From the IMG/VR virus record IMGVR_UViG_3300023175_000022: DNA of 64,000 nucleotides. The stretch is one strand, 5' to 3'. This DNA comes from an uncultured virus (IMG/VR IMGVR_UViG_3300023175_000022). Lineage: Duplodnaviria > Heunggongvirae > Uroviricota > Caudoviricetes. This document shows positions 1 to 64,000 of the stretch, one piece after another. The notes under the pieces are model-generated. The model did not search any database. It had not been told where the DNA came from and was given only the letters and a program-made list of their open reading frames with translations. The position numbers and the translations under genes are program-made. The number at the start of each line of letters is the position of its first letter. Within the stretch, counting starts at the first letter, position 1.

Positions 1-89
1 CAACAGCAGAACCAGAGACAACTACAACTACGTCATTTGATGACGATGATGAGTCACTGGATTTCTTTAGGAAGCTTGCTAACGAATAA
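1..89 (+). CDS. gp32: ssDNA-binding protein, C-terminal fragment (partial)
   Basis: Frame from nt 3 reads TAEPETTTTTSFDDDDESLDFFRKLANE*, matching the acidic DDDDxLxxFxxLAxE tail of T4-like gp32. It converges on the baseplate block, as in related phages. Confidence 0.75.
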   Translation, partial: TAEPETTTTTSFDDDDESLDFFRKLANE

Positions 90-103
90 GCTTGGGAAGC
101 TTA

Positions 104-165
104 GGGTCGTAGATCTTCAAAAGCGCGAGTCATGATGTAGCGCGCGGGTCTACGACCCCTTTTTT
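104..165 (+). terminator. Intrinsic, probably bidirectional, terminator between convergent genes
   Basis: GGGTCGTAGA (104-113) pairs with TCTACGACCC (149-158), with an inner GCGCG/CGCGC stem and a T run at 160-165. Confidence 0.8.
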
Positions 166-2299
166 ATGTCCTAGATTCTTTGCCTAAAAATGGATCAATA
201 GATCTAAATGTTGGTGTAGCTGAATCTAATTGAGATCTACCACTCGAGCCGGTAGGTGTAGAAACTAATGGATCCTTTTTAATTCTATTCATTACAATAG
301 GTATAATTTTGGCCGCTTCATCACCAACAGAATCTTGAACTATATCAGTAATTTTTGTTTCTATATTGCCTACGGCATCGAGAATAGGCGGAGTAATTTC
401 ACTTGTCAATATTGATTCGATATCTCCCTCAAGTATTGCAGGCATATTTTTTACAATAGTTTCTATAGGTACACCTTCAACTTCTTCAGGCAATATGTCA
501 ATAATTTCTGAAGGCACATCACCTGCAACTAGTTGTTGCATCATATCAGGTGTTAAAAATTGGCCTTCTTGAGCGCTCATCAAACTCGTTGCAAATGATT
601 TTATTTCTTCGACTGCACCTGTTTCTTTTTCTTTTTTCTTTCTATTAATAATATTAGTTGTAACAAAGTTATCGATGCTTTCTAAACCCTTATCACCTAC
701 AACGTCAAGTAAAGCTTCATCGAGTGTTCTGCCATACATCGTCTCATAATCATCTTCTAATTTCCATAAAGCTTGTTGTGTATCGATATCTTTAAATGCT
801 GCGATTATTTCTTTAGGTTCTTCGGCTAAATCAAACATCCCTTCGCCCAACAAATCACCGAGCAACGCTGCTCCTCTCTTGTTACCAAATTTCTCATTCA
901 TTTCTTGATCTGAAGCAACGTCTTCTATTGATTCATTACCCATCATATATTCTACGGCTTCACCAATTTTTTCATCTATTTGTGTATTATCAGCAATCAT
1001 ATTACCAACACCTACACCCAGCGCCGCGGCGCCAAGACCTGCGCCGGCTATAGCAAGTACAGGCGCCATGGCCGCGGCACCCGCAGTGGTTGCTACTACA
1101 GCGCCCGCAGTAGCAATTAATCCCGCTGTTCCTAATGATCCGGCGATCAAATCATCTTCAAAATATTTTTCATATCCTTCTATACCAGCTTCTAATGTGT
1201 CTAATAGATCTGATTCTTCTTTAATTTCTGTTTCTTCTTCAGCTTCAGCGGCATCCATTTGATCGATATTATCCATTTGTGCTTCGATCATATCACCCAT
1301 TTCTTCATCATATACAGGTTCGGCCGCTTCTTCGACTGTCGGATCTGGTGTGACCATATCTACGATGTCATCAGCAAACATAGCTAATCCGCCTAGAGTT
1401 GCGGCTTTTAAAGCTCTTGTTGCAGTTGCTAACATGCCAACACCCACCATGGCAGCACCAGCTTGCGCAGATGTTTTCAAAAATCCTGCTTTAGTTGGTT
1501 TATTTTTATTTTCTACATCTTCTTCATCGCGTCTTCTTTCATTATCTCTTTTTGTCTGAATGTTCAGACCTATCGCTTCTTTCAATGCATCTTTGATTGC
1601 TACTAAATTTTTATTTTGTAAATCGAGTCGCAAACTAATAGCATTCATATCATTGCGCATTGTATCTACAATATCAAACAATATTCCAATTTCTGCAATT
1701 TTTGTTGGTATCATTGTACCTGCAGCGATGAACGGATAGCCTCCTTCTTCGTCAATCTGAATATCTTCAATAATTTCTATTGTAGCAAGGGTACTTGCTT
1801 TTTCTTCATTATCTTCTAATTTTATTTGTGAAGCAGAAGTCATTAAAGCATTTAATGCTGCAGCAAATTGAGTAATATTAATAGTAGGATCTTCTTTATG
1901 ACTAACAGATTCTTGAGGGATTGGAGCTCCAACAATAGTACCGCTAGCTCCATCGGGAGATGATTCAGAACCTTGACCACCGCCTAACATAGACCCTAAG
2001 CCGCCTAATATACTAACACCGCCCAGTGTCTTTGCAATTTTAGATTTAAAACCTGATGCTTTTGTCTGTATTTGTTGTTTTTTGGCGGCTGCTTTTTCTT
2101 TTCTGGCCGCTCGGAGTTCAGCTGCGCGCTTATCTCTATCAGCTTGTTCTTTTTTAGTACGATTGTTTTTGCGATCTGCAGGTTTAGCTGCCGCATCTTT
2201 CTTCGGTTTTGGCTTTTTAGCAGGTTTTTTCTTTTTCAATTTTCTAGCTAATTGAATAAGTTTTTTGGCGCCGCCAGTAATTAAACTTGCTTTACCCAT
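164..2299 (-). CDS. Putative tail tape-measure/baseplate hub protein (gp29-like position)
   Basis: 711 aa, helical, with Gly/Ala-rich hydrophobic segments and a Lys-rich N-terminus. Lies directly downstream of gp26/gp51. Assigned mainly by synteny. Confidence 0.5.
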   Translation of the reverse strand: MGKASLITGGAKKLIQLARKLKKKKPAKKPKPKKDAAAKPADRKNNRTKKEQADRDKRAAELRAARKEKAAAKKQQIQTKASGFKSKIAKTLGGVSILGGLGSMLGGGQGSESSPDGASGTIVGAPIPQESVSHKEDPTINITQFAAALNALMTSASQIKLEDNEEKASTLATIEIIEDIQIDEEGGYPFIAAGTMIPTKIAEIGILFDIVDTMRNDMNAISLRLDLQNKNLVAIKDALKEAIGLNIQTKRDNERRRDEEDVENKNKPTKAGFLKTSAQAGAAMVGVGMLATATRALKAATLGGLAMFADDIVDMVTPDPTVEEAAEPVYDEEMGDMIEAQMDNIDQMDAAEAEEETEIKEESDLLDTLEAGIEGYEKYFEDDLIAGSLGTAGLIATAGAVVATTAGAAAMAPVLAIAGAGLGAAALGVGVGNMIADNTQIDEKIGEAVEYMMGNESIEDVASDQEMNEKFGNKRGAALLGDLLGEGMFDLAEEPKEIIAAFKDIDTQQALWKLEDDYETMYGRTLDEALLDVVGDKGLESIDNFVTTNIINRKKKEKETGAVEEIKSFATSLMSAQEGQFLTPDMMQQLVAGDVPSEIIDILPEEVEGVPIETIVKNMPAILEGDIESILTSEITPPILDAVGNIETKITDIVQDSVGDEAAKIIPIVMNRIKKDPLVSTPTGSSGRSQLDSATPTFRSIDPFLGKESRT

Positions 2300-2301
2300 T
2301 A

Positions 2302-2490
2302 TTACACCTGATCTGATAATTCATTTTTATTTTTCATCTTTTGTATTTTTTCTTTTATAAAATCTAAATGTAAATCTCTTTCAAATGGAATCATGTTTTC
2401 GACTTCAGTTGTTGAATAATTATGATACTGAGTTATATTAAAAGTCAGTTTGTAGTGCGAATACAAATCTATATAACTCAGTCCAACATA
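2302..2490 (-). CDS. gp51: gp51-like baseplate hub assembly chaperone frame (no ATG before the conserved motif; TTG at 2466 or -1 frameshift from gp26)
   Basis: Not in the ORF track. Translates YVGLSYIDLYSHYKLTFNITQYHNYSTTEVENMIPFERDLHLDFIKEKIQKMKNKNELSDQV*, containing the QYHxYSxxExENMIPFERD motif of gp51-like proteins. Confidence 0.8.
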   Translation of the reverse strand, partial: YVGLSYIDLYSHYKLTFNITQYHNYSTTEVENMIPFERDLHLDFIKEKIQKMKNKNELSDQV

Positions 2491-3191
2491 AAAAAATCGT
2501 TTAAATTCCTAAAAACTGTTTTCTTGTCTTTACCGTTACTATTAGTATAGTATACTGTATGCTCGATCTTCGGCAATTGTTGGAAGAATTTTGCAATTTT
2601 AGCATATGATTCTACAGGCAATGCTTCGAGAAATTCGTCTTTTGTTCTTTGATCTTCTAAATCCCAAGCATATGTTTCTTCTTCATCAAAAACATATTCG
2701 ATGCAATGTTTTACTAACTCGTATGTAATATCGCTTAACGAAGACAGATTATTGATTCTCTCAGAAATTTTAGGAGTTGGATATTTCATTACCAAACCTG
2801 TTACATCATCCAACATCACAGTTTTAGATATTTCTCCATCTGGATATTTAATTTCTACTTCGTTTAGATCAACTTCTAAATCATACTCGATGCCATCATC
2901 GCTATCAACTACTTTAAATTTGACAATATTACCAACTGAGACAGCCCGTATTTTAATAAACAAATATTCTAAATCAAATGTAGAACATTTATCGATATCG
3001 AAGTCTTCTGACACAACACAATTATTAATTACTTGTTTGATTGCGTTGTAGACTTCGTTTGTTTCTCCTGTTTCTTTCGATACTAAAAGAATTTTTTCTT
3101 CTTTGACAAGAAAGGGACGATAAAACAGTTTCTCTCCGGTCGAAGGTAAAGAAATTTCAAAGGATGGAGTTTGAATTTTAGGTAGTGCCAT
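2478..3191 (-). CDS. gp26: Baseplate hub assembly protein
   Basis: MALPKIQTP..LPSTG...YRPFLVKEEKILL, FDLEYLFIKIRAVSVG and C-terminal LNDFF are characteristic of gp26. Confidence 0.9.
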   Translation of the reverse strand: MALPKIQTPSFEISLPSTGEKLFYRPFLVKEEKILLVSKETGETNEVYNAIKQVINNCVVSEDFDIDKCSTFDLEYLFIKIRAVSVGNIVKFKVVDSDDGIEYDLEVDLNEVEIKYPDGEISKTVMLDDVTGLVMKYPTPKISERINNLSSLSDITYELVKHCIEYVFDEEETYAWDLEDQRTKDEFLEALPVESYAKIAKFFQQLPKIEHTVYYTNSNGKDKKTVFRNLNDFFMLD

Positions 3192-3209
3192 ATTATAACC
3201 TTTTGTTTA

Positions 3210-3743
3210 TCAATTAATTGAAAATTTGGTATAACGATAGCTAACATTGACTTTAGCTAATTCGTCATATGAACCCCAAGAAAAATTGATGGGTTCGACA
3301 GAAGTAGGAAACACCTCTTCGAGATGATATGTTTTGACAGGCGCTTGACTGTTTCTATTATGAATCATAATCATCATATCAAATACATAATCTTTATAGA
3401 ATAAAGCGCCCATTTTTGCATTAGCTTGACCGGGTGCGCCGAAATCGATTATCTTATCGCCCCAATCTTTAAATTGTTTAAGTAATTCACCTTGATCATC
3501 AACAGTATGCACGACTTGTATTTCTTGAGGATTATATCGATATGGTATATTGTACATTTTACCATTACCATACGGCGAGAAATTATCAACTGAAAGCCAC
3601 GCTAAACCTGGTGTTGTGACTGATTCAGCTCGCAAAACAACTTCTCTCCCATTTAGCGGAGTGCCAGTTAAAACAACTTGATACAAAGTGGCGGGCAAAC
3701 TATCTTTGACTGTGCTGCGCCAAGAATCTACATTGAATGACAT
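3210..3743 (-). CDS. Tail-tube family protein (gp54/gp19-like tube initiator)
   Basis: Tube-fold motifs: AESVTTPG, and C-terminal EEVFPTSVEPINFSWGSYDELAKVNVSYRY. Confidence 0.7.
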   Translation of the reverse strand: MSFNVDSWRSTVKDSLPATLYQVVLTGTPLNGREVVLRAESVTTPGLAWLSVDNFSPYGNGKMYNIPYRYNPQEIQVVHTVDDQGELLKQFKDWGDKIIDFGAPGQANAKMGALFYKDYVFDMMIMIHNRNSQAPVKTYHLEEVFPTSVEPINFSWGSYDELAKVNVSYRYTKFSIN

Positions 3744-3744
3744 T

Positions 3745-4347
3745 TTATCTTCTCTGAATTAATTGCTTAGAGTCTTTCCATACGACATTCTGTTTTGATT
3801 TTTTAAATCTTTGTGTGGGTAGCATTAATGCTATATCCCATTCCTCGTATGGAATCCAAAGAAACCGTGATCTTACTTGTGAATTAAGATAACGTTTGAC
3901 AGTAGGCCTAAAGTATTTATATTTTGCTGCATTATTTAATAAACTATAGTTTAATCGTAATTTTTTTGATTCACGTATATTATCTTGTCTTTCAATACTG
4001 TATAATCTATCCATTAAACGAGCTCTGAAAATGGGTGGCAAATAATGCAAATTCATGCCGAGAAATCCATCAGTATATTTCTCTAAAACAAAAATCAGAG
4101 GAAACATATCATAATACGGTAGTTTTTCTTTATGTTTAGGATCATAGAAAAACATATACATTCGACCAACATCGAGTGCCACCATTTTATTATAAGTTCT
4201 AGCTCTGTTTCTTAGCTCGCGACGAGTATTTACATTGCGTACAGCAGAAGCAGTATCTCTGTACCAATCTCTTGCCTCTTCTGAACCTGGTTCAAAGCCT
4301 TCGGCTTTCCCATCATTTGCAATTTTCTGAAAGATATATGTGGCCAT
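3745..4347 (-). CDS. gp2: DNA end protector protein
   Basis: GRMYMFFYDPKHKEKLPYYDMFPL and GFLGMNLHYLP motifs. Confidence 0.93.
   Translation of the reverse strand: MATYIFQKIANDGKAEGFEPGSEEARDWYRDTASAVRNVNTRRELRNRARTYNKMVALDVGRMYMFFYDPKHKEKLPYYDMFPLIFVLEKYTDGFLGMNLHYLPPIFRARLMDRLYSIERQDNIRESKKLRLNYSLLNNAAKYKYFRPTVKRYLNSQVRSRFLWIPYEEWDIALMLPTQRFKKSKQNVVWKDSKQLIQRR
3914..3921 (-). promoter_or_regulatory. T4-type late promoter box
   Basis: TATTTATA on + (TATAAATA on -) inside gp2, upstream of the tube-like/gp26 genes. Confidence 0.5.
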
Positions 4348-4793
4348 TAGAATTTAATGCCTAGTTCTTTTTCGGTGAGTATCATGAATTCCCAGCCTTG
4401 TTTCTTACAAAACTTTTCAGCTGCGACCCATTTAGATTTATTTATTCCCCATGTCCGCACTTCATATAAATACTTCTTAGTGAGCTTCTTTTGCGGAGTT
4501 GGCTCTACGGTTTCGTGTCTTGGTTTTATTTCCACTACGACCGTATCAAGTTTGCCTTCGCGATTGACTTTCTTTAACCAGAAGTCTGGAAAATATCTGT
4601 GCATTCTACCATCTATTGGTGATCTATAAGGAATGATTAACTCTTCACTAGCCCATTCTTTTACACTCGGATGATCATCAAGATACTTCATGAAGACTAA
4701 TTCCCAGCGACTTCTATAAATAATATTGGTAGGATCACCGCGATACTTTCGAGGATTTTTTGGTTTAAAAGTTCCTTTATAAGTTTTAGCCAT
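4347..4793 (-). CDS. gp4: Head completion nuclease (TnsA-like)
   Basis: YKGTFKPKNPRKYRGDPTNIIYRSRWE, WASEE, HRYFPDF and VEIKP motifs. Start set at ATG 4793 (MAKTYKG). Confidence 0.93.
   Translation of the reverse strand: MAKTYKGTFKPKNPRKYRGDPTNIIYRSRWELVFMKYLDDHPSVKEWASEELIIPYRSPIDGRMHRYFPDFWLKKVNREGKLDTVVVEIKPRHETVEPTPQKKLTKKYLYEVRTWGINKSKWVAAEKFCKKQGWEFMILTEKELGIKF
4465..4472 (+). promoter_or_regulatory. T4-type late promoter box
   Basis: TATAAATA antisense within gp4, about 340 nt upstream of gp48. Confidence 0.45.
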
Positions 4794-4815
4794 ACATTTA
4801 TATATAGGAAACCAC

Positions 4816-6045
4816 ATGGCAATTGACAAAACTTCACTAAATTCTATTGGACCATTAGCTGGTCAATTAAAAAGCAATCTTTCTTCTATAGAAAAAACTC
4901 AAATGGCCGCTGTAAAAAATATCGGTTCATCTCTGACGTCAAATCCTGGCGTTATCAATGGAGATGTTAGCGGGACTATTTCACGCGCCACAAATAGTCA
5001 AAAATCGATGTTAGAGTTAGGTACTACATTAGCCGCCAAATTAAATGGTGCCGGCGCTATACCAAAAACATCGAGCGATGCATTGATACCAGCTGTTGTC
5101 AATTCTGTTCAAGAAAAAACTAAATTACCTGGTTTGTTTCCTAAAAACCCGGTTGATATGAATATTGCTAGCAACCGAGTACCTGATCCATATAAGACAA
5201 GTCCGCAAGAAAGAATAAAGAAAAAGAAAGAACGATTATTAGGTAGAGAAGATTACCGTTATGATGGTTTAGATTATCCGCCAGATTTAAAACAAAATGC
5301 AGCAGCGCATCTCGAACTTCAGTTCCATCGTTATGAGCGCCCTTCACCCACAGAATCCGGAAAAACAGCACTCGATGAGACTGTTAGATTACCGATACCT
5401 GAAGCTTTTAATGTATCACACGGCATTAGATATGAAGAAAGAGATACCGGTGTGTTGGGTGAAATGGCTCAGACAACCGCTGGTCAAAGTCTTGCAGCTG
5501 GCATGAGATCGATGAGAGATGGTAAAGAAGTAGATGCAGGACAATTGATATCGAGTATGGGGGAAAATTTCAAAGAAGATGCAGCTAATGTATTAAAAAG
5601 CGCAGCATTTTTAAAATTAGTTGATTCAGAACCAGTTTTGGGCGGTATTGCTGGTCAAATGGCTGGTACTATACCAAATCCTCATCCTTCTGTATTTTTT
5701 AAAGGTTTAGATTTACGAGAATTTGATTGGAGCTGGAAATTTGTACCGAGATCTGCCGAAGAAGCCGCTGTATTAGATAAAGTTTTAAGATATATCAAAG
5801 AAAAAATATTGCCAGTAAATGCCAATACATTTATTGATTATCCACATTTAGTACAGCCTGTAGTAATGCCAGAAGACGGACTATGGGGTAAATTTAAAAA
5901 ATGTGCAGTAAAAAACTTTAGTATAAACTTTTCCGACGAAGGTACTTCTGCATTTTTTCAAAATGGGAAACCCGTTTCTATTAGATGTAATATGAGAATA
6001 CAAGAAGTAGAAATGTTTGTATCTAGAACTGAGGGTGGATCATGA
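4816..6045 (+). CDS. gp48: Baseplate tail tube cap
   Basis: LDYPPDL, NPHPSVFFKGLDLREFDWSWKFVPRSAEEA and C-terminal GKPVSIRCNMRIQEVE. Confidence 0.85.
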   Translation: MAIDKTSLNSIGPLAGQLKSNLSSIEKTQMAAVKNIGSSLTSNPGVINGDVSGTISRATNSQKSMLELGTTLAAKLNGAGAIPKTSSDALIPAVVNSVQEKTKLPGLFPKNPVDMNIASNRVPDPYKTSPQERIKKKKERLLGREDYRYDGLDYPPDLKQNAAAHLELQFHRYERPSPTESGKTALDETVRLPIPEAFNVSHGIRYEERDTGVLGEMAQTTAGQSLAAGMRSMRDGKEVDAGQLISSMGENFKEDAANVLKSAAFLKLVDSEPVLGGIAGQMAGTIPNPHPSVFFKGLDLREFDWSWKFVPRSAEEAAVLDKVLRYIKEKILPVNANTFIDYPHLVQPVVMPEDGLWGKFKKCAVKNFSINFSDEGTSAFFQNGKPVSIRCNMRIQEVEMFVSRTEGGS

Positions 6046-6905
6046 GTATTCGTCATCAATATTTTAGAAAATTTCCGTTGATTGCATATAATGGTGAACC
6101 AGCTGTCAATATTTTAAGACGAGTAGATTTTAATAATAAAGTAAAAGATTTTTACACGGCTTTCTATGAGACCGAAATAAAAGATGGCGAAAGAATAGAA
6201 ACAATAGCTTATGATTATTATGATGATGTTGATTTAGATTGGTTAATATATCATACAAATGATATCATAGATCCATATCATGATGTTCCGCTCGAAGATT
6301 CAGTTTTTCTACAACACATTAAAAATAAGTATGGATCTATAGAAAAAGCCCAAGCAAAAACTTTTGTATATCGTAATAATTACCGCGGTGATATTTCTGT
6401 ATTATCGTATGATGGATATAATGCTTTGCCTACAAATCACAAAAAATATTATGATCCAGTCAGCAATGTGTCAGGCGTAAGAGGTTATCAGCGCAAAAAA
6501 GAAGAAATGTATGCTTCTACAAATATGAATATTTCTTATTCATTTAGTTCAGAAGTTGCAAATACTTTTGATATTGATGAGCTAGTCAGATTTTCAGATA
6601 GTGTAGCGACTGTTTCAGCTGCAAATACTTCTGCAGTTATATTAAAACATGTTTCAGGTGATTGGAGTACAATGACAACCAATTTTGATGTGACTGGTGA
6701 TGATTCAAAACAAACAATAAATTTTGATCATAGTACATATACTCTTTTACAAAATGTAATCCCAGCTGATGAACAAGTATATTTTTCTCCATATAGTTAT
6801 TTTGATTTAGAATTAGAAAAAAACGAATTAAAGAGAAATATATACTTAGTTGATGATTCATATACAGTTACTCTTAACGATCAACTCGATAATTTGATGA
6901 AATAA
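6042..6905 (+). CDS. gp53: Baseplate wedge subunit
   Basis: YFRKFP..Y, GERIETIAYDYYDD..LDWLI...NDIIDP and C-terminal E...NE.KR.I; follows gp48. Confidence 0.85.
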   Translation: MSIRHQYFRKFPLIAYNGEPAVNILRRVDFNNKVKDFYTAFYETEIKDGERIETIAYDYYDDVDLDWLIYHTNDIIDPYHDVPLEDSVFLQHIKNKYGSIEKAQAKTFVYRNNYRGDISVLSYDGYNALPTNHKKYYDPVSNVSGVRGYQRKKEEMYASTNMNISYSFSSEVANTFDIDELVRFSDSVATVSAANTSAVILKHVSGDWSTMTTNFDVTGDDSKQTINFDHSTYTLLQNVIPADEQVYFSPYSYFDLELEKNELKRNIYLVDDSYTVTLNDQLDNLMK

Positions 6906-6906
6906 T

Positions 6907-8187
6907 ATGGCTAGACAAGCAAATGATGCCGGCGACATTATCATTGTAGGTGATAAGATTGAGCTGACAAAATTTAATGGATCAAAACCAATGAACATTC
7001 ATAATATTGTTCAGAGGTTTGATATTTTTGAATCTTTAGATAATCATACAGTGACTGCTGATTTTTATATCGGTGAAGGCATTGATTTAGTCAACGAGTA
7101 TCCGCTCGGTGGTGAAGAACTGATATCAGTAAAATTGCAAACACCTAATAGAAAAACTATTTCATACGATTTTTTTATAGAAAGTGTAGTCGCGATGCGA
7201 GCCAATGATCAATCGAATATGCGATATTATATTTTGCGCTGTACTACAAAAGACTTTCTAAAAAATAGTTTTAAAGTTTATACGAAAAGATACAAAGATA
7301 TGTTGTATCATGATGCTTTATTTAATTGTATTAAGAACGATTTAAATGCAGAAGTAGATTTAAAAACTATAGAGAATACAAAAGGCAAATTTGATTACGT
7401 TGTCAATAATGTCAGACCATTTCAAGTAGTAGATATTATTAAAGAAAGAGCAGTATCAGCTGAACAAAATAAATCATCGCTCTTTGTTTTTTATCAAGAC
7501 AATGAAGGCTATCATTTTCAAACAATAGAAAAACTAATTAAAGACAGAAAACCTCAAGCTTCAGAAAAAAACTTTGTTTTAGATACAGTGAATAGAGTAG
7601 CCGATTATGGAACTGATATAAACTTTAGAAATATTTTATCGTATGAAACAATATCACAAGGTTCATCGATAGGCAAAGTAATGAAAGGAGCTATGAGAAA
7701 TCAAATTCGTCAATTTGATATACATCGTGGCACATATTATTTAAAAGAAGAATACAATAATCCTGTTGATCATACAAAATTTGCCAAAACAGATGATCCA
7801 AATGATTTTAATAGTTCAGATTATAATAATTTTACTACCGTGCGTCCGGGCCTGACACGAATGTCTGTAAAAGATGGTACACGAGAAGAAATGGAACATA
7901 ATAAAAATATACATTTTCAACGGGCTTTTCGTGAAAGAATGTTTCAATATTCTATACGATTTAGAACATATGGTGATACAAATATGAGAGTTGGTGATAT
8001 TGTTAATCTTGATTTACCAATTATAGCTGGTACGACTGAAAGTAGACCACGAGGTAAAATCTTTGTATCTAATTATATCGTAACTAATTTAAAGCATCGT
8101 TTAGAAAAACAACATGACGGCAGATTTAATCATTTTTTGGTAATGGAAGCTGCTAAACCAAATCAGTTTAATCAGCCTTTGGGATAA
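6907..8187 (+). CDS. Baseplate hub protein (gp27-like)
   Basis: IFESL, PLGGEE, FVFYQDNEGYHFQTIE, GDTNMRVGDIV and YIVTNLKH motifs; sits immediately before gp5. Confidence 0.7.
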   Translation: MARQANDAGDIIIVGDKIELTKFNGSKPMNIHNIVQRFDIFESLDNHTVTADFYIGEGIDLVNEYPLGGEELISVKLQTPNRKTISYDFFIESVVAMRANDQSNMRYYILRCTTKDFLKNSFKVYTKRYKDMLYHDALFNCIKNDLNAEVDLKTIENTKGKFDYVVNNVRPFQVVDIIKERAVSAEQNKSSLFVFYQDNEGYHFQTIEKLIKDRKPQASEKNFVLDTVNRVADYGTDINFRNILSYETISQGSSIGKVMKGAMRNQIRQFDIHRGTYYLKEEYNNPVDHTKFAKTDDPNDFNSSDYNNFTTVRPGLTRMSVKDGTREEMEHNKNIHFQRAFRERMFQYSIRFRTYGDTNMRVGDIVNLDLPIIAGTTESRPRGKIFVSNYIVTNLKHRLEKQHDGRFNHFLVMEAAKPNQFNQPLG

Positions 8188-8191
8188 TGAG

Positions 8192-10399
8192 ATGGCATAT
8201 TATAATTTAGGTGAATCTTTTAATTGGTTTGTAGGCAGAGTTGTCAAGCTTGATCCTGAAGAAGAAAAACAAACTCAACGTTATCTTGGCCGTGTAAAGG
8301 TAAGAGTATTACATGATCAAACTGGTGAATTAGGAAAAGTAGAAGGTACATATGGTATTAATGATGAAGATCTATTGTGGGCGTGGCCGCTTTCTTCTAT
8401 TCAATCTTCGAGTTTAAGTTATCGTAAGATAGTTGAATTAGAAAAATTTGAGACACCATTTTGGATTGATGCTGTTGGTACATCTCCGACCGGTATTGCA
8501 ATTGGCACATATGTATTTGGATTTTATCTCGACGGTCATGAAGCAAATATTCCAATTATTTTTGGTACGTATCATAAAAATTCATTATATCCTGAGCCGC
8601 CTACTGATAAAGCTACAGGTGAAATGCTACAGGTAGATGTACCAACTGAAGAATATGAATATATGGATGTATCAGCCTTAGCGAAAGGTTGGTGGTCTGA
8701 TAAACAAAGAGTGGCTAATCATCCTCTCGGTCAAGATTATGAAGCTGAAATTGCACCTGAAATAGGTGGACAATTATTACCTAAACATCCGTATAATTCT
8801 GGTAAGTTAGGTCTAGTAAAACAACCGCCATCAGATTATGATACAAAATATCCATATAATTTAGTTCATACTACAAAATCTGGACATGCGATAGAAATTG
8901 ACGATACTCCAGGCCATGAAAGAGTTCATATTTGGCATCGTTCAGGAAGCTATGAAGAAATTTCTAATGGTCCGCCAGAACAAAATAGAGATGGATTAAA
9001 GGGAGCATATCCACAAAATATGGGGCCTAATGCATGGGAAGAACCAGATTATTCCCATACATCAGTAAAAGAAAAGTGGGAAGGAAGACGAGTTAGAAAG
9101 ACTACAGAAAATGAATATAATATTGTTGTAGGAAATAAAGAAACACTTGTTCAAGAAAGTTTAAAGATAGAAGTTGCTAATAATACTACGTCAGGTATTA
9201 GTAATAACGAGTTTCATACGACAGGCAATAATATGTTTATTGCCGTTGGATTTGCACCGCGAACAACAACTGATGGCGAGAGAGTAATAAAATCAAAAAT
9301 AGCTCGTTATCAAAATGATGAATTTATTTGGAATAATGCTGAGAATAAATTATTACAAATTATGGACAAAAAAGTTTTGCCCGAAAAACAACAGGCAAAC
9401 TTTATTACTGATGTAGCAAACAACGTACAACTACATATCGGTTGGTCATATACGTATGCACGAGAACTTGACGAGCATTCAAAGAAAAATTATTATATAG
9501 AGCTAGCAAATAATCAAGTCACAACTATTGGTTGGATACCGAGAAATAATGAAAGAGGTGATGGTGAATCTAGACAGTTAAGTGATATCGAAGTTGTCAG
9601 TCAATATATTGATGTTAAAAATAATAGTCTACTGAATATTGGTTGGAAACCTCTTGACGATGCTAGAAATATCACAAAAACTGATGTAGCAAATAGATAT
9701 GAAGATATTAGAAATAATAGTTTTACAACTGTAGGTTGGAAACCAGTTGATGAAGCTAGACAAGTTACAGACAATGATGTTACTAATAGCTATTTAGATA
9801 TCAAAAATAATCAATTGTCTCTCGTTGGTTGGAAACCAGCTAGTGAAAGCAGAACAGAATATGGAACTGCGAATCATATTACTGACGTTAAAAATAATAC
9901 GTATTTAAATGTTGGTTATGATCCCGCAGGGAGTGATGCGAGGCAAGCTAGCGATGATGATGCATTTAATTATTATGTTGATGTTAAAAATAATGCTTCT
10001 CATACAACTCAAAATAACTTTTATCTCAGTGTAGGTAATTTACCAGCAGATGAAAGAAAAAGAGGGAATGAGGAAAGAGGTTTATATATTGATGTATCAA
10101 ATGAATGGGTGACGCGCGTAGGTACTGACATGGCGCTCGACGTTAGAGGTAATCAAACGCTAAATACTATTGGCAATACATTTTGGGATATGCATGGAGC
10201 AGCTACATTTAATTCTCGCAATGAATTCACTGTAAAATCTGAGGTGGGTGTGACATTCGATACTCCCAGTGTATCTATTCTCGGACCATTATTTGTACGA
10301 GATGGTATGGGAACAAAAATCGGTGTTTCGGATACATTTACAGCATTGAATGGTAAAGTAGTAACAGTGACTAATGGTGTAATAACTGGTATAGAATAA
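8192..10399 (+). CDS. gp5: Baseplate central spike protein (no lysozyme domain)
   Basis: N-terminal OB-fold (FNWFVGRV, LGRVKVRV, VFGFYLDG), YPYN...TKSGHAIEIDDTPGHERVHIWHRSGSY, and a beta-helix C-terminus. Confidence 0.9.
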   Translation: MAYYNLGESFNWFVGRVVKLDPEEEKQTQRYLGRVKVRVLHDQTGELGKVEGTYGINDEDLLWAWPLSSIQSSSLSYRKIVELEKFETPFWIDAVGTSPTGIAIGTYVFGFYLDGHEANIPIIFGTYHKNSLYPEPPTDKATGEMLQVDVPTEEYEYMDVSALAKGWWSDKQRVANHPLGQDYEAEIAPEIGGQLLPKHPYNSGKLGLVKQPPSDYDTKYPYNLVHTTKSGHAIEIDDTPGHERVHIWHRSGSYEEISNGPPEQNRDGLKGAYPQNMGPNAWEEPDYSHTSVKEKWEGRRVRKTTENEYNIVVGNKETLVQESLKIEVANNTTSGISNNEFHTTGNNMFIAVGFAPRTTTDGERVIKSKIARYQNDEFIWNNAENKLLQIMDKKVLPEKQQANFITDVANNVQLHIGWSYTYARELDEHSKKNYYIELANNQVTTIGWIPRNNERGDGESRQLSDIEVVSQYIDVKNNSLLNIGWKPLDDARNITKTDVANRYEDIRNNSFTTVGWKPVDEARQVTDNDVTNSYLDIKNNQLSLVGWKPASESRTEYGTANHITDVKNNTYLNVGYDPAGSDARQASDDDAFNYYVDVKNNASHTTQNNFYLSVGNLPADERKRGNEERGLYIDVSNEWVTRVGTDMALDVRGNQTLNTIGNTFWDMHGAATFNSRNEFTVKSEVGVTFDTPSVSILGPLFVRDGMGTKIGVSDTFTALNGKVVTVTNGVITGIE

Positions 10400-10409
10400 G
10401 GTAAAAATA

Positions 10410-11105
10410 ATGTCAGTTGAAAAAACAATAGATCGACTCAATGAAATGAAAGCGGAACTTGAAGCCGCTACAGGCATGACTGAGGTAGAAATACCTGGTC
10501 CTCCTGAAGGCCAAACTGCAATGGTCGCAGGAGAGTTTAGTTGTGAAAGATTAGAAATGCTAGTTGAAGAACACGTAAAAACTGTTGTTGATATGATTAA
10601 AGGAAAAGCACAAGAGATTAGCGAGTTAATGTCTAATTATGCACCGATATTATCATTACCATCTGATCCGTTAAAAATAATTAAATGGGCTAAAAAGGTA
10701 GTGACTGGAATGGCAGGTCCAGCAATCGAGGCGGCAATTAAACTGGCTATACAGATAGCTCAATTGGCTGGAGCATTGGCTGGATTAGCAGCGGCTGCAG
10801 CACAGGCCGCTACGAGATTAGCTAATTGTATTACCGATTTAGTTTTTGATACACTCAGCACTCTCAAAAATACTTTACTCGAAAATGCAATTGGTTTATA
10901 TAATCAAGCAACCGGGATTTATGAAAGTCTGAAAGATCAGGCCTTAGAGCAATTGGGCTTTAATGAATTACTTGATCTCAGAGAAGATGTACTAGGCCAG
11001 GTCACTACATTGATGGATACAGTAGGAGAAATAGAAACTGCTGTTGATAGCATTAATCAAAGTGCCGATACTTTAAATAATATAGAAATACCCGCGGGAG
11101 TTTAA
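10410..11105 (+). CDS. Hypothetical helical protein, probably baseplate-associated
   Basis: 231-aa Ala-rich helical ORF with an SD-like AAGG, between gp5 and gp25. Confidence 0.7.
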   Translation: MSVEKTIDRLNEMKAELEAATGMTEVEIPGPPEGQTAMVAGEFSCERLEMLVEEHVKTVVDMIKGKAQEISELMSNYAPILSLPSDPLKIIKWAKKVVTGMAGPAIEAAIKLAIQIAQLAGALAGLAAAAAQAATRLANCITDLVFDTLSTLKNTLLENAIGLYNQATGIYESLKDQALEQLGFNELLDLREDVLGQVTTLMDTVGEIETAVDSINQSADTLNNIEIPAGV

Positions 11106-11107
11106 TA

Positions 11108-11914
11108 ATGAGTACATGTCATGTTGATTTGAATCCCGATGGAACTCGCAGTCATACTACTGAAGGCAATTTAGTTCCTTCTTATTCGACAGTTAATGGT
11201 GTAGCCGTAAATGGATCTGCATACCATCTACCAATATTTCCATATAATGTTATTAATGTTGCAAATACATTAAATTTTTCGAATGATACAATTGGATTTG
11301 TCGAGTTTTGTAATCAATTAGAAACAAATGCTTATCAGTTAGCAAATGATTTAGCAGCATTAGCTAATACTAAAAATACAGAAGCTGCAAATGTGAGAGA
11401 TGATGTTGGAAATACATGTGAAGTAGATTTTGATATTCAGGCTAATAACTTTATTATAAATTGTAATGCTATGGTTGTAGATCAATGTGATGGTATATTA
11501 CCTGATGTACAATTTTATAGCAATGATTTTAATGTTGAAGCCAATAATTTTGTAATCAATTCTGATGTACAATTTTACAGTAATGAATTTAATGTAAATG
11601 CTAATGATGATTTTGATGTTAAAGCTAATAATTTTGTAATCAATTGTAATTCAACATTTACAATTGAACATAACGGAGGGAATGATCCCGAAGTTATTAT
11701 AAATTGCGACAATTTTAAAATTGTTAGTCAAGGAGTTACTATTACAGTTTCTGGTGGCAGTATATCGATAAGCGGGGGCACTTTAGATTTGCCGGCCGGT
11801 ACGACAGTTGATGGTTCTGCTATTGCTACTCTAAATCATACTCATACACCCGGAACATTAGCAGCAGATATTAACACTGGCGCAATTAGTGGTAGCACTG
11901 GTATTGGATCATAA
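11108..11914 (+). CDS. Spike-like beta-helix protein with HxH apex (gpV/gp138-like)
   Basis: Short beta repeats (DVQFYSNxFNVxANNFVIN, 60-bp DNA repeat) and C-terminal TVDG...LNHTH...GSTG. Confidence 0.55.
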   Translation: MSTCHVDLNPDGTRSHTTEGNLVPSYSTVNGVAVNGSAYHLPIFPYNVINVANTLNFSNDTIGFVEFCNQLETNAYQLANDLAALANTKNTEAANVRDDVGNTCEVDFDIQANNFIINCNAMVVDQCDGILPDVQFYSNDFNVEANNFVINSDVQFYSNEFNVNANDDFDVKANNFVINCNSTFTIEHNGGNDPEVIINCDNFKIVSQGVTITVSGGSISISGGTLDLPAGTTVDGSAIATLNHTHTPGTLAADINTGAISGSTGIGS

Positions 11915-11936
11915 ATAGAAATTAAAAGAGAAAACC

Positions 11937-12374
11937 ATGGGTGTAAAAACAGCCAAGAAGAATGACGAATATAAGCTATCAGATAAAAGACGTGATTTTT
12001 ATAGCGATTTTAATCATACTTTTTTAGCTCATCCTCATACTCAACAAATTAGCCGTAAAACTAATGCTGATGCTGTTAAAATGGCATTGCGCAATCTTAT
12101 TCTCACTAATAAATATGAGAAGCTGAGAAATCCCGATTTTGGTGGTAATATTAGAAGACATTTATTCGAGCCATTCGATGATCAGCGGATACCTCAAGAA
12201 ATTGAAAGACATATTAAAGAGCTCGTAAAAAATTATGAGCCGCGAGTTCGATTAAACAGCGTTGAAGTAACTTCAAACGAAGAATACAACGAAATGAATG
12301 TACATATAGTTTTTAGTATCATTACATCTCAAACGGACGAAACGCTAGACATCACACTTTATAGAGTACGTTAA
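11937..12374 (+). CDS. gp25: Baseplate wedge subunit
   Basis: AVKMALRNLILT..YE...NPDFGGN...LFEP and YEPRV motifs. Confidence 0.93.
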   Translation: MGVKTAKKNDEYKLSDKRRDFYSDFNHTFLAHPHTQQISRKTNADAVKMALRNLILTNKYEKLRNPDFGGNIRRHLFEPFDDQRIPQEIERHIKELVKNYEPRVRLNSVEVTSNEEYNEMNVHIVFSIITSQTDETLDITLYRVR

Positions 12375-12375
12375 A

Positions 12376-14163
12376 ATGGCCGCAAGCAAAAATCTTACAA
12401 CTCTCGATTTCGATAGCATAAAACAAAATCTAAAAGAATATCTATCCGGTTCAAAAGAATACGGTCATATCTTTAAAGATTATGATTTCGAAGCTTCGAA
12501 TATCAATGCTCTTCTTGATGTTTTAGCATATAATACGAATCTAAATAATTTTTATATTAATATGATAGCAAGTGAAATGTTTTTAGATTCTGCTTTATTA
12601 CGTGATTCAATTATTTCTCATGTAAAAGAATTAAATTATATTCCTCGATCATTTAGATCTGCATATGCACGTGTAAATATTGTGCTAACAGATAATACTA
12701 CGAATGCTACGGTTTTGATTCCGCGCGGCACTACTTTTACTGGCACTTCAGGAAATAAAAACTTTACGTTTACTACTTCAGAAAATATACAAGCTCTACA
12801 GACGGACACAAACCAATACACGGCTGAAGATGTTATTCTATATGAAGGAGATTATGTAAAAGACTCTTTTGTTGTTGGTCAAACAGCTCGCTATATCGTA
12901 ACAAATAAAACAATTGATACTAATAGTATTAAAGTTACAATAATTGAGGATAATGGTGCTACAGTTTTGTCATATGAAAGGACAGATAGTTTACTTGGTC
13001 TCGGTGTTGCTGATCAAGTTTATTTTCTTCAAGCCGCAGAAGGTGATACTTACGAAATACAATTCGGCGACGGAGTAATAGGTCGACCGCCAAAAAATAA
13101 TTCTATCGTTCTTATAGAATATCGTGCGTGCAATGGCGAATTACCAAATGGTATTTCAAAATTTGCTGCTGATGGTCCTATCGGCACAGCATCTGTTACT
13201 GATATCGAGACTATCGAACGAGCAGCAGCAGGCTCTGTACCCGAAAGTTTAGAATCAATTAAACTCAATGCTCCTCGTGCTTTTACTACACAGGAAAGAG
13301 TTGTGACTGCTAACGATTATGCTACATTATTAAAAGCAAATTTTTCAGAAATCAATGATGTTGCTGCATATGGCGGAGAAGAGTTCGAACCGCCTATGTT
13401 TGGTAAAGTTATCGTCGCAGTTGATTTAAAAAATACAGATGAATTGCCAAAAAGCTTTAGAGACAAGTATAGACAATTTGTCAAACCTAGAAGCCCGTTA
13501 TCTATCGATCCAGTTTTCGTAAAACCTGATTACATGTATCTGAGTGTTAATTCAAATGTGAAATATAATATTACTCAGACATCTCTCGGTGTAGATGATA
13601 TACGAGCAATTGTAATTTCTGCTATACAATCATTTAATGCAAATAATTTGGAAGGATTTAATAAAACGCTACATTATAGTAAATTAATCGCTGCTATCGA
13701 CGCCGCTCAAGATTCTATTATCAGTAACGATACGACAGTATCTGCTACAAAGTTTATTGCAATACCAGAACAGACAAAAAGAAATTACACTCTTGATTTT
13801 GCAATGCAATTAAAAAATGATATAGGTCAAAAGTTAGGAAATCATTCGAAAAATCAATTGTCTGTTGTTAAATCTGAACCATTTACCTATGACGGTATGA
13901 CATCTTTTCTCGAGGATGACGGCTTAGGCACAATTAACGTTGTTAGAGAAAATGGAGATGAGCACGAAATTATTACTCCGATTGGAGTTGTTAATTATGA
14001 TACTGGGGTAATTAAACTAGAAAACTTTTCGACAGGTAGTTTAAAGACCACGTTTAAATTGACTGTTACGCCTCGAGCTAAAGATATTTTTTCACAACGG
14101 CGCTCTATTATCAGAGTCTTAGACGAAGATATTTCTGTAAAAATCCAGCAGGTTAGACTTTAA
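12376..14163 (+). CDS. gp6: Baseplate wedge subunit
   Basis: LDFDSIKQNL, FKDYDFEAS...LLDVLAYNT, EMFLDSA, YEIQFGDG..G and QERVVTANDY. Confidence 0.95.
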   Translation: MAASKNLTTLDFDSIKQNLKEYLSGSKEYGHIFKDYDFEASNINALLDVLAYNTNLNNFYINMIASEMFLDSALLRDSIISHVKELNYIPRSFRSAYARVNIVLTDNTTNATVLIPRGTTFTGTSGNKNFTFTTSENIQALQTDTNQYTAEDVILYEGDYVKDSFVVGQTARYIVTNKTIDTNSIKVTIIEDNGATVLSYERTDSLLGLGVADQVYFLQAAEGDTYEIQFGDGVIGRPPKNNSIVLIEYRACNGELPNGISKFAADGPIGTASVTDIETIERAAAGSVPESLESIKLNAPRAFTTQERVVTANDYATLLKANFSEINDVAAYGGEEFEPPMFGKVIVAVDLKNTDELPKSFRDKYRQFVKPRSPLSIDPVFVKPDYMYLSVNSNVKYNITQTSLGVDDIRAIVISAIQSFNANNLEGFNKTLHYSKLIAAIDAAQDSIISNDTTVSATKFIAIPEQTKRNYTLDFAMQLKNDIGQKLGNHSKNQLSVVKSEPFTYDGMTSFLEDDGLGTINVVRENGDEHEIITPIGVVNYDTGVIKLENFSTGSLKTTFKLTVTPRAKDIFSQRRSIIRVLDEDISVKIQQVRL

Positions 14164-17069
14164 TGTCAATTGAAATAGAAAAAAATATTTCTAAATTCGT
14201 CAGTACGCAACTGCCAGATTTTTATCGTGAAGAAGGGCCGCAGTTCATTGCTTTTGTAAAAGCATATTATGAATGGTTAGAAAGCAAACAATTTGAATAT
14301 AAACCTCGCGATGCAAAAGATAGCGATCCATGGACAGTCGTCGATAATCCATCAGCAACGTTACATCACAGCAGGAATTTAACAAATTATAGAGATATTG
14401 ATAATACTCTCGACGAGTTTATTCTAGACTTTAAAAACAAATATCTACCGAATATTCAATTTAATATTGCAACAAATAAGAAACTGTTTATTAAAAATGC
14501 TTTAGAATTTTATAGAGCGAAGGGTACAGAACGAGCAGTTGATCTCTTTTTTAAATTAGTATATGGATTAGAAGCGCGAGTATACGAGCCAGCTCGCGAT
14601 CTTTTTAAACTATCTGATAATGAATGGGAAAATAAAAGATATTTAGAAATGGTACCTAGTCCTATTAATGTAGGATTTATAGGTAGACAAATTTATGGTG
14701 ATACATCGAAAGCTACAGCTTTTGCTGAAAGATTAGTAAGAGTTAAAAAGGGATCTTTGTTTGTAGAAGTAATATACCTAAGCGCATTGAATGGTGTATT
14801 TCAGACAAACGAACAAATAAGAACTAGACCAGAAATAGGATCAGATATAGTATATCAAAACGAAGTGATTGGTTCTTTGACCTCTTTAGAAATTAATGCT
14901 ACTGATCCAAATTTTGTGGTAGGTGAAGAGGTTGTCGTCGAGGGCGGAAAAGGTAAAAAGGCCCGGGCAATCGTTACTAGTATAGAATCAGAGGTGGGTG
15001 TAGTAAGTTTTGATATTCTCGATCATGAATCAGGTTGGGGATATAGCGCGGATTCTCTTGTAATTGGTGCCGATAGAGAATTATTATTAGATGATATAAC
15101 TGTTGAAAATACAGATTATTTTTATCATGTTGATCCGTTTCAACGATTTAAATCTGTACATCAAGATTTATCATTAATTACTTTTGATCAAGATAATAGT
15201 AACGCGGCTGCATATACTTTAGGCACAGACTTATTAGTCTATCATAATGGTAATACTGCATCAAATGTTGTTTTTAATTGTACTATTGTTGAAGTTAATA
15301 CAAATCAAGACTATATAATTGTAAACTATATAAAATCCAATTATGTAAATTCAAATAATGAAATACAATTAGATGATGGTAATTTATTTCATTCAAATGT
15401 AATTAGCTCTTTTTATACATCAGACGGCGCCGAGTTAGTTGTCGACACAACAGCAAACATTGTTGATGCATCTATATCAGGCAATGTTATTGCAACGAGC
15501 AATACTCTTACACTTGAATATACAACAACAGGACAACCACTGATAGGCGGAGATATTCTATATCAAAAAGAAGAAACAGCGGGTGTAAGATACGTACATG
15601 CCGTTGTAGCAAACACATTTGCAAATACTACTTCAGGTCAGCTGTACGCTAATGTTATCAGAGAAAAAGGTTTTTTTAGAACAAATAAACCATTTTATCG
15701 AAATCGTGTTGGTGAAAAAGATTTAGAATGCAATATTACGAAATTATCAAATGTACAAATTGGTATTATTAATAATGGAACCGAATTACAGGGCGGCATA
15801 CCATTTAAAAAATTAGCAAATACTTACACATCAAATACCGAATTAGGTTCGTATGCAAGTGGTTCGTCGAATAATAATAGCTTTTCTTTTACCAATAAGG
15901 CATCGTTCAAAGGACCTGAATCATCTCTTTCTGATACACAAGATTATTTCTATTATGAAACGACAACAAGAGAAGGTGGTCCGTTCTATATTAATCTATT
16001 AGATATCGCTTCAACTAATATAGGCGATATATTAAATTACGATACCGGCAATCCTAATTCTGTTTTTGAATGGATTGCATCTGGTAACCAAATACAATTA
16101 TCTAATACGGTTTTATCTGATGCTTTAAATTATACTAATACAGCTATATCAGTAGGGTCATTAGAACAAATTGTAGTGACTAACCCGGGTGAAGGATACG
16201 GTATCGCTCCATCTTATATTGTATTTGATCCACTTGCGTTCCATACTGAGAGATATGATTTCTATATTAAATACTATGATGAAGGTGCTGATAATATTAG
16301 AAAAGCTTTTAGACTGGGAGAGATAGTAAAATCTGCTGGCAAAGACAATGCATTCGGCAGAATTATGAGCTTTGATATTACTAAAAGAGAAATGAAGGTC
16401 ACACGACTTTTTGCTTCTCAAGATGTAACTGCTAATTCAGATACTCAGTGGAGCGTAGATGAAGACTTTAGAATAGGTGATACACTTGAAGGACAAACAT
16501 CGGGTGTCGCAGTGACTATTGAAGTAGTAGATGAATTAAGAATGCATCCAAGAGTAGGTTTAAATGCTGTGATTAATACCGAAACTCTATCAGGTGATGG
16601 TTTTGCAACTTCATTGAGAGTTATTGATTCGGGTATCGGATATTTTGGCCGGCAGCTCGATCCGGTCACAGATACTTACGTCAGAGGAGAACCTCTCGTT
16701 TTAAGATCTGTAACTGATTCTAATAAATCAATATCTGTGTATGGTTATTTAGGTCAAAATGGTATAGCGCCCGGTGTACATCCCAATAGAAAATCATTTT
16801 TGAGTTCGGATAAATATCTTCATGACAATGATTTTTATCAAGAATATTCATATCAAGTTTTAACTTCTCTGCCATTTAGCAAATATAAGCAAACACTCAT
16901 AGATGTATTGCATTTGTCAGGAAGTAAACCATTTGGTGGTTTTGTCGGTACTTCAGAATCACCTGTCGGAATTGATGCAACTCAATCATCGACAACATGG
17001 AATATTAAACAATATGGTTTATTTGTTAATGAAAATACTTTCTATACTAACACTACAGTTAGTACATAA
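14163..17069 (+). CDS. gp7: Baseplate wedge initiator
   Basis: QLPDFYREE.P.FIAFVKAYYEWLE, FYRAKGT, and C-terminal LHDNDFYQEYSYQV...LHLSG.K.FG. Confidence 0.85.
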   Translation: MSIEIEKNISKFVSTQLPDFYREEGPQFIAFVKAYYEWLESKQFEYKPRDAKDSDPWTVVDNPSATLHHSRNLTNYRDIDNTLDEFILDFKNKYLPNIQFNIATNKKLFIKNALEFYRAKGTERAVDLFFKLVYGLEARVYEPARDLFKLSDNEWENKRYLEMVPSPINVGFIGRQIYGDTSKATAFAERLVRVKKGSLFVEVIYLSALNGVFQTNEQIRTRPEIGSDIVYQNEVIGSLTSLEINATDPNFVVGEEVVVEGGKGKKARAIVTSIESEVGVVSFDILDHESGWGYSADSLVIGADRELLLDDITVENTDYFYHVDPFQRFKSVHQDLSLITFDQDNSNAAAYTLGTDLLVYHNGNTASNVVFNCTIVEVNTNQDYIIVNYIKSNYVNSNNEIQLDDGNLFHSNVISSFYTSDGAELVVDTTANIVDASISGNVIATSNTLTLEYTTTGQPLIGGDILYQKEETAGVRYVHAVVANTFANTTSGQLYANVIREKGFFRTNKPFYRNRVGEKDLECNITKLSNVQIGIINNGTELQGGIPFKKLANTYTSNTELGSYASGSSNNNSFSFTNKASFKGPESSLSDTQDYFYYETTTREGGPFYINLLDIASTNIGDILNYDTGNPNSVFEWIASGNQIQLSNTVLSDALNYTNTAISVGSLEQIVVTNPGEGYGIAPSYIVFDPLAFHTERYDFYIKYYDEGADNIRKAFRLGEIVKSAGKDNAFGRIMSFDITKREMKVTRLFASQDVTANSDTQWSVDEDFRIGDTLEGQTSGVAVTIEVVDELRMHPRVGLNAVINTETLSGDGFATSLRVIDSGIGYFGRQLDPVTDTYVRGEPLVLRSVTDSNKSISVYGYLGQNGIAPGVHPNRKSFLSSDKYLHDNDFYQEYSYQVLTSLPFSKYKQTLIDVLHLSGSKPFGGFVGTSESPVGIDATQSSTTWNIKQYGLFVNENTFYTNTTVST

Positions 17070-17094
17070 ATAACTATTATTTTTAGAGAATAAA

Positions 17095-19263
17095 ATGGCA
17101 AAGACACTTGTACCAGCTGAATTTAAAACACATATTATAGATCAGCTAATAGAATCAATCACAGAAAGAGCTAACACATCTTACTATGCTTTTGTGGGAG
17201 ATCATGAATCTGTTGCCTCGACACTCGAAGAAGTAAATCCTCCTCTCGAAACAATAAAAAAATTAAATTCAGATGTTTTCCGAAATATGATTTTTGGAAA
17301 ACGTTTATCTAATACCGATATTAAATTCGTAGTGAATAGAAACGATTGGGTTGAAGGTACTACATACGAAATGTATGATGATGAAACTATAGAACTTCAA
17401 GATAAAAACTTTTATATTGCAGTCGATGAAGATTCATACAAACATGTATATAAGTGTCTTTATAATGCAAATAATTCTCCCAGCACTATCAAACCTCTTT
17501 TTGAAGATGCAAAATATGATGCAAATCTATATGTACCCGGTGATGACTATTATGAAACATCTGATGGTTATCAATGGAAATACATGTATTCTATTACATC
17601 TACAGAATTTACTAAATTTGCTACTGAAAAATTTATGCCAGTTACAGCGAATACTGCTGTACAAGATAATGCTATCGAAGGCTCAATTGATGTAATTAAA
17701 GTGATTACACACGGTAAAAATTATCAAAATCATTTGAGTGGTAAATTTGAAGTAGCGGATTTGAATAGAATTTCAGCATCGATAGCAGCCATTTATAATT
17801 TAACAAATGCAAATCGATGTTATCGTTTAGAAGTTGGTGCTGATCAAACTGAAAATTTCTATAAAAATACTATGATGTATTTGACAAGCGGTGTAGGTTC
17901 AGGTCAATATCGCAAGGTTATAAGATCAATAGAAATACCAGATATTGGTGGTGTTTTTGTAGAATTAGAAGATAACTTTTTGACCATACCGGATGAAACA
18001 ACAACTTATGAACTTTCGCCCGCAGTTGAGATTATAGGAGATGGTACGCAGACTACAAATGCAGTAGCGCGCGCTATTATTAACGCAACAGCCTCTGATA
18101 GCGTACACAAAATAGAAATGTTAGATGTCGGAGCGAATTATTCTTATAGTACAGCAAGAGTTTTGACGGGTAGTCCAAGACAAGTAAATGGTTTGTCTGT
18201 TGTTGTAACTCCAGCAGAAATCAGACCAATCGCATCACCTCAAGGTGGTCATGGTGCAAATACTGTAGTTGAATTCGGAGCTAAAAGAATTTCATTTAGT
18301 ACTCGATTTAATCGAGGGGAATCTGGATTAGTTGAACCTGTAAATACTTTCGGACAATTTGGAATTATCAGAAATCCACAATTTGCGAACGTTGCAATTT
18401 ATACCGAAAATGTTTCAGGAGGTTTCATTGAAGGAGAAACTATTTGCCAATTTACTAAATTGCAATTAGGTGATCAAGCATCATGGATGGCTAATAGCGT
18501 CGTCGGTAATTTTATGTTAGATCAATCTGGTTTATCCAGTAACGAATACGGTAGACATTTTAAATCGGGCGATTATGTGTACATAGTGACCAATGATGGA
18601 GTTAATCCTACTCATCTATTAACAACGGTAGGTAATGCATCTAATTCTACTGCTATTCATTTATCTGAAGCGACCAATTTTACTGACGGTACATTATGCA
18701 CTGTATATTATGTTCATAAACAAGCTGAAGCCACTGTTCGTAATGTGAACCCGCCATTTCCATTAACAAATACTCCTGCTACAGGCATGTTAGTTGATGA
18801 TTGTACTCCAGAATTTAGAAAAGGGAGTACAATATATGGGTTACAATCTAAAAATATAGCAACCATTAAAGGAATTGATATAAATAATAGGATTAATGAT
18901 GGCAATGCTGATTTTATTTTTAATAATTTTAGGCAAACTATAAAAATAATCGGCTCTGCTATTTCTAATGGTCCATTTGAAGAAGATGAAACAGTGACTC
19001 AAGGATCTGCTACAGCACAAGTTCATTCTATCCAAGGAAATAACATTTATCTTACTAATATTGTAGGAGACTTTAGTACAATTGGAGACATAGTTGGTTC
19101 AAGTAGCGGTGCTATTATGTCTGGTATTGTCGGTAATGAGCTAGATATTGTGTATGGAGATCTAGATCCAAACTCAGGTAGTGTGATTTATATACAAAAT
19201 GATATTCCTGTCGATAGAGAAGAAAATCAAACAGAAGAAATTCGTGTAATATTGGAGTTTTAA
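17095..19263 (+). CDS. gp8: Baseplate wedge subunit
   Basis: R.DW..GTTY.MYDD, VYKCLYN, TSDGYQWKYMYSI, P.GGHG and C-terminal SG.VIYI.N..PV.R...QTEEIRVILEF. Confidence 0.92.
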   Translation: MAKTLVPAEFKTHIIDQLIESITERANTSYYAFVGDHESVASTLEEVNPPLETIKKLNSDVFRNMIFGKRLSNTDIKFVVNRNDWVEGTTYEMYDDETIELQDKNFYIAVDEDSYKHVYKCLYNANNSPSTIKPLFEDAKYDANLYVPGDDYYETSDGYQWKYMYSITSTEFTKFATEKFMPVTANTAVQDNAIEGSIDVIKVITHGKNYQNHLSGKFEVADLNRISASIAAIYNLTNANRCYRLEVGADQTENFYKNTMMYLTSGVGSGQYRKVIRSIEIPDIGGVFVELEDNFLTIPDETTTYELSPAVEIIGDGTQTTNAVARAIINATASDSVHKIEMLDVGANYSYSTARVLTGSPRQVNGLSVVVTPAEIRPIASPQGGHGANTVVEFGAKRISFSTRFNRGESGLVEPVNTFGQFGIIRNPQFANVAIYTENVSGGFIEGETICQFTKLQLGDQASWMANSVVGNFMLDQSGLSSNEYGRHFKSGDYVYIVTNDGVNPTHLLTTVGNASNSTAIHLSEATNFTDGTLCTVYYVHKQAEATVRNVNPPFPLTNTPATGMLVDDCTPEFRKGSTIYGLQSKNIATIKGIDINNRINDGNADFIFNNFRQTIKIIGSAISNGPFEEDETVTQGSATAQVHSIQGNNIYLTNIVGDFSTIGDIVGSSSGAIMSGIVGNELDIVYGDLDPNSGSVIYIQNDIPVDREENQTEEIRVILEF

Positions 19264-19266
19264 GTA

Positions 19267-22200
19267 ATGCCCCTAAATACAAACTTACTCTCATCTCCGT
19301 ATTTTGATGATTTCGATAGATCAAAAGATTACTATCGTATATTATTCAAACCTGCAACTGCAGTTCAAGTACGAGAAGTAAATCAATTACAATCTATTTT
19401 GCAAGATCAAGTCGAGCAATTCGGTGATCATATTTTAAAATCAGGTACGATTCTCGAAGGTTGTGACTTTGAATTTAAAAATGCTTTTCCTTATGTCAAG
19501 ATTCTAGATACTACGCAATCAGGGGCTGCAGTAGATTTGGCTGACATCAATGGATTATTTGTAAAAGAAAACGTTACAAATAAAATCGCGCGTGTAGAAC
19601 ACGTAGAAAACGGTTTTGAAAATGATCCAAATGGTAATCTAAAAACACTGTATCTCGATTATAATGATGATGCAGATGTAACACAAGTTGTTGATGCATT
19701 TACGCAAGGCAATATTCTCAGAGTATTTGCAAAAGATAATAGACTATTCGATCTGACTGTATCTTCAGGTGGTACAGTACAAGCGTTTTCAAACAGTGAT
19801 GTTGTCGTTATTCTACCAGCAATTGAAGTAGAAACAGTCACCGATTCTGATAATAATTGGCCTGTACCATTTGTTCAAGGAGAATCTCTCGAAAATTCTT
19901 CTGGTACGATCGAAGTATTATTGACTAATGATTCTGATTTTTATTCAAATACAGAAAATTTGACTTCTATTCTAAGAATTAAGCCAAATCCGACTAAACA
20001 ATCAGGTAGCGGACTAGATGTAAAATCTTGGGAAGATTTAGCAGTCGGTACAATTTTAACATCTTCATCCAGTAATAATGAATTGAGAATTGTAAAATTC
20101 TTAGGTCAAGGAGCAACTGGTAAAGTTGTAACGACAAGCGCAGGTCAAGTATCAGATTTAGAATTGACTAGAGGTGGTTTTGGTTATAGTGTATTGCCTC
20201 ATGTCAGTGTATATTCTCTCGGTGCTACTCCTACACAAATTCAAAACCTTGTTATTTCACCACAAGATTTTTATCAAGAAGTTACAATTGCTGGCACAGC
20301 AGATTTTATTGATCCAGTTGGTTATGGTTATGGCGCTTCAGTATCATCAGGTAAAATTTATCAGAAAGGTTTATTTTTGAATGTTGGTCCACAATTTAAA
20401 ATGGTTACCAAATATTCTAATACTCCTTCAGATCTCTCTATAGGTTTTAATAGCGTTGAATCAGTTGTCAATGTATTTACTGATGCATCATTATATGATA
20501 ATGCCGGCGGTTTCCTCAACTCAGGCGCTCCGGGTGCAGATCGTTTAAAGCTTACTCCAACTCTCGTAGTTAAAAATCAAACAGAAGAATTAGCTTCTTC
20601 TGATTATTTTCCTCTTGTAAGATTCGCAGAAGGTCAACCATACTCACAAAATAAGCAAACACAATACAATAAAATCGGTGATATGATTGCTCAGAGAGCG
20701 TTTGAGGAATCTGGTAACTATGTTTTAGACGAATTTAATGGTACTACACAGTCTACTTTAGATTTTACAGATTCGGCAACGAATTTTAAATATGTTCTCG
20801 ATCCTGGACATGCATATATTCAGGGTTATAGAGTTAAGACAGAGACTAACTTCGCCAAATCTGTACCTAAATCAACAGAATTTGAGACAGTAACGGGTAC
20901 TGGAATTGATTTAGATTATGCAAACTATATTGTTGTCAATGAAGTAGGCGGCGGACATATTTTTACTGAAACACAACTAGTAAATTTAAAAGATACTGCA
21001 GCTAATTTTATTAGCGAAAATATCGGTGGAGACCCGGCATTATTAGGTGGTACTACTATTGGTACAGCTCGTATAAGAAATGTTATATATGAATCTGGTA
21101 TTCAGGGTACTGCTGATGCGAAATATCGTGTATATCTGTACGATATTAACATGAATACAGGCAAAAGATTTGATAGTGTAAGAGCATTATATAGCCCAAA
21201 TAATGGTGGTACAACAATTGATGGTATTGCTGATGTAGTTCTTGAGAATGGTAATGAATTTGTATTGCGCAGTATAAAAACAGTAGCGAGTGCTGATAAT
21301 TATAGAGCAGCGGTTTATACTAAAAATGCAGAAATTATAGGTGCTGCGCGCAATGCGATGATTTTTAACATTAATGCTCCTATCAAATCGTTTTCTACCT
21401 ATTCGTACATATATCGACAATCTACCACGTCAGTATCAGTCGCGACAAATGGTCAATTAAGTGTATCAGCAGATTCAGGAAATGTCATATTCCCATACAT
21501 TGCTTCTCTTAGTGATGTAGAAGAAAATGATCTGATCATTATACCAGAAAATGATATTGTAGTGTCATCAGCAGATTTTACTGGAATTTCAGTAACAAGT
21601 AAAGAATCTGTAAACCTCGGTTTTGGTGTCAATGCTTATGAAATAACAGTCGGCGCAAGTCCGGTTACTACATTTGCAGCTACTTATGAAGTGGGTGATT
21701 GGATCCGCGATGCTAGCAATAACGCAGCTCAAATTTTGAGCATTGGCGGTCAAAATAAAATGACCATTAGAACATATAATAGTGCTTTTGCTGTCGGTAC
21801 TCATTCGTTTACTCGATTTTTCCCGAAAGATGTACCTATACCTCTTGACAAAAGATCTAATATGTCAGCTAGCGTAGATAGCAATCAACTTAATTTGACC
21901 GTAGATCTTGGTTACAATGTAAATTCTGGTTCATCTGTTACAATTACATATGACCAAAAAGTTACAGACACTAAATCTAATCTAACGGTTAATCGCGGTT
22001 CACTCGTACGCGTGACATCTGCTGGTACTTGGCCAAAATGTTTAGGTTTCTCTGGTATTTTTAGATTAAGAGCCGTATACAATGGCACAACAAAATCGGC
22101 AACTAATATCACTGATGAATTTTATATTGATCATAATCAAAATTCCAATTATTATGGTTTGGGTTATTTGTATAAAGATGAAAAAGTAGAAAATCCCACT

Positions 22201-25200
22201 GCATTAGCAACAGAAATTTTGATTGAGTTCGATCATATATCAGAAGCTACACACGGCTTAAAAATCATTGATTCTTACAGTATAAATGATGTAACGCCAT
22301 TGGCTAATTTAACTAGTTCGATGCATACATTAGAAATACCAGAAATGAATGGTCAAAATGGCAAATATTATGATCTGAGAGAATGTGCTGATTTTAGAAT
22401 ATTTGCTTCTAATACTGCAAATTTAACTACGAGTGATACAGATCCAAATTTAACATGCAATCCATCAGAAACTGTTTCATTCCCTACAGGTGTTAATTTT
22501 AAATTTCCAAAACCTCAAAGTGATTTCACATTTGACTACGATGTTTATCAATCACGTAGAGATGAAATTGCTATCAAAGCAGATGGAGCTTTTGATATTA
22601 CTGTAGGCGCTTCAGAAACAAGAAAGAAAGATGACATACAAAAACTCGTCATTTATACTTGCGATGTTGCGCCCTATCCTTCTATTCCAGAAAATATTTC
22701 TTCACAATTAAAAGAAATCATTAATAAGAGAATTATTAATATTAGTGCTGGTAGTAATAGGATTGGTCGTTATAGTAATTTAATGACACGAGTCGATAAA
22801 CAGACGTCTGGTTATACTATGCAAGAAATTTCTGCCCTCGAAAGGAGAATTGCTGCATTAGAATATAATCAAAATATTTCGGCTTTAGAAAATTCTACTC
22901 GAAATAGAACAATTCAAAGTTCTGTAGATTCTACTCTCGAAAGATATAAATTCGGTTTCTTTGTTGATAATTTTGAAAATTATAATATGTCAAATATTAC
23001 TGATCCAAATTATCAAGCATCGATTTACGAATATTTGTTGCAACCTAATAAAAATGAATTGACATTAGAATTTGATGTTGCTAAGAGATCTAAAAAATAT
23101 GTAACTGGTAAATCGGTTAGATTCCCTTGGACCCGCAGAAAGCTAGTATCACAAGATTATGCTACATATGCAGCAGTGCCAGTTATTCCGGAAATTGTCA
23201 TAACTCAATTTTGCAATTTTGTAACGAATAATAATAACAAATATATTGGGTCAAATGCTACGGCTACATCAATTTATGATAGCGTTTGGGAAGAATTTAC
23301 ATTTGTAGGATATAGTAAACTACCTGAAGATGGATTAACGAGACAAATAAAAATTGATTTCTTCAATCCCGACGGTGGCATTGCATACGAAGTAATTCAG
23401 TCAAATACACCGCCTACTAATAATAGTCAAGAAACTGGTACCGTAGTATGGGCTCCTACGCAAGTTACTACAACTATACCATCTTCTGAAAAACAAGAAT
23501 TGTATAGAAGAGCCTATGCTGTTAAAAATGGCGAGAATAAAGTTTATAATAGAGTTAATCCATGGTTAGAAGATGGATTAGTTGGTTCATTTACAGTTGG
23601 TGGAACAGCATACAGCTCGCGAGCTGGAGCTGGCCAAATTAAATTTGATTATGATCATACAAAAGGAAAGTATATTACTGTTAGAGTTCATAAATCAAAA
23701 CCAGTATTTAATATGCAAGTGTGTTATTATGCTGAAACGCAAGCGGACGATATCTACGATCAAGGTTCTACTAGCCAAAATTATGAACCACCTTGCCCCC
23801 GCGGAGAATTTTTATATAGCAAGTGCGAAGGAACTACGAAGATTGCAATAGTTTGTGATGGTAATCGTGGAGAAATGGTGGGAACTAGAACACCAAACTC
23901 TCCTGATTGTGGCTTTACAACAGATACTGGTCCATCTGGCGGCGGACCTGACACAACTCCGCCAGATAATACCACTGTATGTCCTGCAGCTGGCACGGTT
24001 ACACGTCCGGATGGTCAATGTAGTGGAACTACAAAAAGAATTTGGGTATACACTGGTGAGAGCATAGAAAGCTTAGGCGGTTATGGTAATGCTTCTAGTC
24101 CAAGCAATCAATTTATAGGCGAATGTCAAGTAGAAATTAAATCTACCGAAGTTAATTCAACAGATTGCGGTTACGTTCCTACTACTGTTACTCCTGAAAT
24201 AGTCTTTAATAATTTACTAAGTAATTTTGTTACTCCTTATTGTCCTGGTGAAAATACTGATAATGGTGGACATACTGACTGCGGAGGCGGTGGTGATACT
24301 AATGTATGTGTAACAACTACTACACCTGAGCCTGAACCCGAAAAAGTATCAATCAGTATATTTGACACAACAGCAAGAGAAAATAGCACTGCATATTTGA
24401 AAGTTCGTCTTGATAGACCGATGGATCGCGACCTTAATATAAACTTTAAGACAACCGATGGAACTGCCACTGAAGCAAATCAAGATTATATTCCGAGAGC
24501 AGGCACATTAAAAATACCAAAAGGCAGTGTCGAAGAACAAATTTACGTACGCGCGCGACAAGATTTGGTTTCTGAAGGCGATGAGACTATGCATGTAGAT
24601 TTGCTTGATGTTGATTACGAGTATGCATCATTTGAAGTTTCGCGCGGCACATTAACAATTACTAATGTCACTGTGCCTGTTGTTTCAATTAGTGATTCGC
24701 GTGCTAATGAAAGATCGGGAAGTATGTCTTTTACTGTCACGTTATCTGAAGAATCTAATATAGCGTGTTCTGTTGATTATGCAACTGCAACTGCAACTAC
24801 ACGTAATCCAAGATGGTTTGATTCAGCTACTGCTGGTCAAGATTACACCGCGACTAGTGGCACATTGACTTTTGCAGCGGGCGAAACTGAGAAAATAATT
24901 ACAGTTCCTATTTTGACTGATACTGTAAATGAAAAAAATGAATTATTTAATGTAGTTTTATCAAATGCTGCAGATTGTCATATTGCTGGCGGCGGTGGTG
25001 GTACAGCCAGAGGTATTATTTTTAATACAGCATTTGTTGCTCCTCCTCCAATTATTACAATAAATGATGATGTTAGAGATATTAAAATTATTGATACTTG
25101 GACGACTATCCCATCATTCCCGGGAAATAAGGCTATCGTAATTGGCAATCCTCATACAGCTGGATCAGGTGGTTCTGCGAATGATTTTATTAGTCAAAAT

Positions 25201-25371
25201 ATTACTGTTGGTGCTGGTGTTGTAGCAGGCGAAGCATATACTGCAACAATACCAACGACTAATATACCAACACCCAATATTAATTTAAATAACAATATTG
25301 CAGCAGCTGGTGGATTTAATGTAAGTAGTTTAATAAACAAAGGTAACGGGCCTGCATTTAAAGCCCGATAG
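19267..25371 (+). CDS. Large virion structural protein (VrlC/DUF4815-like N-terminus) with Cys-rich modules and two Calx-beta domains
   Basis: PYFDDFD..KDYYRILFKP..AVQ.RE.NQLQSILQ.Q, APGADRLK, RA.EESGNY, YTM..I..LERRI..LEY, RYKFGFFVDNF. C-terminal DYTATSGTLTFAAGETEKII.VPI..D Calx-beta signature. Confidence 0.85.
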   Translation: MPLNTNLLSSPYFDDFDRSKDYYRILFKPATAVQVREVNQLQSILQDQVEQFGDHILKSGTILEGCDFEFKNAFPYVKILDTTQSGAAVDLADINGLFVKENVTNKIARVEHVENGFENDPNGNLKTLYLDYNDDADVTQVVDAFTQGNILRVFAKDNRLFDLTVSSGGTVQAFSNSDVVVILPAIEVETVTDSDNNWPVPFVQGESLENSSGTIEVLLTNDSDFYSNTENLTSILRIKPNPTKQSGSGLDVKSWEDLAVGTILTSSSSNNELRIVKFLGQGATGKVVTTSAGQVSDLELTRGGFGYSVLPHVSVYSLGATPTQIQNLVISPQDFYQEVTIAGTADFIDPVGYGYGASVSSGKIYQKGLFLNVGPQFKMVTKYSNTPSDLSIGFNSVESVVNVFTDASLYDNAGGFLNSGAPGADRLKLTPTLVVKNQTEELASSDYFPLVRFAEGQPYSQNKQTQYNKIGDMIAQRAFEESGNYVLDEFNGTTQSTLDFTDSATNFKYVLDPGHAYIQGYRVKTETNFAKSVPKSTEFETVTGTGIDLDYANYIVVNEVGGGHIFTETQLVNLKDTAANFISENIGGDPALLGGTTIGTARIRNVIYESGIQGTADAKYRVYLYDINMNTGKRFDSVRALYSPNNGGTTIDGIADVVLENGNEFVLRSIKTVASADNYRAAVYTKNAEIIGAARNAMIFNINAPIKSFSTYSYIYRQSTTSVSVATNGQLSVSADSGNVIFPYIASLSDVEENDLIIIPENDIVVSSADFTGISVTSKESVNLGFGVNAYEITVGASPVTTFAATYEVGDWIRDASNNAAQILSIGGQNKMTIRTYNSAFAVGTHSFTRFFPKDVPIPLDKRSNMSASVDSNQLNLTVDLGYNVNSGSSVTITYDQKVTDTKSNLTVNRGSLVRVTSAGTWPKCLGFSGIFRLRAVYNGTTKSATNITDEFYIDHNQNSNYYGLGYLYKDEKVENPTALATEILIEFDHISEATHGLKIIDSYSINDVTPLANLTSSMHTLEIPEMNGQNGKYYDLRECADFRIFASNTANLTTSDTDPNLTCNPSETVSFPTGVNFKFPKPQSDFTFDYDVYQSRRDEIAIKADGAFDITVGASETRKKDDIQKLVIYTCDVAPYPSIPENISSQLKEIINKRIINISAGSNRIGRYSNLMTRVDKQTSGYTMQEISALERRIAALEYNQNISALENSTRNRTIQSSVDSTLERYKFGFFVDNFENYNMSNITDPNYQASIYEYLLQPNKNELTLEFDVAKRSKKYVTGKSVRFPWTRRKLVSQDYATYAAVPVIPEIVITQFCNFVTNNNNKYIGSNATATSIYDSVWEEFTFVGYSKLPEDGLTRQIKIDFFNPDGGIAYEVIQSNTPPTNNSQETGTVVWAPTQVTTTIPSSEKQELYRRAYAVKNGENKVYNRVNPWLEDGLVGSFTVGGTAYSSRAGAGQIKFDYDHTKGKYITVRVHKSKPVFNMQVCYYAETQADDIYDQGSTSQNYEPPCPRGEFLYSKCEGTTKIAIVCDGNRGEMVGTRTPNSPDCGFTTDTGPSGGGPDTTPPDNTTVCPAAGTVTRPDGQCSGTTKRIWVYTGESIESLGGYGNASSPSNQFIGECQVEIKSTEVNSTDCGYVPTTVTPEIVFNNLLSNFVTPYCPGENTDNGGHTDCGGGGDTNVCVTTTTPEPEPEKVSISIFDTTARENSTAYLKVRLDRPMDRDLNINFKTTDGTATEANQDYIPRAGTLKIPKGSVEEQIYVRARQDLVSEGDETMHVDLLDVDYEYASFEVSRGTLTITNVTVPVVSISDSRANERSGSMSFTVTLSEESNIACSVDYATATATTRNPRWFDSATAGQDYTATSGTLTFAAGETEKIITVPILTDTVNEKNELFNVVLSNAADCHIAGGGGGTARGIIFNTAFVAPPPIITINDDVRDIKIIDTWTTIPSFPGNKAIVIGNPHTAGSGGSANDFISQNITVGAGVVAGEAYTATIPTTNIPTPNINLNNNIAAAGGFNVSSLINKGNGPAFKAR

Positions 25372-25380
25372 GATTTAACA

Positions 25381-28170
25381 ATGGCTAGAAAAAATAATAT
25401 TATACCTTTTGATAAACTCAGAGGTCCAGGCGAAAATATATTTGGAATTCCTAATGTATTAAGGGGATTTCAAAAACCATTGCCTAAAACATTAGAAATG
25501 ACAAGTTTAAAACCTAATACTCGATATAAAGTTGTCATTGATAATCAACCTGGTAATGATTTCGAAGATATCACAGATTTTTGTGATCCTGTCGGAGATT
25601 CAATCGAATATAATACACATAAAGCGTCGAATCGAGGTCGTTGGACATATTTTAAATCTGATCCGTCGGGTAAATTAACTCTTAGAGTAAGAAATATAGG
25701 AAATGATGAAGCAAATATTACAGACTCGAATGGAATCGATTGGACTGATACGTGGAAATATTGGAATGTTAGAACTCAAGCTAATGATAGAGCTCGTGAT
25801 AAAGTCAAACTTATCGCATACAATAAGTTTCTAGCTCCAGATACTGATGTAAAAATTAAAACTTTAAAGGAAGATATTTCATCATCAACAACTCTTACAT
25901 CTGGAGGTAAAAGGCCGAGTCTTCCGCCTGAATTAGCTTTAGATAGAGGAGAAGTTATTGGCTGTATTTTTCCAGTTCCAGGAATTATTAGACCTCCAAC
26001 TGGCAGATATACATGCGACATGTATCAAACTTTTTGGGTTTCAGCTGAAAAATTTGATAATAGTGAAACAATAGATATCACTGATATATCTTTATATTTT
26101 AGAAAAAAATCAGAAGCTTTAAATAATAAGTCTGGGCGAGCTCGCCCGGGCGTTAATATTTTTATTGCTAAATGCGAAAAAGATGGGACACCAATTGTAG
26201 AAGAAGCCATTACTTCTTCATTTACACACATTTCATGGGCAAGTATTAATCCAAGTCCCAATGCTTCTGCTGAAACACGTGCTACCTTTACTACACCAAT
26301 TACTGTTGAAACAAATAATTATTATGCTATTGGTATTGCAGTAGAAGATAAAGATACTATATTATGGGATAATTTGAAAGGTGATTATCTCATGATTGAT
26401 AGTAATAAAACAGAATTAATTTCTCAAGGTAGTTCAAAAGGTCATCGTGGATCTGTTTACCGTTTTAATAGTAGTCAAGCCAAAAGATTAGCTTATCCAG
26501 GAAAAACTGGATGGACAGAAGTATCTGATATTGATATTAAATTTGATGTGCACATTGCAGAATACGACGTTAATAGTGTAGATATTTCTCTTGTGAATAA
26601 GCCATATGAATTTTTAACTATTTCAAACACATCAGCTGGATGGGCAGCAGGAGAATTAGTATTTAAAGATACTACTAATCTTACTGGCAATGTTACAATA
26701 GCAGCCGGCGCCACAAAAATTGTGGGTAGTGGTACTGACTTTACTACATTGCGGCACGGTCAAAAAGTTGTAGTTACACATCAAACTGATTTGACTGATA
26801 TGCAAGTTTTTACAATCGATCGTTCTATTGGTTCTAATACATCTCAAACCGTTCTTTATGTCAACGAAAAATCTAGATCGCCAATTTCAGGTGGCAGCAT
26901 TAAATTAACTGTTGTTGGAGAGCTCGAATACTATGATTATTATAATCGTCGAGTACGACTAAGAGAATCATCAGTCACGCAAGATGAGTACGCTTTAGAT
27001 AATACAATGATCTTCGCTGTAGGTGATACTATTACCGGTATAGAAACTGGTACTCAAGGTTATGTCAATTCTGTTGATGAGTTGCCAGTATCAGTATTTA
27101 AAACCGATTGGAAAGCAGAAATTCAGCCTCAATTCAAACCTCTTACATCTTATAATGTATCATATGAGAATGTACCAGGAGATTATTATTTAGGAACAAC
27201 TAATAATGTATTTTATTTGAATTATCCGAACTTTGTTCGCGAATACGAAGGTACTATTCTATCTGCATCTGTTGAAGCACAACAGACTGATACGTATATG
27301 GCTAATAATGAATATCGATCTGCGCAGATTAATATAACTTATCAATATTTAGGTGATAATGGACGTTCATATAAATCGCCAACACTCGATCTAGAAAATT
27401 TAAATATGATTTGCCATCGTTGGAGTATCAATAACAGTAATACTAACGAGCATTTAAATTTTGGTAGTGCAAATACGAGACACATTACAAAAGTATTAAA
27501 AATGGGTCAAGGTAATTCTGCTGAAGATATACGGGTAATACTCAATGCGTATAGACCCGAAGGTACTAATATTGATGTATACGCAAAAATTATTAATGAA
27601 AAAGATCCAGAAGCATTTGACGATAAACAATGGACTAAACTCGATTATGTGTCTCAAGAAAATGATTCAGTGTTTAGTAGTAAAGAAAGTTTGTATGATT
27701 ATCGTGAGTATGAATATACTTTTTCAAACTTTACTGAAGCTGCGTCTACATTACAAGGTACATTCGTTACTCAATTCCAAAATACAGTTATTAGCGGTGT
27801 AAATTTTGATTCAACTGAAATTTCTAATTTAAATTCAGGTGATACTATTAAACTTTATAGTCCACTTTTTGATTCTAATTATCAATTATATACTGTCGAT
27901 TCAGCTAATAATACTACAGGAACAATTACTTTAAATACACCTATTGCTAATGTAAATATCGAAGGAACTGGTTTTAAAGTAGATACAATGATCGCTGATC
28001 AAGCTGCATTTAAGAATCCAGATAATTATGGTATTATTCGATATTTTAATTCTGCCGGTACTGTTTTTGATACTTACAATGCGGTTGCAATAAAATTAGT
28101 ATTCCGTGCTGAGTCACGGCGATATGTACCAAAAGTTGACGATCTCAGAGTAATCGGTGTTACAGCATAA
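25381..28170 (+). CDS. Virion structural protein resembling the C-terminal half of DUF4815-like proteins
   Basis: LKPNTRY, YQTF...ITDISLYF.KK, T.ATF..P.....NNYYAI, DIKF.V, HITKV....SAEDIRV.L.AYRP, EYEY, VPKVDDLRVI. Confidence 0.75.
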   Translation: MARKNNIIPFDKLRGPGENIFGIPNVLRGFQKPLPKTLEMTSLKPNTRYKVVIDNQPGNDFEDITDFCDPVGDSIEYNTHKASNRGRWTYFKSDPSGKLTLRVRNIGNDEANITDSNGIDWTDTWKYWNVRTQANDRARDKVKLIAYNKFLAPDTDVKIKTLKEDISSSTTLTSGGKRPSLPPELALDRGEVIGCIFPVPGIIRPPTGRYTCDMYQTFWVSAEKFDNSETIDITDISLYFRKKSEALNNKSGRARPGVNIFIAKCEKDGTPIVEEAITSSFTHISWASINPSPNASAETRATFTTPITVETNNYYAIGIAVEDKDTILWDNLKGDYLMIDSNKTELISQGSSKGHRGSVYRFNSSQAKRLAYPGKTGWTEVSDIDIKFDVHIAEYDVNSVDISLVNKPYEFLTISNTSAGWAAGELVFKDTTNLTGNVTIAAGATKIVGSGTDFTTLRHGQKVVVTHQTDLTDMQVFTIDRSIGSNTSQTVLYVNEKSRSPISGGSIKLTVVGELEYYDYYNRRVRLRESSVTQDEYALDNTMIFAVGDTITGIETGTQGYVNSVDELPVSVFKTDWKAEIQPQFKPLTSYNVSYENVPGDYYLGTTNNVFYLNYPNFVREYEGTILSASVEAQQTDTYMANNEYRSAQINITYQYLGDNGRSYKSPTLDLENLNMICHRWSINNSNTNEHLNFGSANTRHITKVLKMGQGNSAEDIRVILNAYRPEGTNIDVYAKIINEKDPEAFDDKQWTKLDYVSQENDSVFSSKESLYDYREYEYTFSNFTEAASTLQGTFVTQFQNTVISGVNFDSTEISNLNSGDTIKLYSPLFDSNYQLYTVDSANNTTGTITLNTPIANVNIEGTGFKVDTMIADQAAFKNPDNYGIIRYFNSAGTVFDTYNAVAIKLVFRAESRRYVPKVDDLRVIGVTA

Positions 28171-28361
28171 TGAAAGAAAATCTAAAATATGAGCGTGTAG
28201 GTGAAGGAGCCTTTATAAATACAAGTACTGAAGATTTAAAATCATATCAGATGGCACGAGAGCGAGCAACGAGAGAAAAACAATTACAAGAGAGAGTTGA
28301 TTCCTTAGAAGCCGAAGTGAGGCAAATCAAACAAATTCTTTTAAAACATATAGTAGGATAA
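28170..28361 (+). CDS. Small coiled-coil protein commonly found after the large virion protein
   Basis: 63 aa with a GA.IN motif and LEAEVRQIKQIL coiled coil; translationally coupled. Confidence 0.75.
   Translation: MKENLKYERVGEGAFINTSTEDLKSYQMARERATREKQLQERVDSLEAEVRQIKQILLKHIVG
28214..28221 (+). promoter_or_regulatory. T4-type late promoter box
   Basis: TATAAATA about 145 nt upstream of the fibre gene at 28365. Confidence 0.6.
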
Positions 28362-28364
28362 AAA

Positions 28365-31300
28365 ATGGCATTATTGTCCGGATTTGATCAGCTCGACGTA
28401 TCTAATAATACGTTTGCAGACTGGTTACTTAAAACAAATAACATTATCGATTTAATCCGAGGCGATACGGTTTCTGGTGCTACATCGGTTATGACAGCCA
28501 ATTCGTTACCAGGCGGTTCAATGACATTTGGTAATGCAACTCTCTTTGGCCAATTTACTGCTAACACTATGATGGTCCTCAATCAAGGCGGAAATGATGG
28601 TACCGATGATAGTGTATTTGCGAATGGTGATTTTGGTGGTTTAAGAGGTGGTAATTGGGATCCGTCTACTAATACTTTATCAGCTGACACTCTCTACGTT
28701 GTTTCTAATACTACATTTACAGATGAATCAGTAGAAGTATATGTTGATTCAACATACGGACTGATCGTTGAACGTTTTATTGAAGCACGACATGATGTCC
28801 GATTTGTTGGTTCAGGTTCAAACACTAATCCTAATTTAAATTGGGATGATGCTAATACAGTACTTAGCTTTAATAATGATATTCGTGCAACGTTCGGTGG
28901 TTCCTCTAATGCAGAGCCATGGGGTGGAACTAGTCAAATGGAAATGTTCTACTCAAGTGGTAGAATGTATTCGAACACTGACGTTCAAGACGTTCGTTCA
29001 ACTGCTAATCTAAATCTTATTACAGATCGCTTTGAGCTAAGATCAGAGACTGGCGGCGAGGAAATGATTACCGCCAATCTAAATGGCGAAGTAGTTTTAT
29101 TCTGGAATGATATTGCTAAGATGACCACTAATACCTATGGTATTACTGTACATGGTGATGCTATCCTCGAAGATGATCTCGTAATCTTCGACGGCAATAA
29201 AATCTTGATGGGTGGTAATACTACTTACGATGGTACAGAAGATCTAACCACTTATAAGTTCCAGATGTTTACTGATGGCAGCGATTCATACATCGTTGCA
29301 GATGATCGCGACCTTTATATAGAAGTTAACGAAGGCTTCGAGCTAACCAATATTGGTCGCGGCACTCATTATATGACAGCTAATGCATATGGTCAAGATG
29401 AAGTTATCTTATATGCAAATGGAACTAAGAGACTAGAAGTTGTAGATGGCAGTCAAGGCAATAACTCGGTAGATGGTGTTGAAATCTTCGGTGAAGCGAA
29501 CACCACCACACTACGCGTTCGATCTGATGCTAACTTTGATAATGATACACTTAATTCTAATAGTGTACATTGGGATGCTAGTCTCGAGGTTTGGAATTAT
29601 AGAGATAATGTCAAAGCTACATGGGGTGATAGTGATGACCTTGAGGTCTATTATACTGGAACTCGAGGAAATGTAAACACCGATATTCTCGATGTTCGAG
29701 GTTCGACTAATACAAACATCTTTACAGATGATTTTGAAATGCGGTCAGACACTGGTAATGAATTGTTAATGACAGCAAATGTCAATAATGGTGTCGAGCT
29801 ATATCATAACAATATTAAGAAAGTATCGTCTAACACACACGGTGTTGAAGTATACGGTCAAGTCATTGCTGATAACGGATTTGTCACCTATAATGGCCAA
29901 CCTATCGAAATGGGTGGAGCAAACTATGCAGCAGCCCACAACTTCACCATCGTCACTGATGGTACAGATACAACCATAACAGAAACCTCTAACGATTTGT
30001 CAGTTCGCGTTGAGGATAACTTCCGCGTCACTGACGATAGTGGTACTACTAGCCTTATCGTTGCTAACACAGCTGGTGAAGTTACACTTTACTGGAATAA
30101 TGTCCAAAAACTTCAAACTAATACTGCCGGCATTGAAGTATATGGTGAATCAAATACTGTCACTCTACGTGTTCTGACTGATGCCAACTTCGATGGATCT
30201 ACCGGTCTTGATTCTAATAACATCTCGTGGGATGCATCAGCTAATACATTATACGTCAGAGATGACACACCAGTCGTTTGGGGCGACGATAATGATTTAA
30301 CTATCAAGCATGATGGCACTAATAGTTATATTAGGGAAGCTGGCGTTAGTAGTAACCTCTATATCGAAGCTACTGATTTAATAATACGTGGAACTGCGGG
30401 TTCTCGCTATTTTGAAGGTGACGATGGTGTTGCTACTCGTTTGTATTCTCCTCAATCTGACACATTAGAAGTTACGATTGACAATGTTGGTGTATTAATT
30501 GCTAATGAAGCAAATACTGATACACTCACAGTTCGAAGCACTTCTCGGTTCCAAGACGATATTGGCATTGAAGGTTCAACTAGCGCTAATACTATTACTT
30601 GGGATAAATCAGCAAATACACTGAACTTCGATGATAATAACTATCTCACTATGGGTACTGGTGGTGATTTCATTATGTACCACGAAGGTGCTAACACATA
30701 TATTAAAGAATTAAATGCTAGCGGTGATTTAGTGCTTCAAGCAAATAATATGCAGCTTGAAGATACAAGCGGACAAGCATATTTCTGTGGTACTGCTGGC
30801 CAAGGTGCATCGATGCACTTCAATGGTGACCAAAAATTAATTACTCGTAATGACGGTGTAGAAGCAAACGGATTATTTGATACAGATACCTTGCTTGTTA
30901 CATCATACGCTAACTTCGAAGCTGATGTATATTTCGATGGTACTGCCGCTGATCAACTCCATTGGGATGCATCAGCCGACGTGTTGCAATTCAATGATGG
31001 AGTTCAAGCGACATTTGGTGATGACGATGATTTGCGAATATATCATAATGGTACTAATAGTTTTATCGACGACGCCGGCACCGGTAATCTTCTTATTAGA
31101 TCAAGTCATATAAAACTTCAAAAATATACTGGCGAAAATATGATAACTGGCGTTGCCGATGGTGTTGTCACTCTTTATCATGATAATATTGCCAAGCTCG
31201 CTACAACAGCAACTGGTATCAATGTAATCGGAAATGTTGTAGGTGATGGATTACAGATCGATGGAAATGTTGATCTTGGATCTCTCAGTACACATAGTGT

Positions 31301-31811
31301 CAGTGTAAATGGTAGACTAGATACTAATTTAATTTCTAGTAATCAATCTAATGTTGGTTCAATGGCATTGCCATGGGATTGGGGTTACTTCAACGATATC
31401 AACGTAGCGAATACTGCGACAATTCTTAACCTCGAAGTCACAACGTTGGAAGCAAATGGTGTTGCATTAACAGGCACTGGCGGAGATGTTACTACGACTT
31501 CAGCCACAGAAATTGATAGTATTGATTTGCAATCTTTGAATAAGACACAAGGATTTAAATATTTCGTTCACGGCAAAGATTTGAATGATTCAGATTCAGG
31601 TTATGCAGTCGAGATAAATGTTGTCATAACAGATAATGATGACATTTATTATACACGTTATGGTGAAGTAGAAACAAATATGAGTGATGTATCTCTCATT
31701 CCTGAATTAGCTGCGAATACTACACATGTCGTATTAAAAGCAACATGTGGTTCAGCGTCAGGTACAAATATACATAGATTTAATGTAATGAAGATCGAGA
31801 CGAGAGATTAA
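28365..31811 (+). CDS. Tail fibre protein with ~110-aa repeats
   Basis: N-terminal NTFADWLLKTN attachment motif; repeated WDAS...F.D....TFGD..DL.IYH.GTNSYI and L.T...G.EV.G units. Confidence 0.75.
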   Translation: MALLSGFDQLDVSNNTFADWLLKTNNIIDLIRGDTVSGATSVMTANSLPGGSMTFGNATLFGQFTANTMMVLNQGGNDGTDDSVFANGDFGGLRGGNWDPSTNTLSADTLYVVSNTTFTDESVEVYVDSTYGLIVERFIEARHDVRFVGSGSNTNPNLNWDDANTVLSFNNDIRATFGGSSNAEPWGGTSQMEMFYSSGRMYSNTDVQDVRSTANLNLITDRFELRSETGGEEMITANLNGEVVLFWNDIAKMTTNTYGITVHGDAILEDDLVIFDGNKILMGGNTTYDGTEDLTTYKFQMFTDGSDSYIVADDRDLYIEVNEGFELTNIGRGTHYMTANAYGQDEVILYANGTKRLEVVDGSQGNNSVDGVEIFGEANTTTLRVRSDANFDNDTLNSNSVHWDASLEVWNYRDNVKATWGDSDDLEVYYTGTRGNVNTDILDVRGSTNTNIFTDDFEMRSDTGNELLMTANVNNGVELYHNNIKKVSSNTHGVEVYGQVIADNGFVTYNGQPIEMGGANYAAAHNFTIVTDGTDTTITETSNDLSVRVEDNFRVTDDSGTTSLIVANTAGEVTLYWNNVQKLQTNTAGIEVYGESNTVTLRVLTDANFDGSTGLDSNNISWDASANTLYVRDDTPVVWGDDNDLTIKHDGTNSYIREAGVSSNLYIEATDLIIRGTAGSRYFEGDDGVATRLYSPQSDTLEVTIDNVGVLIANEANTDTLTVRSTSRFQDDIGIEGSTSANTITWDKSANTLNFDDNNYLTMGTGGDFIMYHEGANTYIKELNASGDLVLQANNMQLEDTSGQAYFCGTAGQGASMHFNGDQKLITRNDGVEANGLFDTDTLLVTSYANFEADVYFDGTAADQLHWDASADVLQFNDGVQATFGDDDDLRIYHNGTNSFIDDAGTGNLLIRSSHIKLQKYTGENMITGVADGVVTLYHDNIAKLATTATGINVIGNVVGDGLQIDGNVDLGSLSTHSVSVNGRLDTNLISSNQSNVGSMALPWDWGYFNDINVANTATILNLEVTTLEANGVALTGTGGDVTTTSATEIDSIDLQSLNKTQGFKYFVHGKDLNDSDSGYAVEINVVITDNDDIYYTRYGEVETNMSDVSLIPELAANTTHVVLKATCGSASGTNIHRFNVMKIETRD

Positions 31812-32224
31812 TGGCAAACGCTATATACGATAAATTTAAAGAGGCTATTCTCAGTGGTAGCAGTGATTCTGCTTTAAATAATGGCAATCTGAAGGTTGCG
31901 CTGATCAATACTGACAATGAGAGTTATACTGCGACAGATCAGTTTTATTCTGACGTGAGTGCGCTAGCCAATACTGCAGTAGCTAATGCTACATTGACAA
32001 ATGTCACTCTGACAAACGGTGTATTAGATGCCGACGATGTGAGATTTGTCTCGGTCACAGATACAACAGAATGCGAAGCTTTATTGTTTTATATCGACAC
32101 AGGAAACACAGCAACGAGCAGACTAGTTGCATTTATGGATACAAATATCAACGGACTACCAATTACACCTGATGGCTCGAATGTAGATATTTCATGGAGC
32201 ACATCAGGAATATTCAAATTATAA
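31811..32224 (+). CDS. Small virion structural protein
   Basis: MANAIY..FKE..L...LKVALI...GVLDADD...LVAFMD...LPITPDG..V.ISW...GIF.L, a common phage virion family. Confidence 0.7.
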   Translation: MANAIYDKFKEAILSGSSDSALNNGNLKVALINTDNESYTATDQFYSDVSALANTAVANATLTNVTLTNGVLDADDVRFVSVTDTTECEALLFYIDTGNTATSRLVAFMDTNINGLPITPDGSNVDISWSTSGIFKL

Positions 32225-32236
32225 GAAGAGAAAAAA

Positions 32237-33325
32237 ATGGCATCTACATCACAACAATTTGATACTCTCGATGGATTAGTCGTCACAGGAGACATGTCGG
32301 TTGGAGCCAATTTAAATGTCGATTCGGGTACATTGTTTGTCGATGCTTCTACTAATCGTGTAGGTATCGGCAAGACAAACCCGCAGTATAATTTGGATAT
32401 CCCCGGAAATGCATTTATCGATACGCTGACCGCAAACAACTTTAACTACGTTTCTATTTCTTCTATTAATATTGATAATTTAACTTTTTCAGGCAATACA
32501 GTTGAATCTTCATCTTTGCTAATATTAAAATCTGGATCTACTAATGCTATTGATCTAGATAGCGGCGCGGGTGCTGTTAGATTAGAAAAAGGTTCTACTG
32601 AATATGGTCGTTTGAGTGAAAATGGTGGTAGCTTAGTCATTGCAGCAGGCGCATCAACATCTACTGCATTAACTCTTCAGGCAGATGGCGATGCATTCTT
32701 TGCAGCAAATGTGCATATGGTGAATGGCGACTATTTCCATTTAGGCGCTAATACGTTGAGAGGTACCAATAGCGGAGTACAAATTAGCTCTAACACATAT
32801 CATGCCGGCTATTTAGTACACTCTACAACTGATACTGATACACATATTAAATTTAATAATAATCAAATCGCATTGACTGCTGGTGGTTCAACAGTCTTAT
32901 CTGCCAATTCTACTATCATCAGCACCCCTAAGCTAAAGGTTGATGATTTTTTCCTTGAAAATGTATATGAAGGCACGATAGATACTTCAGCAAATCCCGA
33001 TAGATATATTTTTAATATGCAATTGGGATCGGTTCAAACTATTACTGCGGTCGCTGATTTTCATGTAGATTTTTCAGGTATGTCAGCTCTCCCAGCTAGC
33101 ACTGCAGCTACTTTTACATTGATAGTCACGAATAGTGGCGGAACTCATGAAATTACATGGCCCGGAAGTACCGAAGATGACGCAATGTATTGGGCTGAAG
33201 GTGTAGAGCCTCCTTCTTCTAGCGGTGTAGATATATACACTTTTTATTATGTTAGAAATTCAGCTGGAACAGGCGGTACAATGTATGCTGGATTAGCATT
33301 ACGAAAAGCTGGATGGGCGCAGTAA
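32237..33325 (+). CDS. Short tail fibre/adaptor protein
   Basis: VDSGTLFVDASTNRVGIGKTNP fibre motif and C-terminal FTLIV......ITWP....W..G..P......DIYTF domain. Confidence 0.7.
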   Translation: MASTSQQFDTLDGLVVTGDMSVGANLNVDSGTLFVDASTNRVGIGKTNPQYNLDIPGNAFIDTLTANNFNYVSISSINIDNLTFSGNTVESSSLLILKSGSTNAIDLDSGAGAVRLEKGSTEYGRLSENGGSLVIAAGASTSTALTLQADGDAFFAANVHMVNGDYFHLGANTLRGTNSGVQISSNTYHAGYLVHSTTDTDTHIKFNNNQIALTAGGSTVLSANSTIISTPKLKVDDFFLENVYEGTIDTSANPDRYIFNMQLGSVQTITAVADFHVDFSGMSALPASTAATFTLIVTNSGGTHEITWPGSTEDDAMYWAEGVEPPSSSGVDIYTFYYVRNSAGTGGTMYAGLALRKAGWAQ

Positions 33326-33337
33326 CAGGAGTTAAAT

Positions 33338-35248
33338 ATGCCAGCTGGAGGTAAAGGATTTTTTTCGAGAACATGGGCTGAGACGTTTAACGAATCGCGT
33401 GACGTCGCCACTCGAAATACTCCTATTGATTTACCATACGGAAAACATGTTCTAGAAATTGAAGGGCGTGGCGGACGTGGTCAACCAAATGTAATACAAC
33501 CAGCATATCAAGTACAAACTTTATATCCCGCGCGGGATTATCAACAAGCTGCTTATCAGACTAGTCAACCAGCTTATTATGTGCAAACTAATTATCCTGC
33601 TAGATATACTCTTCAGCCTGCATATACACGTTACGTAGATCATCCTGAAAGATATACAACTCAACCTGCTTATGAAACTTCGGCTGCAAAACCTGCTCGT
33701 TTTACTCTTCAACCAGCATATACTACATATACAAATCATCCTGAAAGATATACATCTCAGCCTGCGTATCTAACCGCGTCTGCTAAACCAGCTAGATATA
33801 CTCTTCAACCAGCATATGAAACATCTCGCTTTTATGAAGGCACATCGTATTTTTCGCCAGGATATGAAACATCTAGCTTTTATGAAGGCGCATCGTATTA
33901 TTCGCCAGCATATTCAACATCTGCTTTTTATGAAGGCACAAACCATTATTATCAAGCTGGTTATCATGAATATACCTATTATCCAGCACGCGGGTATTGG
34001 ACCTCGCATCCGTCGAGAGGCTATTATCAAGCTGGATACGGCCCAGTAGTAGACTATTTTAATTCATTTCCTAGTTTTGATGGATATGTTTATTATCCTG
34101 CAAGATATATTCAACAACCAGCTTATAGTACGTACTTCCTTCATTACGGCCGATGGATATATGATCCAAGTAAAAATTTTCCGGCGCGCTATACTGTACA
34201 ATTTGGTTATCATTCTGGTCCATATTATTATCTCCGCGCGACGCCAGAGGACACAGTACCAGTCACATGGATAGATGGCTACATAGCCGCAAATTATTAC
34301 CCTACTAGATATTCTGTACAACCTAGTTATCCTAGCCCGCAATCATATTATCAAATACATGGATGGTATTATTGGGCTGATAATTATCCAGCGAGATTTA
34401 CAAGACAACCTGGTTATTTAAAATATACAAATTACCCTGCTAGATCCTATTGGCAGGCTGCCTATACACGATTAGATGGCTATCAACCCGCGTATCAAGT
34501 AATACAATATTTCCCGGAGAGGTCATATACTCAACCAGATGTAACTACATACACTAATTATCCTGGTAGAACATATGTTGAACCAGATTTAACTTTATAT
34601 AGTAATCATCCTGGTAGAACATATACTCAACCAGATGTAACTACATATAGTAATTATCCGTTGAGATATTCTGTACAGCCATCATATACACAATACACTA
34701 GTTATCCACAGCGTATTTCATATCATGCTCCTTATGAAACATCTCAAAATCATCCATTGAGATATTCTAAACAACCAGCCTATACTCAATATAGTAATTT
34801 TCCACAACGTATTTCATATCAGGCTGCATATGAAACATCTACGAGTTATCCATTGAGATATAGTGTTAATCCTGCTTATCAAGTACAAACGTTGTATCCG
34901 TCGAGAACGACTTATTACCCATCTCGAACTTATCAACAACCAGCTTATTATGTGCAAACTAATTATCCTGCTAGATATTTTACTGGAACATCTGGAGAAG
35001 ATACGATTGTATATGTACAAGATGCACAAAATACATATTATCAATTTAGAGCTCCTGGCACTGCTTCTCCGGCGGCCGGTTCTTATACCAATCCCGCTTT
35101 GCCCCCTACAGTATATGCGACCGTTTATGCAACTGAAGTTGGTGGTGTTTATCAAACATCTGTACAAGCTTATGTTGGTTCAGGAACAAACAATACAAAT
35201 GCTGCCCAAAAAGGGTTTATAAATATGAAGTACGATGCTGACGTTTAA
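33338..35248 (+). CDS. Tyr/Pro/Gln-rich repeat protein; putative adhesin with a long antiparallel beta-ribbon insert
   Basis: SD AGGAG. About 27 units based on a 16-aa QPAY-x5-YPAR-x3 repeat between short non-repetitive ends. Confidence 0.85.
   Translation: MPAGGKGFFSRTWAETFNESRDVATRNTPIDLPYGKHVLEIEGRGGRGQPNVIQPAYQVQTLYPARDYQQAAYQTSQPAYYVQTNYPARYTLQPAYTRYVDHPERYTTQPAYETSAAKPARFTLQPAYTTYTNHPERYTSQPAYLTASAKPARYTLQPAYETSRFYEGTSYFSPGYETSSFYEGASYYSPAYSTSAFYEGTNHYYQAGYHEYTYYPARGYWTSHPSRGYYQAGYGPVVDYFNSFPSFDGYVYYPARYIQQPAYSTYFLHYGRWIYDPSKNFPARYTVQFGYHSGPYYYLRATPEDTVPVTWIDGYIAANYYPTRYSVQPSYPSPQSYYQIHGWYYWADNYPARFTRQPGYLKYTNYPARSYWQAAYTRLDGYQPAYQVIQYFPERSYTQPDVTTYTNYPGRTYVEPDLTLYSNHPGRTYTQPDVTTYSNYPLRYSVQPSYTQYTSYPQRISYHAPYETSQNHPLRYSKQPAYTQYSNFPQRISYQAAYETSTSYPLRYSVNPAYQVQTLYPSRTTYYPSRTYQQPAYYVQTNYPARYFTGTSGEDTIVYVQDAQNTYYQFRAPGTASPAAGSYTNPALPPTVYATVYATEVGGVYQTSVQAYVGSGTNNTNAAQKGFINMKYDADV
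33566..34978 (+). repeat. Perfect 42-bp direct repeat (33566-33607 and 34937-34978)
   Basis: CAACCAGCTTATTATGTGCAAACTAATTATCCTGCTAGATAT in both copies, 1371 bp (457 codons) apart. Confidence 0.95.
35218..35225 (+). promoter_or_regulatory. T4-type late promoter box
   Basis: TATAAATA 45 nt upstream of the first oxygenase gene. Confidence 0.65.
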
Positions 35249-35269
35249 TTAATTTAAGGTGATTATATA

Positions 35270-35881
35270 ATGTTTCAAATTCAAGAAAAGCTTGTCCCTC
35301 CTCATTTTCTTTCTCATTTCGGTGTTATGAAATCTGTTTTTGACGATGAAGAAATCGATCGAATCAAATTTTACGAGAAGATTTTAGATTTTACGCCGGC
35401 GGCAACGGTCGGCCAAAAAGTTGATCCAGAAACTCATGACCCGGATGTTCATGATTATCGAAATAATAAAGTCGGTTATATGACTGTTGATCAAAATACC
35501 GAATGGTTATGGAGTAAAATAGCGCATATAACAGGCAAAGCTAATTACGATTTATTCCTATACGATATTGAATTTCTAGAAACAATAAACTATTTGATAT
35601 ATGAAGAAGGCAATGAGTATAAAGAACATCGCGACTGCTCATCTTACGGTTATCGCAAATATGATAGAAAAATATCAGGTATAGTAATGTTATCTGATTC
35701 GGACGAATATGAAGGTGGAGAACTCGAAATAAATATATCAGCAACCTCCTTTGAAAAAACTGAATTACAGAAAGGTGATGTGGCATTTTTTGATAGTTGG
35801 TTTACTCATCGAGTAAATCCAGTTACTAAAGGAACTAGAAGGACATTAGCATTTTGGGCGCATGGATTGAACAAAATATGA
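35270..35881 (+). CDS. 2OG-Fe(II) oxygenase (PKHD/prolyl-hydroxylase-like)
   Basis: HxD (EHRD), RKIS..V.LSD..EYEGGEL, distal His (THRV.PVTKG.R) and 2OG-binding Arg. Confidence 0.92.
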   Translation: MFQIQEKLVPPHFLSHFGVMKSVFDDEEIDRIKFYEKILDFTPAATVGQKVDPETHDPDVHDYRNNKVGYMTVDQNTEWLWSKIAHITGKANYDLFLYDIEFLETINYLIYEEGNEYKEHRDCSSYGYRKYDRKISGIVMLSDSDEYEGGELEINISATSFEKTELQKGDVAFFDSWFTHRVNPVTKGTRRTLAFWAHGLNKI

Positions 35882-36135
35882 ATCTTTGGAATAAAATAAA
35901 AAAATGGTTTATCGCATTATTCATCGATGAATATGAGGTGACAATATATTTTCCTAATGAAATTATTGAAAAACCAGATGGCAGCAAACAACAAGGTTTT
36001 AATCCCAAAACCTATGTTTGTAGAAAATTAAAAAAGGTAACAAATACTCACTTTAAATTATGTCTAGTTGATGGTAATTTTGTAGAGATTAAAACTGTAG
36101 ATCCAGTGGGATTTGATATTGTAAAAACAAAATAG
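35878..36135 (+). CDS. Hypothetical protein
   Basis: ATGA overlap with the oxygenase stop; 85 aa. Confidence 0.7.
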   Translation: MNLWNKIKKWFIALFIDEYEVTIYFPNEIIEKPDGSKQQGFNPKTYVCRKLKKVTNTHFKLCLVDGNFVEIKTVDPVGFDIVKTK

Positions 36136-36142
36136 GTTTATT

Positions 36143-36472
36143 ATGGCTGAAGAAGAACAGATAAAACACGCGTATCACCCAGCAGATTCTAATGGAGATG
36201 GTAAAGTTAGCAAAGAAGAAGAAAGATTATACCTTGAATTCAAAAGAAAAGAACTTGAAGATGCAGATGCAATGCGAGATGCTCAAAGAAAAATGGCATG
36301 GTTCGCTCTTGCTGGTATGTTGCTCTATCCCGCCATGGTTGTTATTACTGATCTTGCTGGATTAGAAAAAGCATCAAATATTTTAGGTGACATGGCTCCA
36401 ACATATTTTGTTGCCGTCGCTGGTTTAGTAGCAGCGTTTTTTGGAGCACAAGCTTATCAAAAAGGAAAATAA
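36143..36472 (+). CDS. Putative holin with an EF-hand-like loop
   Basis: Two hydrophobic helices (WFALAGMLLYPAMVVI; YFVAVAGLVAAFFGA) and a basic C-terminus, directly upstream of the spanins. Confidence 0.6.
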   Translation: MAEEEQIKHAYHPADSNGDGKVSKEEERLYLEFKRKELEDADAMRDAQRKMAWFALAGMLLYPAMVVITDLAGLEKASNILGDMAPTYFVAVAGLVAAFFGAQAYQKGK

Positions 36473-36475
36473 ATT

Positions 36476-36868
36476 ATGCCAATATTGATTTTGTTATTTT
36501 TATTAATGTCAATGGGTGGAGGAGCGTGGTATTATTATACTGATACTCAAGAAAGGCTTGCAACTCTCAGAGACAATAACTCAAAGCTAATGTTAGTCGC
36601 GGAAACAAATCAACAAACGATTGACAGCCTGCAAAAAGATTACGCGATCGCTCAAGAAAATCTAGAGAACCTCGCGAAAAGAGCACAAGAGGCAGAAGTA
36701 TATCAAGATGAATTAGCAGCAAAGCTAAGACGACATGATTTGACTGTTCTTACCCTACAAAAACCTGGATTAATTGAAAAGAGAGTAAACAATGCAACAT
36801 CCAAAATTTTTATGCAAATTGAAGCTGACACTGGTAACCAGTCTGCTATTGCTTCTCAGTCTGAATAG
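36476..36868 (+). CDS. Inner-membrane spanin (Rz-like)
   Basis: Single N-terminal TM helix followed by a long coiled coil; KPGLIEKRVN motif. Confidence 0.75.
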   Translation: MPILILLFLLMSMGGGAWYYYTDTQERLATLRDNNSKLMLVAETNQQTIDSLQKDYAIAQENLENLAKRAQEAEVYQDELAAKLRRHDLTVLTLQKPGLIEKRVNNATSKIFMQIEADTGNQSAIASQSE

Positions 36869-37244
36869 CGGCTGTGCGAGTGTAGAACCACAAGTCGTTG
36901 TAAAAACAGATTATATTGTCAAAGACATTCCGATTCAACCTCGACCTAAACCAGTAAATTTACATCGTGTAAAATTTTATGCTGTTACTCCGGAAAATAT
37001 AGACGAATTTTTACAAAAGTTCGAAAAAGAATCAGGTGTTACCGTTTATTTTGCATTGAGTGTACCTGATTATGAAAACATGAGTTTGAATGTTGCAGAA
37101 TTGCGTAGATATATAAACCAGCAGCAAGCTCTTATTATATATTATGAAGAGTCTATCGAGACTATGATAAGAGAAACTCCTGAAGATTCAGAAGTTATAG
37201 TTCAAGAAGGAACCGATTCTTTATTTGATTTATTTAAATGGTAA
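36792..37244 (+). CDS. Outer-membrane spanin lipoprotein (Rz1-like)
   Basis: Overlaps the i-spanin end in another frame. Signal peptide with lipobox-like LNSG-C (Cys at 36873), Pro-rich segment and YENMSLN..EL.RYI.QQ helix. True start may be a downstream TTG. Confidence 0.75.
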   Translation: MQHPKFLCKLKLTLVTSLLLLLSLNSGCASVEPQVVVKTDYIVKDIPIQPRPKPVNLHRVKFYAVTPENIDEFLQKFEKESGVTVYFALSVPDYENMSLNVAELRRYINQQQALIIYYEESIETMIRETPEDSEVIVQEGTDSLFDLFKW

Positions 37245-37247
37245 ATT

Positions 37248-37979
37248 ATGACAATTGATGTAAAATTTTTAGATACTAGTAATGGTATGTATCGGATTCA
37301 TCCAGTTCAACGAGCAGCAGCAGTTGAAGCCGCACATAAAAAGAAACAAATAGACAAACACGGCAAAGAAACCTTTGTCGATTGTCCTGGTATTTTTGAT
37401 TATAAAAATACTGGTTGGATTATACCAGCTTGGGATGAATTTAAAATATATTGTTCAGACAAAGCGACGATGGCATATGCTGGTGGCAGCTCAAAAATGC
37501 GCGAGGCAAACGGTAATATTCCATGTCCAGTGCATCATGATAGTAATCCAAATGGTATGAGTCCAGATATTACTGATGGCATACCTCCAGGTGACAAAAA
37601 TGCAGTTGCAAGATTGCAACCACTTCATTTTACTTCTCCATGGATGGTAATGCCAGAAGGAGATGTATCTTTCTTATTATTGGCTCCTCATTATCATTCA
37701 GATATTGTTGATGATTTTATCATTTATCCGGGAATAGTAGATTATAATCCTCGATTTGGAGCTTTAAATTGGATTATGTCACCTCGAAGAGAGGGTACTT
37801 ATACAATTAAAGCTGGTACTCCATTATTACATGTAATACCAATACATAAAGCTGATTATAGAATTATCATGACTCCAGAGAAAAGAGAAAGACCTGGAAT
37901 CATTGCTTCTGCTAGTCAATTTTATCGTAAATACGTTATGAAAAGATCAAAATATACAGTGGAAATAAAAGATGATTAA
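37248..37979 (+). CDS. DUF6065-like protein commonly clustered with phage oxygenases
   Basis: CPGIFDY...GWIIP.W, F.SPW, S.L...P.YH, PGIVD and IKAGTPLLHVIP. Confidence 0.6.
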   Translation: MTIDVKFLDTSNGMYRIHPVQRAAAVEAAHKKKQIDKHGKETFVDCPGIFDYKNTGWIIPAWDEFKIYCSDKATMAYAGGSSKMREANGNIPCPVHHDSNPNGMSPDITDGIPPGDKNAVARLQPLHFTSPWMVMPEGDVSFLLLAPHYHSDIVDDFIIYPGIVDYNPRFGALNWIMSPRREGTYTIKAGTPLLHVIPIHKADYRIIMTPEKRERPGIIASASQFYRKYVMKRSKYTVEIKDD

Positions 37980-38766
37980 TCAAGAAAAACTTGAAGATTT
38001 AAAATTAGATATTTGGTTTAATGATAGGGGCGTATATGTTGAAAATATACTAGAAGAACCAGAAATCTATGCCGACTGGGATAGTTTAGTAGAAACATTT
38101 GCTTTACCCCATGTGGGTAATCACTTGTATATGAATAAAACTGACGATATAAGTGAAATAGTAAATGTTGTAAATATTAGAAATACTAATGGTCTAGAAA
38201 AACAATATTTAAAAACAAATGAAATTCAGAAAGAAGTTAAATCTTTTAACGAATCGCCGTGTGTCACATCACAAGAATTATTAGAAAATAATCATACGTT
38301 TATAGTCACTGATTGGGAAAGATATAACGAAAATGCCAGAAATATAATTCATCAATTATTAGAGACTTTTTATGTTGAACATGTAAATTTTGGCATTTGG
38401 CCAGCACAAATTAGCGATTATTCTGGGCATGCTCATTTATATGCTGGTTTAAAAGACAGTAATTCATTTAGTCCTCACTGTGATATGCCTTCGAATTTTA
38501 TTTTTCAAATAGATGGTGAAACTGAAGTTACCATTTATAAAAATCGTAGCTGTCAATTATTAGATAGTTCGATAGACGGCACATGGGAAGAAGATAGAAG
38601 AAAAGAATTATTCGATAGTTTCGAAATTGATTTTGAGGTCGTAATGAAACCAGGTGATATGATTTATGTTCCTTCACGTCAATATCATTATTTTAAACCA
38701 TTGACAAATCGATTATCAATTAGTTATCCACTTATATATCGCAGTCCTTTCGAAGGCATGTTATGA
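37972..38766 (+). CDS. JmjC/cupin_4 (YcfD/ROX-like) 2OG oxygenase
   Basis: H.Y......SFSPHCD...NFIFQIDG and MKPGDMIYVP...YH......RLSIS (HxD...H triad). Confidence 0.88.
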   Translation: MINQEKLEDLKLDIWFNDRGVYVENILEEPEIYADWDSLVETFALPHVGNHLYMNKTDDISEIVNVVNIRNTNGLEKQYLKTNEIQKEVKSFNESPCVTSQELLENNHTFIVTDWERYNENARNIIHQLLETFYVEHVNFGIWPAQISDYSGHAHLYAGLKDSNSFSPHCDMPSNFIFQIDGETEVTIYKNRSCQLLDSSIDGTWEEDRRKELFDSFEIDFEVVMKPGDMIYVPSRQYHYFKPLTNRLSISYPLIYRSPFEGML

Positions 38767-39428
38767 GCGATCAATTACAAATATCACGCCAATATCTTTG
38801 GTCAGATAGTCTTTTTGAAATAAAAATTCCAAATGCGAATAATCAAGCGATAGTAGATTTTTATGAGATCGGGTCTAAATCACACAAAGGAGATGCACGA
38901 TCAAATATAGGTGGATGGCAATTCCCTATGAAAGATGGTATGTGTGAAGAATATGATCAAATTATGGATAGAATAGTTGAAGGTGTAAATCATATTGCAA
39001 ACAATGTAATGGGCATGAGTTTAATTATAGAAATGTCTAATTCGTGGATAAATACAAATAAATTAGGTGCCAAAAATGCATTTCATACACATCCTGGATG
39101 TTTATTTTCTGGTGTTTATTATGCGAAAGTACCAAAAATAGGCGATCCGGGTTATATTAATTTCGTTAGAGAAGGTCATCATCAAATTGAATCGACCCTC
39201 GCTTTTTTTGCTGATCATTATGCACAACAAAGATTAGAGCAAAATGGTGGAGATGATAGAGATATGCAATGGATCACTCATATGACCGTGCCGCCTGTCG
39301 AAAGTAGCGCTTTAATTTTTCCATCATGGTATGGTCATGAAGTATATACATCTTTATCAGAAAAAGAAGATAGAATTGCTGTAGGTATGAATTTCTCTCC
39401 ACGGTTGACTTCAGAAAATAATAAATAA
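38763..39428 (+). CDS. Putative 2OG-Fe(II) oxygenase (TIGR02466-like)
   Basis: RSNIGGWQ, SWIN.N.....N..HTHPG..FSGVYY, LIFPSW..H.V and RIAVGMNF. Confidence 0.88.
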   Translation: MSDQLQISRQYLWSDSLFEIKIPNANNQAIVDFYEIGSKSHKGDARSNIGGWQFPMKDGMCEEYDQIMDRIVEGVNHIANNVMGMSLIIEMSNSWINTNKLGAKNAFHTHPGCLFSGVYYAKVPKIGDPGYINFVREGHHQIESTLAFFADHYAQQRLEQNGGDDRDMQWITHMTVPPVESSALIFPSWYGHEVYTSLSEKEDRIAVGMNFSPRLTSENNK

Positions 39429-39452
39429 ATAAAACAACTATAGAGAACAACG

Positions 39453-39800
39453 ATGGCTTCGAGAGTAGAAGATCTGACTGTCACTCAAGGCACAGATATG
39501 AGTTTCAAAATCTATTTGAAAGACTCTGCGGGCGCATCTCTTGATGTTTCGACTAAATTATTTAGCGCTTCGATGAAAAAATCTTATACGTCAACGGCGA
39601 GCATTGATTTTACAACTGCTGTCAATGACGCGCCGAATGGTGTTATGACAATTTCCCTTACAAAAGATCAAACAACGAATTTAGATGAACACGTCAGATA
39701 TGTCTACGATGTTATGATGTATGAAGCAGGTAACACAAACGTCGAAGAAATACTTAATGGTAAAGTATTCATCAAACCCACAGTCACGAGATTAAGTTAA
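39453..39800 (+). CDS. Virion adaptor protein (BppU-N-like)
   Basis: L.V.QGTD......D..G..LD, MKKSY.S, G...ISLT..QT..L...RYVYDV and G...I.P.VT motifs. Confidence 0.75.
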   Translation: MASRVEDLTVTQGTDMSFKIYLKDSAGASLDVSTKLFSASMKKSYTSTASIDFTTAVNDAPNGVMTISLTKDQTTNLDEHVRYVYDVMMYEAGNTNVEEILNGKVFIKPTVTRLS

Positions 39801-42800
39801 TGTCTACTATTACTACACGTTCTGCAAAAGGTTCTGCTCTGACTCATACAGAGATGGATGCTAATTTTACTAATCTCAATACAGATAAAGTAGAAACTAA
39901 AGGTACATTGACAAAAACATTTGCAAATAATGAGACCGCAGCAATTACGTTATCTTCAGCAATGCCAAGCGGTCATATTCCAGTTGTATCAGTTACTAAA
40001 GATGCCGTTGTTGATGGATTAGTAGAATCAAGCTGGGATGTCAATTCGACTGGATCTAATTATGAGATTAGCGATGGTACAACTTATACTGTCACTTTGA
40101 CATCAGCAAATGCAGGACATACACCATATAATTTAGAATGGGACGGTAACACTGCAAATACTGCAGGTGAGTTAGCTACTATATTAAGTGATTTATCGCC
40201 AGGTATTGCTGGAAGTTCGCCTGGATATGCTAGTTATTTAAAAATTATGAAATTTGTCGATAATGGAAATAAAATTTTTATCGCAAATACAGCTTTGACT
40301 GGATTTGCATTATATGATTTATCGACCGCATACGATACATCTACTGCAGTTTTAGCTAATACATCTAGCATTGATTGGACTTCTGATATTACCTACACCG
40401 GGTATAATTATATGTACCAGAAGTGGGATATAGAATTCGATGACGACGGTGATAGAATGTGGCTGATGGGCAATACGAGAGCATATACCGGTTCCTCATA
40501 TACTTATTATACATTTTGTCATGAATTTTCTTTAACCACACCGTATGTAATTGAACCCGGTAATGTAACTCACGTAGGAAATACTGTACACGGATCCTCG
40601 GGTTTGTATAACCCCAGCTCGGATTATATTTTATATAGAGGATGGTATAAACCTACTGGTTTATATGTGCAAGGTAATTATTACATGCAACAATTATTCG
40701 ATAATGATAACTCAACATCTGTAGTTGGTGTAAGAAGTACTAGTAATGGATATAACCTTATTCGTGATGTATTTTATACGGATCCTAATGGCGGTCTAGC
40801 TCCTCATCATACTGCAGTGTCTACTTCTCTTGGAGAAGTTTGGGCCGGCCCGATGAGTGATGATTTACAAAGGGTTGTCGGGAAAAAAAATACCAATCGA
40901 CAAATAGCTTTTTTCGAATATACTGATAGAGGAGGAAATCGATATCATGCGAATGAAGTTTTAGGTGATTGGGATTTCTATATAGATCATAGTTCATCTG
41001 GTCCTCAAGGTCAATGGTTGGAAAAAGAACCGTTTAGAAAATGGTATGATGATAATGGCGGTACTTTTAACACCTTAACACTTTTTGATAATAATTACGA
41101 TTCTTTGTTAGACGCAGATGCTGACGGCAATTTATATTTGTTTTTTCCTAAAATAGGTCGTGTTTATAAATTTACATGTGCACATGTATCAAAAGCTAGA
41201 TTTAAAAGATCAAGCGGGTCATGGTCAGCTAATGATGTAGGAAAAGTAATATCTGGGAATGGAGGTAAAGCAGTTCTTACTGCAATTGACGGTTCATATA
41301 CTATTATTGATCCATTTGATAATACAGATCCTATTACATCATGGACATTAGAAGATTTTAGTGTTAAAAGTGATGCAGAGGGCCTAGAATTAGCTTCATC
41401 ATCGTCTTCCTACGATTTAGGTAGAATGCATCTTAATCCCGATAATTACAACACTGCATATGGTCCGGTTCCCGATGATCGTTTGGGAATGACATATGAC
41501 GCTATAGATTTTTATCCAGTTTCTGGTGCTAATGCAAATAATATGGTAAACTATCAAGATAACACATTTGAGAATGGTGCATATTCTATCGAGAATATGG
41601 TTAGGGCCGTTTGTTGGGGAGACAACGGAAATATAGCTGTTTTTTATGGTGGTAATAACAATAAATTTTATACTGTAGATTTAAATAGACCATATGATTT
41701 TCTTTATAATACGCCCGTATGTTCTACAACAAAAATATTAGATCCGTCGTCCACTACTGATAGTTACGATATTGAATTTAGTGCCAATGGTCATATGTTT
41801 TTTTATGCACTTGGGTCCACTCTCGTATCGGTTGAATTGACAACTGATTGGGATATTGGATCAGCTAATACCTCAACAAAATATACTACTACTAATCTAT
41901 GCACAACTGCCGGCCCCTACGGCGCATTGCAATTTAATATCAAACCGGATGGTACTAAATTATGGGCAATGGATTATTATACTACTAATAGCAGCAAATA
42001 TGTATGGGAGTATACATTAACTACTCCATGGGATTTGTCTACTAGAACATTAGCCGCAACACATACGAATACAGCGAAAATATTCGAAGGTATCAAAGGA
42101 AATGGGAGTGCGACGGGCGAAGAATACACTGATCATTATTACACGCATGGAATATTCGAATGGAATTCAGACGGTACTGCTATCTTTATTAATAGATATA
42201 ATCGAGAATCGAGTCAAAGTCATCGTTCATATTTAGCCAAAGTCGGTGTCAAAACACCTTGGGATTTGTCAACTGCATATGTCACTGGGCATATGGTAAA
42301 TGGTACTCATGGCGATCATGGAGCTGGAGGTTGGCAATATGGACCACGATCGTTCATGGGAGGTGACGGAACTATGATGATTCATGCTACAGTCGATTCT
42401 TCTCCAACATATTATTACTTATGTGCTCAAAAAACAGGCGGCGCGAGTTATTTGACCGGTTACAATACAGCAATTACTGGAAGTACTGCACAGATTGATA
42501 CAACAAATTGGAATGATATAAACGGCGTAACAGTTACCGAAGCGAAAAACGATGGTGATATTTACTATAGTTTTAGTACTGATAATAGAACTACGTGGAA
42601 AATTATACATAATACGGATGGTGAAAGAAGTATAGCAAGAAATAATGGCGGCACTTGGCAATATAATAGTAATATTACTTACGCTACAAATACGTGGACA
42701 AATGCAGCAATCAATAGCGAAAAAGGTGCAATACAAGAAGCCTCTGCTTTAGCAGTAAATAGAATGGACAAAACACAATTTGAAGCTGTATCTGATGCAA

Positions 42801-43024
42801 ATCATATTACAATGGGTTCAACTCTTGATTTGGCTATAACGTATAATTTAACAAGTAGTGGATTAACTTCTCCTACTTCTGACGGTGTGTCTTTGAATTA
42901 TGCTGGTAGTACAGGAGATCAAGGGGCAGTCATTGGCACTGATTTTAATTGGGTATTAGCTAATACAACGACGGTTGAAATTACTGCTTTAGCTCCATCT
43001 AATCTCAAAGTTAGAATAGTGTAA
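39800..43024 (+). CDS. Tail fibre/receptor-binding protein with beta-propeller-like repeats
   Basis: N-terminal ITTRSAKGSALTHTEMDANFTNL; repeated Y.L.T.WD.ST and F..DG..L blades. Confidence 0.7.
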   Translation: MSTITTRSAKGSALTHTEMDANFTNLNTDKVETKGTLTKTFANNETAAITLSSAMPSGHIPVVSVTKDAVVDGLVESSWDVNSTGSNYEISDGTTYTVTLTSANAGHTPYNLEWDGNTANTAGELATILSDLSPGIAGSSPGYASYLKIMKFVDNGNKIFIANTALTGFALYDLSTAYDTSTAVLANTSSIDWTSDITYTGYNYMYQKWDIEFDDDGDRMWLMGNTRAYTGSSYTYYTFCHEFSLTTPYVIEPGNVTHVGNTVHGSSGLYNPSSDYILYRGWYKPTGLYVQGNYYMQQLFDNDNSTSVVGVRSTSNGYNLIRDVFYTDPNGGLAPHHTAVSTSLGEVWAGPMSDDLQRVVGKKNTNRQIAFFEYTDRGGNRYHANEVLGDWDFYIDHSSSGPQGQWLEKEPFRKWYDDNGGTFNTLTLFDNNYDSLLDADADGNLYLFFPKIGRVYKFTCAHVSKARFKRSSGSWSANDVGKVISGNGGKAVLTAIDGSYTIIDPFDNTDPITSWTLEDFSVKSDAEGLELASSSSSYDLGRMHLNPDNYNTAYGPVPDDRLGMTYDAIDFYPVSGANANNMVNYQDNTFENGAYSIENMVRAVCWGDNGNIAVFYGGNNNKFYTVDLNRPYDFLYNTPVCSTTKILDPSSTTDSYDIEFSANGHMFFYALGSTLVSVELTTDWDIGSANTSTKYTTTNLCTTAGPYGALQFNIKPDGTKLWAMDYYTTNSSKYVWEYTLTTPWDLSTRTLAATHTNTAKIFEGIKGNGSATGEEYTDHYYTHGIFEWNSDGTAIFINRYNRESSQSHRSYLAKVGVKTPWDLSTAYVTGHMVNGTHGDHGAGGWQYGPRSFMGGDGTMMIHATVDSSPTYYYLCAQKTGGASYLTGYNTAITGSTAQIDTTNWNDINGVTVTEAKNDGDIYYSFSTDNRTTWKIIHNTDGERSIARNNGGTWQYNSNITYATNTWTNAAINSEKGAIQEASALAVNRMDKTQFEAVSDANHITMGSTLDLAITYNLTSSGLTSPTSDGVSLNYAGSTGDQGAVIGTDFNWVLANTTTVEITALAPSNLKVRIV

Positions 43025-43034
43025 AACGAGGTTT

Positions 43035-43042
43035 TATAAATA
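43035..43042 (+). promoter_or_regulatory. T4-type late promoter box
   Basis: Intergenic TATAAATA. Confidence 0.7.
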
Positions 43043-43133
43043 ATGTTATCTGGCGAAATTCAAATTAAGAAACCCGACGGAACAATCAAAACTTTAAAGT
43101 TACAATCGAAACCTAGAAACGAGGAAAAAGCTC

Positions 43134-43520
43134 ATGGCGACTCTTCAACACCCAACTCTGGTACGGAACACGATCGCAGACACAGTAGTAGATCTGATTG
43201 ACGCGGGCGGTTCAGCCGGTACACTCAACTTCTATACTTCAAATGGCGGCTCATTGCTTGCTACATTGACTTTTTCAGCCACTGCTTTTGGCGCAGCTGC
43301 TTCTGGTGTAGCAACCGCTTCAGCAATTACTGAAGATGCGAATACTGCCGCTGGCACTGTAGCCTGGTTTGAAGTACACGATTCTTCAGGCAACACCATC
43401 TTCGAAGGTGATGTAACTGATGATGATACAGGAACGGGCTCAATCTTGCTGTCATCTACCACTCTTGGTACTGGTGACACCCTGTCAGTTACTTCGCTTA
43501 CATATACTGCACCTAATTGA
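43134..43520 (+). CDS. Small virion structural protein
   Basis: SD GAGG; LLATLTFS..AFGAA.SG...A..I...TAAGT..WF...G.V family pattern. Confidence 0.75.
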   Translation: MATLQHPTLVRNTIADTVVDLIDAGGSAGTLNFYTSNGGSLLATLTFSATAFGAAASGVATASAITEDANTAAGTVAWFEVHDSSGNTIFEGDVTDDDTGTGSILLSSTTLGTGDTLSVTSLTYTAPN

Positions 43521-43541
43521 TCTAGTAACTGACTAGAACAT

Positions 43542-43572
43542 AGACAGCCCGATCGAAAGATCGTGGCTGTTT
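43542..43572 (+). terminator. Stem-loop with GAAA tetraloop (terminator or processing site)
   Basis: ACAGCC-CGATC-GAAA-GATCG-T-GGCTGT followed by a short T run. Confidence 0.6.
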
Positions 43573-43590
43573 ATCGTTTAGGAGTAGACA

Positions 43591-46500
43591 GTGGCACGCA
43601 TAATATATGTAGCAGACGATTATGTTGATGTCGGATATGTAAAAAAGTTCGAGGAAGCTTCGGGTTCTTTACTATCTGACAACGCGACTGTTGCAGGTAG
43701 CGGTGTACATACTCCAGTCAGTTTAGCACAAGGTCAAGCTGTATCTGGACCGTCTTCAGTAACGGGTTCAGGTATACGCGAAGTTACTGCTACCGGTAAT
43801 TTCACACCAACTCCATCTTTTGTAGGAAATGGTACCCGGACCGTGTCAGGTTCGGGCACTGTTGGTGCTCATACTCCTGAAACGATTACTTACGAAGTTA
43901 CTAATGATGGAGCTGGTGCTTATCTCTTCGATGACTTAAGTAATCCAACACTTTACCTCAAACGAGGTTCTACATACAATTTCAATATCGATGCATCAGG
44001 TCACCCATTCTGGATAAAGACCACATCGAGTACAGGCACAACAAATCAATATAACGATGGTGTATCAAATAATGGTATCGATAGTGGTACCATTACATTC
44101 GTCGTGCCTGATGATGCGCCTGATACATTATACTATAATTGTCAGTATCATGGAAGTATGGCTGGTACATTTAACGTTGTATCAGGTCAACTTTCAAATG
44201 TAGACGGTGTAGCTGAAAGAGAAATTACAGCTGACGGTAATTTACAATTAGATAACTGTGCTGTTTCAGGTAATGGTGAAGTTATTGTTGCTACAATATT
44301 TGGTACTGGTTCACTCGTATCAAATAATTCTAGCTTAAATGGTATTGTAGAAAGAGAAATTACAGCCATAGGTAGCTTAACTACTACGCCGTCCATATCT
44401 GGTACCGGTGGCAGAACAATCACGTCAGTATCATCACTACCTCAAAATAATTCCTCCATTTCTGGTGATGGTGTTCATGAACTCACGATTACCGCATCAA
44501 TTCAATCAGAAAATTCAAGTGTAAATGGTATAGGTGAACACGAGATACTATTTGTTAACGGTGTTTTTGGTATATCAAATTCGAGTGTATCTGGTGTATC
44601 AAGTAAAACGGTCATCGCATTTGGAAATATTCAGCCTTCTCCATCAGTCGTAGGAAATGGCGAAAGAACTATCAAGGCTAACGGCCAATTAGGAACGTTA
44701 TCAGTTGTAAATGGTACTGGTAATAGATCGCTAGACGGAGAAAGCAATACTCTTACTATCAGGTCGACAGCATCTGGTATTGGTAAAAGAAAGATTGTAG
44801 CTAATGGATCGTTGACAGTAACGAGCTCTTCGGTTGGTTCGGGTGAAAGGACAGTTACAGGCATAGGAAATATCATTACTGGATCTTCAGTTGTCGGTGG
44901 TGGTGATCGATCCATTGTAGGAAGTATTGCTCTTACTACGTCGGCATCAGTAAACGGCACAGGCGAAAGAGAGATTACCGGTAATGGTGCACTCATCACT
45001 ACAGTTTCGTCAGTTGGTACAGGTAATCGTAAAGTTACTATCAGCGGTGATATACAGCCATCACCGTGTGTAGTGACTGGCACGACAGAAAGATCTGTTA
45101 CAACATCTATATCATTGATAACTACAGCTCAAGTTTCTGGTACTGGTACACGTAAAGTATTTGGTATTGGTTCAATTGTTTCAAATAATTCTGCTGTCGG
45201 TGTAGGTGAAAGAACAGTAACGGGCGCAGGTAATCTCGTTACATCAGCTAGCATTGTCAGTGTAGGTGAAAGAATTATTACCGCTACTGGTAATTTAGTA
45301 ACGGCAGCCTCAGTATCAGGTAGCGGTGGTGTCTTTACAGTTGCGAGAGGAAATATCATTGCTTCAGATGCTGTAGTCTCTGGTGATGGTACACGAACTA
45401 TTACTAGCGCTGTTGCTATTCAAACATCTGCGGCGATCGCAGGTATCGGCACGAGAAAAATTGTTGGTTCTGCGGTACTACAACCAACAGCTATATTTGT
45501 TACTTCACCAATTGGAGAAAGAACCGTTGTAGGTTCAGGTTCGCTCATTTCAACACAGTCTATAATCACTAGTAGTGTATATCGCAATATAATAGCTCAT
45601 GGTGATCTTAATATATCTACCATAGTATCTGGAATTGGCGAAAGAATTATACCAAGCGATGGTGTATTTGGTATTACTCAATCAACAGTCGGCGCTAGCG
45701 GCACAAGAAAAATCACAACTGATATTAATCTCACACTTCAATCAACTGTAAGCGGTGCAGGTATTCATAAGGTAGTGGGTACTGGCTCGCTTGTGACTAA
45801 CTCAACGGTGAGTGGTGCAGGTAGATCTGCAATTATTATAGACGCCAATTTTGAACCTGCAAATTGTATCGTCAGTGGTGTTGGCGAAAGAATTATTACC
45901 GCTAGCGGTAATCTTGTTACTACTGGTAGCTCGGTTGGTGTTGGTGAGAGAACGATAACAGGAACCGGTGTGCTTATATCTGATAGTTCATCTGTCGGTA
46001 TAGGTGAAAGAAAAATTGTCGGGGCAGGCAGTCTTGTTGCGGCAGATTCAATTGTCACATCAGCTGTAGTAAGAACTAATCCGGGATCTGGTGATTTAAT
46101 TTCAGATAATGCATCGATATCTGCAATCGGTGAAAGAATTATTAAAGCTAATGGTTCTCTCGTTTCTGATAATTCAATAGTTCAATCACCGTCAAATATT
46201 CGAATAGTGACGTCGAACGGACTCGCTGTTCAACCTACGCCTACTGTTTCTGGCTCTGGTATCCATAAGGTATTTGGTAATGGTGATCTACGACCTCAAT
46301 CGACAGTCGAAGGTATAGCAATTATACCACGTAGGCATCAAAGAGCAAATGGTAATCTGTTGCCTTCTGTTGTTGTCAGCGGCGAAGGTAAGAGAAAAGT
46401 TAAGGGTGATGGCGCGCTGACGACATCTGCACAAATTGTTTGTATTACTACGCGTAAGATTATTAGTACAGGCGCTAATTTACCTCAGAATAATAGTAGA

Positions 46501-46755
46501 GTTGTATCACCTGCAGAGAGAATAGTAAAAGTTATCGGCATCGATGGAATGACTAATTCGATAGTTGTTGGTGACGGTGTTAAATCAGATACACTTGTCA
46601 GAGCAGGATTTAGAGGTATCACTAATTCTACTTTATCAGGAATTGGTAATACAATAAATATTGATCAATTCATTACGGTGAGAATATTTGAACCAAATAA
46701 TATAACAACGCGAATCAATCCTCCACGAGAGATTACAGTGCGGTCACGCTCATAG
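43591..46755 (+). CDS. Fibre protein: cupredoxin-like domain plus ~19-aa Gly/Ser/Thr/Val repeats
   Basis: SD AGGAG with GTG start. NPTLYLKRG.TY.F....SGHPF and PDTLYYNCQYHGSMAG, then dozens of G.GER.IT..G.L repeats. Confidence 0.8.
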   Translation: MARIIYVADDYVDVGYVKKFEEASGSLLSDNATVAGSGVHTPVSLAQGQAVSGPSSVTGSGIREVTATGNFTPTPSFVGNGTRTVSGSGTVGAHTPETITYEVTNDGAGAYLFDDLSNPTLYLKRGSTYNFNIDASGHPFWIKTTSSTGTTNQYNDGVSNNGIDSGTITFVVPDDAPDTLYYNCQYHGSMAGTFNVVSGQLSNVDGVAEREITADGNLQLDNCAVSGNGEVIVATIFGTGSLVSNNSSLNGIVEREITAIGSLTTTPSISGTGGRTITSVSSLPQNNSSISGDGVHELTITASIQSENSSVNGIGEHEILFVNGVFGISNSSVSGVSSKTVIAFGNIQPSPSVVGNGERTIKANGQLGTLSVVNGTGNRSLDGESNTLTIRSTASGIGKRKIVANGSLTVTSSSVGSGERTVTGIGNIITGSSVVGGGDRSIVGSIALTTSASVNGTGEREITGNGALITTVSSVGTGNRKVTISGDIQPSPCVVTGTTERSVTTSISLITTAQVSGTGTRKVFGIGSIVSNNSAVGVGERTVTGAGNLVTSASIVSVGERIITATGNLVTAASVSGSGGVFTVARGNIIASDAVVSGDGTRTITSAVAIQTSAAIAGIGTRKIVGSAVLQPTAIFVTSPIGERTVVGSGSLISTQSIITSSVYRNIIAHGDLNISTIVSGIGERIIPSDGVFGITQSTVGASGTRKITTDINLTLQSTVSGAGIHKVVGTGSLVTNSTVSGAGRSAIIIDANFEPANCIVSGVGERIITASGNLVTTGSSVGVGERTITGTGVLISDSSSVGIGERKIVGAGSLVAADSIVTSAVVRTNPGSGDLISDNASISAIGERIIKANGSLVSDNSIVQSPSNIRIVTSNGLAVQPTPTVSGSGIHKVFGNGDLRPQSTVEGIAIIPRRHQRANGNLLPSVVVSGEGKRKVKGDGALTTSAQIVCITTRKIISTGANLPQNNSRVVSPAERIVKVIGIDGMTNSIVVGDGVKSDTLVRAGFRGITNSTLSGIGNTINIDQFITVRIFEPNNITTRINPPREITVRSRS

Positions 46756-46788
46756 TTGCATAAATAAATTAAAGCACGGAGAAAATAA

Positions 46789-47532
46789 ATGGCAGTTCCT
46801 ACAACGAGAGATGATTTTAAGGAGTATTGCCTTCGGTCTCTTGGTAAACCTGTAATAGAAATCAATGTTGACGATCTACAAGTTGAAGATAGGATCGATC
46901 AAGCGTTGCGTTTTTATTGGGACTATCACTTCGACGGCACTGAAAAAATCTATTATAAACATGTTGTTGATGCAAATACTGTAGCAAATAAGTATATTGA
47001 TTTGCCAGAAAATATTGTTGGTGCTGTAAAGCTTTTTCCAATCGGTGATCCTAATACTTCTTCGGGCGATATCTTTAATATTCGGTATCAAATTGCATTA
47101 AACGATTTGTATACATTGACAAATGTAGCATTGCTTGATTATTATATGACAATGGAACATCTAGCATTGGTGTCTGAGTTACTTATTGGTAAACCACAAA
47201 TTAGATATAATAGACATCGAAATAGATTGCATATAGATGAGACGGCCGGCGATCTAGAAGCAGGACAATTTTTATTAGTTGAAGCTTATGAACTTGTAGA
47301 TCCTACAACATATACAGATGTATGGGCAGATCGTTGGCTTCAATATTATACGGCGCAATTAATCAAACGTCAATGGGGTACAAACCTTACGAAATTTGAA
47401 GGATTACAATTACCTGGTGGTGTAACTTTCAACGGACGTCAGATCTATGACGAAGCCGATGCTGAAATAAAAAGATTAGAAGATGAGATGGTAAACAATT
47501 ACAGTTTGCCTGTAATGGATATGATTGGTTAG
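46789..47532 (+). CDS. gp13: Neck protein
   Basis: YCLRSLGKPVIEINVDD.QVEDRID.AL..YHFDG, KRQWG.NL.KF.G.QLPGGVT.NG, ending DMIG. Confidence 0.96.
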   Translation: MAVPTTRDDFKEYCLRSLGKPVIEINVDDLQVEDRIDQALRFYWDYHFDGTEKIYYKHVVDANTVANKYIDLPENIVGAVKLFPIGDPNTSSGDIFNIRYQIALNDLYTLTNVALLDYYMTMEHLALVSELLIGKPQIRYNRHRNRLHIDETAGDLEAGQFLLVEAYELVDPTTYTDVWADRWLQYYTAQLIKRQWGTNLTKFEGLQLPGGVTFNGRQIYDEADAEIKRLEDEMVNNYSLPVMDMIG

Positions 47533-47574
47533 CACTAGCTAATTATACACACAACTTAGGAATTGTACATAGGT

Positions 47575-48306
47575 ATGGCCACAAATCCATATTTTAATAA
47601 CTTTACTAATACGTCAGAGCAAGACCTGATCGAAGATTTGATTATTGAATCAATTAAGATTTATGGTCATGACGTATGGTATTGTCCACGCACTATCGTA
47701 TCGAAAGATAATATTCTAAATGAAGATGCGTTATCTACCTATGATTATTCTTATCAGATAGAAATGTATATTAAAAATGTCGAAGGATTCGAAGGCGAAG
47801 GTGATTTCTTATCAAGATTTAATATACAAATAAGAGACGAGATCACATTCACTGTTGCCAATAAAAGATATAATGAAACTATCGGGGACTATGAAAATTC
47901 TCCGAGACCAAAAGAAGGCGACATCATTTATTTTCCATTGACAGAAAAAGTATATGTAATTAAGTTTGCCGAACACGAAGCTCCTGTGTTTTATCAAATG
48001 GGCGCATTGCAATGCTATGATTTGATTTGTGAACAGTTTGAATATAGTAATGAGAAATTAAATACCGGTATTGCGGCTATTGATCAATTTGAAACTCAAT
48101 ACAGTTTAGCAGCTACAACAACTGATGGTCTTTCTTTCGATGCAAACAATAACATAATAATTGACGCGAACACCGGCAGGCCCACGGGAGCATCATCATT
48201 TGATCCTGATGATGTGTTCGACGACACAACAGAATTTGAATCTCAAGCACTTGATTTTATTGATTTTTCTGAAGAAGATCCATTTAGCGAAGGCGGTAGA
48301 TACTAA
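47575..48306 (+). CDS. gp14: Neck protein
   Basis: NPYF...EQ.L.EDLI.ESIKIYG.DV.Y.PR, RPKEGD.IYFP, FYQMG and DFSE.DPF. Confidence 0.95.
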   Translation: MATNPYFNNFTNTSEQDLIEDLIIESIKIYGHDVWYCPRTIVSKDNILNEDALSTYDYSYQIEMYIKNVEGFEGEGDFLSRFNIQIRDEITFTVANKRYNETIGDYENSPRPKEGDIIYFPLTEKVYVIKFAEHEAPVFYQMGALQCYDLICEQFEYSNEKLNTGIAAIDQFETQYSLAATTTDGLSFDANNNIIIDANTGRPTGASSFDPDDVFDDTTEFESQALDFIDFSEEDPFSEGGRY

Positions 48307-49415
48307 TGTTCGGCCGCACTTTCTATTACGATACTCTGAGAAAATATGTCATTTTGTTTGGCACGTTATTTAATGATATACAAATTAATAGGCAAGATAC
48401 AACTGGCAATGTCAAACAAGTTGTTAAAGTACCACTGTCATATGGACCTCGTGAAAAGTTTTTAGCCAGAATTGAAGGAATCGATGGTGGTAGAGATCCA
48501 CAAGAACAACCATTCTCAATTGTATTACCTCGAATGGGATTTGAGATAACAAGTTTTTCATATGCTGGTGAACGTAAATTACCTACTATTAATAAATTCG
48601 CAGAAACACCGCATAACGATACACATGGCAAAAGAAAAAAGTTTAGATATACTCCAGTTCCTTACGATATTAATTTCACCCTTTCTATCTTTGTTAAAAA
48701 TTCTACAGACGGCACTCGAATTATCGAGCAAATTTTACCATACTTTACACCTGAATGGACAACAACTGTACAATTGACTGATGATCCTGATATAACTCTC
48801 GATATACCATTAGTATTACAAAGTACTTCACAAGACGATGTATATGAAGGCGGATTTGAAGAGAGGCGCGCCTTGATCTGGAGTCTAGATTTTACTATGA
48901 AAGGATTTTTCTTTGGAGCTGACTATCAACAAACTGTTATTCGTTTAGCTAATACAGAAATATATGATACTACATTTATAGATGATATTACTACCGCGCC
49001 AGATGCTGGATTAGAAGAAGCCGCTAGAATATTAAATGCACCCGGTCTTTTAGCTAATAATCAGCCTACTGTTTATTCAAGTATTAATACACAACAAGCT
49101 ACAGCAATAGCTACTATTACAAATGGTAGCGTATCGTCTATCACATTAGTAAATCCAGGTAAAGGTTATTCTACGGCAACTGCTACAATATATGGTGGTG
49201 GAGGATATTCTGCAACAGCAACAGTTACAATAGACACTGATGTAGATTCTGTTTATGAGATCATAGTAAATAATGGAGGCTCAGGATATACGAGTACACC
49301 AACAGTAACTATTAGTAGTCCTGATCTTAGTTCTATACCGTCAGCTGAAATATCTGCTGATTCTAATTATGGTGTTGTAGTCGATATTGGAGATCCGTAC
49401 CCGGATGTGGAGTAA
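48306..49415 (+). CDS. gp15: Tail sheath stabiliser/terminator with a C-terminal extension
   Basis: FGTLFN.I, VPLSYGPREKFL.R, LPRMGFE, PVPYDI.F.L and EQILPYF.P. Confidence 0.95.
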   Translation: MFGRTFYYDTLRKYVILFGTLFNDIQINRQDTTGNVKQVVKVPLSYGPREKFLARIEGIDGGRDPQEQPFSIVLPRMGFEITSFSYAGERKLPTINKFAETPHNDTHGKRKKFRYTPVPYDINFTLSIFVKNSTDGTRIIEQILPYFTPEWTTTVQLTDDPDITLDIPLVLQSTSQDDVYEGGFEERRALIWSLDFTMKGFFFGADYQQTVIRLANTEIYDTTFIDDITTAPDAGLEEAARILNAPGLLANNQPTVYSSINTQQATAIATITNGSVSSITLVNPGKGYSTATATIYGGGGYSATATVTIDTDVDSVYEIIVNNGGSGYTSTPTVTISSPDLSSIPSAEISADSNYGVVVDIGDPYPDVE

Positions 49416-49417
49416 AA

Positions 49418-49843
49418 ATGAAAGAAAATAAAAATCAATTAGATGATATTCTTGATGTCAAATCTACTACGATTATAGAAATAGATGATGATAAGCCATT
49501 GCCCACTACATATCGTCCGTCTCTACATGAAACTGATAAAGAAGTTGAGAATGACACCAAATATGTACGTCAAAATTTCTATGATTTGATTGAGAAGGGT
49601 CACAGCGCCATTGACGAATTACTCGCCGTAGCAGATCAATCACAACATCCTCGAGCATATGAAGTACTCGCTACAATGATTAAAACAATGGGTGATATGA
49701 ATAATGATCTGTTGGGTATGCACGAAAAGAAACAAAAACTGACTGGAGAAAAACCAGAAGATAAAAAGGAAACAGTCAACAACAATCTTTTTGTAGGCTC
49801 TACTAGTGACCTATTAAAGTTGATGAATAAAGATGACAATTGA
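49418..49843 (+). CDS. gp16: Terminase small subunit
   Basis: Y.R.N.Y.LIEKG..A, HPRAYEV and VNNNLFVGST.DL. Confidence 0.95.
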   Translation: MKENKNQLDDILDVKSTTIIEIDDDKPLPTTYRPSLHETDKEVENDTKYVRQNFYDLIEKGHSAIDELLAVADQSQHPRAYEVLATMIKTMGDMNNDLLGMHEKKQKLTGEKPEDKKETVNNNLFVGSTSDLLKLMNKDDN

Positions 49844-51485
49844 TATTCAAGATATTGAGGATTATCGTTCATATCTTGGTAATGTAAACCTCAAAAGAAA
49901 AGGCGTTACTATTGAATGGACCGAAGAGATGGTCCAAGAATTTATTAAATGCGCCAAAGACCCGATATATTTTGCTGAGCGGTATATTCAGATTGTTCAC
50001 GTCGACCATGGACTTATACCGATTAAGCTTTATGAATATCAAAAAGACATCATTCAAAAAACTACAGACCACAGAAGAACATGCGTGGTTACTAGCCGCC
50101 AAGCGGGTAAAACAACGACTGCTGTCTGTCTTATACTTCACTATATTCTTTTTAACGATCATAAGCTTGTCGCTCTTCTCGCAAATAAAGGAGACGCTGC
50201 AAGAGAAATATTGGATCGTATCAAGACAGCTTATGAGGCTCTTCCTAAATGGTTGCAACAAGGTGTCATCGAATGGAACAAAGGATCAGTAGAATTTGAA
50301 AATGGTTCAAAGATTTTGGCGGCAGCTACATCATCATCGGCTATCAGAGGTAAATCTGTATCTTTTCTGTATATAGACGAAACAGCATTCGTAGAGAACT
50401 GGGACGAATTCTTCGCTTCGGTCTTTCCTACAATTTCTTCTGGTACGTCAACCAAAATTCTTTTGACGTCGACACCACACGGTCTGAATCACTTTTACAA
50501 GACGTGCGAAGGAGCGAAAGCGGGGAAGAACGGGTATCAGTTCGTAGAGGTTCAATGGACTGATGTACCCGGACGAGATGATAAATGGCGAGAAGAAACA
50601 CTCGCAGCAATGGATTTTGACACAGAGAAATTCGCTCAGGAAATGGAGTGTGAATTCCTCGGATCATCTGGCACATTAATATCAGGCTGGAAACTCAAAC
50701 AACTCGTATATAAAGAACCGATAAAAGAAGTAGGCGGTATAATAGTATATGAAGAACCAAAAGAAAATGGTAATTATGTCATAGTTGTAGATGTAAGTAG
50801 AGGCAAGGGCCTTGATTACTCAGCTTTCCAAGTCATCGATATCTCACAGATGCCATATGTACAGGTAGGTGCATACCGTAATAATATGATTACACCTGTA
50901 GATTACGCATCTGCTGTACACGCCGCAGCAAAATATTATAATAATGCTAATATACTAGTCGAAGTAAACGATATCGGGGAACAAGTGGCCGGTATTGTAT
51001 TCGAAGAATATGAATATGAAAACATGCTACTCACCGAAAATAATGGTCGAGAAGGCAAACGTCTTTTATCAGGTGTAGCAGGTTTTAATGGTAGAGCAGA
51101 TAAAGGTATTCGTACTACTAAATCAGTCAAATCAATAGGTTGTTCTATGATTAAATTACTCGTAGAACAAAATCAAATTATAATTAATGATTTCGAAACT
51201 ATTAGAGAATTCTCTACATTCAGTCAAAAAGGAACTTCTTACGAAGCGGAACCTGGAAATCATGATGATTTAGTCATGTGTTTAGTGTTATTTGGTTGGC
51301 TATCTAATCAAAGATTTTTCAAAGAATTGACTGATATAAATACGGTTATAAACCTAAAAGAAATGAATGAAGAAAAAGTATTTAGTGAGTTGGTACCATT
51401 TGGATTCATTGATGACGGTCAGAAAGAATTCGAAGATCCTCAACCGATCACGACCAGAGGAAATGATTACTCGTGGCTGATGTAA
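49833..51485 (+). CDS. gp17: Terminase large subunit
   Basis: YLGN.NLK, Walker A SRQAGKTT, Walker B YIDETAF, STP.G.NHFY, DVSRG.G.DYS and HDDLVM. Confidence 0.98.
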   Translation: MTIDIQDIEDYRSYLGNVNLKRKGVTIEWTEEMVQEFIKCAKDPIYFAERYIQIVHVDHGLIPIKLYEYQKDIIQKTTDHRRTCVVTSRQAGKTTTAVCLILHYILFNDHKLVALLANKGDAAREILDRIKTAYEALPKWLQQGVIEWNKGSVEFENGSKILAAATSSSAIRGKSVSFLYIDETAFVENWDEFFASVFPTISSGTSTKILLTSTPHGLNHFYKTCEGAKAGKNGYQFVEVQWTDVPGRDDKWREETLAAMDFDTEKFAQEMECEFLGSSGTLISGWKLKQLVYKEPIKEVGGIIVYEEPKENGNYVIVVDVSRGKGLDYSAFQVIDISQMPYVQVGAYRNNMITPVDYASAVHAAAKYYNNANILVEVNDIGEQVAGIVFEEYEYENMLLTENNGREGKRLLSGVAGFNGRADKGIRTTKSVKSIGCSMIKLLVEQNQIIINDFETIREFSTFSQKGTSYEAEPGNHDDLVMCLVLFGWLSNQRFFKELTDINTVINLKEMNEEKVFSELVPFGFIDDGQKEFEDPQPITTRGNDYSWLM

Positions 51486-51503
51486 TATAGAAATGCTGTT
51501 TGT

Positions 51504-51511
51504 TATAAATA
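51504..51511 (+). promoter_or_regulatory. T4-type late promoter box
   Basis: Intergenic TATAAATA upstream of gp18 (SD GGGAG). Confidence 0.8.
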
Positions 51512-51555
51512 AATGTACGCTTACATAATTAAAAAAATATAAGGGAGATAAATTT

Positions 51556-54096
51556 ATGCCTTTTCAATTAAGCCCAGGCGTTAATGTTACAGAGATCGAT
51601 CTGACCACTGTAATCCCTGCCGTAGCCACGACCGATGCCGCAATTGCAGGCGTTTTTAAGTGGGGACCGGTAGATAAGCCTTCACTCGTTGTATCTGAAA
51701 GCGAGTTAGCTTCAGTTTATGGTAAGCCAGATTCTGATAATGCAGAAACCTGGTTTACAGCAGCTAACTTTTTGTCATATGCTAATCGTCTGCATGTATC
51801 TCGAGCTCATCACTCGACTGGTAATATCAATCGCATTAACGCATATGCTGTAAACAATAGCACTAATCTTATTGTAGATGCTGCTTCAGTAAGTGTTCAA
51901 GATAATGATATCATTAGTCAAATGGTGGCTGGAACTACATTAGATACACAAGTAATAGTTGATTCTTCAGAGATTGATTTTAATTCTGGAGATTCTACAA
52001 CTACCATTAATGCTACCTCAGATGCTATTGTATTGAATACACCTTTGACTCTTCTCGAAGGCGAACAAGTGTTTTTGTCTAGTTCAAATAATTTGCCTAC
52101 CGCGGTCGACAATGTAACACCTTATTTCCTTGTTGATGTAGCATCAGATAATCTTAGCTTTAAGTTGAGCGCTAGTCGAGGTGGTTCACCAATTAATTTC
52201 GTCGCCGGTCAAGAAGGCGATGGTGATATGACATTAACTCGGCGCGGCCAAACTCGTATTACTCTTCTTGGATCTACTTACACTGGTGCGACCGGCACCT
52301 TCGATTTTGAATTTCATGATCCCAAATGGTCATTTAACGCAATTGCTAATACTTCAGCACTTTCAACAACTGCGTTGATATCTAATCATATTGTAAAAAA
52401 TGAAGATCATTATGATTCAGGAATCGATGGAAATTTTGACGATGCAGTTATGTACATCGCCAAATACCCCGGAACATTGGGTAATTCATTGAAAGTTTCA
52501 GTATGTGATAGCGCAGCAGCATTTAATAGTACAGTAACTGTAGCAGCTGGTACTACAATGGCAATCAACATCGGTTCAAATACCGGTACGGTTAGCGCTT
52601 CTACTAATACAGCTGTAAGTGATGTTACTGATGAACTCAATGTGGGTGATTTGATTAAAGTTGGTAATTCAGAGATTGGTATGCAGTATCTTGAAGTTAC
52701 AGCAATCGATCCTGTAGGAACTGCAACTAGCACTACGGTTCATTTTGGTGAAAATCTTGTCACATCAGAAAACATCTCAGTTACAAATAGCTCCTTCGAA
52801 AGATTTTGGGGTTTTTGGGGTGTTGTAAGCGGTGCACCTGGTCAGTCAGCATTTATGGCTGCTCAAGGTAATACTGCCGCAAATGATGAGTTGCATGTTG
52901 TAGTCGTTGACGAAGATGGAGAAATCACCGGTACACCAAACACTATTCTTGAAGTTTGGTCTGGTCTTTCTCGAGCTACTGATGCGAAGAGCAAAGACGG
53001 CGCTAATCTGTATTATAAGGATGTCATCAACCAATCTTCTAAGTGGATTTGGTGGGCAAACGATTCTACAGCCGCTCCTTCAGCAACAGCTTTATTGCTT
53101 GCATCATCAACAGCAACCGCTCCACTATCAATGTCAATGACTATGGGGCGCGATATTGGTTCTGAGTCAACTACAAATAATCTTGGAGATATTCTTCGAG
53201 CATATGATAAGTTTAAGTCAGGCGAAGATATTGATGTTTCATTAATCTTGACAGGCAAATCTCGCGGCGGTGCTACTACTAATGGTGGCCGAATCGTTGA
53301 AGGTTTCCAACTGGCTAACTATCTAATCGATAATATTGCAGAGTCAAGAAAAGATTGTGTAGTATTTGTATCTCCGGAGAAAGAGGATGTAGTTGGAAAT
53401 GTAACTGATATTACTGAAGACGTAAATGATTTTAGATCTGCCCTTCGATCTACTTCATACGCTGTGATGGATAGCGGTTACAAATATCAATATGATAAGT
53501 ATAATGATGTATATCGATGGATTCCAATGAACGGTGACATTGCTGGTCTTTGTGCGCGCACAGATGACACGCGTGATCCTTGGTATTCACCTGCAGGATT
53601 TAATAGAGGTAATATTAAGAACATCGTCAAACTCGCTTGGAATCCTAAGAAAGCAGAACGTGACTTGTTGTATAGCAACGGTGTAAATCCGATTGTCAAC
53701 TTCCCTGGACAAGGTATTGTAATGTTCGGTGATAAGACATTGCTTGCGAAGCCATCTGCATTTGATAGAATCAATGTACGAAGATTGTTTATTGTACTTG
53801 AGAAAGCAATTGCTACCGCATCGAAGTTTACTCTCTTCGAATTCAATGATGAGTTTACTCGAGCTAGCTTTGTAAATCTCGTAACACCTTACCTACGAGA
53901 TGTACAAGGTCGTCGCGGTATTACTGATTTCTTAGTAGTGGCTGATGAGACGAATAATACTGGTGAAGTTATTGATCGTAACGAGTTTGTTGGAGATATC
54001 TACATCAAACCCGCTCGAAGCATCAATTTCATTCAGTTGAATTTTGTCGCTGTACGATCTGGCGTAGAATTCTCCGAAGTTGTTGGGAATTTCTAA
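51556..54096 (+). CDS. gp18: Tail sheath protein
   Basis: SPGV.V.EIDLT, F.WGP, PWYSPAG.NRG, SAFDRINVRRLF and IYIKPARSINFI.LNFVA. Confidence 0.98.
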   Translation: MPFQLSPGVNVTEIDLTTVIPAVATTDAAIAGVFKWGPVDKPSLVVSESELASVYGKPDSDNAETWFTAANFLSYANRLHVSRAHHSTGNINRINAYAVNNSTNLIVDAASVSVQDNDIISQMVAGTTLDTQVIVDSSEIDFNSGDSTTTINATSDAIVLNTPLTLLEGEQVFLSSSNNLPTAVDNVTPYFLVDVASDNLSFKLSASRGGSPINFVAGQEGDGDMTLTRRGQTRITLLGSTYTGATGTFDFEFHDPKWSFNAIANTSALSTTALISNHIVKNEDHYDSGIDGNFDDAVMYIAKYPGTLGNSLKVSVCDSAAAFNSTVTVAAGTTMAINIGSNTGTVSASTNTAVSDVTDELNVGDLIKVGNSEIGMQYLEVTAIDPVGTATSTTVHFGENLVTSENISVTNSSFERFWGFWGVVSGAPGQSAFMAAQGNTAANDELHVVVVDEDGEITGTPNTILEVWSGLSRATDAKSKDGANLYYKDVINQSSKWIWWANDSTAAPSATALLLASSTATAPLSMSMTMGRDIGSESTTNNLGDILRAYDKFKSGEDIDVSLILTGKSRGGATTNGGRIVEGFQLANYLIDNIAESRKDCVVFVSPEKEDVVGNVTDITEDVNDFRSALRSTSYAVMDSGYKYQYDKYNDVYRWIPMNGDIAGLCARTDDTRDPWYSPAGFNRGNIKNIVKLAWNPKKAERDLLYSNGVNPIVNFPGQGIVMFGDKTLLAKPSAFDRINVRRLFIVLEKAIATASKFTLFEFNDEFTRASFVNLVTPYLRDVQGRRGITDFLVVADETNNTGEVIDRNEFVGDIYIKPARSINFIQLNFVAVRSGVEFSEVVGNF

Positions 54097-54103
54097 TAAA
54101 TAG

Positions 54104-54111
54104 TATAAATA
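54104..54111 (+). promoter_or_regulatory. T4-type late promoter box
   Basis: Intergenic TATAAATA upstream of gp19 (SD AGGAG). Confidence 0.8.
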
Positions 54112-54132
54112 AAAATAAAATAGGAGAATAAA

Positions 54133-54639
54133 ATGCCATTTAGCGTACAGAACTTTAAGTCAGCGGCTCTCAGTCAAGGAGGGTATCGTCCCTCCTTGTT
54201 TGAAGTGCAGGTTACGACTTTGGGTGAAGAGTTTAATCTACTCTGTATGTCTTCGCAAGTACCTACATTTACGACTGGCATTATTGAAGTACCTTATTTC
54301 GGTCGAAAAGTAAAAGTTGCTGGTGATAGAACATTTGCCGAGTGGACAACTACTGTAATGATCGAAGAAGACTTCAGTCAACGCGCGGTACTCGAAGAGT
54401 GGGCCCGTAAGGTAAATGACGGTCCATCCAACATCCGTTCTTATGGTTCGCCTGAGGATTACAAAGAAGATGCTACGATCAAGCTTTACGGAAAAACTGG
54501 ATCAAAGCTTCGTGAATACACACTCGTTGGATGCTGGCCCTCAGATGTTGGTACTATCGAACTAGATTGGAATACAAACGATACTATCGGTACTTATACA
54601 GTAACGTGGTCATTTGATTACTTCAATCCTGGATCTTAA
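54133..54639 (+). CDS. gp19: Tail tube protein
   Basis: GG.RPSLF.V, VPYFGR..K.AGDRTF.EW.TT and WPS.VG.I.LDW. Confidence 0.96.
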   Translation: MPFSVQNFKSAALSQGGYRPSLFEVQVTTLGEEFNLLCMSSQVPTFTTGIIEVPYFGRKVKVAGDRTFAEWTTTVMIEEDFSQRAVLEEWARKVNDGPSNIRSYGSPEDYKEDATIKLYGKTGSKLREYTLVGCWPSDVGTIELDWNTNDTIGTYTVTWSFDYFNPGS

Positions 54640-54661
54640 AGTCCAATTTGAATAACAATAG

Positions 54662-54697
54662 AGGGGATTATAAATAACTATAATCCCCTTTATTTCA
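54662..54697 (+). terminator. Terminator hairpin containing a late promoter box (TATAAATA, 54669-54676)
   Basis: AGGGGATTATA (54662-72) / TATAATCCCCT (54679-89) perfect 11-bp stem followed by a T-rich tail. Confidence 0.75.
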
Positions 54698-54710
54698 TCG
54701 GAGATAATGA

Positions 54711-56426
54711 ATGGACCTCTTTGGATTTGAAATCAATAGGAAGAAAGAGCAGAAAGAGCAAGAAAAGCTCGTCTCTTTTGTCCCTCCCACCAATGAAGAC
54801 GGCGCGTTAACCGTTGCAGCAGGTGGTGTCTACGGCACTTACGTAGATCTTGACGGTTCAGTCAGAACAGAAGCAGAATTAGTCAATAAGTATAGAGCTA
54901 TATCATTCGATCCCACCATCGATATGGCTATTCAAGAAATTTGTAACGAAGCTATTGTAGAAGATAGTGACGAAGACACTATCTCTATTGTTCTTGACGA
55001 TATCAAACAACCTGAATCAATCAAAAAAACTATCATGGAAGAGTTCGATAATATATTAGGACTCTTGGAATTTAATAAATTAAGTTACGAACTTTTCAGG
55101 CGATGGTATGTCGACGGCCGTCTCTATTATCATGTTCTAGTTGATGAGAAAAAACCAGCAAAAGGTATTCTTGAAGTAAGATATGTAGATCCTCGTAATA
55201 TCAAAAAAGTACGAGAAATTAAGAAAGAAAAAGATCCAAAAACTGGTGTTACAATAGAAAAACTCATCAACGAATATTACATGTACAGTCCCTCTGGTTT
55301 CCTGAAACGTACAGGGTCAGTAACTGGTTCGACTATGAATACCTATGGAACATCAGGTTCCGCATCTGCAGAAGGCGTTAAGATAGCGAGAGACGCTATT
55401 GTATATTGTACGTCTGGTAACCAAAGCCTCGATAACAAACTTATCTTATCATGGTTACATAAAGCTATTCGGCCATTGAATCAATTGCGTTCAATGGAAG
55501 ATTCGCTGGTTATCTATCGCATCTCCCGCGCGCCCGAGCGCAGAATCTTTTATGTAGATGTTGGCGGTTTGCCAAAAGCGAAAGCTGAGCAATACCTAGC
55601 CGATATCATGACCAAATTTAAGAATAAAGTCGTTTATGATTCATCAACTGGTGAAATCAGAGACGACCGTAAATTCATGACTATGTTAGAAGATTTCTGG
55701 TTACCACGGCGAGAAGGTGGTAAGGGAACAGAAATTACTACATTGCCTGGAGGTCAAAACTTAGGAGAAATTGAAGATGTTGTTTATTTCCAAAATAATC
55801 TATATCGCTCTCTTAACGTTCCTATCACCCGTTTACAACCCGAAACTACATACACTCTTGGTCGCGCTACTGAAATATCTCGAGACGAAGTAAAATTCAG
55901 TAAGTTTATTCTTCGATTAAGGAATAAGTTTTCTGAATTATTCTTAAAGCTTCTCGAAAGACAATTGATTTTAAAGCAGATTTGTACCGTCGAAGATTGG
56001 AAAGAGTGGAAAGATCAAATTCAGTTTGATTTTGCTGTCGATAATTATTTCGAAGAACTAAAATCAATGGAAATGAACCGCGATCGTGCAGGTTTATTAA
56101 GAGAAATGGAAGAGTGGGTTGGTAAATATTATTCACATGAATACGTACGACGATATGTATTACAGCAATCTGAAGAAGAAATTGCTGAAATTGATAAGCA
56201 AATCAAGACTGAAATGACTGATCCACGATATGCTGACGAAGAAGAAGCTGCAGCTGAAGAAGATAATATGAGAGGTCCATCAGAAGAATCTCCTGTACCT
56301 CAGCAATCGTATAAGTTAATACCGGATGACTCGAAGAAAGAGCAAAATGATTATGATGATGCCATAAAAATATCACAAATGGAATTAATTGAAAGTATGA
56401 CGAGATTTATCGATGAAGCGGTATAG
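54711..56426 (+). CDS. gp20: Portal vertex protein
   Basis: [64 protein letters not shown]. Confidence 0.98.
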
Positions 56427-56428
56427 AA

Positions 56429-57592
56429 ATGGACGAATTCAATGACATTATAAACAAAGCCTTTTCGGTAAGTTTATATAAAAAATTAGACAAAAGGACT
56501 GATGAGAAACTTGATAGTCTAAAAGAAAATATCAAGACACTCAAAAGTTTTACTGGCCCGATCGGACCAGCAGGTCCAGCAGGTCCACAGGGTCCAGAAG
56601 GCCCACCGGGGATTATAGGTGAAGAAGGTCCAAGAGGTTTCAAGGGTGATACAGGTCCTCAGGGTCCAGAAGGACCGGCAGGTCCTCAAGGACCGCAAGG
56701 AGAAAAAGGAGATCCGGGCGGACCAGTCGGTCCACAAGGCCTTCAAGGAGATATTGGACCAAGAGGTCCGCAAGGTGTACCGGGACCACCAGGATTAAAA
56801 GGTGATAGAGGACCAACTGGTCTAAAAGGAAATAAAGGTCCAAAAGGTTTACGCGGTCTTAGAGGTTTAGAAGGTCCACAAGGTATACCAGGACCAATTG
56901 GTCCAGAAGGAAAAATTGGACCAAGAGGAGAAACAGGACCTCAAGGATTACAAGGACCAAAAGGTGATATTGGTCCTCAAGGTTTAACAGGTAAAATAGG
57001 TCCAAAAGGACCAAAAGGTGCTAAGGGCGCCAAAGGCCCAAAAGGTGATACAGGTCCTCAGGGTCCAGCGGGTAAAGATGCACCTGATTATAAAATTCAA
57101 ATTGAAGACGCATTAGACGAATTCAATAAGAAAATTCAGACAGTTCAAAAAGGCTTTGATAAAAAAGCCAGTGAGATGTTTAATAGATTTGGACTGGTTG
57201 GCGCGACAGGTAGTGGTGAAGTAAAACTAAGAAGATTGGACGATGTCGAATTCGATACGCTCAATCCACCGTTAGACGGCACTCTACTTACATATGATGC
57301 GGTACAGAAAAAATTTGTATTTGATACGTTTGTAGGTGTTGCATCTGCATCTGGTGTAAATTTACAAGTAACTACACTCGATGATTTTCAAACATTTACA
57401 CGCGCTTTATCTGGAACAAGTTTTACAGTAGATCTAGAAGTCGAAAATCTTATAAATATTGTAGAATATTTTATTGTAAGAGATAGTGACAATGTTAGAG
57501 TATATCCAGTAATTGATAGAACGATAACTGAGATAAATATAGAATCAAACCTAGATCTAACAGGAACAACACTAACTATAATTCACTACTAA
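56429..57592 (+). CDS. Collagen-like fibre protein
   Basis: 58 Gly-X-Y triplets (56555-57079) with one extra Gly; GSGEV.L..LDDV motif. Confidence 0.9.
57451..57458 (+). promoter_or_regulatory. T4-type late promoter box
   Basis: TATAAATA in the 3' end of the collagen gene, upstream of 57605. Confidence 0.5.
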
Positions 57593-57604
57593 AGGAAATA
57601 GAAG

Positions 57605-58747
57605 ATGGCATCAAAAGAATACTATCATGATATTGATCTAGTAAAAGTAGGTCAACTAGTCAATGCCCGTATCCAAAATGTCACCACCACAGAAAGAACT
57701 ACTTTAGGTGGAGGTCTTGGTAGCGGCAACGTAGGTTTACAAGTATTTGATACTACTGTTGCAGCGCCATTTATTTGGGATGGTAGCGCGTGGGTAAGAG
57801 ATGCGCTTACTGTTTCTGGTGACGTTGTATACAAAGGCGTTATTAACCCATCAAATGCTGGTACAGTTAACAAAGAAGCTGGTTTTCAATATGTAGTTGA
57901 TACAGCCGGTACTTTGACAGCAGGTGGTGTCACATTCTCACCATCAGGCGTTGTTGAAGTTGGAGATATTGTACTCTTTACTTCTGCTACTGACGCATCT
58001 GTAATTCAACGAAATGTTGAAGGCGCAACAGATGCAGTCGCTGGTATTATTGAGCTAGCTACGCAAAGCGAAGTTAATACTGGTACAGATACTACTAGAG
58101 CAATTACTCCTGCTACATTGGCTGGTTCTACTCTAGCTAGTAACGTTAGCACTAATCAGTCTAACATCTCTACACTGCAAACAGATGTCACAAATCTGCA
58201 GACGTATGCTGCTAATAACGCCGGTGATATTGCGACTCTTCAGACAGATGTAACTAATCTACAAACCTACGCTGCCAATAATGCTGGTGATATTGCAACT
58301 CTGCAAACGCAGATGACTGCAATACAAACTTATGCTGCTAATAATGCCAGTGATATTGCTACACTACAAACTAGCGTAACTAACCTACAGACATATGCTG
58401 CTAATAATGCTGGCGACATCGCTACATTACAGACGCAGATGACTGCAGTACAAACTTACGCAGCTAATAATGCTTCTGACATTGCAACATTGCAATCACA
58501 AGTATCATCGCTTTCTAGTTCAGCGGTAAAAGTGTATAGCAACGCTAACGTTTCGATTAGTCAGGGTTCGGCGACGACAATTACTCACAACCTCGATCTC
58601 TCTGATCCTAACTTCTTTACGATTAGAGTTGCAGATACAAATGGATCGTCTATTAGTGTGGATGTCGATGCAGTTACTTCGAACACCATTACACTAACCT
58701 CACTTGTCCAGTTGGCGGGAGTAAAAGTCTTTATCGTCGGTGCATAA
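57605..58747 (+). CDS. Fibre protein with 21-aa coiled-coil repeats
   Basis: G.IELATQ.EV..GTD..RA.TP fibre motif; five DIATLQTxxTxxQTYAANNAx repeats; C-terminal ITHNL domain. Confidence 0.8.
   Translation: MASKEYYHDIDLVKVGQLVNARIQNVTTTERTTLGGGLGSGNVGLQVFDTTVAAPFIWDGSAWVRDALTVSGDVVYKGVINPSNAGTVNKEAGFQYVVDTAGTLTAGGVTFSPSGVVEVGDIVLFTSATDASVIQRNVEGATDAVAGIIELATQSEVNTGTDTTRAITPATLAGSTLASNVSTNQSNISTLQTDVTNLQTYAANNAGDIATLQTDVTNLQTYAANNAGDIATLQTQMTAIQTYAANNASDIATLQTSVTNLQTYAANNAGDIATLQTQMTAVQTYAANNASDIATLQSQVSSLSSSAVKVYSNANVSISQGSATTITHNLDLSDPNFFTIRVADTNGSSISVDVDAVTSNTITLTSLVQLAGVKVFIVGA
58163..58513 (+). repeat. 63-bp (21-aa) tandem repeat, about 5.5 copies
   Basis: Near-identical peptide repeats with diverged codons. 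Confidence 0.9.
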
Positions 58748-58769
58748 TAACTCATAATTTGGATTTATT

Positions 58770-60890
58770 ATGTCAGACAAATTATTTACTGGGTTACAGC
58801 TACCGCATTTAGCTAATAGTCAAGCTCGAGCCTCAGATGATGGTTTTCTGAGGCTTTATTTTAAAAATGATGATCTTTATGCAGTAAATACATCCGGTGG
58901 GGATAATCGCCTCACCGGTGATTTTCTTGATGTCGGTCTAATAGACTCATCAAATGTTTCATCAAATGTAGTTTCGTCTGTTAGTTCTCTCAGATTTGGC
59001 ACAGATGGCGGCTTTACAGTCGAAGATCTGGGTTCAGGTCAAGTCAAAGTTAGTCTAAACTCTACCTTTAAATATTGGTCAGTCGCGGGCCAAAACACTG
59101 TTATTGCCGAAGGCCTTGACACTGTTGAACTCGTTGCTGGCGAAAATATTATTATTACTACCAACGCATCAGCAAAAAGCGTTGAGTTTAGTACATCAAA
59201 TACCCTCGCTGAAATTGTTATATCAGAAACGTCTCCCGCGGGCGCCAGTGTGGGCGATTTGTGGTTTGATCCAAGCAATCTAAAAACCTACATATACTAT
59301 GATGATAGTTCATCAACACAGTGGGTTGAGATAGGTGGATCGACCGTTGTCAGTACAACAGGCTCTATCAGCGATGCGAATCTGATATACGATGGTGTGA
59401 TATCAGAGCATCTCATACCAGATACAGATGTGACATATGATTTAGGTTCTGCTAATAATAGATTTAGAGATTTGTATTTGTCGGGTAATACAATTTATCT
59501 TGGCGATACAACTTTTTCAACAGATAAAATACTCGACTTCGATTTAGCTATCGATCCAGAAGTTTTTAGAATCAACGTAGATTTCCCGCTAGCTGGTCAT
59601 GGTTATTCTCCAAATAATTGGAAATGGACGTGGGATGCAGGTCGAGTTGCATACACACGATTGGCGATAAGAGGTATTGATCAAGCGAGTGTTCCTCTCT
59701 ATGCCACTGGGGAATATACTGTGTTCAATTTTGCTGCGCATGAAATGACTGGCAATATGACACAGACTCATAAAATATATTTAAAGTGGATTGAAGGTGC
59801 TGGTTTAGATAACGTACCAACTTGGTCGACCTCGACACTCAATGTGACTGGTATATCTCATCCTCAAATCAGAGGCGGAGCAACAACAGAAGTACAAAGA
59901 CTATTCATCGATATTCCTGATGTAATAACTCCTCCCACTCTCGTAGCTCCCAATGTAGAATACGATGTATCAGTTTTAAATATCGGAGCCTTTACTTTTT
60001 CAAACACGGCGATGGGTGATAATCCTACACTCGGTCCTGTGTATCGAGGCGGTACATATACATTCAATCTCGACGTCAGCGGTCACCCATTCTATCTGAC
60101 AACTGATAACGGCAATAACTTTTCTTCAGGTACCTATTACGGTGAATATACTGATGGTGTCACTGGCTCTCGAAATCAAACTGGTACACTCGTTCTAAAC
60201 GTAGCTAATGACGCACCTAATACTATATTCTATCAGTGTGGTGTACACTCGAGTATGAGAGGAGAAATTGAAGTCAGAGATCTCGAAGTTGAAACGTGGC
60301 CTAATGGCAATTATAAACTATATTTCCAACACGATCAAGAAGGACATTCTACACCTGTAGAAATTAAACCAAAACCAACGATTAATGACATCGATAATGT
60401 TTGTTTGATATATGACGGTGCTCACTCTAAATTTAAAGTAAAGGATATGGGCGAATACGTAGACGATACTGTTCAGTTTCAGTCTAAAATTGAAGATATC
60501 GTAACAACGCAGACAGTGAATAATGTGACTGCTAATCAGGTGAGTACACAAATCAGAGACGAAATCGAGTATGTAATTAACTCTCACACAACAGGCATTC
60601 TCGATATCCTGACTGGTACGAAGAGATGGTACGCACCTTACAATATTACTATTACAGAAATTACTGCAAATTTGGGTGTAGCGGCAGATGATATAGTAAC
60701 CGCAGTAATTAATTCAGGAGGTTCAACTCTACAAACTATAAATATAACCGCAGGACAACAATCTACGTCTTTAACTGGCCTCAGTTTATCAGTATTAAAT
60801 GGTGGGTATTTAACTATTGATGTGACAGCAGTTGGTACAACAAATAAAGGCGAAGATTTGTATATACAAATAAAATATAGGAGAACATGA
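58770..60890 (+). CDS. Fibre/virion protein with a cupredoxin-like domain
   Basis: P....GDLWFD......IYY.D..S.QWV, LIPDTD.TYDLGSA..RFRDLYLSG.TI.LG, GHPF...FYQCGVHSSMRG. Confidence 0.8.
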   Translation: MSDKLFTGLQLPHLANSQARASDDGFLRLYFKNDDLYAVNTSGGDNRLTGDFLDVGLIDSSNVSSNVVSSVSSLRFGTDGGFTVEDLGSGQVKVSLNSTFKYWSVAGQNTVIAEGLDTVELVAGENIIITTNASAKSVEFSTSNTLAEIVISETSPAGASVGDLWFDPSNLKTYIYYDDSSSTQWVEIGGSTVVSTTGSISDANLIYDGVISEHLIPDTDVTYDLGSANNRFRDLYLSGNTIYLGDTTFSTDKILDFDLAIDPEVFRINVDFPLAGHGYSPNNWKWTWDAGRVAYTRLAIRGIDQASVPLYATGEYTVFNFAAHEMTGNMTQTHKIYLKWIEGAGLDNVPTWSTSTLNVTGISHPQIRGGATTEVQRLFIDIPDVITPPTLVAPNVEYDVSVLNIGAFTFSNTAMGDNPTLGPVYRGGTYTFNLDVSGHPFYLTTDNGNNFSSGTYYGEYTDGVTGSRNQTGTLVLNVANDAPNTIFYQCGVHSSMRGEIEVRDLEVETWPNGNYKLYFQHDQEGHSTPVEIKPKPTINDIDNVCLIYDGAHSKFKVKDMGEYVDDTVQFQSKIEDIVTTQTVNNVTANQVSTQIRDEIEYVINSHTTGILDILTGTKRWYAPYNITITEITANLGVAADDIVTAVINSGGSTLQTINITAGQQSTSLTGLSLSVLNGGYLTIDVTAVGTTNKGEDLYIQIKYRRT

Positions 60891-61126
60891 TGGAGTTTAT
60901 TATCGAAGAAAATTTAGATAATCCATCTGAACAAGAAAAATACTTTGCTACGCTCGAAGATGGCGAAGCCAAAATATATCGTATTAGTCTTGAAGATTCT
61001 TCTCATACACTTTTAATGGTACAACCATGGTATCCAGCGACAAATGGAACTCGAGTGCCATGGGATGATTTAAATCAAGTGGTCAATTGGTATCAAGAGA
61101 TCACTACCGGAGAGCAAAATGCCTAA
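60887..61126 (+). CDS. Hypothetical protein
   Basis: 79 aa, overlapping neighbours at both ends; SD AGGAG. Confidence 0.65.
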   Translation: MMEFIIEENLDNPSEQEKYFATLEDGEAKIYRISLEDSSHTLLMVQPWYPATNGTRVPWDDLNQVVNWYQEITTGEQNA

Positions 61127-62924
61127 GATTAAAGATCCACATCGCAATATAATTGCTGTCCTAGAAGATCCACGACCTGGCAGAAATCAAATATATTTTT
61201 ATGGAGATGCTCATGATAAAACAACTCTATCTCCTATTTTTAATAAGCACGCAAAATTTGGTACAGGTTTTCAGCCAATAACAAGGCATGGTTATTCTAC
61301 GTGGGGAGGAATTAATGCTGGCGGTATGCATGGCGGTGTACTTGCAACATCAAAAGAATGTGTAACAATGAATGGCACTACCACTACTGGTAATAGTGTT
61401 CAATGTAATATTATGCCTGGACCAATTATGTCAATGGATCCGGATCGACCATACAGACCTGCGATGTGGACAACTGAAAATGGTATTACTAGCTTAATAC
61501 TGAGTTCTACGAGTGGTGCTTCATATTCACGTGAACACAAATATTGGTCTAATATTAGTGTTGATGCAGAAATCAGCGAAGTTTCTATCACTGGCGGATT
61601 TTCCTATAGCAACGGGCCCGGAGGATATACTGAAATAAATCATCCAGGTGAAGTTTTATATAAAATGCCTGGAACCAATTATTATTCAGGAGTTTATCAT
61701 AGAGATGGAGGTGCACAAAGAGGTAATGTGAGAGGAAATTTCCATCGGGTTGGTTTAATGAGAGCAGGTCCATTTCCACAATGGACATCAACTGATATTG
61801 GTTCTCGCCGAGATTATAACTTCTTTCAGTTTATTGGACCATCTGATATAGATGATAGACCAATTTGGTTACTCACTGATTATCGCTATGACCGTCTGCA
61901 TTATATATTAAGACATAATGTAGATCTTAATACAGAAACAGTATTACATACTTTTAATACTATACCTTCTGCTTCTGGTAATAATTATGGCGGTGAACGA
62001 TCTATGTCGACTGGCTTAGATCAGCAACATAAAGCGTCATCAAAGGTATTCGATGATGTTTTAAGTGCAGGTAATAAAGCTTGGTATACACCGTATTTTG
62101 ATACAAGCAATAATTATTTTCCATTCTATTTCCAATGGGAAAAATCTACAGATACATTTGTAAGGAATGAAGATGTAACAGTTAGCGGAGATTTAAGTTC
62201 TACATATCTCAACGACGGTTTAGGTATTCAAGGCGGCGACGGCTGTTTTAATTCTATGCTGTATAATGAAGTTCATTCATATGGTGGAAACAAATATATT
62301 ACCCTATTCCCTCTCGAAGGATCATATGCAGCTCATGACTCTGTACCCGGAGGCCGCACATTTGTAACATACTCGATTGATGCGGCTAATCCAAAAGCAT
62401 TAACACATCATAGCCATGAAATTGCAACACATACAATTAGAAATATTATATGGTTAAACGATTCGCGAACTCTTTTGGGTGTTTTCCACTATTCTAATTT
62501 TGCTATCTACAATTTTGATGCTGTAAATGGTTGGACAGAATCCGGCCGCATACCATATGGGCTAGGTAGTGTAGGCAGAGATTCTACAGATAGAATTTTT
62601 GCTTTTGTTAATGAAGGAGATTCATACGGAACAATTCACCAAATAACTCCGACTGTTCCGATTAATGTGACAATTACACCTGCACAAGCTTCTTATAATT
62701 ATACCGGATCAAATATTAATTCAACTATTGCAGTTAGTGCATTTGGTATAGATGGTAATAGAATCGCTACAACAGTAAATCTATCGATTAATGGTTCTAC
62801 TCTTACATTTAGTGGAGGAGCTACTACTACATCTATCACTACATCATCGAGCGCTGATACCAATGTTGATATCGTAGTTACTGGAGCTGGACTTTCTGAT
62901 ATCCTAGCAAACATTGATGTGTAA
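61119..62924 (+). CDS. Hypothetical virion protein (beta-rich, C-terminal Ig-like region)
   Basis: 601-aa ORF with SD GGAG; beta-strand composition. Confidence 0.7.
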   Translation: MPKIKDPHRNIIAVLEDPRPGRNQIYFYGDAHDKTTLSPIFNKHAKFGTGFQPITRHGYSTWGGINAGGMHGGVLATSKECVTMNGTTTTGNSVQCNIMPGPIMSMDPDRPYRPAMWTTENGITSLILSSTSGASYSREHKYWSNISVDAEISEVSITGGFSYSNGPGGYTEINHPGEVLYKMPGTNYYSGVYHRDGGAQRGNVRGNFHRVGLMRAGPFPQWTSTDIGSRRDYNFFQFIGPSDIDDRPIWLLTDYRYDRLHYILRHNVDLNTETVLHTFNTIPSASGNNYGGERSMSTGLDQQHKASSKVFDDVLSAGNKAWYTPYFDTSNNYFPFYFQWEKSTDTFVRNEDVTVSGDLSSTYLNDGLGIQGGDGCFNSMLYNEVHSYGGNKYITLFPLEGSYAAHDSVPGGRTFVTYSIDAANPKALTHHSHEIATHTIRNIIWLNDSRTLLGVFHYSNFAIYNFDAVNGWTESGRIPYGLGSVGRDSTDRIFAFVNEGDSYGTIHQITPTVPINVTITPAQASYNYTGSNINSTIAVSAFGIDGNRIATTVNLSINGSTLTFSGGATTTSITTSSSADTNVDIVVTGAGLSDILANIDV

Positions 62925-62926
62925 AT

Positions 62927-64000
62927 ATGGCTGCATCTACAACTACTGCCTATTCATTTTTATCAAACGATTATCGTGACGATAATACTTTAGGCGTACC
63001 GTACAAAGGTACATCAATTAGATCTACGAGAACTGGCTTAGATCTTCAATCACAAGGCACGCAGCAATTTAAACTATATATTGGAGACGACGAGCCCACT
63101 GTCACCGCTCAAATGGGTGGTTATCGATTAGATACTGAAGGAAATAGAACTCTGCAAGGATTTGTCAATGCTCATAGTGCTATGAGTCATCTTGATATTT
63201 CCAATCACACTTCAGGCGGCACGATCAATGATTTTTATATTAATACTAATTGGACTGCCGTCAATAGAAATACTATTGATGGTTTAAGTTGTATCGATCT
63301 ATCTGCAACCGCTAGTATTTCTAATTCAACAACTACTACTTTACCTCAAAATTATACACTGTTTTGTGTATGGTATCCACGTGTTTCGAATAGCGGTTGG
63401 AGAACATTGTGGCGTGGTAATAATGACCATAAGGTCATCGTAAATAATAATGCTACAGATTTGGGTATGTATTCTAATCGTAATGGAGCATTTAGAGACA
63501 CAGGTTATAACATCTCTATTCAATGGCAATCTTTAATTGTAGTTGGCAATGGATCTAGCGCTACGTCATATAGTGGTACTCAAACATTTTATGTAAATGG
63601 CACAAATGTTGGCACTACAGATCGAGTCGGTAGCGGTACAACAATTGATATTTTTGGTTGGTCAGGTCAAAATCCCGGATATTTTAGAGAAATCGGTGTA
63701 TTGGGCGAGGCACTATCGACAACAGATGTTGCAACTCTCGAGGCATTTTTATCCGGATCAGTTTCAGGAAATACTGCAGTTACACACTTTTCTTCTCCTT
63801 TAGCAGCAGATCAAAGTTTGATAGAATATAGTTCAAATACATTTACTCAATTTACACACAACAATATATTAAATGTACTAAAACCGTCAACTACTAGTAT
63901 AATAAGTACTGTACCAGAACCAGAATTTTCATTTGATAAAACAATCCGAATTACTGCAGCTAATAAAATTCAACCAACTCTACAAAGCGGAGGAGGTAGC
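62927..64000 (+). CDS. Virion protein with LamG/concanavalin-like domain (runs off the window end)
   Basis: Open from ATG 62927: YTLFCVW...WRTLWR, WQSLIVV...TFYVNG..VG, GYFREIGV...ALS..DV. Confidence 0.65.
   Translation, partial: MAASTTTAYSFLSNDYRDDNTLGVPYKGTSIRSTRTGLDLQSQGTQQFKLYIGDDEPTVTAQMGGYRLDTEGNRTLQGFVNAHSAMSHLDISNHTSGGTINDFYINTNWTAVNRNTIDGLSCIDLSATASISNSTTTTLPQNYTLFCVWYPRVSNSGWRTLWRGNNDHKVIVNNNATDLGMYSNRNGAFRDTGYNISIQWQSLIVVGNGSSATSYSGTQTFYVNGTNVGTTDRVGSGTTIDIFGWSGQNPGYFREIGVLGEALSTTDVATLEAFLSGSVSGNTAVTHFSSPLAADQSLIEYSSNTFTQFTHNNILNVLKPSTTSIISTVPEPEFSFDKTIRITAANKIQPTLQSGGGS

Follow-up and report, generated by a model that had tools for sequence, protein, structure and literature searches.

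Mirror-complementary order of two kinds of repeat box in a tyrosine-rich protein of an uncultured T4-like phage, and a proposed fold-back rod

The repeat gene and its neighbourhood

The window, that is, the whole 64,000-nucleotide stretch of DNA that was analysed (IMG/VR record IMGVR_UViG_3300023175_000022), comes from an uncultured virus of the Caudoviricetes, a T4-like marine myovirus. It is a T4-like structural module, and it is this context that is the sole evidence bearing on a structural role in the virion for the protein described here, a putative fibre or adhesin-type protein. The genes and segments of interest are as follows.

31811..32224, + strand: conserved 137-aa cassette protein (PHROG 644), adjacent in 7/7 loci
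32237..33325, + strand: 362-aa fibre-like protein, a candidate partner, adjoining the repeat gene upstream in 7/7 loci
33338..35248, + strand: whole gene of the Tyr-rich repeat protein (636 aa; from the list of open reading frames, stop codon included)
33338..33496, + strand: conserved N-terminal segment, residues 1-53 (invariant columns in family alignments)
33497..34225, + strand: outbound arm, residues 54-296 (29 boxes after curation, 27 in the initial annotation)
34028..34384, + strand: irregular, fast-evolving tip region, residues ~231-349 (degenerate boxes, loops, inserts in the box caller's parse)
34226..34297, + strand: apex insert, residues 297-320, holding TPEDTVPVT and spanning the residue midpoint of the repeat region (301.5)
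34298..34984, + strand: return arm, residues 321-549 (29 boxes after curation)
34985..35245, + strand: conserved C-terminal segment, residues 550-636 (conservation; five predicted strands)

The repeat gene is the last member of a cassette kept in 7/7 loci, which encodes a fibre-like protein of 1148 aa, the 137-aa protein, the 362-aa protein, and the repeat protein. The 362-aa protein and the repeat protein are linked, since their genes are adjacent in all seven loci and diverge in step: identity to the relatives is 62, 63, 41, 30, 34, and 35% for the former and 63, 60, 37, 32, 36, and 31% for the latter at the same loci, with 100% and 99%, respectively, at the near-identical locus L006. The repeat protein may be mounted on the 362-aa protein, as the initial annotation proposed. 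The N terminus and the C-terminal ~50 aa of the 362-aa protein are conserved, and the protein belongs to PHROG 5906, a family of unknown function. In phages that infect several hosts, tblastn found relatives of the 137-aa protein that are annotated as 'minor tail subunit'; the Pam2 locus around one homologue gave no useful context.

A downstream gene (35270-35881) for a 2OG-Fe(II) oxygenase of the prolyl/lysyl-hydroxylase-like group is also adjacent in 7/7 loci. Such oxygenases are present at ~31% identity in 292 phage records, and tblastn found the repeat protein in none of 50,697 phage records, oxygenase carriers included, so the adjacency is weak evidence. Modification of the Pro-Ala turns of the repeat protein (see below) by the oxygenase was considered and is kept here as a side note.

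Composition and conservation of the repeat protein

The 636-aa protein contains 108 tyrosines, 98 of which fall among the 494 residues 54-547 (nucleotides 33497-34978). The resulting 19.8% bears out the ~20% given for this region by the initial annotation. Full-length homologues range from 352 to 782 aa, and their repeat regions, of 212-638 aa, lie between the conserved N- (1-53) and C-terminal (550-636) segments. The earlier proposal that the repeats are an insertion is supported by the conservation of these two segments (~53 and ~87 aa) and by the confidence of the AlphaFold model, which is highest at the ends. Among nine pairs of close relatives, identity in the N domain is 0.91-1.00 in seven, and 0.74 and 0.60 in the remaining two. 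Residues 1-25 are highly conserved despite a low-confidence model, and are therefore a likely candidate for a docking segment. In 5/9 of these pairs, the central fifth is the most divergent part. By fifths, identity is 0.96, 0.93, 0.74, 0.92, and 0.94 in the pair L001-L012, and 0.86, 0.59, 0.56, 0.61, and 0.90 in the pair P0003-P0004. The centre of the repeat region, the tip of the chain if it folds back, is a likely candidate for the site of host contact.

Box order in the window protein

The repeat core alternates Q boxes of 9 aa (QPAY-like) with P boxes of 7 aa (YPxR-like). The initial annotation counted 54 boxes in 27 facing Q-P pairs about an apex near TPEDTVPVT (~34240). Its count was reproduced by hand from the box listing, and the motif lies inside the apex insert that covers the midpoint. 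The irregularities that it described were also recovered. An extra Q box in the outbound arm (QQ, 70-85) faces an extra P box in the return arm (PP, 520-533), and an outbound PP (215-230) faces a returning QQ (373-391). The three YEG boxes (166, 182, 198) lie opposite the three PD[VL] boxes (431, 415, 399), and HPER at 102 and 134 lies opposite QAAY (495) and HAPY (463). The box order of the window protein is thus confirmed to be mirror-complementary about residue ~300. Classification of boxes by length only was dropped because a 7-aa Q box (70-76) pairs with a 7-aa P box.

Box assignment is ambiguous at residues ~198-350, where the repeats are degenerate. A mirror-blind caller drops six degenerate boxes in the window protein and gives a midpoint score of 19/26, which is not significant (matched by 19693/100000 strict shuffles, defined below). 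In the automatic string, the first 18 pairs, counted from both ends inward, are complementary, and the longest non-box stretch (288-320) follows box 26/52. The curated parse scores 29/29, reached by 269/100000 strict shuffles, and uses four coordinate overrides chosen in knowledge of the mirror hypothesis. The lineage of the window protein also has a loop of 13-18 aa after box 23 that is without a counterpart in the return arm.

Mirror order at the DNA level

The same symmetry is seen in tandem arrays reported by Tandem Repeats Finder, which involves no box calling.

33596..33940, + strand: outbound tandem arrays, period 96 x2.3 (33596-33817), then 48 x2.8 (33809-33940)
34524..34861, + strand: return tandem arrays in reverse order, 48 x2.8 (34524-34659), then 96 x2.2 (34652-34861)
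33566..33607, + strand: exact 42-nt direct repeat of family D2, copy 1, in boxes 4-5
34937..34978: exact 42-nt direct repeat of family D2, copy 2, in the last two boxes, 100% identical to copy 1

The arrays are symmetric about nucleotide ~34232, that is, residue ~299. Their internal identity is similar, at 81 and 88% in the outbound arm and 81 and 81% in the return arm, and the direct-repeat families agree with them (D4 and D7 outbound; D5 and D3 on return). A DNA palindrome was rejected as the source of the mirror order: of inverted repeats, the gene holds a single 19-nt pair, at 84%.

Mirror order across the family

The mirror-blind caller, a semi-Markov model with uniform transitions, was applied to 19 family members, and the resulting strings were folded at the box midpoint. 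Fold-back complementarity is perfect in eight of the 19. The eight are listed with their scores, with the number of 20000 shuffles of a first null that reach the score, and, for seven of them, with the number per 100000 under a strict null, which preserves the lengths of Q runs and P runs separately and also how many boxes of each kind there are.

L005: 29/29; first null 1; strict null 15
L024: 25/25; first null 0; strict null 22
L021: 28/28; first null 50; strict null 279
P0003: 18/18; first null 27; strict null 562
L007: 42/42; first null 243; strict null 2489
L016: 24/24; first null 449; strict null 4323
P0006: 13/13; first null 859; strict null 8225
L022: 24/24; first null 430

Because the family members share ancestry, these shuffle counts, and the Fisher tests given below, overstate independence. 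Automatic scores are imperfect in the other 11: P0005 19/22, L011 24/28, L001 20/24, L002 20/24, P0002 13/16, L012 19/24, L003 18/24, P0004 14/19, the window protein 19/26, P0001 16/23, and L030 6/15. The caller is unsuited to L030 because its second box differs. Perfect scores for the window protein, L001, L002, P0001, and P0002 depend on coordinate overrides made with the hypothesis in mind. It is mainly the homologues, not the window protein alone, that rule out chance.

Compensated irregularities are specific to lineages. L005 and L024 have PP (4,5) opposite QQ, PPP opposite QQQ, and PP opposite QQ. L007 and L021 have QQ at the first two boxes opposite PP at the last two. In P0005, two 9-aa HPPSP inserts are found at mirrored junctions, after boxes 5 and 39 of 44.

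Arm lengths and covariation

Arms range from 13 to 42 boxes across the family, and they change together. Each arm of the window protein exceeds that of L001 by four boxes, and the same holds for L005 compared with L024. In 15 proteins with a central insert, the residues of the N and C arms (142-318 aa) correlate with r = 0.94; the 15 are not independent and include L003. The initial annotation expected arms that do not vary independently in length. The expectation holds apart from L003, whose arms are unequal (21 vs 27 boxes, 173 vs 216 aa; midpoint score 18/24) owing to a tandem duplication of six boxes in the return arm that is not compensated in the other; L003 still has Q = P = 24 despite this inequality. 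Matched arm lengths and compensated irregularities across the family uphold the box-to-box register of the earlier proposal.

In automatic parses, the longest stretch outside the boxes coincides with the box midpoint in L005, L024, L007, L016, L022, P0003, P0004, and the window protein, and it adjoins the central box in L021. Central inserts are 0 to 38 aa long, and P0006 is without an apex insert. The match between arms is one of boxes. L007 has 20 vs 20 units, of 15 and 14 aa, giving 318 vs 300 residues; pairing would therefore be by box, not by residue. In L021 and the lineage of the window protein, the arms differ by 9-14 residues.

The initial annotation also looked to covariation across homologues. 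Position 4 of the P box (R/K) was compared with position 4 of the facing Q box (Y/F/W). The association is strongest in the proposed register ([[184,3],[10,27]], Fisher p = 2e-23, where cells with neither Arg nor Tyr come mostly from the override-parsed window protein, L001, L002, P0001, and P0002). It falls to p = 1e-4 and 2e-3 when the register is shifted by +2 and -2 boxes, and it is not significant at a shift of 6 boxes. The four proteins with perfect automatic parses that were used for this comparison give [[93,0],[5,4]] (p = 3e-5).

Structure prediction and database searches

The AlphaFold model of the window protein, made from a 14-row alignment, has a mean pLDDT of 40.5, and its confident parts are confined to residues ~31-100 and ~510-636. 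In these parts, each box is predicted as one strand of 5 or 7 residues, with a 2-residue turn at every Pro-Ala. A strand is predicted at 38-44 (pLDDT 62-85 over residues 31-60), and the C-terminal segment has pLDDT 67-85 in five of nine 10-residue blocks and 51-76 in the others. Strand 38-44 and the five C-terminal strands are proposed to form a small host domain. The model of the 352-aa homologue P0006 (mean pLDDT 38.6) was too poor for a fold search, and no arm-to-arm contact was seen in either prediction at these confidence levels. A complex prediction of residues 52-140 with 463-549 scored 0.12 (mark 0.32), which weighs on neither side of the question of pairing.

Searches of the 636-aa protein returned no Pfam family at E up to 0.1, no PHROG, and, in a sequence profile search with an E limit of 1, no PDB entry. 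With an E limit of 0.001, Foldseek found no similar fold in PDB or BFVD (best E 0.44), ESM Atlas gave no usable match, and tblastn with the whole protein and its C-terminal 97 aa found no match in 50,697 phage records. The best hits of the VIA wide search (Z up to 5.6) are to unrelated jelly-roll-type domains and within the stated noise of the tool, and gp37 and gp12 are not listed there. Weak jelly-roll-like matches (Z 4.2-5.6), among them trimeric jelly rolls and fibre-end domains, span both ends of the protein. A full-text literature search for the motifs of the family returned no paper.

A proposed fold-back rod and its alternatives

The observations are best explained by a fold-back rod of facing Q and P boxes in a fibre or adhesin-type protein, to which we assign a probability of about 0.65. 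The chain would start with the conserved, putative docking segment and contribute one strand to a small beta domain, which would be completed by the last ~87 residues. Between the two, a rod of ~496 residues would be inserted, made of short beta-strand boxes split by Pro-Ala turns, with long Q (9 aa) and short P (7 aa) boxes. The chain would run out to the irregular, fast-evolving tip (~290-325) and fold back, so that outbound box i lies beside return box N+1-i. Each facing pair would set a long box against a short one, with the P-box Arg level with the Q-box Tyr. The rod would then be a ladder of rungs. With 0.48 nm per rung, 27-29 rungs would make it ~13-14 nm long (roughly half as long if each arm coils with two boxes per turn), and it would lengthen only via changes in both arms.

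The initial annotation had proposed a monomeric two-stranded antiparallel beta-ribbon along the axis, tens of nm long, and this literal form is not supported. It accounts for the same mirror symmetry, but Pro recurs every 7-9 residues and AlphaFold places a turn at each Pro-Ala, with one strand per box. The arms of L007 are 18 residues apart despite their equal units (318 vs 300), and those of L021 and the lineage of the window protein differ by 9-14. The strand per box and the unit match of L007 therefore suggest a stack of rungs of ~7-14 nm instead of a long ribbon, which we regard as hardly tenable. A single-pass beta-hairpin or solenoid rod, in which the mirror would be a by-product of capping and of equal numbers of long and short strands, is in line with a prediction that gives only strand-turn-strand repeats, with a box order that is mostly plain alternation and hence trivially self-complementary, and with Q = P = 24 in L003 despite unequal arms. 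However, shuffles that keep the Q and P numbers rarely reach the observed order (15, 22, 279, and 562/100000 for L005, L024, L021, and P0003), and the paired four-box gains, the mirrored HPPSP inserts, and the register-specific covariation would be left unexplained. We consider a rod without fold-back to be quite improbable.

The remaining alternatives concern which chains pair. In an antiparallel oligomer, the outbound arm of one chain would pair with the return arm of another to make a two-ended rod. The sequence rule and the Arg/Tyr covariation are the same for cis and trans pairing, and P0006, without an apex insert, would suit such an arrangement. But a most variable centre flanked by most conserved termini, and a central insert of 0-38 aa, would be more natural for a loop at the far end than for the centre of a symmetric rod, and a virion fibre would need one attachment end; we judge trans pairing to be unlikely. 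A trimeric needle like that of gp37, with three out-and-back chains and six arms, is a variant of the fold-back rod that differs in oligomeric state. It gains from the same topology in trimeric T4 gp37 (D11 in D10), as described in PMC6957217, and from the trimeric jelly rolls and fibre-end domains among the weak host-domain matches. Against it, those matches (Z 4.2-5.6) are within the noise range of the tool, neither sequence nor fold searches matched the protein to gp37 or collar domains, the 636 aa hold 0 HxH motifs, and monomeric tip adhesins such as gp38 exist, as described in PMC12032242. We consider trimerization of the rod less probable than not.

Comparison with known systems

The nearest known design is the tip of T4 gp37. 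In the tip as PMC6957217 describes it, the elongated D11 is an insertion within a small collar domain, D10, which is built from the sequence flanking D11, and the receptor contacts are at the tip; the chain therefore runs to the distal tip and returns. The repeat protein resembles gp37, as described there, in that ~496 aa of repeats lie between conserved N- (53 aa) and C-terminal (87 aa) segments, and in that the centre of the repeats is the most variable part, just as the gp37 tip carries the receptor contacts. On that account of gp37 (PMC6957217), the earlier statement that the protein differs from T4-type fibres was overstated. The differences from the gp37 of the same account are an insertion of ~496 aa vs 128 aa, and Tyr/Pro/Arg boxes instead of iron-binding His pairs; the repeat protein has no HxH motif among its 12 His. 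Strands also appear, in the model, to run across the rod and not along it, and no sequence or fold match to gp37 was obtained (Pfam, PDB profile, Foldseek, VIA). For the collar fold of gp12, gp10, and gp11, Pfam (E<=0.1) and PDB (E<=1) gave 0 matches, the best Foldseek E was 0.44, and the best VIA Z was 5.6.

The gp38 adhesins of Straboviridae (T2/S16 type) share with the repeat protein a gene directly after a fibre gene and a division into conserved attachment and variable parts. Here, the repeat gene lies directly downstream of the 362-aa fibre-like gene in 7/7 loci, and the 362-aa protein is a putative distal fibre. In gp38, Gly-rich motifs separate hypervariable segments. The repeat protein is without such motifs (36 Gly in 636 aa, 5.7%, with three GG pairs), its repeat logic is wholly unlike, and it has no Pfam match. 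As to oligomeric state, PMC12032242 gives gp38 as a monomeric protein of the distal tail that binds the receptor.

Tyr-rich units of 16-22 aa with short strands and tight turns are also found in choline-binding, clostridial toxin (CROP), and YD/RHS repeats. To our knowledge, these arrays of aromatic-rich hairpins (choline-binding, CROP, YD) are single-pass and have no mirror-complementary order. Their likeness to the repeat protein is one of functional analogy only, and no choline-binding, CROP, or YD profile was found in the 636 aa (Pfam E up to 0.1; 0 PHROGs).

Implications

The rod may represent a new fibrous fold akin to an RNA stem, in which each of the two kinds of box pairs exclusively with the other kind in a hairpin made by one chain; we put this analogy forward tentatively, at short of even odds. 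If it holds, the rod would evolve through double changes that compensate each other and through duplications matched between the arms, and marine phages would be able to tune how far a hypervariable receptor-binding tip extends, over 13 to 42 rungs. Such helix-like evolution would be seen in the paired indels and in the joint loss of Arg and Tyr from facing boxes. Pairing of the arms box to box would make the protein a rare case in which the order of the repeats suffices to give the tertiary topology. Such pairing would also be a new building principle for phage fibres, additional to triple helices, beta-spirals, and the T4 iron needle, in a family without a Pfam, PHROG, PDB, or cultured-phage relative in the databases searched. 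Abundant uncultured marine myoviruses would then offer a natural length series, from 26 to 84 boxes, relating fibre reach to host recognition, and a self-complementary rod of tunable length would be an attractive scaffold for protein design.

Mirror order of the repeat region

The Tyr-rich repeat protein is the product of a single ORF that contains the whole of the finding:

33338-35248 (+), repeat protein gene, 636 aa

It lies in the structural module of a T4-like myovirus, with PHROG matches to baseplate proteins, sheath, portal, terminase, and neck proteins. The portal gene shares only ~67% DNA identity with those of cyanomyoviruses and Pelagibacter myoviruses; thus the virus belongs to an uncultured marine lineage. 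The repeat protein has 108 Tyr in total, and its core (residues 54-547) is 19.8% Tyr and ~11% Pro, with neither Cys nor Met. It has no family in Pfam or PHROG, no PDB relative by sequence profile search, and no relative by tblastn among 50,697 phage records, and a full-text literature search found no paper with the box motifs. Within 33521-35222, several further ORFs (65-119 aa) lie across the gene on one strand or the other; they look like by-products of its repetitive codon pattern.

Two short units, the Q box and the P box, alternate along the core. The consensus, taken from 282 Q boxes and 281 P boxes of 12 family members (homologues of the repeat protein), describes a 9-aa Q box (positions 1-4 Q, P or A, A, Y; tail, for example, S-V-x-T-N) and a 7-aa P box (positions 1-4 Y, P, S or A, R; then three variable residues). 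Pro is present in nearly every box. The initial annotation held that the chain folds back at a central apex so that every Q box of the outbound arm, or first half, faces a P box of the return arm, and vice versa. As a whole, this mirror order is confirmed. The box listing reproduces 54 boxes, which upon folding at the centre give Q against P in all 27 pairs, and the midpoint of the repeat region (residue 301.5) falls within the proposed apex. Each irregularity singled out earlier also faces its partner in the pair table: the extra Q box outbound is opposite the extra P box on return (QQ at 70-85, PP at 520-533), the extra P box outbound is opposite the extra Q box on return (PP at 215-230, QQ at 373-391), three YEG boxes are opposite the three PD[VL] boxes, and two HPER boxes are opposite QAAY and HAPY.

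The same order can be seen without any box calling. Tandem Repeats Finder reports period 96 (x2.3) then 48 (x2.8) in the first half, and period 48 (x2.8) then 96 (x2.2) in the second, all arrays being symmetric around nt ~34232 (residue ~299). The internal identity of the arrays (81% and 88% in one arm, 81% and 81% in the other) fits duplications of similar age. The gene contains no DNA palindrome; its sole inverted pair is 19 nt at 84%, so that only the protein shows the mirror order. Degenerate sequence occupies residues ~198-350. Within it, the stretches 260-280 and 328-349 (21-22 aa) can each be read as one box or three, symmetrically both ways, and these boxes are clearer in the homologue L001.

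One Q-P box pair that occurs early in the repeat region and again right at its end is encoded by an exact 42-nt direct repeat (33566-33607 and 34937-34978). The perfect match suggests either a recent gene conversion or strong constraint; identity among the other box copies is 60-92%.

Mirror order across homologues

Boxes were called in 19 family members by a caller blind to the mirror idea (built on two position matrices derived from strict seeds, with uniform transitions and a state for inserts); the distinct sequences L004 and P0015 were left out. Each box string was folded at its own midpoint and compared with 20000 shuffles per member (first null) and with a stricter null, per 100000, in which Q-box and P-box numbers stay fixed. 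The fold is perfect in 8 of the 19.

Perfect automatic folds, with shuffles reaching the same result
L005: 29/29 pairs; first null 1/20000; strict 15/100000
L024: 25/25 pairs; first null 0/20000; strict 22/100000
L007: 42/42 pairs; first null 243/20000; strict 2489/100000
L021: 28/28 pairs; first null 50/20000; strict 279/100000
P0003: 18/18 pairs; first null 27/20000; strict 562/100000
L016: 24/24 pairs; first null 449/20000; strict 4323/100000
L022: 24/24 pairs; first null 430/20000
P0006: 13/13 pairs; first null 859/20000; strict 8225/100000

The remaining automatic folds are imperfect: P0005 19/22, L011 24/28, L001 20/24, L002 20/24, P0002 13/16, L012 19/24, L003 18/24, P0004 14/19, the window 19/26, P0001 16/23, and L030 6/15, the last from a lineage with a different second box that the caller does not fit. 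In the window, six degenerate boxes close to the tip are missed by the automatic parse, whose score is not significant (19693/100000 strict shuffles reach 19/26); the first 18 pairs inward from both ends are complementary. Curated parses give 29/29 for the window (4 edits), 25/25 each for L001 and L002 (2 edits each), 25/25 for P0001 (6 edits), and 18/18 for P0002 (4 edits), but these are coordinate overrides made with knowledge of the hypothesis and count as secondary evidence.

The irregularities differ by lineage, yet they always lie opposite each other. In L005 and L024, PP near the start is opposite QQ near the end, and near the tip PPP is opposite QQQ and PP opposite QQ. L007 and L021 begin with QQ and end with PP. 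P0005 carries two 9-aa proline-rich inserts at mirrored junctions (after box 5 and box 39 of 44). Arm length changes in the same paired manner: the window and L011 have four extra boxes in each arm relative to L001, L002, L012, and P0001, as does L005 relative to L024. Arms range from 13 boxes (P0006) to 42 (L007). In the 15 proteins with a central insert, arms span 142-318 aa and the residue lengths of the two arms correlate (r = 0.94); these proteins are related and hence not 15 independent points. L007 has 20 units on either side of its only long insert, of 15 aa outbound versus 14 aa on return, which indicates that the arms were homogenised separately.

The sole homologue with unequal arms, 1 of ~15 distinct architectures, is L003 (locus L003 3992-5662), with 21 boxes before the insert and 27 after (173 vs 216 aa), because a six-box tandem duplication in the return arm has no counterpart. 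Starting at the insert and moving outward, 18 pairs in a row are complementary, among them PP opposite QQ. The totals are still 24 for Q boxes and 24 for P boxes. A branched pairing (a stem and two small hairpins), proposed post hoc, would pair all 24; L003 could be a branched form that is tolerated, one in transition, or an artefact of assembling the repeats.

A sub-lineage (P0015, L030 1501-3054, and L035 714-2312) retains the N and C domains and the Q-type box, but its second box is Asn-rich (type NPNY or DNF) where other members have YPxR. By eye, P0015 has a long insert near its residue midpoint.

Covariation between facing boxes

P boxes without Arg at position 4 tend to face Q boxes without Tyr at position 4. 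In the proposed register the counts are [[184,3],[10,27]] (Fisher p = 2e-23). Sliding one arm by two boxes gives p = 1e-4 and 2e-3, and sliding it by six leaves no Arg/Tyr association. The majority of the informative cells derive from curated parses, and degeneracy increases tipward in both arms; therefore, the sharp drop on sliding is the meaningful part of the test. Restricted to four proteins with perfect automatic parses, the counts are [[93,0],[5,4]] (p = 3e-5), driven by P0003. Near the well-aligned termini of P0001, box 2 has lost its Arg and the facing box 49 its Tyr; in the other homologues aligned at these columns, Tyr is kept in all and Arg in most.

Predicted structure and known fibre tips

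An AlphaFold model of the repeat protein (14-row alignment, mean pLDDT 40.5) is confident only at residues ~31-100 and ~510-636. There, each Q box forms a 7-residue strand that starts at its own Tyr and ends at the Tyr of the following P box, a P box gives a 5-residue strand from Arg to the next Gln, and a 2-residue turn occurs at each Pro-Ala. The host domain consists of strand 38-44 and five C-terminal strands. Fold-back of the arms, and a small host domain split by the repeat insertion, are well supported by comparison of the homologous sequences. The axial two-stranded ribbon envisaged initially is rejected: pairing is by box, not by residue, and a turn follows every box, so that the rod is read instead as a ladder of rungs. 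Each arm may be a meander sheet that packs face to face against its counterpart, or the arms may be arranged in another way. Residues 1-25 are a candidate docking segment: they are conserved but of low model confidence, as is typical of such segments. Fold searches with the model gave nothing significant, the best VIA matches being jelly-roll-type domains (Z up to 5.6, not significant). A second model (P0006) was too poor in quality for use.

The closest design is the T4 gp37 tip, in which an elongated needle D11 (882-1009) is inserted in the collar domain D10 (811-881 and 1010-1026), a topology principle common to the repeat protein; that tip is described there as a trimer with iron-binding His residues (PMC6957217). 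The repeat protein differs in chemistry (0 HxH motifs), in size, and, as far as can be told, in strand direction, and no homology to gp37 is detectable. The gp38 adhesins are described as monomeric tip proteins whose gene follows a fibre gene (PMC12032242); by analogy, a gp38-like monomeric tip protein encoded after a fibre gene is also possible. We file the repeat protein under neither family. It may work in the manner of the gp37 tip, by folding back, but the repeat of which it is built is new and self-complementary.

The gene cassette

The repeat protein closes a cassette that is intact in 7/7 viral loci, followed directly in all seven by an oxygenase gene:

28365-31811, 1148-aa fibre-like protein with internally repeated modules
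31811-32224, 137-aa protein, PHROG 644
32237-33325, 362-aa fibre-like protein, upstream of the repeat protein
35270-35881, 203-aa 2OG-Fe(II) oxygenase, directly downstream of the repeat protein

The repeat protein and the 362-aa protein change in step, and both have diverged more quickly than the neighbouring proteins.

Identity to the window at five homologous loci
362-aa protein: L001 62, L003 41, L004 30, L005 34, L007 35
Repeat protein: L001 63, L003 37, L004 32, L005 36, L007 31
137-aa protein: L001 96, L003 74, L004 61, L005 65, L007 70

Between close relatives, divergence within the repeat protein peaks in the central fifth in 5 of 9 pairs, and the termini are most conserved. Such a pattern would be expected of a distal tip facing the host, which we infer the centre of the sequence to be; the protein is presumably located on the virion and binds a receptor.

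In the 362-aa protein, the N terminus (identity 0.82 over the first 20 residues) and the C-terminal ~50 aa are conserved and the middle is variable. The N segment of the repeat protein may dock onto this conserved C end. The 1148-aa protein matches several tail-fibre and virion-structural PHROGs, over 2 to 4 stretches each. Relatives of the 137-aa protein occur in 152 phage records, chiefly from phages of Mycobacterium and Pseudomonas, and some are annotated 'minor tail subunit', a very wide distribution for a gene in a T4-like cassette.

The oxygenase has a match to PF13640; among solved structures, PKHD-type hydroxylases are nearest to it (E = 3e-8). Because Pro recurs from box to box, hydroxylation of the repeat protein by the adjoining enzyme is conceivable. 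Similar oxygenases (~31% identity) are found in 292 phage records of the collection in which tblastn detects no repeat protein. Farther downstream, two ORFs in different frames, 36476-36868 and 36792-37244, share 77 nt, and this overlapping pair (36476-37244) recurs in L001, L002, L004, and L005.
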